Source: Nostoc punctiforme PCC 73102
GTDB taxonomy: Bacteria > Cyanobacteriota > Cyanobacteriia > Cyanobacteriales > Nostocaceae
Direction of reading: 5' to 3'
DNA: 32,000 nucleotides
Assembly (NCBI RefSeq): GCF_000020025.1
Contig: NC_010628.1
Coordinates: 1,620,001 to 1,652,000, forward strand
A program made the translations under genes and the position numbers. This document shows, one piece after another, positions 1 to 32,000 of this stretch (the stretch's first letter is position 1; every line of letters begins with the position of its first letter). The notes under the pieces were generated by a model. It was not told the DNA's origin. It did no database searches and saw only the letters and a program-made list of their open reading frames with translations.

Positions 1-119
1 CCGAGGAATTCTAGGCGTTCATTATGTTCGCCTTCTCCGGGGTTCTCATGGACATAAGAACGGTGAGTAAGTGCGTGGCGTAGAAGTTTTTCATTATGGA
101 ATATTAGAATTTTGTGCAT
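1..119 (-). CDS. rnc: Ribonuclease III, N-terminal ~39 codons only (gene runs off the left edge)
   Basis: Not in the ORF track. The reverse-strand ATG at 119..117 translates to MHKILIFHNEKLLRHALTHRSYVHENPGEGEHNERLEFLG. This carries the RNase III signature region (ALTHRSY ... NERLEFLG[D]). Confidence 0.75.
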   Translation of the reverse strand, partial: MHKILIFHNEKLLRHALTHRSYVHENPGEGEHNERLEFL

Positions 120-219
120 TTTTCTCTTGTGTTTTGTTGCAGAAATTGACTGTTGGGAAACTTGACAAGTGTTATTTTATTGAGACATGAAAAAAACCGC
201 AAATCGCGGCGTGTTGCTA

Positions 220-247
220 AAACCCAGTTGAATAGAAAACTGGGTTT
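220..247 (-). terminator. Possible hairpin terminator downstream of the NYN-domain gene
   Basis: Inverted repeat aaacccagtt (220..229) / aactgggttt (238..247) lies 13 nt past the stop of the minus-strand gene. The U-tail on the minus strand is weak (TTTAG). Confidence 0.4.
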
Positions 248-259
248 TTCAAAGTTATA

Positions 260-1111
260 TTAGGCAGCCGTATCTAAATCAGTTAAAAATAACTTCTGAT
301 TTTGCTTTTGAACTTTGCCATCCTTGACAGCAACATCAATAAACTGGCTAAAACTTTTAAATTTCTTGCCATCATCTGTACAAATAGATAAATATCCTTG
401 ATAGTTAGCACAACGTTGACGCATCAATCTATCAATGCGACCAAATACAGTAGGCTTACCTTGCATTGAGGCAATTTTGATAGCTTCAATTAAATACTCT
501 ATAGCCTCTTTGTAATTAATCTGAGACACAATATCTGTGTTTTGAGGTTGAGTCTTATTGGTATTGGCAACTAGCTGAGGTAATTCATCTACAAAATGGA
601 AGTTATCATTACCAACCAGTTTAATCAACTTTGGACTCTCACTACCTCGTTGAGCAAAAATTTTCACCTTTTTACCCAAACTTTTGAGAATACAAATTAA
701 ACCGGCATAGTCCCAGTCTCCTGAAAGTAAGATAATTGTTGTCAGAGAAGGATTAAAGGCAACTGCTTTAACACAGTCAGCCATCAATCGATAATCTGCA
801 CTATTATTTGAATGATCGGGAACATCAACACACTTGATCCCAAGAATTTCTAGCTCATTTTTAGTACAAACTTGGTTTATATAGTGTGAATTATAGTAGA
901 CATTTTTGCAGTCTATACGCCCTTTGGATTGGGCAAATTCTAGCAAAAAATGACCTTTTCCTTTAATTAAAGAGACGTTCTGAATATCGGCAAAAATACC
1001 GACATAATTTTTCTGCTGGCTTGTTTGTTTTTTGGAAGATTGATCGGAATGTGGCATTGTAATGTATCCAGTATTGTTTAGTGAACTGGACAGATTTAAC
1101 AAATTACACAT
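260..1111 (-). CDS. NYN-domain (LabA/limkain-b1-type) putative RNase with a C-terminal OST-HTH/LOTUS-like domain
   Basis: N-terminal half has the NYN pattern (NYVGIFADIQNV ... LLSGDWDYAGLICILKSLGKKVKIF). C-terminal ~70 aa (INYKEAIEYLIEAIK...GRIDRLMRQRCANYQGY...FSQFIDVAV) resembles OST-HTH/LOTUS. The true start may be the MPHSDQ methionine at 1057. Confidence 0.8.
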   Translation of the reverse strand: MCNLLNLSSSLNNTGYITMPHSDQSSKKQTSQQKNYVGIFADIQNVSLIKGKGHFLLEFAQSKGRIDCKNVYYNSHYINQVCTKNELEILGIKCVDVPDHSNNSADYRLMADCVKAVAFNPSLTTIILLSGDWDYAGLICILKSLGKKVKIFAQRGSESPKLIKLVGNDNFHFVDELPQLVANTNKTQPQNTDIVSQINYKEAIEYLIEAIKIASMQGKPTVFGRIDRLMRQRCANYQGYLSICTDDGKKFKSFSQFIDVAVKDGKVQKQNQKLFLTDLDTAA

Positions 1112-1203
1112 CTAACAGTAGCAGAACTTTAGACTAGGAATTTGTACTTAAAAAGTACTTTTCTGTCATAAAGTTCTCATAGCGTAGCGTTTTTTGGTTC
1201 AAG

Positions 1204-1387
1204 TCTCAGCCGTAGAATTCCTGGCTTGCTACCAAGTTTCGCGTCATACCTTCCCCTGAATATTCATCCAAACATCTTGTCTTACCATTGAAAGTCTAGT
1301 CAATCAGTTGACCTGACATTGGGCTGAAAATTCAGCCGAAGGGATAACACGAAGCTCGGCAGGAAACTAGGAATTCTGCTGCTGAGA
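1204..1387. repeat. 184-nt long imperfect hairpin / inverted-repeat element (MITE-like, or a structured ncRNA)
   Basis: Outer arms tctcagc-cgt-agaattcct (1204..1222) and aggaattct-gct-gctgaga (1369..1387) pair over 19 positions (17 Watson-Crick, one G-U, one mismatch). The helix continues inward: ccaagtttcgcg (1232..1243) with cacgaagctcgg (1348..1359), and ataccttc with gaagggat. There are small internal hairpins (ggctgaa-aa-ttcagcc, gtcaa-tcag-ttgac). Confidence 0.4.
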
Positions 1388-1590
1388 CAATACCAAAAAC
1401 CTGCATTATACAGTGTGGTTGTTTGTTCTGTCTTAATATACAGAGTTACATAGATGACCCTGAATTGTCAACATACTTATTTATAAAGATTCGTAAAAGC
1501 GATCGCCTGTCATCCATGAAGTTTAAGAATCATCTATGATATTCTCTCAAAGCCAGCATTTATTTAAAAATTTTCTAGTTAATAAATAAT

Positions 1591-2237
1591 TTACGATTTA
1601 CTTTGCGCGATCGCACTATATAAAATACCTAAAATTTTCTTAACATCCTTAATATAATATTCACTCAAATCAATCGAAACTACATTGCCTTCAAGCTTGA
1701 GAAATTGCCAGAGTGTACCTATAGTAACAGCACCATATATAGCTTTAATTTGATTTCTACCTCTCTCGTTAAATAACTGAGCAGCTACCATTTCGGCAAT
1801 ACATTGAGCTAAACCAGACCTCAAATTTTCATTTTTACTTTCTACTAAAACAATCACTGGACTGCGTACAAGCAACTGCTCCGAGGAAAGACTCAAAATA
1901 AAATCACAAAAGCCATTTAGTCCTCGTTGGCTATCAACAGTAAAATCAACTCCCGAAAAAAAGCTTATTTCATAATTAAATTTGCGCCTAATTTCTAATA
2001 AAATTGGGCTTATTATCATTTCACTACGAGCTTTTTGGAACTTATCGCTACTGCTAAATCAACATTTTCCCTAAGAATAGTAGATAATAAATCACTACAC
2101 TCTTGTTCCTGCACATTTGCGAATAGTCCCGATGATTCTTGGATAATTAACCCAAAAGAATCAATAACTTCAATAAGTTTAAAATCACTATAAGCCATAA
2201 AACTTACTCCTTGTCTTATGACTGAATACAATAACAA
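1591..2237 (-). pseudogene. Conserved cyanobacterial hypothetical protein, possibly of PD-(D/E)xK nuclease fold, split by a frameshift into 73-aa and 142-aa ORFs
   Basis: ORFs 2016..2237 and 1591..2019 overlap by 4 nt (ATGA). The 142-aa ORF's frame stays open upstream of its ATG and reads FSSSDKFQKARSE-MIISPILLE. A single-base change in the A5 run (T5 on + strand, 2032..2036) would fuse the two into one ~215-aa protein. The D...VLVESK motif suggests a nuclease fold. Confidence 0.5.
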
Positions 2238-2240
2238 AGT

Positions 2241-2828
2241 TTAAAAATGCAGCTTTGGCGGAAACACCTTAGCTAAATCAAGAGATAAATCAGGAAAGCA
2301 GGGAAAATCTATTACCTCATTTGACAAGAAAATTCGCTTATTTGAATAACCATATTTGCCTTGACTATCCTGATATGGTTCACTGTAAGCTTCCAAATAA
2401 TTATCGAATAAATTGAATATCCAATAATCAGTAATACCCGCTTTAGCATAGAGAGGTATTTTCACATCTTGATCATAAGCTAAAGAAGAATCGGAAACCT
2501 CCATCACCAATAACACATCAGTCGGTTTAGGGTGAGATGAGAGATAATTATCATCTCGGTTTTGAACAATCGCAAAATCTGGTTCAGGTTCGCTGTTAGG
2601 TGGTAAAGTAATCGGGGCTTGAGATTGTAGAGTTGCCCTATCTCCTACAATCTTTGGGAGTTGTTTCCATAAATTTCTTAGACAAGTTTCATGGGCTGTA
2701 CCTTTGGATGCCATTTCAATAATTTCCCCATTAATTAATTCAATGTGGTCATCTTCATGGAAAAAGCCCAATTCTCCAAGCCTGTGGTATTCATCCAGTG
2801 TGAAGCGTTTAGCCTGAGCAATACTCAT
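2241..2828 (-). CDS. Uma2-family (DUF820) putative restriction-endonuclease-like protein
   Basis: Typical Uma2 N-terminus (FTLDEYHRLGELGFF...HIELINGEIIEM) and core (EPEPDFAIV ... LVMEVSDSSLAYDQDVKIPLYAKAGITDYWIFNL). This family is highly expanded in cyanobacteria. Confidence 0.85.
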   Translation of the reverse strand: MSIAQAKRFTLDEYHRLGELGFFHEDDHIELINGEIIEMASKGTAHETCLRNLWKQLPKIVGDRATLQSQAPITLPPNSEPEPDFAIVQNRDDNYLSSHPKPTDVLLVMEVSDSSLAYDQDVKIPLYAKAGITDYWIFNLFDNYLEAYSEPYQDSQGKYGYSNKRIFLSNEVIDFPCFPDLSLDLAKVFPPKLHF

Positions 2829-2919
2829 AACCTTACCTTTCTCTCATTGCCATAATACTTATTCTAAATGTGCCAGAAATTGGTATGCTAAAGGCCGAGA
2901 CTCGCTATGAAAGCAAACA

Positions 2920-4950
2920 ATGCCTGCGCCTACTATCAACCCCACCATCACTGCCTTTCCCTTGACAGCCGTAGTCGGTCAAGAAGCAATTAAATTAGCC
3001 TTGCTGTTAGCCGCAGTTGATCCTGGTTTGGGAGGAGTAGCGATCGCAGGTCGTCGTGGTACGGCAAAATCTGTAATGGCTCGTGCTATCCACGCTCTAC
3101 TACCGCCCATTGAAGTTGTTAAAGGTTCAATTAGTAATTGTGACCCCAACCACCCCGAAGAATGGGACGATCAACTATTGGCGGAGTACGCAGACAAAGA
3201 CATTCAGGATGTTCCCGTTGAAATTATCCCCGCGCCTTTTTTACAAATTCCTTTAGGTATCACCGAAGACCGACTATTAGGTTCAGTAGATGTTGAAAAG
3301 TCGGTAAAACAAGGTGATACCATTTTTCAGCCTGGATTACTCGCTACAGCAAATCGAGGTGTACTGTACGTAGATGAAATTAATTTATTAGATGACCAAA
3401 TATCAAATCAGCTTCTAACAGTATTATCTGAGGGACGCAACCAGATTGAACGGGAAGGGATTAGTTTTCAGCATCCGTGCAAATCCCTATTTATTGCCAC
3501 CTACAACCCAGAAGAAGGCGGATTACGGGAGCATTTATTAGATAGAATTGCGATCGCACTCTCTGCTGACGGTGTACTCGGCTTAGATCAAAGAGTAGCA
3601 GCAGTTGAACAAGCGATCGCTTATTCTAAATCTCCCCAAGACTTTCTCAAACAGTACAACGAAGATTTAGACTCCCTCAAAACCCAAATCATCTTGGCAC
3701 GGGAATGGTTGAAAGAAGTAATCATCACCCATGAACAAATTGCTTACTTAGTAGATGAGTCTATTCGCGGAGGAGTTCAGGGACATCGCGCCGAGTTATT
3801 CGCCACGCGGGTTGCCAAAGCTGCGGCGGCTTTGGAGGGACGAACAACAGTTAATGCCGAAGATTTGCGCCGTGCTGTAGAACTGGTAATTGTACCACGT
3901 GCCACAGTTGTGCAGACACCGCCACCCGATCAAGCACCACCACCGCCTCCACCGCCGCCACAACAGAACCAAGAAGAACCCCAGGACGAATCAGAAGAGG
4001 AACAAGAAGAACAAGAAGAACAAGAAAATCAAGAGCAAGAACCCCCCAGCATCCCGGAAGAATTTATCTTTGATCCGGAAGGGGTAATCCTTGATGACAA
4101 CGTGCTGTACTTTACCCAAATGGCGAAGCGGCAAGGTAAATCTGGTAGTCGCAGTGTCATCTTTTCCGATGACAGGGGACGCTACATTAAGCCAATGTTA
4201 CCCAAGGGAAAAGCGCGACGCATTGCAGTAGATGCTACCCTCAGAGCAGCTGCTCCTTATCAAAAAGCACGCAGAGAAAGGCAACCAGATAGAAAAGTTA
4301 TTGTCGAACAATCTGATATTCGCTCGAAACGCCTGGTACGCAAAGCCGGGGCGTTGGTAGTATTTGTGGTAGATGCTTCTGGCTCAATGGCCCTGAATCG
4401 AATGCAATCGGCTAAAGGTGCAGTGATGCAACTATTAACAGAAGCTTATCAAAACCGCGATCAAATAGCATTAATTCCTTTCCGGGGAGAACAGGCAGAG
4501 GTATTATTGCCTCCAACACGTTCTATTGCTTTGGCGCGTAACCGTTTGGAAAGGTTGCCCTGTGGTGGGGGTTCGCCCTTAGCGCATGGTTTAACTCAAG
4601 CTGTACGCGTCGGCTTAAATGCCCAGATGAGTGGAGATATTGGGCAAGTTGTCCTTGTAGCAATCACCGATGGGCGGGGTAATATTCCCTTAGCGCGTTC
4701 TTTAGGTGAACAGATTGAACCAGGAGAAAAGCCAGATATCAAAGGAGAATTATTAGAAATTGCTGCTAGAATTCGTGCTTTGGGGATGCAACTATTAGTA
4801 ATTGATACGGAAAGTAAATTTGTGTCTACTGGCTTTGCTAAAGAATTATCGCAAACAGCAGGCGGTAAATATTATCATTTGCCAAAAGCGACAGATCAAG
4901 CTATTGCTGCTATGACCAAAGGTGCGATCGCTGATTTAAAATCTAGATAA
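2920..4950 (+). CDS. chlD: Magnesium chelatase subunit D
   Basis: AAA+ N-terminal half ([20 protein letters not shown]), then a Pro-rich/acidic linker ([28 protein letters not shown]), then a C-terminal vWA domain ([11 protein letters not shown] ... ITDGRGN). This is the canonical ChlD architecture. Confidence 0.95.
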
Positions 4951-4986
4951 TTAGTCATTAGTCATTGGATTTTTGACTCAGCATGA

Positions 4987-5778
4987 CTACGAACCAGTGG
5001 GCATTACCTGTGGTTGTAAATAGCAAATCAAATCCTGGATTCCCTTTTGCAGATAGCGCGTTACCGTCATTGGACTAGTACCAATGTTCTTAGCGGCATC
5101 CTTGCGAGAAAGTTCCTTCAAAAATACCATTTCGACTGCCATACGGGGCTTTTCTTCCAACATATTGATTGCACCTTGCAGTTGTTGGCGTTCTTCTTCT
5201 TGTTGTAAAAGAACATGAGAACGAGGACAAGGAAGTGCTTCACCCAAGGTTATTTGGCAATCAACATAGTTAACTGCGGTTGCATCTAAACTTAAAGGCA
5301 TCCGATTTTGAGCGGCTAACTTGGTTTCTTGCCATTCTTGTACAGATACTCGAAGTTCGCTGGCAATTTCAGCATCCTTAGGTTGGCGACCTAAAGACAT
5401 TGCTAAGTCCTTGCGAATCTTTTGTCCTTCATTGTATAATTCTTGCCAACGACGGGGAATTTTTAATAGAGTACTGCGATCGCGCAAAAAGTGCAGCATC
5501 TCACCGCGAATGTATGGTACAGCAAAGGAACTAAAAGCATATCCTTGGCTGGGATCGAAACGTTCAATAGCCCTAATCAAACCAAAATACCCAATTTGTT
5601 CTAAATCTTCATAAGGTTCATTACATTGATGGCTGAATTTATGAGCCATCTTCCGTACTAAGCCAGTATGTAACTGTACAAGTTTATTACGAAGTTTAAT
5701 AGAAGGATTCTGGTGGTACAAGTGTAATAATTCTATACCATCAGTTCGTAAAGAGGACTCACTTGTTGCCATATACAT
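4987..5778 (-). CDS. RNA polymerase sigma-70 family factor, group 3 (SigF/SigB-like)
   Basis: Region 2 (YEDLEQIGYFGLIRAIERFDPSQGYAFSSFAVPYIRGEMLHFLRD), region 3 and a region 4 HTH (LSRKDAAKNIGTSPMTVTRYLQKG). No region 1.1. Size is 263 aa. Confidence 0.9.
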   Translation of the reverse strand: MYMATSESSLRTDGIELLHLYHQNPSIKLRNKLVQLHTGLVRKMAHKFSHQCNEPYEDLEQIGYFGLIRAIERFDPSQGYAFSSFAVPYIRGEMLHFLRDRSTLLKIPRRWQELYNEGQKIRKDLAMSLGRQPKDAEIASELRVSVQEWQETKLAAQNRMPLSLDATAVNYVDCQITLGEALPCPRSHVLLQQEEERQQLQGAINMLEEKPRMAVEMVFLKELSRKDAAKNIGTSPMTVTRYLQKGIQDLICYLQPQVMPTGS

Positions 5779-6283
5779 TCCTTTGTTGAAACTCCTATTC
5801 CTCAGAAAATGGAGTTGCGTATATTTTCTTCTAAGCTGTTATTATTTTGCTCAGTCAGGGAAGAATAAGCCATCGTCGTTTCACTGAACTTATGAGGGGT
5901 CGAACTCCATAATTCAGTATTTGTACGCATGATTTTGCTAACCTTTCTGTTGCAGGTTATTTTTGTTTTTTACATAACTCTTGAATGGCACATAATCTTT
6001 AGCTTTTGCAACAAAAACTAGCTATTTATGCTGAACAATGCATAACTGACCGAATAGCCATCTGTCATACTGAGAGCAACGTAAATCGGTACTGAATTAA
6101 TCGCAAAAGAGACTGGGCAATTTTATCTTTTACTACGCATCGTCATTAATAAAGGTCGAAAATCCAAATTGAAAGTTGGGTGGAAGAACAAAACCTAAGC
6201 TACAAAAAACAGAATTCCGACTCATTTTTATGGGAATTTGTACTTAGTTGGGTTTTGAGGTACATTTCTATTCAATATTGGTA

Positions 6284-6357
6284 AGATAGAAACTTTGGAA
6301 ACTTAGTGGAAACATGGAAACAGGTGATTGACATGCCAGTTTGGTGGGTGTCACACT
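6284..6357 (+). promoter_or_regulatory. Candidate promoter/operator of the three-gene operon
   Basis: Three exact direct repeats of TGGAAAC (6296..6302, 6307..6313, 6315..6321) plus a degenerate TAGAAAC (6286..6292). They sit immediately upstream of a perfect -35 hexamer TTGACA (6328..6333). The only -10 candidate is weak (cacact at 6352..6357, 18-nt spacer). A strong SD AGGAGG lies at 6368..6373. Confidence 0.3.
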
Positions 6358-6380
6358 TCTGCTAAACAGGAGGGTGAACA

Positions 6381-7688
6381 ATGAAAATCACCAAACACCG
6401 ACAAAAAATTCTCGATGCACTTCAGCAATGGTTTAGTACCCATAAACAAGGGCCAACTCTAGAAGAGCTATGTCAAGAACTCGGAATGCAACCACGTCAG
6501 AAAGCAACAGTTCAGAAGTGGTTGCAAACTATGCGCGATATAGACGTGGAATGGGATGACCACAGCGCCCGCAGTCTTCGCCTCCTTACATCTGAACCGG
6601 AAAAACCTTCCTTACAGCTATCTGTAACTGACACTCTGCGGTATTTAGCTACTGGTGTGGTGCAGTGGGAAAAACTTGAGCTAGAAAAGCGAAGTCAAGT
6701 ACCAGAAGCCCTTCGCATTGGAATGTCCCGTATGTACTTAACTTCTTTACTACGGGGAGAACAAGCCCCAGAGAACCTACCACAATTTTTTGATTGGGCG
6801 GAAACATCAATTACTTCTTGGAAACCAGCCCAAGAGATTAAATATCTTTCGCCAGATGTCAGCGTTATAGAAGACGGAGTAGTTTCCGATTTTGCAAGAG
6901 AATGGCAAGTTTCAGGTAATGATGTGGTGGCGCAGGTACAAGAGTCAGTACTGAAAGATGTACTGGAATACTGTCGGGGAAATCAGCTAGAAGATGCTTA
7001 TCGCGCTTTTCGACTACTAATCATTTCTAAACCCACTCTTCATTACTCAGAATATCGGCAACAGCTACGTTTACCAGAACTCAAACCACTGCGGGAGTTA
7101 TTGTCACGGTTAGAAATCTATGTCGATATGGATAAGTTGGCAGAGGGCAGCGTTTATCATCTGTGTCCGCGTTGCACATACTTGCAACGCCAACGCCCTG
7201 ATGGTACATATACCTGCCGTAACCCTTGGTGTGAAAGACTTTGTGCAACCAGCAACTTTCAACCATTGCCACCTATTTCTAAAGAAAAAGCAGCAGACTG
7301 GAAAGCTGTTACCCCTGGTGTGCATTTGTACGGTACGCTTCCAGGAATTTGGGAAATTCAACTTCAAGAAGAACTTACAAAATTGGGTTTGCGCGTTACT
7401 CTCTGGCCTTTTGTCGATGAATTTGACTTACTCGTAGAGTTCCCACCGAAAGTTCGCTGGGCAATTGATTTTAAAGATTGGGCATCCGTGGATGAAGAAC
7501 GTTTGCGAAAGGTGCAGTATCGGCGTGATGCAACGGAAACTTTTGTAGTTTTTCCAGATGAACGCGAAGACTATTTGCGGATAAAGGTAGTGCGCGAACA
7601 ACTAGAACCTGAACTTGAAGGGGTGCGCTTGCGCTTATTTAGCGAAATCATCACTCAGGCTCAAGCAATTTTAGGGAAGAAAAAATAA
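6381..7688 (+). CDS. Operon gene 1: LexA-like wHTH + zinc ribbon + PD-(D/E)xK restriction-endonuclease-fold protein (candidate pPIWI-RE-associated REase)
   Basis: N-terminus aligns by eye with the LexA DNA-binding domain (KHRQKILDALQQWFSTHKQGPTLEELCQELGM..ATVQKWLQTM...ARSLRLL). CxxC...CxxxxC zinc ribbon (CPRC..TCRNPWCERLC, 7164..7244). Nuclease core E..(IWEIQLQEE) ... D346/D349 (VDEFDLLVEF, 7413..7429) ... D363-F-K365 (AIDFK, 7467..7475). Confidence 0.7.
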   Translation: MKITKHRQKILDALQQWFSTHKQGPTLEELCQELGMQPRQKATVQKWLQTMRDIDVEWDDHSARSLRLLTSEPEKPSLQLSVTDTLRYLATGVVQWEKLELEKRSQVPEALRIGMSRMYLTSLLRGEQAPENLPQFFDWAETSITSWKPAQEIKYLSPDVSVIEDGVVSDFAREWQVSGNDVVAQVQESVLKDVLEYCRGNQLEDAYRAFRLLIISKPTLHYSEYRQQLRLPELKPLRELLSRLEIYVDMDKLAEGSVYHLCPRCTYLQRQRPDGTYTCRNPWCERLCATSNFQPLPPISKEKAADWKAVTPGVHLYGTLPGIWEIQLQEELTKLGLRVTLWPFVDEFDLLVEFPPKVRWAIDFKDWASVDEERLRKVQYRRDATETFVVFPDEREDYLRIKVVREQLEPELEGVRLRLFSEIITQAQAILGKKK

Positions 7689-10600
7689 TGCGTGACACCA
7701 TTAGCTGGCGCAAGGATCTGTGTAAAAAACTCCGCAACTCGGATGAATTACAACAGCATACAGTATCTAGTTTAGTTAACGCAGATACCAAGGTACAACA
7801 GCGAGAACTTAAGCGTCTTGCCCAACTCATTGCTGATGTGGAATTGGGATTAACCCTACTTAAAGAAGTAGCACCAGAAGAACCTGCAACTTCTGTGGAA
7901 GCCTTGCTCAAAGGATATCGTTTTCCAGTTGAACAACTACAAAGCGATCGCAACTGGCAACTTATACAAAATGCTCGTTTCTATTTGATTAAGCGTAAAG
8001 GCAGACAATGGCTGCGAGTTCTTCAGGAGTACATCAACTTACCTGAAATTATTAGAATCTACTGCCTTGAGGAGGCAAGGAATGTTCCTCAACCTATTCC
8101 ATCCAGTACCTACCCAACTCGTTTAGAGAATATATATCTTCCAACTTTATTAAAAACCCCACAGCATAGACAACGAAAAGTTAAATTAGCAGATGAGGGG
8201 CGGTGGTATGCCAAGATTTCCCAAAAAGGTAACTCTCCAGTTGAGGTTCCTATTGATATTCCCAAGGAAGTTGCTAATATAGCACCTTCGTCTGTAGTAT
8301 CCCTTTGTCGCACACGGACTAAGCAGAATCCACAGTGTAGCGTTACCCGTGAAGAATTAATACTAGCTGCCCAAGAAATGGACGATAAATTGTCCCAATT
8401 TGGGCAACAAGAAAATTATCGTAACCGCTTGGAAAATATCCTCTTCCAGCTATACGATGCTGAATCAGATAATTTCCAGCAAGGTAATCAGCTAACTTTA
8501 GAAGGTCTTATCCACATTGTCGGGCTTTTGAATGTGGGTAAGTCTACCCTGTTGGAAATTATGATTTACTTCTTCGCTAAACAGGGAGATCGCTGTGGGT
8601 TGATGGTGAATGATGTTGCTACAGCAGTGCGCCTCGCTTCTTTGTTCTGCCACAAATTAGGAATTCCTGCTGCACCAGTGTTGGGTAGTAAACGCCAAGA
8701 GCAACTGGCAAAAGTCTACGAACCTATTCTCAAAAGTGAGGGTAAGGAAATTACTAAGGGAGGGATGCATCCTGCATGGCGTTGGTTTAGTCGAGTCTGC
8801 CCACTTTTAGCTTTAGTGCAATCAGAAGATAAGTGGGAATTTGGCAATGAACCTTGTCACAAGCTTTATCAAAAAGTTCTTGTAGCTGATAATGATGATT
8901 CTGATGATGAAGACTGGCAGGAAAGTGATGAAAAATACACTTGTCCCTGTTATTACAAATGTCCACGTCACCATTTAGAAGACGATATTGCTACAGCTTC
9001 AGTATGGATTTTCACCCCTGCTAGTTTCATTCATACTCGTGTACCCCGCCAGGGATTTGAACAAGACTTGACTTTTGCTGAGGCTGTTTATCGAGAATGT
9101 AAATATCTATTTGTTGACGAAGCCGATCGCGTGCAGATTCAGTTTGACGAAGAGTTTGCCCCTGATGAAGTCTTAGTCGATGGTTCTGGAAACTCATTTT
9201 TAAATAAACTCGGACTTAACCTGGCGACAATTTACAATTCCGATCGCGGTGATATGGCAGGCGATCGCTTTCTTGGTTGGACAAGCGCACATTACCATAC
9301 CCAAAATGCTACTAACCGCATCTATCACCTACTCCTCACCCACTCAAAATTGGTTGCGTGGTTGGGGCCACTTCCCTTTACAGGTCGTTCTCTATTTGCT
9401 CGGATTATCCGTGACCTAGTTGATCCGCCTGAGATTCCTGTCTCAGCGAAACCGAAACTAACTCACCAACAAATCATGGAAGAACGGCGTAAACGCATCA
9501 TTGAAGCAGACTTAGCTCCCACAGAGCAACGTCGCCGCCGCAAACAAATGATGGATCAACTAGATGGATTTTTACAACATCCGCTCAATCCCCGTCGTGG
9601 TGGTGAACTTTCAGGTTTGGCGTTGACAATACTAACTGCGGAAGATGACCGTCAAGCCTTAGCTGAAATTGCTCCTTGGTGCAAAAGATGGATAGAAATC
9701 CATAATCTTTCCCTACCAGATGAAACTCAATTTGAGAAACTAACCCGAAATCTCCAATTTGCGATTTTAGTCACCATACTCGACAACCGGCTTGGTTTTA
9801 TAGTTGATAATCTGAGCGACCTCGGTCGCGTAATTAACTTACACGATTCAAGCCAAGACCTTTTACATCGTCCACCGGATGACTTCCTCCCAGTTTTACC
9901 AGAATCGCCAGTGGGAAATATTCTAGGTTTTTTGTATAAGCAAGAACGTAGTGCTAAACAAGCTGGCAAGTTAGACTATTTTCGCTATGTGGGTGTAGGT
10001 CGTGCGTTACTGTTAAATTTCCCAAAACTGTTTGCAGTTGACGATTGGCAGGGCCCACATACTGTTTTGATATCAGGTACTAGCTACGCTCCAGGTTCGC
10101 CAGCCTATCACATCAACATAAAACCCACTATATTGTTGCAATCTAGAACTGGTGAGGCAGGTATAGCTGAAAGTCAGTTTTTCTTTAGTCCCAAACAGAA
10201 TCCGCAAGCCAACTATATTGCTTTATCAGGATTACCACCTGCAAAACGCAAACTTGCTGCTAAAGAAATGGTGGAGGCTATGTGCTACTCGGTAAGAGGT
10301 GGAGAGAGTTTTCTAGATGGCGTATTTGAGGATTTAGAACAGCGAAAACAACAGCAAACAGAATGGTGGAGCGATCGCGATCGCATCTTGATTGTCGTGG
10401 GTAGCTACGATGAATCCGAATGGGTCACGTCTATCTTACAATCGCGCTACCGTTTCGACGTAAACATCAACGATGACGGTATTGCCACCCTCCGCCGTGA
10501 CAATGCTCCTACTCATCTTCATGGGATTCTGCGAAGCGAAATCAGGAATTTACAACATTTACCTACCCAAATTGTAGTTGCTCCTTTGATGGCTTTAGAG

Positions 10601-11164
10601 CGGGGTCACAACATCTTGAATGCTCAAGGTAAAGCTGCATTTGGTGCAGTGCTGTTCCTCAACAGACCTATGCCAGTACCTGATAACTGGCAATCTACTG
10701 TTCAGCAACTCAACGCTTGGGCGCTGAAACACGAAAAAGATTCCACTCTTTATGAAGAAGCTCAATCAATATCGGGGAACCTAACCCTAACTCAGATTGC
10801 AGATATTTTCTACCAGAATGCTGTTGCCGAGATGGTCAACTTGAACTATACGGCGTGGGCTTTTAAGCAACTAACACAAGGAGAGCGATCGGTACTTTGC
10901 TGGACTCAGTTAGTGAGTATCTGGCAAATCATCGGGCGTTTAGTGCGTGGTGGAGTACCAGCAGTAGTCCATTTTATAGATGTGAAATTCGCGCCAAATT
11001 CAGCCATTGGCGAACAAGACAGCGAAATTACTTCACTTTTGGTTGCCATCATCAAGGTGCTGGAACCCTATGTAGAAGGTGAGGATGTGCTGGCGCGATC
11101 GCTCTATGGAGCTTTTTTGAATGCGTTGAAACAAATGAGAGAAAGAAACTTAAACTATGACTAA
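7688..11164 (+). CDS. Operon gene 2: large SF2 helicase of the DinG/XPD (Rad3) type with long N-terminal extension
   Basis: Walker A GLLNVGKST (about 8522..8548). Walker B/DEAD box LFVDEAD (9113..9127). Motif V-like ALERGHNI...AVLFLNRPMPVPDN. Motif VI QIIGRLVR (10925..10948) followed by VVHFIDVKF, as in DinG (QxxGRLIR...vllD.R). Cys cluster between Walker A and B (RVCP.., EPCH.., YTCPCYYKCP at 8935..8975). The start overlaps the gene 1 stop (TAATG). Confidence 0.8.
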   Translation: MRDTISWRKDLCKKLRNSDELQQHTVSSLVNADTKVQQRELKRLAQLIADVELGLTLLKEVAPEEPATSVEALLKGYRFPVEQLQSDRNWQLIQNARFYLIKRKGRQWLRVLQEYINLPEIIRIYCLEEARNVPQPIPSSTYPTRLENIYLPTLLKTPQHRQRKVKLADEGRWYAKISQKGNSPVEVPIDIPKEVANIAPSSVVSLCRTRTKQNPQCSVTREELILAAQEMDDKLSQFGQQENYRNRLENILFQLYDAESDNFQQGNQLTLEGLIHIVGLLNVGKSTLLEIMIYFFAKQGDRCGLMVNDVATAVRLASLFCHKLGIPAAPVLGSKRQEQLAKVYEPILKSEGKEITKGGMHPAWRWFSRVCPLLALVQSEDKWEFGNEPCHKLYQKVLVADNDDSDDEDWQESDEKYTCPCYYKCPRHHLEDDIATASVWIFTPASFIHTRVPRQGFEQDLTFAEAVYRECKYLFVDEADRVQIQFDEEFAPDEVLVDGSGNSFLNKLGLNLATIYNSDRGDMAGDRFLGWTSAHYHTQNATNRIYHLLLTHSKLVAWLGPLPFTGRSLFARIIRDLVDPPEIPVSAKPKLTHQQIMEERRKRIIEADLAPTEQRRRRKQMMDQLDGFLQHPLNPRRGGELSGLALTILTAEDDRQALAEIAPWCKRWIEIHNLSLPDETQFEKLTRNLQFAILVTILDNRLGFIVDNLSDLGRVINLHDSSQDLLHRPPDDFLPVLPESPVGNILGFLYKQERSAKQAGKLDYFRYVGVGRALLLNFPKLFAVDDWQGPHTVLISGTSYAPGSPAYHINIKPTILLQSRTGEAGIAESQFFFSPKQNPQANYIALSGLPPAKRKLAAKEMVEAMCYSVRGGESFLDGVFEDLEQRKQQQTEWWSDRDRILIVVGSYDESEWVTSILQSRYRFDVNINDDGIATLRRDNAPTHLHGILRSEIRNLQHLPTQIVVAPLMALERGHNILNAQGKAAFGAVLFLNRPMPVPDNWQSTVQQLNAWALKHEKDSTLYEEAQSISGNLTLTQIADIFYQNAVAEMVNLNYTAWAFKQLTQGERSVLCWTQLVSIWQIIGRLVRGGVPAVVHFIDVKFAPNSAIGEQDSEITSLLVAIIKVLEPYVEGEDVLARSLYGAFLNALKQMRERNLNYD

Positions 11165-13916
11165 AATTATTCTTCCTGGTGCTTGGGAACTTACTGCAAC
11201 AAATCCAACATACAAACTCTCTGCAATCTATGTCCCTATTACATGGCGACAAGTCGCCAACAACCTTGCTCAACAGCGTGCCAGACTCCAAGGTAAAAGT
11301 TATCGGGCTGTACCAGTTTATTCCCTCGACCCCCTGGTAGTTGGTAGTTTTCCCAAAATTATCAAGACTTTGCGTAATGGCTGGCAAAAAAGCAGTTTAC
11401 CTTGGCTGTTAGCAACAGAAACCACAGACATTTCTGACTTAGGTAACTTGATCAAAGATTGGTTAATAGAAGAATTTAGTACCTTGGAGGATGTTGAGTC
11501 ACAACTTGCAAATTTGAATAATGCTGATTGGCAATGGAGTAATTCACAGACCTATGAATTACTACATCCTCAAAACAAAGTCGAAATAAGCAACCTTTAC
11601 CAAGCAATTCCAGATTACCTTGCTGAGAAGTTTCTCCAAAAACCAACAGTTTACTTTGGTCTTGATGAGCAGTATGAACTGACATTTTACCGAGTAGTCA
11701 GCCTCCAAGGCGCTGAGTTGATGTCATGGCCTCCCAGTGAAGTTACGGTAACAAAAGGAAAGGACACAACAGAAACAGCATACATCTCATTTGTCATTGA
11801 GTTTGTTTTGCAAACCTTTCCCTGGCGCGAAAAACCTATTGTTTATCATCATTTATCAATTCGACGTTGGCTGACAAAACCTTTGAATTATGTACCTTAT
11901 CCAGGCGTGAAAGCTCATATTGGTGATAACCGTCGGTGGTTAGATGGTCAACGCCAACCCTTTTGCTTTATTCCACTAACGATGAAGGGTTATGGAAGGG
12001 AAGTGAAATGGCCTCAAGCCATCAGCAATCTTTTTTCTCTCAATGACTCTCAACTTCCTGACGCAAATAATTTCGTTTCTAACCCAAATCATAACTGGTC
12101 AGGTTTCAACACAATTCCTAGTGGTATCCAAGCTGCGATCGCCTACACTTCTAAATTAGGAGAACCACCCTGCTTTGCTGGTGTCAGTCCACAAGATTTG
12201 GCTAGTTTAGATCAAGCTATTGAAGCACGTCTCCCTGTTCAGAGAGTGGGTGAGGCTGAGAGGGTGACAGGTAACATTTTTATTTTCTGGCCTTTAGAGA
12301 AACCCAAACAGAAAATTGTTCCTCTCCTTGCTGACGAAGATATCCAATCTCCCAAGCCAAAAAAAGCCAAGAAATCTGACAATCCAAATCATTCACACAC
12401 CCCAATGCTGCGACCAAAACTAGCAGCACCAGCAGTATTTCGTGAAGCTGAAAATCCTCTTCGCACCATACTTATTTTGTGGGAAACTCCACAATGTCGT
12501 AATGCACTGATTGCTGAGATTTGCCAGCTACTGTATTTATCACCCACAAAAGTAGAAAATATTTATCAAGGTTTCTACGGTTCTCTGTGTATCAAGACTC
12601 AACATGTTGGCGACCTTACACAAGACCTAGAAATTCAACATTTTTCTGAAGCAAGGAAAACTTATCAACAGCAACGTCCTAATTTATTAGTAGAACGCAT
12701 TAATCAAATCACCGCGTTTCTACCCCCAACTAAAGAACTAAGTGGGGCATTAATCGAAATTAGACCGAAACCTCGTAGATCCGAGACTGATCCCAAGTTG
12801 GCGTGGCGAATTGGAGCAATGAAGGCAGGCTATCTCAATCAACACATTCACCGAATAACCACCGAAAATGATGCAAAAAAACTGAAGAAATCCGGTTTGG
12901 AACCAGTAAAACGAGCAGTGTCAGACTTACTAAGACAATTTGGGATTTTACCTGATACACCTTTAATTAATCCCAAAAAAGATGGCATTGAGCCTGATGT
13001 TTGGTTAACGTGCTTTTATGTCCTACGCCGCACCCGCAAAACAAATGTCGAAAACATTCCCAAAACTGTTGTTTTGATGATCAGAGTTAATCCAATAACA
13101 GCTAAAGTAGAGTTAACAACCCCTGATTTATTTAAAGAACAAGGCTGGATATCATATCCTGTTGGACTCGCGCATCTTCTTGATGAAGACTGGGATTCTA
13201 ACTCTTATGATGAAAGTAATGAAGAGCTTGATGATGAACAAAAAAGCAAAGAAAAAACGAAAGAACAAAGGCTAATCAATAAATTCGTTGCTGAATGTTT
13301 ACAAGAGTGTTTAAATACTCCAATTACTGATAATAAACCCCCGCGTGTACTGTTCATGGCAGAGGCACTAAATGCCCGCAAAATGCTGAACTGGCTACAA
13401 AACCAAAATTTACTAACTAATGACCCACTGCAAGCATTAAAACAGTACCTTTCACAAGAACAAATCAATCGTCTGTGGGTTGTGCGCTTACGAATTGCAG
13501 ATACTGGTGAAGTACCAGCTGCTATTGTTAAAGATTCTCCTGGGAGTCGAACCAGTGGTGTTTACCGATGGCAGGGTGTGTGTGATGATGAGGAGCGATC
13601 GCTCTACCTGAGCGTTAGAAAGGCGTTGTATACTGAACGAGGCACAACAATATTACAAAAAAATCAGTCTCGCCTTGACAATGGCAGCAGGCAAGCTGGA
13701 AGAGCCAGAATCTTAGAAATAGCCTTGATTCATCACCCAGAAATCAAGGGCGACAAGCTAGCTCACTTTGTTCACTCTCTCAGAAGTCGCTGGCCTTATT
13801 TTGCAAATGACGTTTCCCTGCCTTTGCCTTTTCCCTTTGCAATCAAGGCTAAAGAGTATGCTATCAGTACTAAAGATCCAGTGGAATCGTCAGTCTCTGA
13901 GGATTCCAATTTTTAA
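11157..13916 (+). CDS. Operon gene 3: 919-aa protein, candidate prokaryotic PIWI-RE (pPIWI-RE) Argonaute-like protein
   Basis: The 8-nt overlap with gene 2 indicates translational coupling. Size and operon context (REase - DinG helicase - large protein) fit the pPIWI-RE module. The C-terminal ~190 aa has an RNase-H/PIWI-like strand pattern: RVLFMAEAL, LWVVRLRIADTGEVP (compare Argonaute 'RDGVSE'), ILEIALIHH, and a terminal SLPLPFPFAIKAKEYA (compare the PxPxxYAxxLA end of PIWI domains). The assignment is by eye only. Confidence 0.6.
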   Translation: MTKIILPGAWELTATNPTYKLSAIYVPITWRQVANNLAQQRARLQGKSYRAVPVYSLDPLVVGSFPKIIKTLRNGWQKSSLPWLLATETTDISDLGNLIKDWLIEEFSTLEDVESQLANLNNADWQWSNSQTYELLHPQNKVEISNLYQAIPDYLAEKFLQKPTVYFGLDEQYELTFYRVVSLQGAELMSWPPSEVTVTKGKDTTETAYISFVIEFVLQTFPWREKPIVYHHLSIRRWLTKPLNYVPYPGVKAHIGDNRRWLDGQRQPFCFIPLTMKGYGREVKWPQAISNLFSLNDSQLPDANNFVSNPNHNWSGFNTIPSGIQAAIAYTSKLGEPPCFAGVSPQDLASLDQAIEARLPVQRVGEAERVTGNIFIFWPLEKPKQKIVPLLADEDIQSPKPKKAKKSDNPNHSHTPMLRPKLAAPAVFREAENPLRTILILWETPQCRNALIAEICQLLYLSPTKVENIYQGFYGSLCIKTQHVGDLTQDLEIQHFSEARKTYQQQRPNLLVERINQITAFLPPTKELSGALIEIRPKPRRSETDPKLAWRIGAMKAGYLNQHIHRITTENDAKKLKKSGLEPVKRAVSDLLRQFGILPDTPLINPKKDGIEPDVWLTCFYVLRRTRKTNVENIPKTVVLMIRVNPITAKVELTTPDLFKEQGWISYPVGLAHLLDEDWDSNSYDESNEELDDEQKSKEKTKEQRLINKFVAECLQECLNTPITDNKPPRVLFMAEALNARKMLNWLQNQNLLTNDPLQALKQYLSQEQINRLWVVRLRIADTGEVPAAIVKDSPGSRTSGVYRWQGVCDDEERSLYLSVRKALYTERGTTILQKNQSRLDNGSRQAGRARILEIALIHHPEIKGDKLAHFVHSLRSRWPYFANDVSLPLPFPFAIKAKEYAISTKDPVESSVSEDSNF

Positions 13917-14029
13917 CAACGAAGCTACCTTTCAGATTTTGCAACAATATTAAATCGTTGGCTGTTAACCGCAAAGATTGGTAACAATAGGAATAAGCAG
14001 AACGTTTTCCTAAAAAACAGTTTTTCAAT

Positions 14030-14758
14030 ATGAGCAATACCAGTAATTTTCGTGAAGCTATCCGTGAGGCTAAATCTCACGCCCTCGTTGGTCCTAACGT
14101 GATTGCCAACGCCCTCCCCTACGTCGGTGGTGGTTTGGTGCTAACGGCATTAGGAACCTACGGCGGTTTGGGAGTTATCCGTGCTAACCCCGAAATATTC
14201 TTTCCCACCTTCATTGGTGCGGTGATTTTGGAGCTAGTTTTGTTCTTTGTTGCCCAAAATGTTGCCCAAAAAGGTAACAAGGGTCTTGCACTACCCCTGT
14301 TGGCAACCTACAGCCTCTTGTCTGGATATACCCTCAGTGGCTTGGTATTTGTCGCTTTGAGATCCCAAGGTGTTGGCATCCAAGGCATTGGTTTAGCTGC
14401 CCTTGGTTGCGGCGTTACTTTTATTTTTGCCCGTCAAATAGGTTCAAATCTTTCTGAACAAGATGGGATGGCTTTGACGAAAACCATCAATCTTGGTGTT
14501 ATTGCCTTGGTGGTTGTGTGCCTTGCCCAATTTGGGTTTGCCATGTTTGGTGTTTACACGCCAAATTGGTTAGAAATTGCCATCTCCGGTTTAGGAGTAT
14601 TTCTGTTTGTTGGGGTTTCTGTCGTCGATTTCTACATCTTGCCCCGCACTTACAGCGATGACCAATATCTGCCTGCTGCTTTATCGATGTACCTTACTTA
14701 CATCAACTTGTTCGTCTTTATCTTGCGGTTGCTAATTGCTATCAATGGCCGCGATTAA
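14030..14758 (+). CDS. Bax inhibitor-1/YccA family integral membrane protein
   Basis: 242 aa with about seven hydrophobic segments. N-terminal cytosolic stretch and C-terminal motif (YLPAALSMYLTYINLFVFILRLL) are typical of the BI-1/YccA family. Confidence 0.85.
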   Translation: MSNTSNFREAIREAKSHALVGPNVIANALPYVGGGLVLTALGTYGGLGVIRANPEIFFPTFIGAVILELVLFFVAQNVAQKGNKGLALPLLATYSLLSGYTLSGLVFVALRSQGVGIQGIGLAALGCGVTFIFARQIGSNLSEQDGMALTKTINLGVIALVVVCLAQFGFAMFGVYTPNWLEIAISGLGVFLFVGVSVVDFYILPRTYSDDQYLPAALSMYLTYINLFVFILRLLIAINGRD

Positions 14759-14797
14759 TTGTCTGTAGACGCTAACACAAGTAAAGTTTTATAAAGT

Positions 14798-14836
14798 AAA
14801 AACCGTGGTTAAATTTTTAGCAACCACGGTTTTTTG
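14798..14836 (+). terminator. Rho-independent terminator of the BI-1 gene
   Basis: Perfect stem aaaaccgtggtt / aaccacggtttt around an 11-nt loop, running into a T6 tract (14830..14835), 40 nt after the stop codon. Confidence 0.8.
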
Positions 14837-14865
14837 ACAAAATTCAACCCCGACAGATAAAACCT

Positions 14866-15048
14866 GTATCCAGCAAGCTTATCCGTGAATACATCTTGCA
14901 TCCTTATACCAACGTCAAAGATTTACGTACCAATGTAGAAACAACTGCTGCAACAGAGGTATTAGACGGTAAAATTGATTTTTTTATCAAAGAAAGCCTA
15001 TCTGCAACAGCTAAATTACACTACTTCAGTGGGCAAAGAAGCGCTTGA
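14866..15048 (+). pseudogene. Remnant of the 3' end of a diverged release-factor-2 gene (no start codon, no 5' part)
   Basis: Frame 1 reads SSKLIREYILHPYTNVKDLRTNVETTAATEVLDGKIDFFIKESLSA... The intact prfB C-terminus is (N)[43 protein letters not shown] (about 16153..16272). By hand alignment, 23 of 40 residues are identical. It starts about 30 nt after the BI-1 terminator. Confidence 0.6.
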
Positions 15049-15188
15049 TAATTCCAAGTAATTTTTGTAACTTAATACAAATGGCGCAAAGAGAAATTGC
15101 CCAACTACAGCTAAAATTAATAGATACAAGTAGAATAAAGAGCGATTTCTCAATCCCAAGCGCTCTATCTATCATTACAGCAAGCATT

Positions 15189-16311
15189 ATGGATGTCTTA
15201 GAACTCAAACGCGAAATCGAAACGTTGTCTGGCCGCCTGGGTAAAACCCAGGACTATCTTTGACGTACCTGCACTGGCAGCCAAAATTCAAGACCTCGAA
15301 AAAATATCAGCTCAACCAGAATTTTGGGATAACCAAACCCAAGCCCAACAAACGCTACAAGAACTCAACGACCTGAAAGCCCACCTCCAGCAATACGATC
15401 GCTGGCACGCCAATCTCGAAGATACTAAGGCAGTTGTTGAATTGTTGGAGTTAGAAACCGATGAGGCACTACTCCAAGAAGCAGAATCTACCATCACTAA
15501 ACTGAATCGTGATCTGGATCAGTGGGAGTTACAACAGTTACTTTCCGGCCCCTATGATGCGGAAGGCGCTGTACTGACGATTAGTGCTGGTGCTGGTGGC
15601 ACAGATGCTCAGGACTGGGCATTTATGCTGATGCGGATGTACACCCGTTGGGGCGAAGCTCACGGCTATAAGGTAACTTTAGCTGAAGAGTCGGAGGGTG
15701 ATGAAGCCGGAATTAAATCGGCAACCCTAGAAATTACTGGTCGCTATGCCTATGGTTACTTGCGTTCAGAGATGGGTACACATCGCTTAGTGCGGATTTC
15801 ACCTTTTAATGCCAACGGCAAACGACAAACCAGTTTTGCAGGGGTGGAAGTGATGCCGCAGATTGATAACTCTGTGCAATTGGAGATTCCAGATAAGGAT
15901 TTGGAAATCACCACAACTCGTTCTGGTGGTAAAGGTGGGCAAAACGTCAACAAAGTAGAAACTGCGGTGCGGATTGTTCACATTCCTACTGGTCTTGCCG
16001 TGCGCTGTACAGAAGAGCGATCGCAGTTGCAAAATAAAGAAAAAGCCCTAAATCGTCTCAAAGCAAAGCTGTTGGTCATCGCCAAAGAGCAACGCGCCCA
16101 AGAAATTGCCGAGATTCGTGGCGATATGGTGGAAGCCTCCTGGGGAAACCAAATCCGTAACTATGTGTTTCACCCTTACCAAATGGTGAAAGATTTACGT
16201 ACAAATACAGAAACAACGGCGATTGGCGATGTGATGAATGGCGAACTCGATCCATTCATTCAAGCTTATTTGCGTCAAGAAAACAAATTAGTAGAAAACA
16301 CTAACTCATAA
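15189..16311 (+). CDS. prfB: Peptide chain release factor 2, requiring a programmed +1 frameshift at 15258..15264
   Basis: Frame 0 ATG at 15189 gives [24 protein letters not shown], then in-frame TGA (15261..15263). The +1 frame from GAC at 15262 continues [25 protein letters not shown]... into the track ORF 15442..16311. That ORF contains the SPF motif (RISPFN) and the GGQ motif ([16 protein letters not shown]). Confidence 0.92.
15250..15264 (+). promoter_or_regulatory. prfB autoregulatory +1 frameshift site (SD-like AGGA, slippery CTT TGA C)
   Basis: The sequence c-AGGA-c-TAT-CTT-TGA-C matches the E. coli-type prfB recoding cassette (internal SD-like element, CUU UGA C). Confidence 0.85.
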
Positions 16312-16393
16312 TTTGGGATGATTTATAAGCGCTAACTAATTATTTGTAATATTACTTAGCACTTGTTATTTATTTTTGAGGATTTCAGATTGG

Positions 16394-16489
16394 TGCATAG
16401 GCGTAGCCCGCACTTCTCTACGAGACGCTCCGCGTAGCTTGCTTCCACGAAGTGGTACGGCTGCGCTCAGTGACCATCGTAGACATCGC
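16394..16489. repeat. Dispersed GC-rich structured repeat (Nostoc-type intergenic repeat), long copy
   Basis: Starts tgcataggcgtagccc and ends cgtagacatcgc, with nested inverted repeats (cacttc/gaagtg, ctacg/cgtag, gcgtagcc/ggctgcgc). A shorter relative lies at 18044..18074, and the ggcgtagcc core recurs inverted at 21385..21393. The track ORF 16366..16584 (-) is probably an artefact of this repeat. Confidence 0.5.
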
Positions 16490-16700
16490 ACAGCATTCCC
16501 TTTTATACCGATTATCTGTGAGGTCGCATAGAAAAAGGTGATTTTGCCCCAAGTATTACCTAGGTTGATTTTGTGCAGCTTCACAAAGAATTGGTCTTGT
16601 TGGGGCGTTTTCAGAGGAATTCCTTAGCAATATACAGGCGATCGCCATTCTATCCCAGACCAACTGTTACAGTTATAAAAGAGTCTGTAGACAAATAACT

Positions 16701-16856
16701 ATGAGCAACTCTCCTTCAACAGAACCTCAACCTAGCTACGTAAAACTTGCCATGCGAAACATGGTACGGAAGGGTGCAACTTCCCTAAAGCATTTTGCGT
16801 TGACAGCCGTAGGGCTTTTAGCTCTCCTTGTTGGTCTTGCTTACTTAACTCACTAA
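16701..16856 (+). CDS. Small (51-aa) single-pass membrane protein, DUF3285-like, conserved in cyanobacteria
   Basis: Not in the ORF track (below the size cut-off). ATG at 16701; product MSNSPSTEPQPSYVKLAMRNMVRKGATSLKHFALTAVGLLALLVGLAYLTH. It has a basic segment followed by one TM helix, and sits between prfB and ybeY. The family name is from memory. Confidence 0.55.
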   Translation: MSNSPSTEPQPSYVKLAMRNMVRKGATSLKHFALTAVGLLALLVGLAYLTH

Positions 16857-16894
16857 CGAAACTACAAACCGTAAACCTCAGACAAGGAGACTAT

Positions 16895-17434
16895 GTGCCC
16901 CTGAGCGTTGAACTATATGTGGAGGATTCTTTTTACGATTTGTCCCCGACAACATCTGTAAAAATTGAGGATACGGATACTCGAATTCCTTCTGAAACTT
17001 GGGAAAATTGGTTTAATCACTGGTTAGAAATACTCCAACCTCAAATTCCGCCAGCGCCAAGTTATGAAATTGGGCTGTGTTTGACAGATGACTCGCAAAT
17101 TCAAGAACTGAATGCTCAGTATCGTCAACAAAATAAGCCTACAGACGTTTTAGCTTTTGCTGCTTTAGAAGTGGATTTTCCGCAAAGCAAAGAAATGCTT
17201 GCGTCTGTACCATTATACTTAGGTGATATTATCGTGTCTGTAGATACAGCACAGCGTCAAGCTAAACAGCAGGAACATAGCTTACCAACTGAACTAGCTT
17301 GGTTAGCATCTCACGGTTTATTACACCTGTTGGGCTGGGATCATCCTGATGAAGAAAGTTTGGGGCGAATGTTAAAACAGCAAGTAAGATTGCTGAACGC
17401 AATAGGTATTGCTATTGACATGGAATGGCAGTAG
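16895..17434 (+). CDS. ybeY: rRNA maturation endoribonuclease YbeY
   Basis: Metal-binding motif HGLLHLLGWDH and an upstream TDVLAF...LGDIIVS pattern. GTG start, 5 nt after the SD AAGGAGA. Confidence 0.9.
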   Translation: MPLSVELYVEDSFYDLSPTTSVKIEDTDTRIPSETWENWFNHWLEILQPQIPPAPSYEIGLCLTDDSQIQELNAQYRQQNKPTDVLAFAALEVDFPQSKEMLASVPLYLGDIIVSVDTAQRQAKQQEHSLPTELAWLASHGLLHLLGWDHPDEESLGRMLKQQVRLLNAIGIAIDMEWQ

Positions 17435-17579
17435 TTATGTGTTCTTAATGTTAATTTTGGGTAATACTTTTATAATACTTCTGTGCAAATTTGCTTAAAG
17501 ATTGCCTCAAAGTTAATTCTGCCATTAAGATCGGCGAATATTCCCACTGTAGCAACTCTATTTTTGTATTTTTAAGTCT

Positions 17580-18035
17580 ATGTCCCCAAAAATTTCTTCA
17601 TCACCAACGCCTACCTCGTTACAAACACTGGTGTCTAACGAACGGGAATTTTCCTGGAAAGTAGCCTCTAATTTATTTGTTAGTTTTAAATATGCCTGGG
17701 CTGGAATCAGCTATAGTTTTCAAACTCAACGTAATTTTCGCATCCACGTAAGCGTTTGTGCTTTAGCTATCGGTTTAAGCGTATTTTTGCACCTGCAAGC
17801 TGTAGAAATAGCGGTAATTGGTATAACTAGTGGTTTAGTTTTGGCATTAGAGTTACTAAATACAGCGATCGAGTCTCTTGTGGACTTAACCGTTAAGCAG
17901 ACATATCATGAATTAGCAAAAATTGCTAAAGATTGTGCGGCTGGTGCAGTTCTTGTCTCTGCTTTGGTAGCGGTGCTGGTAGCTGGTACGCTATTGCTCC
18001 CTCCTCTGGTAAGGTTAATTATATCCGCTTTATAA
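17580..18035 (+). CDS. dgkA: Diacylglycerol kinase (prokaryotic DgkA family)
   Basis: 151 aa with three TM helices and the conserved ELLNTAIE motif plus a RIH... N-terminal amphipathic region. Confidence 0.85.
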   Translation: MSPKISSSPTPTSLQTLVSNEREFSWKVASNLFVSFKYAWAGISYSFQTQRNFRIHVSVCALAIGLSVFLHLQAVEIAVIGITSGLVLALELLNTAIESLVDLTVKQTYHELAKIAKDCAAGAVLVSALVAVLVAGTLLLPPLVRLIISAL

Positions 18036-18043
18036 ATATGATT

Positions 18044-18074
18044 TGCGTAGGCGTAGCCCAACCTAGGCATCGCC
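18044..18074. repeat. Short copy of the dispersed GC-rich repeat
   Basis: tgcgtaggcgtagccc...ctaggcatcgcc shares both termini with the 16394..16489 element but lacks its internal part. Confidence 0.4.
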
Positions 18075-18259
18075 AAGTGACTTGGTAAGAGGATCGGACT
18101 CTACTCAATTCACATTATAAGAAATTAAAAATTTAAGAAGTGGCTTGTTATAAAGTAGCCGCTTCATATTTATGTGTCTACGTTAGCGTTATTTTTATAT
18201 CTAGCGAACAATATAGTATCAGTAATCTGATGAGAGCTAAAAACCAGGAGTGATGAGCT

Positions 18260-18859
18260 TTGATTATAGTTATCGACAATTACGACAGTTTTACATATAA
18301 CTTAGTGCAATATCTGGGAGAATTGGCAGCAGAATTCTCAGTAGCAGATGATATTAAAGTTTTTCGTAACGACAAGATATCCATAGATGAGATTCGGGCA
18401 TTAAAGCCGGAAGCCGTAGTGATTTCTCCTGGGCCTGGCCGCCCGGAAGATGCGGGTATATCCTTAGAATTGATTGAACAGCTAGGACAAGAGTTGCCAA
18501 TTTTGGGTGTCTGTTTGGGACATCAAAGCATCGGTCAAGTATTCGGTGGTAAAATAATTCCTGCTCCAGAGTTGATGCATGGCAAAACCTCTCAGGTATC
18601 TCACACTGGGGTGGGGGTTTTTCGGGGATTAGAAAATCCTCTCATCGCCACTAGGTATCATAGTTTGGTAATCGAACGTGAGACTTGCCCAGATGTGTTA
18701 GAAATCACCGCTTGGGTTGAAGATAACACCATCATGGGAGTGCGACACCGGAACTATCCTCACATTCAGGGTGTCCAGTTTCACCCAGAGAGTGTCCTGA
18801 CATCTTCAGGAAAACAGTTATTACGAAATTTTCTCGAACAGTTACAGTCAAGAGCATAA
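18260..18859 (+). CDS. trpG: Anthranilate/aminodeoxychorismate synthase component II (class-I glutamine amidotransferase)
   Basis: IIVIDNYDSFTYNLVQYLGEL, catalytic GVCLGHQ, and HPES at the C-terminus. Apparent TTG start, 9 nt after AGGAG. Confidence 0.9.
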   Translation: MIIVIDNYDSFTYNLVQYLGELAAEFSVADDIKVFRNDKISIDEIRALKPEAVVISPGPGRPEDAGISLELIEQLGQELPILGVCLGHQSIGQVFGGKIIPAPELMHGKTSQVSHTGVGVFRGLENPLIATRYHSLVIERETCPDVLEITAWVEDNTIMGVRHRNYPHIQGVQFHPESVLTSSGKQLLRNFLEQLQSRA

Positions 18860-18862
18860 TTA

Positions 18863-19630
18863 ATGAAACGACGACAGTTGATGGGCTATGCTGGGGCGGG
18901 GTTGGCCACAGCTTTAGTTACTACCTTGGGTTCTAAATCTCAAGCTGACGCACAATCTAGCGGTTTATCAGTTCAGTGGTTGGGTCATACTTGCTTTCTT
19001 TTTACTGGTGGTGGTGCAAAAATTCTCGTCAATCCATTTCGGACGGTTGGCTGTACTGCTAAATATCGACTACCAAAAGTTGCAGCAGATTTGGTACTGA
19101 TTAGCAGTCAATTGCTGGATGAAGGTGCGGTAGACGTACTACCGGGAAATGCAAAACTCATCTACGAACCAGGAGTTTATGAGTTTAAAGGTATTAAGTT
19201 CCAAGGAATTGCCATAGACCACGATCGCAAAGGTGGTAAGCAATTTGGCTCAAATACTGCTTGGAGTTGGAAGCAAGGCGGGATTAATATCTTACACTTA
19301 GGGGGAGCCGCTGCACCTATTTCCATCGAGCAAAAAATCTTGATGGGACGACCCGATGTACTATTTATTCCAGTGGGAGGCAGTGCAAAAGCCTACAATG
19401 CTCAAGAAGCAAAGCAGGCTATTCAAGTATTAAATCCCAAGCTGGTGATTCCGACCCATTACCGGACACAAGCGGCTGATGCTGCTAAGTGTGATATTTC
19501 ACCACTTGATGATTTTTTGACCTTAATGCAAGGTACGACAGTGCGGCGTAGTAATGGAGATAGTATTTCCATTAGCCCTAGTAAATTGCCAGAAAAGGGT
19601 GAAATTCAGGTTTTGACTTACAAGTTTTGA
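18863..19630 (+). CDS. MBL-fold metallo-hydrolase with a probable Tat signal peptide
   Basis: N-terminus MKRRQLMGYAGAGLATALVTTLGSKSQA is twin-arginine-like. The body resembles the UPF0173/'L-ascorbate metabolism UlaG-like' beta-lactamase-fold family (WLGHTCFLF...VNPF...HLGG...IPTHY). Confidence 0.7.
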   Translation: MKRRQLMGYAGAGLATALVTTLGSKSQADAQSSGLSVQWLGHTCFLFTGGGAKILVNPFRTVGCTAKYRLPKVAADLVLISSQLLDEGAVDVLPGNAKLIYEPGVYEFKGIKFQGIAIDHDRKGGKQFGSNTAWSWKQGGINILHLGGAAAPISIEQKILMGRPDVLFIPVGGSAKAYNAQEAKQAIQVLNPKLVIPTHYRTQAADAAKCDISPLDDFLTLMQGTTVRRSNGDSISISPSKLPEKGEIQVLTYKF

Positions 19631-19693
19631 GGAGTAGGAAATGAGGGGATAAGGGAGCAGGGGGAGATGAGGAGAAATAATTCCTAACTCCTC

Positions 19694-19719
19694 TAGAGAC
19701 GCGATTGATCGCGTCTCTA
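19694..19719. terminator. Perfect palindromic hairpin between convergent genes (probable bidirectional terminator / repeat)
   Basis: tagagacgcgat-tg-atcgcgtctcta: 12-nt arms, perfectly complementary. It lies between the MBL gene stop (19630) and the FG-GAP gene stop (19737). Confidence 0.5.
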
Positions 19720-19736
19720 CTCATAACTCCTAGCTT

Positions 19737-20960
19737 TTAGAATGTATACCACTGTGGGCCAAGCTTATCTGCATCGCTGATGGGATTCTCAACGGCTGTT
19801 GTTCCATCTATAGTCCAAATGTTGTCTGAACCTGCAGTCTGATCGCGCCAGTAGATATCGGTCTTACCGTCGCCGTTGAAATCACCAAGGGATGGTGTTA
19901 AGGCCGCGTTATTAGCTGGTAAGAAAGCTTCAGTCGCAACTGTTGTACCATCCATCAACCAAGCGGTGTTCGCACCTGTGGTTCCATTGTGCCAGAAAAT
20001 ATCGGTCTTACCATCACCGTTGAAATCACCAATTTTGGAAGTCCAAGATGAGTCAAGTGTTCCCAAAGCGCCTTCTGTGACTAAGATGCCTCTCATCGTC
20101 CAAACCTTGTTCTCACCTGTTTGAGCGTTTCTCCACAGAATGTCAGTGCTTAAATCGCCGTTGAAATCACCAACGCTAGCAGTCCAGGCTGCATCTTGGG
20201 ATTGCAGCGCAAATTCAGTCTTTTGGGCACCATCCATAAACCAAGCGCTGTTATCGCCAGTTGTCGCATTGCGCCAGAAAATATCGCTCTTGCCATTGCC
20301 ATCGAAATCAACAATGGTAGGAGTTAGAGCTGTGTCTGTAGTGTCTAGAACAGTTGCATTCACAACTGTGGTGCCATCCATCTCCCAAATAGCGTTCTCA
20401 CCGGTTGTAGCATTATGCCAGAAGATATCGGTTTTGCGATCGCCGTTGAAATCCCCAATCTGAGGACTCCAGGCTGGATCAACGCTAGATAGAGCAGCCG
20501 CAGAACCAACTCTAGTTCCATCCATCAGCACAATGCTGTTCTCACCGGTTGTCTTATTGCGTAATAAGAAGTCGGTTTTACCATCAGCATTGAAATCAGC
20601 AATTTTGTAATCATAGGCGGATAGGTCAAATTGACCCAAAGAACCCTGTTCGACAACTTTTGTGCCATCCATCAACCGAATGACAATTTCACCAGTTGTA
20701 GAATCGACCCAAACTTTATCTGTTTTACCATCACCGTTGAAGTCAGGAACAATCGCCGCACTGGTTAAGTAAGGATTAGGATTAGGATTTGCTGACACCA
20801 CCGCAGATTGTTGTGGTTGGTAGGAACTCTTACTTCCCAAAAACGAATCAGAACTTAGAGGAGTTACGCTATCAAGAGGAGATGATAATGCTTGTATTTT
20901 TTCGGAAGTTTGCGTCCATTGTGCATTCAAAGTTTTTGAAGTATTTTGATTTCCAAACAT
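19737..20960 (-). CDS. FG-GAP/VCBS-repeat protein, predicted seven-bladed beta-propeller
   Basis: Seven ~47-aa repeats, each with a Ca-binding-like DFNGDGKTD(I/F)(F/L)WRN..TGEN..W.MDGT motif. Low-complexity N-terminal 70 aa. Confidence 0.85.
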   Translation of the reverse strand: MFGNQNTSKTLNAQWTQTSEKIQALSSPLDSVTPLSSDSFLGSKSSYQPQQSAVVSANPNPNPYLTSAAIVPDFNGDGKTDKVWVDSTTGEIVIRLMDGTKVVEQGSLGQFDLSAYDYKIADFNADGKTDFLLRNKTTGENSIVLMDGTRVGSAAALSSVDPAWSPQIGDFNGDRKTDIFWHNATTGENAIWEMDGTTVVNATVLDTTDTALTPTIVDFDGNGKSDIFWRNATTGDNSAWFMDGAQKTEFALQSQDAAWTASVGDFNGDLSTDILWRNAQTGENKVWTMRGILVTEGALGTLDSSWTSKIGDFNGDGKTDIFWHNGTTGANTAWLMDGTTVATEAFLPANNAALTPSLGDFNGDGKTDIYWRDQTAGSDNIWTIDGTTAVENPISDADKLGPQWYTF

Positions 20961-22140
20961 GGTGTGTTTTTATGATTGGTTGTCATATTTTTTTAACTTG
21001 TTTTTGAAGCCACTTTCTGTAACAAAATAACATTTTCTAGGTTTTCCAGATTTCTTTATAACTATTTTTTGTTTATTAATGTCATTGCTTGAAGATAAAT
21101 ATTTGTTTTAAATGATAACTATAAAAATTTCAAGTCCTATATAAGCAATTGTAAAATTCTTTTTGTTCTTTCTGTATATAATGGTTTACAGATAAAGCAA
21201 TAAAGCTTTATCTGTTTTCTTTGACATTAAAAAATTTTCTCAAAATTATACTTATATTTTTAACGGTTCATTAGCCAGACAAAAAGTATTCACACTACAC
21301 TATAGGACTAATATTTGATTGCCTCAAATAACTCTGTACAACTCAAAAAGCTTTCTTGACTATTGCCTCTTGCCTGCTCATTATGGCTACGCCACGCTGT
21401 GCGAACAAAAATCAAAGCGGCTTCCTATAGTAGCCTTTCAAGCTTCGATTCATTGCTAAATAAGTTCACAGTAAGGAATTTAGTCCTTATTTTTAAGTAA
21501 TCAAATGTTTAATACAAACTTTCAAAATTAGCTTTATAAAGTAACATTCGTATTTATTACAAAGTAACAAATACGCTAAAATAGAAATAATCGCTACATG
21601 GTTTCTAATGATTTGTGTAACATTGCCTTCTTTTATGGTAAATTTATCAATTGTTTACGGAACCACTACTATTTTTTATTTTGTGGAATAGCTTCAGATA
21701 GCTGCTTAGTCTTTCAACTGTACTAGAAGATACTTGCACGCCAGCTTCGGAAAAATTAGTATATATAAATACCACGAATTCATCTTTATTAACCACGTAA
21801 GCGATCGCTTTTATTGCTGTGGGTTGAGCAGACATATTCTTTACAGCGTGTTGTGGAATTTATTAACTACCAAGATTGATATGGAATAAGGCGTTAAAAA
21901 TAATTTATTTTTTATGAATATACTCAATTATTCGATAAAAACAATATTTGCGAGTTATTTCAAAATTAGGAAACCTGAGTATTTCAAGATAATTGATTAT
22001 TCTCTAACGATTTATGGCTTGAGTGGAAACAAATATTGGTTAGAATAACTTAGATTAGCAACTGTTAAGAGGCCTGAACTGTGCATCTACCAGTTGCTAG
22101 AGGTGTAAAATAATACAATATTTTCATAAAAACATCAGCT

Positions 22141-23451
22141 ATGCAAGCAGAATATCGGCAGCGTCGTGAGCAGTTAATGGCAAAAATTGGTGATGGCACA
22201 GCCATTTTTCGCAGTGCGCCAATGGCAGTGATGCACAACGATGTCGAGTATGTTTATCGCCAAGACAGTGATTTCTTCTACCTGACTGGTTTTAATGAAC
22301 CACAGGCAGTAGCAGTGTTAGCGCCGCATCATTCAGAACATCGGTTTGTGCTGTTTGTCCAACCGAAGGATCGCGAAAAAGAAGTATGGACTGGTTATCT
22401 TTGTGGGGTAGATGCAGCCAAGGAAATTTATGGTGCTGATGAAGCGTACCCCATTAGCGAGTTAGATGAAAAGTTGCCGCAGTATTTGGAAAAAGCCAGC
22501 CGCATTTACTATCACTTAGGACGCGATCGCAATTTTAACGATCAAATTCTCAAACATTACCAAAGTTTACTACGGACTTACCCTAAGCGCGGTACTGGCC
22601 CGATCGCTATTGAAGATACTGGCCCTGTTCTCAACAGCATGAGACTTATTAAAAGTGAAGCTGAGTTGGGGTTAATGCGTCAAGCGGTTGCGATCGCCAC
22701 GGAAGCACACAATTACGCCCAAGAAATCGCCGCACCCGGACGTTATGAGTACGAAATTCAGGCGGAGATGGAACGGATCTTTCGAGTCCGGGGTGGGATG
22801 GGGCCAGCTTATCCTTCGATTGTGGCTTCTGGCGTGAATGCTTGCGTACTTCACTACATCGAAAATAATCGTCAAATGCAGAATGGAGAATTACTGCTAA
22901 TTGATGCCGGTTGTGCTTACGGTTATTACAACTCGGATATTACGCGGACATTTCCTATTGGGGGTAAATTTACGCCAGAACAAAAGATGCTGTATGAGAT
23001 TGTATTGGAGGCGCAAAAACAAGCGATCGCTCAAGTAAAACCAGGTAATCCCTTCAAATTAGTTCACGATACAGCAGTGCGCGTTATCACTGAAGGTTTA
23101 GTTGAACTTGGCATTCTCAAAGGTGAAATTGATAAGTTAATTGAAGAAGAGAAATATAAGCCATATTATATGCACCGCACCAGTCATTGGTTAGGTTTGG
23201 ATGTTCATGATGTGGGAGTTTACCAGCACGGTCAAGACAAACCGCAGATTTTACAACCAGGCCAAATTCTGACAGTGGAACCGGGATTATATATTGTGCC
23301 TGACACGAAACTAGCAGAAGACCAACCAGAGACCGATCCTCGATGGGTTGGCATTGGTATTCGCATTGAGGATGATGTGTTAGTTACACCTGATGGACAT
23401 GAAGTATTAACTGCGGGAGTTCCCAAGGCAGTGAATGAAGTGGAAAGATAA
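22141..23451 (+). CDS. pepP: Xaa-Pro aminopeptidase (aminopeptidase P, M24B)
   Basis: N-terminal AMP_N region (FRQDSDFFYLTGF) and the M24 metal ligands in context (LIDAGCAYGYYNSDITRTF, HRTSHWLGLDVHD, LTVEPGLY, GIRIEDDVLVT). Confidence 0.9.
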   Translation: MQAEYRQRREQLMAKIGDGTAIFRSAPMAVMHNDVEYVYRQDSDFFYLTGFNEPQAVAVLAPHHSEHRFVLFVQPKDREKEVWTGYLCGVDAAKEIYGADEAYPISELDEKLPQYLEKASRIYYHLGRDRNFNDQILKHYQSLLRTYPKRGTGPIAIEDTGPVLNSMRLIKSEAELGLMRQAVAIATEAHNYAQEIAAPGRYEYEIQAEMERIFRVRGGMGPAYPSIVASGVNACVLHYIENNRQMQNGELLLIDAGCAYGYYNSDITRTFPIGGKFTPEQKMLYEIVLEAQKQAIAQVKPGNPFKLVHDTAVRVITEGLVELGILKGEIDKLIEEEKYKPYYMHRTSHWLGLDVHDVGVYQHGQDKPQILQPGQILTVEPGLYIVPDTKLAEDQPETDPRWVGIGIRIEDDVLVTPDGHEVLTAGVPKAVNEVER

Positions 23452-23478
23452 AAAAATGGGGATGGCATGTACCATCCC
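23450..23478 (-). terminator. Rho-independent terminator (minus-strand sense), also directly after the pepP stop
   Basis: Stem gggatgg (23459..23465) / ccatccc (23472..23478). On the minus strand it is followed by T7 (A7 at 23450..23456 on +). It is 147 nt downstream of the 195-aa minus-strand gene and abuts the pepP stop. Confidence 0.6.
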
Positions 23479-23624
23479 TAAGATAATTTAAGCTAAAAAA
23501 TCATAGTTAAACTTTAAAGACGTGAATTTGACGGAATTAAAAAATATTACACAGGTCGTAGGTTTGACAAAATCATAGCGATCGTTACTTTTGGCACTAA
23601 AAGCAATAACAGAAAGTTATTAAA

Positions 23625-24212
23625 TCAAGAACAACCCTCAACAAATTCAACTTCTGGTAGTTTACCTGAGCGAAACTGAGTGACACGCTTACCGTCAGTC
23701 TCGAATACCACACGATAATTCTGATTAGAACGGTCTTTCGGGATAAATGTCAAGTAGTGTCCGCCTTGGACATATTTATGAGGTGTGACTTTAATTTGTC
23801 CCGGGTAGAGAGACTTGATTTGCGCTTCGGTGTCGCCAATTTTTCCACCTTTAAGGGTAGTAATTTGGGTATTCTGCCGCACATCTACTCTAGAAATGCG
23901 ACCTTTTGTAACCATAAATAAAAGATTTTTGGGTTCGTTTTGTGGCTTAACATAGTAGCAACTGTTATTCGGCGAATCTCCCGCTAGCTTAGTACCAGCA
24001 GCTTTTGCCGCTTGGGAAACAGTCATCCCAACTTTTACCTCTCCGATACCATTGATGGACAATTTCGATTTATTTGTCAGTTTCGCCTGTGCTACAACTG
24101 TACTGACACTTAGAAAAGAAACTGCCAACGTTAAGGAAGCAAGAGTCAATAATTTAGCTTTATTATTCATAAATTGTGGAAATAAAAGCGGGTAGATATT
24201 TATATACAGCAT
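23625..24212 (-). CDS. Hypothetical secreted/periplasmic protein
   Basis: Signal peptide if started at M15 (position 24170): MNNKAKLLTLASLTLAVSFLSVSTVVAQA. No recognisable catalytic motif. Only 22 nt downstream of the ARH gene on the same strand. Confidence 0.6.
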   Translation of the reverse strand: MLYINIYPLLFPQFMNNKAKLLTLASLTLAVSFLSVSTVVAQAKLTNKSKLSINGIGEVKVGMTVSQAAKAAGTKLAGDSPNNSCYYVKPQNEPKNLLFMVTKGRISRVDVRQNTQITTLKGGKIGDTEAQIKSLYPGQIKVTPHKYVQGGHYLTFIPKDRSNQNYRVVFETDGKRVTQFRSGKLPEVEFVEGCS

Positions 24213-24234
24213 CTATGCTGCCAGTTTCGGATTT

Positions 24235-25494
24235 TCAAGTTGTTGATTGGCGAAATTCTGCTATTACTTCGATCAAACCAACGATATTACGGTTGAATTC
24301 AGGTAAATCTTCCGCAGGTATCCAATATTCCTGATGTATGGAACCGCCTACAGTTTTTACGGAGTAGCGGCTTAAAAACTCTGCACGCACCTGAAAACGT
24401 GTCACATAGCCGATATATCCTGTGTCAGTACTTGCCGCATTCCAGTTACGGGCAATTTGTGCGGCGTATTCTTCGTTAAGTACCGGGTAGAAAATAGGCT
24501 GTTCAGGTAATCGTGGAGGAAATTCACTATCGCCACTTTCTTTAATCAAAGCCAGTTCTTTTGGCCCAGTGGGACGGAAAAGAGTGATTGTTTCTCGATC
24601 GCCCTTGGGCAAAGGTTCTCGTGCTTGCACCCATGCCGTGGGAATACCTTCTACACCTGTAGATACCGCCACAATACCACCCGCGATCGCACAAGTAGTA
24701 TCTCTATCTCCCAAGCCACTTACAGTTAACCACAGAGCTTCTTCGTAGTTGTCAAGATGTTGGGCAGCACACCATAGTGCAAAGGGGACTGTATCTTGTG
24801 CTGAGACATGAGTGCCATTTCCTAAGATTGCCGCTGCTAATTGCACTGATGTGTTTTCCGACAAATTCACAGCCTGATGAATTTTTGCACTTACCTCACT
24901 TTCTGGAACATAAGGTAAGACAAGGTTGAGAAAATCTTCTTTGCTGGGTAAAGAATCTTTGAGTCTCCACGCCCAAGCAGCAGCAACTGCTACGGCAATT
25001 GCATCTGCGATCGCTTCTGGATGAGTGTGAGTGATTTCGGCGCTGGCTTGTGCTTGCTTGACAACTAAATCCAAATCTTCGGCAAAGAACGCCCCTATCG
25101 GTGCAACGCGCATTGCTGCTCCATTTCCATAAGAACCTTGTCCGTTGAACAGACTACTTGCCAATTTCTGCCAAGATTCGCCATTGCATATTTGCGTTAA
25201 CAGCCTGTGCATCGCTGCACCATAACCCCGTTGGCTATCGTATTGTTTGGCAAAGCTTTGTGCCAGATAATCTTGGTTAATTTCCCCGTATTCTTGGAGA
25301 GTTGACACAATTTAGAGCGCCATCTGGGTATCGTCAGTGTAGTACCAAGGTGATGCAGGGATAGCACGGCTAACAATCAGACTTTCCACCACATCTGGAT
25401 GCAGAAAAAATCGCTCTCCAAAAGCATCACCCACTGATAAACCTTCAAGGGAGGATTGAGCGCGAAGCAGGCGAAGATCGTTAGTTGTTGACAT
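24235..25494 (-). pseudogene. ADP-ribosylglycohydrolase (ARH/DraG family) fused to an uncharacterised ~120-aa C-terminal domain, interrupted by an in-frame TAA
   Basis: ORF 25312..25494 (..GLSVGDAFGERFF..YYTDDTQMAL*) and ORF 24235..25308 are in the same frame, separated only by TAA (25312..25314) plus one codon. Joined, they give a normal ARH N-terminus (GDAxG, TDDTQM) and late motif (GDRDTTCAIAGG). The C-terminal domain is FRPTGPKELALIKESG..FPPRLPEQPIFYPVLNEEYA..IARNWN...YWIPAEDLPEFNRNIVG. Confidence 0.75.
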
Positions 25495-25585
25495 AAGTCA
25501 TTAATAAATTCTTTATCTTAACTAATATCTTACAAGTGTAATTTATAGGATATTATGAACTCCTAGCCTGTTGTGTTGGTTTTTA

Positions 25586-27682
25586 TCAACTAGGGTCTTC
25601 CTCATCCATAGCTTCTTTAAAAAGATTACTTGCTGTTTGTGTGTCTGCGATCGCTCCTTGATTATCTCCCAAGTGACGGCGAATTTCACTACGTAGCATA
25701 TATGCTTGTGGTTGTTTAGGATTTAGCTGAATTACATAGTTAGCATCAGCGATCGCACCTTTGTAATCTTTTAATTGAGAACGAAGTCTGGCGCGGATGA
25801 AGCGAGTTTGAATATCTTGAGGTTTTAAGCGGATAATTTGCTCGTAATCTGCTAATGCGCCTTTGTAGTCATGCAGTCCCAAACGCGCCCGCGATCGCTT
25901 GATATAAGCATTAACATCATTGGGATTTGCACGTAAAGCAGCAGTTGTAAGCTCAATTTGTTGTTGTCTATTTTTTCTACTCTGCTCAAGTCTTTGCTGA
26001 GAATTTTGAGAGTAATAAGTCAATAAATTTACCCAGCTAGGAGCCATAGCTTGCAGAATGCCTACCATTCCACCTAACAAGGTTACACAGTATATAACTA
26101 ATAGAAAAACTCTAGTTTTCCATTTACTACGGGATTCGTACTGCTGTTGAATCAATCCCTTTACTAAGGTGTATCTTTTACTGAAAGGCAAATTTCCATA
26201 TCCGAGTTGCTTCAGATACTTAAATATGAAATGCAGAATATTTTCCTGATCTATGGGTGGATTTAGTCGTAGTTCTTTTTGAAATTTCTGATTAATTTTA
26301 GCGCTGCGAAAGCTATTAGGGATGCCCATAGCGATCAACATCGCAAATAACAACATCATTGGTCTATCTTTTCCTAGAAATCCTAAGATAATCACACCAA
26401 AGACTTTAAATAAAACACCAATGTAAGGGAAACGGGAAAACAGCAGTAAATCAGCAATTTGTCCTCCATCGAGAGGATAAATCGGGAGTAGATTAAACAA
26501 GTTTAGAAATATCAGCGTCCAACTTGTTTTTTGTACCCAATCAGGATAACCACTGCTAAAAGGTGCAAGGATCGCCAAGCCAATCCCCAAAATTAACCCT
26601 GGTAATGGCCCTGCTAAAGATATCCAAAATTTTTGGGTGAGTGTAGCGTCATCTTTACGGGCAGTTGCTAAAGCGCCTAAAAACGGTACGAATAAAACAG
26701 AGGTATCACGATAGCCAAACAGTTTCATCGCCAATAAATGTCCGCCTTCATGGAAAAACAGTACAGCGATGAAAATCACCACACTTTGTGGAGTAAGAAA
26801 ACTTGTATAACTGGCGATAAACAACCCTAAACTACCCAACAAAAGCCAACTACGAAATTTTTTACCCACCAGACCAGTTTCGGTATATTGCATTTGTTTA
26901 AATCCCTCTACTTCCAGTTCTATAGGGATTTCTTGTAAAATGCTGGAATCAGTTTTGGCTTGTTGTCTGCGTTGCTTGATGATATTTGCTGCTTTCTTGT
27001 TACCCTGCGTCATTGGGTTAAGCGATCGCAGGACTGTTAGCCAATGTATCTGAAATAACTCTGTTCCCTTGATTGGTGATATTTTTCCCGTCTTGGCTAA
27101 GTTACTAACATAGCCACTCATCTGTATCTGTAGTGCTTGTGCAAAAGACTCTGGTGATAAACCACAAGCTGTTTTGCTGGTAGTTAATTGTTTGAGACAA
27201 TCTTGATGAGTCTGCCATTGTACTGATACTTTGCTGGTATAAACATCCTGAACAATAGTGTTAGGAAACTCACCTATAAGTCCATGCTGTTTGCCGTTGA
27301 CAGTCAGCAATAAAGTTCTATCTTTAAAAAAGGTATAAAACTCTATATCGAATAAATTGACAGGTTCGGCTAAACGACGAATAACTACTGTGGCATAGCT
27401 TTTGAGTGCTTTGTGATATAAAAGAAGTTCCCAATTTGTTTGCTCATAGGCTTTGGTGATTGGTTGATATTGCAAATAGCTGCATGGAAGAAAGCCGAAT
27501 TTCTCTAGTTCTTTAATGGGAGTTTGAAATAAATCTTTTAAATAAATAGGAACTGTATCAGCCTTTGTAATCTGGTACTTGGGATATTGAATATGAGACT
27601 TGCAAAGTAGTAAAAAGAGAATGAGATAGCGAATAACAGTCAGTAGAACGTAAATTGCGATCGGGTAGATTAGGTATTGCAT
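25586..27682 (-). CDS. M50-family (site-2 protease-like) integral membrane metalloprotease with C-terminal TPR repeats
   Basis: HEGGHLLAM (HExxH) within a TM segment and NLLPIYPLDGGQI (the second metal-ligand motif of M50). Multiple TM helices. The C-terminal ~130 aa hold three TPR-like repeats (NAYIKRSRARLGLHDYKGALADYEQIIRLKP...). Confidence 0.85.
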   Translation of the reverse strand: MQYLIYPIAIYVLLTVIRYLILFLLLCKSHIQYPKYQITKADTVPIYLKDLFQTPIKELEKFGFLPCSYLQYQPITKAYEQTNWELLLYHKALKSYATVVIRRLAEPVNLFDIEFYTFFKDRTLLLTVNGKQHGLIGEFPNTIVQDVYTSKVSVQWQTHQDCLKQLTTSKTACGLSPESFAQALQIQMSGYVSNLAKTGKISPIKGTELFQIHWLTVLRSLNPMTQGNKKAANIIKQRRQQAKTDSSILQEIPIELEVEGFKQMQYTETGLVGKKFRSWLLLGSLGLFIASYTSFLTPQSVVIFIAVLFFHEGGHLLAMKLFGYRDTSVLFVPFLGALATARKDDATLTQKFWISLAGPLPGLILGIGLAILAPFSSGYPDWVQKTSWTLIFLNLFNLLPIYPLDGGQIADLLLFSRFPYIGVLFKVFGVIILGFLGKDRPMMLLFAMLIAMGIPNSFRSAKINQKFQKELRLNPPIDQENILHFIFKYLKQLGYGNLPFSKRYTLVKGLIQQQYESRSKWKTRVFLLVIYCVTLLGGMVGILQAMAPSWVNLLTYYSQNSQQRLEQSRKNRQQQIELTTAALRANPNDVNAYIKRSRARLGLHDYKGALADYEQIIRLKPQDIQTRFIRARLRSQLKDYKGAIADANYVIQLNPKQPQAYMLRSEIRRHLGDNQGAIADTQTASNLFKEAMDEEDPS

Positions 27683-27751
27683 AGCAATATATAGTTTTTA
27701 ACTATGCTTAGTATTCCCTGACACTATATAAAATAGCTTAGATTGCAAATA

Positions 27752-27793
27752 CCTAAAATAAAAATGGGTATAGCCTTTTGACCATACCCATTT
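27752..27793 (-). terminator. Rho-independent terminator of ftsH
   Basis: Stem aaatgggtat (27762..27771) / atacccattt (27784..27793). On the minus strand it is followed by TTTTATTTTAGG. It begins about 20 nt past the ftsH stop. Confidence 0.7.
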
Positions 27794-27813
27794 CAGTGAT
27801 TTTAGAAAACTTG

Positions 27814-29700
27814 TTACAGTTGCGGTACGTACTGCTGTTTCTCAGGGACTTCAGCGTACTCAGCCACAATTTGGCGGAATTCTTCGCCGTCAATGGTTTC
27901 TTTTTCAATGAGCAAATCGACTAAGCGATCGGTGACAGTGCGATGATCGCGGACAATCTTCTTGGCATTGTCGTAGCATTCTTCCACGATCGCTCGGACT
28001 TGTCCATCAATGCGGGAAGCGATAGATTCGGAATACTCAGATCGGGTTGTCCAGTCACGACCCAAGAATACTTCACCCTGCTGGCTTTCCAACGACAGTG
28101 GCCCTAAGTCGGACATCCCGAACCGAGTCACCATCTGCCGCGCCATTCCCGATAACTGCTGCAAGTCTCCACCAGCGCCAGTGGTAACTTCCGCAGCCCC
28201 AAAAATTACCTCTTCAGCAGCGCGACCGCCCAAAGCACCAGTAATTCTGGCTTTTAACTGAGAACGAGAAATTAATCCTTGTTCTTCGTTGGGAGTAAAC
28301 CAAGTTAAACCCTGTGCTTGTCCCCGTGGGATTAAGGTAACTTTCTGCACTGGGTCATGGTCTTTTAATAAAGTGCCAACTAAAGCGTGTCCAATTTCGT
28401 GGTATGCAATTAAGCGCTTGCTCTTGCTATCCACCAAAGGAGTACCTTCCATCCCAGCGACTACCCGATCTACCGCATCATCAATTTCGCGGAGGGTGAT
28501 CGCTTCTTTACGTCTTCTAGCAGTCAAAATTGCCGCTTCGTTGAGCAAGTTAGCTAAATCAGCACCAGTGAATCCAGGAGTGCGGCGAGCGATCGCATCT
28601 AAAGATACGCTAGGGTCTAGTTTCTTGTTGCGTGAATGGACTTCCAAGATTTCCAAACGCCCTTTAATATCGGGTGCATCAACTGTTACTTGTCGGTCAA
28701 AGCGACCGGGACGTAACAAAGCTGAGTCTAGTACGTCGGGACGGTTGGTAGCAGCAATAATAATAATGCCTGTGTTACCTTCAAACCCGTCCATTTCAGT
28801 GAGCAACTGGTTGAGGGTTTGCTCTCTCTCGTCGTTACCGCCACCGATACCAGCGCCCCGTTGCCGTCCTACTGCGTCAATTTCATCAATGAAGATAATA
28901 CAAGGGGCGTTGTCTTTAGCTTTCTTGAACAAATCGCGGACGCGGGATGCACCCACACCAACGAACATTTCTACAAATTCCGAACCGGAAATACTGAAGA
29001 AAGGTACGCCTGCTTCACCTGCGATCGCTTTTGCTAATAAAGTTTTACCAGTTCCAGGAGGCCCAACTAATAGCACTCCCTTGGGAATCCGTGCGCCTAC
29101 AGCAGTAAATCTTTCTGGCTGTTTCAAGAAGGTGACGACTTCTTGTAGTTCTTCCTTAGCTTCTTCAATACCTGCTACGTCATCAAATTTAACCCCGGTT
29201 TTCGCCTCCATTTGGAAACGCGCCTTAGATTTGCCGAAGTTCATCGCTTGACCTGGCCCGCCGGGAAGGTTGCTAGAACGCCGGAACAAAAAGAACAACC
29301 CAGTAATCAATAAAACTGGAAACACGAGATTGCCCAACAATCCCCAGATTGCGCCATCATTCCGCATGGGGTGAGCATCAAAACTAATATCTTTTTCTTT
29401 GAGCTTGCTGATTAACTCAGGAGCGTTAACAGGCAAATCCACTCGCCACCTTTGGATGCGATTTTCGATGTCTGGATCGCGGGCTTCGATAATAGCTGTC
29501 CTACCGCCTTCGTAGAGATCAACACTGCTGACGCGATCGCCGTCCAAGTATTCTAGAAAGCGGCCATAAGTCATGCGGGTATTAGCTGCATTCTTGCTCA
29601 TGTCAGTAGGAGCGCCTGCAAAGGCCCCTTGCCAGAAGAAAAAGCCAATTACCAAAGCCGGCAATGTCCAGAGTACTACGACTTTCCAAGAGAATTTCAT
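27814..29700 (-). CDS. ftsH: ATP-dependent zinc metalloprotease FtsH
   Basis: Two N-terminal TM helices, an AAA module ([30 protein letters not shown] region [20 protein letters not shown]) and an M41 protease HEIGHAL motif. Confidence 0.97.
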
Positions 29701-29965
29701 GTTAATTTGCCTCTAGATGCCTATACAATTCATTAGCTCTAGTAACCGAGTATTCATCACTCTGTCACTTTAAGCTGTTAAACGGATGTTTATAAATCCA
29801 TTTTGTTTAATTTGATCTCTTATATGCACTGTCATAAGGCAATTAGAGCATTATGGCGATGCCAACAAGAATCTTAATCAAAGTTAACTTAATTTTAATA
29901 CAAAATCGCACGAGAAAAGGGAGCGCAACGGAATGCAAGCTCATGTTGTTCCAACCCGTGACATA

Positions 29966-30072
29966 GGAGAGATGGGGGAGATGGGGGAGCAGAGGGAGCA
30001 GGGGGAGAATTATTTAACAAGTTTTTTCCCCTATGCCCCATGCCCAATGCCCCATTCCCAATTCCCAATTCC
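29966..30072. repeat. G-rich purine repeat followed by a heptameric STRR-like tandem array
   Basis: ggagagatgggggagatgggggagcagagggagcagggggag (29966..30007), then ccccatg/ccccatg/cccaatg/ccccatt/cccaatt/cccaatt heptamers (about 30028..30072). The two halves are partly complementary. The 15-mer gggagcagggggaga (29994..30008) recurs exactly at 19653..19667. Confidence 0.6.
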
Positions 30073-30567
30073 CTACTTAACTTCTGTAATTTTGAGAGTG
30101 TAAGGAAGATATTTACCTTGTTTGTAGGAACCAACCCAAACTTGGTAACTTCCAGCCAGCCATTCACCAACAATGCCGGCATTTTTGCCATCAAAATCGT
30201 CATTACACCAAGTACCACCTGGCCCCTTGATAATTATGGTGGTGTCTTCAGGACTTTGGACTTGCAACTTTAGGTAGTCGAATTTACCTGTTAACGCTAA
30301 TGTGTGGTCTGGTGTTTCATCAACAAATCCAGTACAAGGGCCAGTGGCTGTTTCAGTTCTCCCACCTACTTTACTCCCAGATATTGAACCACCACTCATC
30401 CCGCGAACTGTCAGGGGGTCTGGCGAAAACTGGGGACTAATAGTTACATCTCCAAATATCGTTGGCGCTTCCTGAGCATCAGTCACAGCGTTAACTGTCG
30501 ATGTGATGAAGAGCGTAACTATCATCAACGATAATCTCATCCCTCTATTGAGCGCTTTTGTTGGCAT
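30073..30567 (-). CDS. Hypothetical secreted protein
   Basis: Signal-peptide-like N-terminus (MRLSLMIVTLFITSTVNAVTDAQ from M10). Two Cys (CTGF.., GTWCNDD). No family recognised by eye. Confidence 0.55.
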   Translation of the reverse strand: MPTKALNRGMRLSLMIVTLFITSTVNAVTDAQEAPTIFGDVTISPQFSPDPLTVRGMSGGSISGSKVGGRTETATGPCTGFVDETPDHTLALTGKFDYLKLQVQSPEDTTIIIKGPGGTWCNDDFDGKNAGIVGEWLAGSYQVWVGSYKQGKYLPYTLKITEVK

Positions 30568-30790
30568 TGTAATTACGTTCGCTTCTAAGTGGTTTTGAAG
30601 ACATGAATTTTACACACCAAGTTCCCAATGTGGGGAGAATTGACTACCTATTTTAGATTTGAAATTGGGGATAATTCATTAGTAATTAGTCAATGATTTG
30701 TTGTTCTTATAGTTGCTCTACCTTATGAATAGGGGCACACGTTTGTGCGCCCCTAAAATCTAAAATATTTCTAAAATCTGGAAGTAATTG

Positions 30791-32000
30791 CTAATTAGCT
30801 TCTGTTATTGCCCGGCTCAAACGCGATTTGTCTAAACCAATCTGATTTAGTAGTAACCAAGATTGAATGAGGTCGGGGCCATGAACATCTCCAGTTAAGG
30901 CTGCTCGGAGCGATCGCATTACTAAGCCTTTTTTGACTTTTTGCTCTTTCACCACTTGTTTGATAATGTCCTGGGCGGCGGCTTCCGACAGTTGCGGCTG
31001 ATTTTCTAAAGCTGTGACAATCGCCTCAAGAACAGCAGTAGAACCTTCTTGTTTCAGTTGTGTACTGCCTTCTTCGCTAAATTCAACTGTATCGCTAAAA
31101 AACAGTTGGCTTTGAGGTACTGCATCTACTAAACGAGTCAAACTTTGGCTAATTAAAGTTACAAGCTGTTCTAACCAGGCGCGATCTCTTCCACCATCAA
31201 ATTTATACCCAGCCGCTTCCCAAAAGGGTATGAGTAAATCTGTGAGTTTATCTACTGGCGTATTGTGGATATACTGACTGTTCAACCAATCTAGCTTGTC
31301 CCAGTCAAACTTTGCACCTGCTTTATTTACACGCTCAAAGCCAAACTCTTTAGCTGCTGTTTCTAAAGTAAATATTTCTTGCGTCGAGTCTGGTGGCGAC
31401 CAACCCAGCAATGTCATGTAATTTACCAAGCCTTCAGCAGTAAAGCCCATTTTCTGAAATTCAGAAATGGAAGTGACACCATCCCGCTTAGAAAGCTTGC
31501 GCCCTTCCATGTTCAAAATTAATGGCGTATGGGAGAACTCTGGAATTTTTGCACCCATTGCTTCATACAGCAGAATTTGCTTGGCGGTATTGGCGATGTG
31601 GTCTTCTCCGCGAATGACATGAGTGATTTGCATATCAATGTCATCCACTACAACGACAAAATTGTATAGTGGTTGACCGCTACCCTCTTCTGAGGCGCGG
31701 GCGATGACCATATCACCACCTAAATCGCTACCTCGCCAAGACATTTTTCCCCTTACTAGGTCGTTCCAGACAATTTCCCGCCCATCTTCGATTTTGAAGC
31801 GAATCACATAAGAACGACCTTCTGCTTCATAAGCGGCACGTTGTTCTGGTGTTAGGTTGCGGTGACGGTTGTCATAGCGGGGAGCTTCGCCTCTAGCTTT
31901 CTGAGCTTCTCTTAGCGCTTCTAATTCTTCGCTGGTGGTGTAGCAGCGATAGGCTAATCCTTGATCTAGCAGTTTTTGTACTGCTTCTTTATAAAGATCC
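30791..32000 (-). CDS. gltX: Glutamate--tRNA ligase, C-terminal ~400 codons (gene continues past the right edge)
   Basis: The track ORF starts at an internal GTG (31807). The frame stays open to 32000 and reads ...[44 protein letters not shown]...[10 protein letters not shown]. Catalytic-core motifs are present ([32 protein letters not shown]). Confidence 0.93.

Follow-up and report, generated by a model that had tools for sequence, protein, structure and literature searches.

What does a cyanobacterium do with a restriction-type nuclease, a DinG-like helicase, and an Argonaute-like protein encoded by adjoining genes? A first-pass annotation of a 32,000-nt stretch of Nostoc punctiforme PCC 73102 DNA (the window, referring to the whole stretch analyzed) had read three packed plus-strand genes as a candidate pPIWI-RE guided-restriction operon, and we followed this reading up through profile, structure, and gene-neighborhood comparisons.

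Three overlapping genes in a housekeeping neighborhood

The physical description of the locus was borne out: the three ORFs and the Shine-Dalgarno sequence ahead of the first lie where the first-pass annotation had placed them (Table 1), and both junctions overlap, by 1 nt between genes 1 and 2 (TAATG, 7686-7690) and by 8 nt between genes 2 and 3 (ATGACTAA, 11157-11164). Pfam E-values down to 3e-96 and orthologue dN/dS values of 0.09-0.27 indicate that these are real genes. The absence of terminators inside the operon, also claimed earlier, is true in a loose sense: its plus strand carries two weak terminator-like sites, at 9358 and 10371, and such sites are at chance level in the region (10 found, 9.1 expected). 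A search 3' of gene 3 found no convincing terminator (z = 0.6). That the three genes constitute one translationally coupled operon, read from a conserved promoter, is one element of our best explanation, which taken jointly we put at roughly even chances.

The neighbors of the locus are housekeeping genes (chlD, a sigma factor, Bax1-I, and prfB), with neither a defense island nor a mobile element found around it, and its GC content and HIP1 density are like those of the genome. We count these surroundings and this host-like composition against a role in defense.

Table 1. Features of the three-gene locus, in coordinates of the window and residues of the encoded proteins
Feature	Nucleotides	Strand	Residues	Details
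Direct repeats (A/G)GAAAC, candidate operator	6288-6321	+		four; starts 6288, 6297, 6308, 6316; adjoin -35 hexamer upstream
Promoter-like element	6328-6357	+		TTGACA 6328-6333; 18-nt spacer; TG 6349-6350; CACACT 6352-6357
Shine-Dalgarno AGGAGG	6368-6373	+		7 nt 5' of gene 1 ATG
Gene 1	6381-7688	+	435 aa	
Gene 1 LexA-type wHTH	6384-6635	+	2-85	
Gene 1 pPIWI_RE_Y helical domain		+	86-220	Pfam 9.5e-17
Gene 1 Zn-ribbon	7164-7232	+	C262, C265, C279, C284	
Gene 1 pPIWI_RE_REase PD-(D/E)xK domain	7344-7682	+	322-434	Pfam 1.9e-22
Gene 2	7688-11164	+	1158 aa	
Gene 2 pPIWI_RE_Z domain		+	44-196	Pfam 3.7e-24
Gene 2 Walker A GLLNVGKST	8522-8548	+	279-287	
Gene 2 putative 4Fe-4S site	8798-8962	+	C371, C390, C419, C425	four invariant Cys
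Gene 2 DEAD box VDEAD	9113-9127	+	476-480	
Gene 2 motif VI QIIGRLVR	10925-10948	+	1080-1087	
Gene 3	11157-13916	+	919 aa	
Gene 3 pPIWI_RE_X		+	9-425	Pfam 3e-96, 323 bits (cut-off 30.5)
Gene 3 MID_pPIWI_RE	12570-12959	+	472-601	Pfam 1.4e-27, 97 bits (cut-off 26.6)
Gene 3 RNaseH_pPIWI_RE	13008-13865	+	618-903	Pfam 3.8e-53, 182 bits (cut-off 25)

The proteins belong to the pPIWI-RE families

All three proteins fall within pPIWI-RE families (REase, DinG-like helicase, and PIWI-RE) by both Pfam and PADLOC, with E-values from 1e-17 to 1e-148 and matches of all six or seven domains far above cut-offs, and they are inherited together as a unit. The order gene 1-gene 2-gene 3 is intact at 55 of the 64 cyanobacterial loci with sufficient upstream DNA, including plasmids and unrelated contexts. 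A trio that is not co-conserved had been named beforehand as grounds for abandoning the reading, and this is not what we found. PADLOC calls the system 'argonaute type III' and detects PprRE, PprDinG, and PprPIWI. Together with the Foldseek results below, these findings back the family assignment made in the first-pass annotation; the motifs that it had quoted for genes 1 and 2 are likewise all present, with core residues conserved in 55 and 26 homologues, respectively.

In gene 1 (PprRE, 2.9e-27), a domain that matches LexA weakly (TIGR00498, 1.9e-5; PF01726, 0.027; PDB 1lea, 0.81) precedes the Y, Zn-ribbon, and REase domains. The REase motifs read VDEFD (D346, D349) and IDFK (D363, K365). 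Across 55 homologues these four residues, E325, and the four Zn-ribbon cysteines are at least 97% conserved, and because of this conservation of the REase residues we judge the predicted nuclease to be intact.

Gene 2, a DinG/XPD-like SF2 helicase (PprDinG, 2.8e-148), returned no Pfam helicase family and no sequence-level helicase match in the PDB. Its AF2 model (pLDDT 75.5, pTM 0.75) is closest in Foldseek to E. coli DinG (6fwr, 7e-9), followed by CasDinG (8v44, 7xf1, 8e2w), DdmD, and XPD, with DdmD chains at ranks 7-18. The core residues of the helicase motifs are invariant in 26 homologues, and the four invariant cysteines of the putative FeS site fall between the Walker A motif and the DEAD box. 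Pfam, PADLOC, and other profile searches found no nuclease domain in this protein.

The PIWI/RNase-H-like C-terminus ascribed to gene 3 (PprPIWI, 8.3e-142) is recovered as RNaseH_pPIWI_RE. The MID/PIWI fold, whose absence had been named beforehand as grounds for abandoning the reading, was found by HMM and structure search alike: the gene 3 model has 97 PDB matches at E <= 1e-3, and the top 50 are all Argonaute or PIWI proteins at probability 1.00. These matches come with low TM scores (0.2-0.36) from a model of middling quality, whose pLDDT is 62 and drops below 50 in the C-terminal PIWI half. As modeled, the fold is that of an Argonaute-like MID-PIWI (RNase H) protein.

A PIWI domain that probably senses and does not cut

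One family member, PsPIWI-RE of Pseudomonas stutzeri DSM 4166, has been shown to cut DNA with RNA guides and RNA with DNA guides, and its knockout has a phenotype (Huang et al. 2022; PMC10991935), so the earlier statement that no member had been characterized biochemically is outdated. Its cluster is of the same type, and the dinG and piwi-re genes in it share 4 nt. We mapped the gene 3 active site by alignment with this protein, whose D525, D610, R639, and E718 have been probed by mutagenesis. R777 and E854 of gene 3, which define the family and belong to the PIWI beta-sheet extension, align with R639 and E718; of 112 aligned sequences, 101 have R at the first of these positions and 107 have E at the second, and in a second alignment both are invariant. 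L623 aligns gaplessly with the catalytic D525, at a position where Asp is absent from all of the other 111 aligned sequences, 100 of them having I, V, or L. At the second acidic position, corresponding to D610, gene 3 has E736, so that by sequence it appears to lack the catalytic residues of a slicer. PsPIWI-RE (783 aa) keeps both aspartates and cuts ssDNA with RNA guides, whereas gene 3 is longer and only ~25% identical to it. Because L623 and E736 replace D525 and D610, gene 3, unlike PsPIWI-RE, is probably not a nuclease itself; with the first catalytic Asp missing, its PIWI domain probably acts as a sensor.

A conserved promoter preceded by GGAAAC repeats

We aligned the upstream regions of 20 cyanobacterial loci, whose genomic contexts differ and whose gene 1 proteins are down to 53-56% identical. 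Three to four GGAAAC direct repeats stand ahead of a strongly conserved promoter, and the remaining intergenic region does not align among the loci. The repeat consensus is TGGAAACATTGGAAACATTATnGAAACATTGAAAAA, with its G, A, A, and C positions invariant or nearly so, and the paired motif occurs once in the window. Within the promoter, TTGAC is at least 90% conserved and TGnCAGAAT is also conserved; the -10 position reads CACACT here versus CAGAAT in most other loci, and a generic promoter scan did not report the element because this hexamer is weak. GGAG-type sequences occupy the Shine-Dalgarno location in most loci.

Probably, the LexA-type HTH of gene 1 autoregulates the operon, for which it would bind the repeats beside the -35 box. 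In favor of autoregulation, repeats and HTH residues alike show high conservation and accompany the operon. Counted against it is that the link between HTH and repeats is not clean: one locus, L079, has E at position 39 yet retains GGAAAC.

A possible handover from sensor to helicase and nuclease

These features suggest a chromosomal pPIWI-RE system, itself under HTH control, that acts against invaders, a reading we hold to be evenly balanced. Gene 3 would hold a short nucleic-acid guide in its conserved MID pocket and recognize a complementary invader, whether plasmid DNA, phage DNA, or an RNA-DNA hybrid. Most likely a sensor and not a slicer, it would pass the target to gene 2, a 5'-3' DinG/XPD-like FeS helicase that may unwind or translocate, after which the PD-(D/E)xK nuclease of gene 1 would cleave the DNA. 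Such a system would be analogous to DdmE plus DdmD, with the subunits split. The overlapping junctions, conserved gene order, Argonaute and DinG folds, intact REase residues, and L623 speak for this mechanism, as does the effector analogy with DdmDE, in which an inactive pAgo recruits a 5'-3' helicase-nuclease (PMC13618286).

DdmDE, with which Vibrio cholerae defends itself against plasmids (Loeff et al. 2024, bioRxiv 10.1101/2024.05.10.593530), is the closest functionally characterized analogue, by analogy and not by membership. Both systems combine an inactive Argonaute (here predicted), an XPD/DinG-type 5'-3' helicase, and a PD-(D/E)xK nuclease. DdmD, however, is a fused helicase-nuclease and DdmE a short pAgo with an INS domain, whereas here nuclease and helicase are encoded by separate genes, each with an extra family domain (Y and Z), and gene 3 is a long protein of a different PIWI family. 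We considered assigning the locus to DdmDE and rejected this on the separate nuclease gene, the lack of a detected nuclease domain in gene 2, and the pPIWI-RE families of gene 3. Type IV-A CRISPR-Cas is alike in that a guide-bearing, non-cleaving surveillance complex requires a DinG-family helicase, and CasDinG structures match gene 2; it differs in that our locus has no CRISPR array or Cas proteins, an Argonaute-like guide carrier, and a dedicated REase. The more specific proposal, that the cyanobacterial module is a three-protein surveillance machine regulated by its own HTH and GGAAAC repeats, in which a dead, guide-loaded PIWI-RE passes on matching invader DNA to an FeS DinG-like helicase and a REase, each its own protein, as a split counterpart of DdmDE, is a tentative one that we consider somewhat less likely than not.

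Immunity or chromosome maintenance

The literature that we searched contains no experimental demonstration of defense by any three-gene PIWI-RE system, in agreement with the first-pass statement that no member had been shown to protect a cell. The sole in vivo phenotype reported comes from P. stutzeri, where it consists of sensitivity to ciprofloxacin and an effect on cell division (PMC10991935); this points instead to chromosome maintenance and counts against the defense mechanism. The system might help to clear problems of replication or transcription such as R-loops, decatenation, or the termination of replication, a role that has been suggested for PsPIWI-RE and some pAgos. Several features fit: across ~27 Nostoc genomes the operon is found at a single fixed chromosomal site, between the sigma-factor and Bax1-I genes; it is under purifying selection, with dS resembling that of the flanks; its composition is host-like; and the best structural match of gene 2 is E. 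coli DinG. We nonetheless consider maintenance unlikely. The operon is patchily distributed, found on plasmids (L050 and L052) and in unrelated contexts; one genome carries a second, divergent paralogous copy (L005 and L029); four Nostoc lineages have large deletions at the syntenic site; and the operon genes evolve faster than their neighbors, with dN/dS 2-5x the value of the flanking genes. A REase without obvious self-protection also sits badly with routine action on the host chromosome. Faster evolution, deletions, and the second copy give the operon an accessory character, which we count for the guide-loaded sensor mechanism.

Within defense, the PIWI-RE protein could instead sense structure independently of guides, detecting RNA-DNA hybrids (R-loops) of invaders that are being transcribed or replicated, which DinG then unwinds and the REase cuts, as in the model that Burroughs, Iyer, and Aravind proposed in PMC3702460, a paper that also has E. 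coli DinG acting on R-loops. A PIWI domain predicted to be inactive, as here, leaves binding as its sole function. The MID residues D545, K547, R551, Y559, N561, and Q562, however, are invariant in 20 homologues, which argues for defined anchoring of a 5' guide end; PsPIWI-RE uses short guides in vitro (PMC10991935), and characterized Argonaute systems, DdmDE included, are all guide-dependent (PMC13618286), making guide-independent sensing a rather improbable account. Least probable of all is abortive infection, in which recognition would free the REase, alone or together with the helicase, on all cell DNA to cause death or arrest, as in long-B pAgo-nuclease systems and SPARDA: an inactive PIWI whose partner PD-(D/E)xK nuclease is a separate protein recalls the long-B and short pAgo effector systems, which work through abortive infection (PMC11333966, PMC13618286), but a processive helicase of DdmD- and CasDinG-like structure better suits targeted degradation, and Pfam and PADLOC detected no oligomerization or toxin-type domain.

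Discussion

The locus is a clear but ordinary member of a cataloged three-gene module and not a new kind of system. The novelty given to it in the first-pass annotation was overstated: the PIWI-RE family, the LexA-HTH/Y/Zn-ribbon/REase architecture of gene 1, and the gene order were described in 2013 (PMC3702460), PADLOC detects the system, and the Nostoc orthologues already carry the NCBI name 'pPIWI_RE module domain-containing protein'. The module shares with our locus the order REase, DinG-like helicase, PIWI-RE; genes that overlap at their ends; a first protein in which a LexA-type HTH is added to the Y, ZnR, and REase domains; Z and a Cys-rich FeS region; and the X, MID, and RNase H domains with the conserved R and E. 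There is no difference in kind. The fixed Nostoc site and the conserved GGAAAC-repeat promoter are particular to this clade, and neither was found in the passages of PMC3702460 searched.

Among the major branches of prokaryotic Argonautes, PIWI-RE is the one for whose three-gene system we found neither an in vivo role nor a mechanism reported. The cyanobacterial operon offers a test case, with natural deletion variants at one chromosomal site, a predicted sensor-only PIWI that separates target recognition from cleavage, and a defined candidate operator for expression control. Some Nostoc strains are genetically tractable; if this host is among them, the system would be open to study in its native background. 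If a DdmDE-like handover is true, the pairing of Argonaute, helicase, and nuclease would have evolved at least twice, and if the operon is a split counterpart of DdmDE, this would for the first time give an in vivo function to a PIWI family that has gone uncharacterized as a system since 2013.

A three-gene pPIWI-RE operon

The first-pass annotation described three long, tightly packed ORFs, and we recovered each of them (see table), together with the AGGAGG preceding gene 1, the TAATG shared by the gene 1 stop and gene 2 start, and the overlap of genes 2 and 3, ATGACTAA. All of the motif residues it quoted are present in gene 1 (D346, D349, D363, and K365) and gene 2 (GLLNVGKST, 279–287; VDEAD, 476–480; QIIGRLVR, 1080–1087). 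Its statement that the operon contains no hairpin terminator stands insofar as none exceeds chance expectation; weak, chance-level terminator-like sites do exist within. A terminator scan flagged as a hairpin two overlapping palindromes (GCGATCGCGATCGC) of the HIP1 octamer (GCGATCGC) within gene 2. An intrinsic terminator was sought 3' of gene 3 and none was found.

Positions of features in the window
Feature	Position	Strand	Detail
Two small nuclease-like genes upstream of chlD	1591–2019; 2241–2828	−; −	
Repeat/promoter block	6284–6357		
GGAAAC direct repeats	6288–6321		three to four, 5' of gene 1
TTGACA	6328–6333		followed by 18-nt spacer
TG-n-CACACT	6349–6357		TG-n-CAGAAT type in most other loci
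AGGAGG	6368–6373		
Gene 1 (REase)	6381–7688	+	435 aa
TAATG	7686–7690		
Gene 2 (DinG-like helicase)	7688–11164	+	1158 aa
Overlapping HIP1 palindromes	10371–10384		
Gene 2/gene 3 overlap	11157–11164		
Gene 3 (PIWI-RE)	11157–13916	+	919 aa
prfB (release factor 2)	15190–16311		
prfB CTT TGA C	15258–15264		
ORF	23625–24212	−	195 aa
ADP-ribosylglycohydrolase-family gene	24235–25308	−	

Pfam places all three proteins in pPIWI_RE families, in line with the earlier assignment: pPIWI_RE_Y (9.5e-17) and pPIWI_RE_REase (1.9e-22) in gene 1, pPIWI_RE_Z (3.7e-24) in gene 2, and pPIWI_RE_X (3e-96), MID_pPIWI_RE (1.4e-27), and RNaseH_pPIWI_RE (3.8e-53) in gene 3. PADLOC likewise identifies PprRE (2.9e-27), PprDinG (2.8e-148), and PprPIWI (8.3e-142), respectively; PIWI-RE is what PADLOC lists as "pAgo type III" (PMC11333966). 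Gene 1 additionally bears an N-terminal LexA-type winged HTH (a weak match), four conserved Cys constituting a Zn-ribbon, and intact PD-(D/E)xK residues. Burroughs et al. 2013 (PMC3702460) give the order REase, DinG-clade helicase, pPIWI-RE, with overlapping termini, and an REase gene composed of a helical domain, Zn-ribbon, and REase, with a LexA-type HTH in some members; the operon matches this description exactly.

Gene 2 matched no Pfam helicase family, even at E ≤ 10. Because PDB sequence searches returned no relatives for any of the three proteins, nor with a gene 2 profile, fold assignments rest on AF2 models, built for genes 2 and 3, and Foldseek; there appears to be no solved structure for any pPIWI-RE family member. 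AF2 gave a mediocre model for gene 3 (pLDDT 62), yet the best 50 PDB matches of that model are all full-length Argonaute/PIWI proteins (probability 1.00, E down to 9e-9), bearing out the predicted Argonaute-like fold. The gene 2 model (pLDDT 75.5, pTM 0.75) matches E. coli DinG, CRISPR-associated DinG, DdmD, and XPD. We considered D1098-x-K1100 of gene 2 as a hidden nuclease motif and dropped it, since XPD/DinG helicases usually have such a strand after motif VI. Downstream of Walker A and before the DEAD box, gene 2 carries four invariant Cys (C371, C390, C419, and C425), placed where Burroughs et al. (PMC3702460) locate the iron-binding Cys-rich region of the DinG clade.

The PIWI domain of gene 3 is probably non-catalytic

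In PsPIWI-RE, the Pseudomonas stutzeri DSM 4166 family member, D525A and D610A abolish cleavage and R639A and E718A do not (PMC10991935). We aligned this protein, translated from that paper's supplement, with gene 3 and 110 relatives (112 sequences). R777 and E854 of gene 3 pair with R639 and E718, and catalytic D525 pairs with L623, in a column that holds no Asp outside PsPIWI-RE and I, V, or L in 100 of 112 sequences. E736 adjoins D610, and equating the two requires a one-residue shift. Given these two positions, the PIWI domain of gene 3 probably does not cut. Catalytic residues are kept in only a subset of pPIWI-RE members, according to Burroughs et al. (PMC3702460).

A conserved repeat block upstream of the operon

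The repeat/promoter block is kept in all 20 of the diverse cyanobacterial loci aligned, and the remaining intergenic DNA is unalignable. HTH residues in gene 1 show the same degree of conservation as the block, and the simplest reading is that this domain autoregulates the operon through the GGAAAC repeats, a candidate operator. We checked for covariation: in loci L056 and L044, GGAAAC becomes GGCAAC and T or S replaces R39 of the HTH; in locus L079, residue 39 is E and the repeats are unaltered. Three repeats read GGCAAC in L056.

Distribution and evolution of the operon

The window finds its closest orthologues in Nostoc (91–95% identity), which together with its HIP1 count (below) indicates a Nostoc-type cyanobacterial host. 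We compared 79 cyanobacterial loci and judged the trio in the 64 with enough upstream DNA; it is intact, in the same order and strand, in 55, the co-conservation that the first-pass annotation had proposed checking. Operon loci fall into two clades. In the first, Nostoc and its allies (about 27 genomes) share one site, consisting of uma2, chlD, a sigma factor (− strand), the trio, Bax1-I, and prfB; the second clade (41–66% protein identity) occupies unrelated contexts, including Calothrix plasmids. Nostoc sp. LEGE 12447 carries both types as paralogous trios (L005 and L029), the syntenic copy 91% identical to gene 3 and the divergent one, located elsewhere, 54%.

Non-intact loci reflect deletions or insertions. 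Four (L018, L020, L045, and L062) are deletion-decayed at the syntenic site, which in Nostoc is flanked by the sigma-factor gene and Bax1-I, and L041, L071, and L077 are also incomplete. L045 joins gene 1 aa 1–143 to gene 2 aa 1028–1158 and lacks gene 3 aa 161–389, and L018 fuses the gene 2 N-terminus to the gene 3 C-terminus (compare the 1058-aa protein P0020). Apparent frameshifts occur in gene 2 of L004 and L006. In [Scytonema hofmanni] UTEX 2349 (L071/L072), a ~750-bp insertion (locus positions about 6582–7336) breaks gene 2, ~210 bp (about 11263–11474) split gene 3, and genes 1 and 2 each have a partial, inverted duplicate in the vicinity; the interruption may be a mobile-element insertion.

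Values of dN/dS are 0.09–0.27 for the operon genes, gene 3 being the fastest, versus 0.01–0.10 for flanking genes. Neither GC content nor HIP1 density sets the operon apart from the genome; the window has 31 HIP1 octamers against 0.15 expected, 7 of them inside the operon. The window gave no Rfam or tRNA-scan match and no sign of a mobile element or tRNA integration site. Synteny and dS, along with GC content and HIP1 density, led us to reject recent horizontal acquisition for the Nostoc clade. From the shared site, the decayed loci, dN/dS, and genome-matching composition, we conclude that the Nostoc operon is old, vertically inherited, selected, and dispensable.

Among neighboring genes, prfB has a canonical programmed +1 frameshift site, its ORF0 stopping at CTT TGA C and the main frame continuing to the end of the gene. 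One of the two genes upstream of chlD matches a CRISPR-associated PD_DExK model (PADLOC, 3e-48; no Pfam match), and the other a Uma2/PDC-S03 candidate-defense protein (5e-19). Neither Pfam nor PADLOC recognizes the 195-aa ORF that adjoins the ADP-ribosylglycohydrolase-family gene.

Relation to known systems and proposed mechanism

The claim that no family member had been characterized biochemically is out of date, as Huang et al. 2022 purified PsPIWI-RE from the P. stutzeri cluster and demonstrated that it cleaves DNA with RNA guides and RNA with DNA guides (PMC10991935). Its companion, that none had been shown to protect a cell, agrees with our literature search, which found no paper on defense by a three-gene PIWI-RE system; the family is also absent from a 2026 Argonaute review (PMC13618286). 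By analogy, the closest functionally characterized counterpart is DdmDE, the Vibrio cholerae plasmid-defense system, whose inactive pAgo places a 5'-3' helicase-nuclease on plasmid DNA; helicase and nuclease are separate proteins in the window operon.

The most likely mechanism, to which we give about an even chance, would run in three steps: PIWI-RE, carrying a guide but not cleaving, would recognize invader nucleic acid and recruit the FeS DinG-like helicase, after which the REase would cut the DNA. Knockout of PsPIWI-RE raises ciprofloxacin sensitivity in P. stutzeri (PMC10991935), and a chromosome-maintenance role for the system is conceivable, if unlikely. Sensing of R-loops without a guide, in place of guide-directed recognition, seems somewhat less probable still, and abortive infection is the least plausible of these readings.

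The operon is thus a genuine further case of an already known and annotated system, and the locus is valuable chiefly because it may serve to test PIWI-RE, a family for which our literature search turned up no established cellular role.
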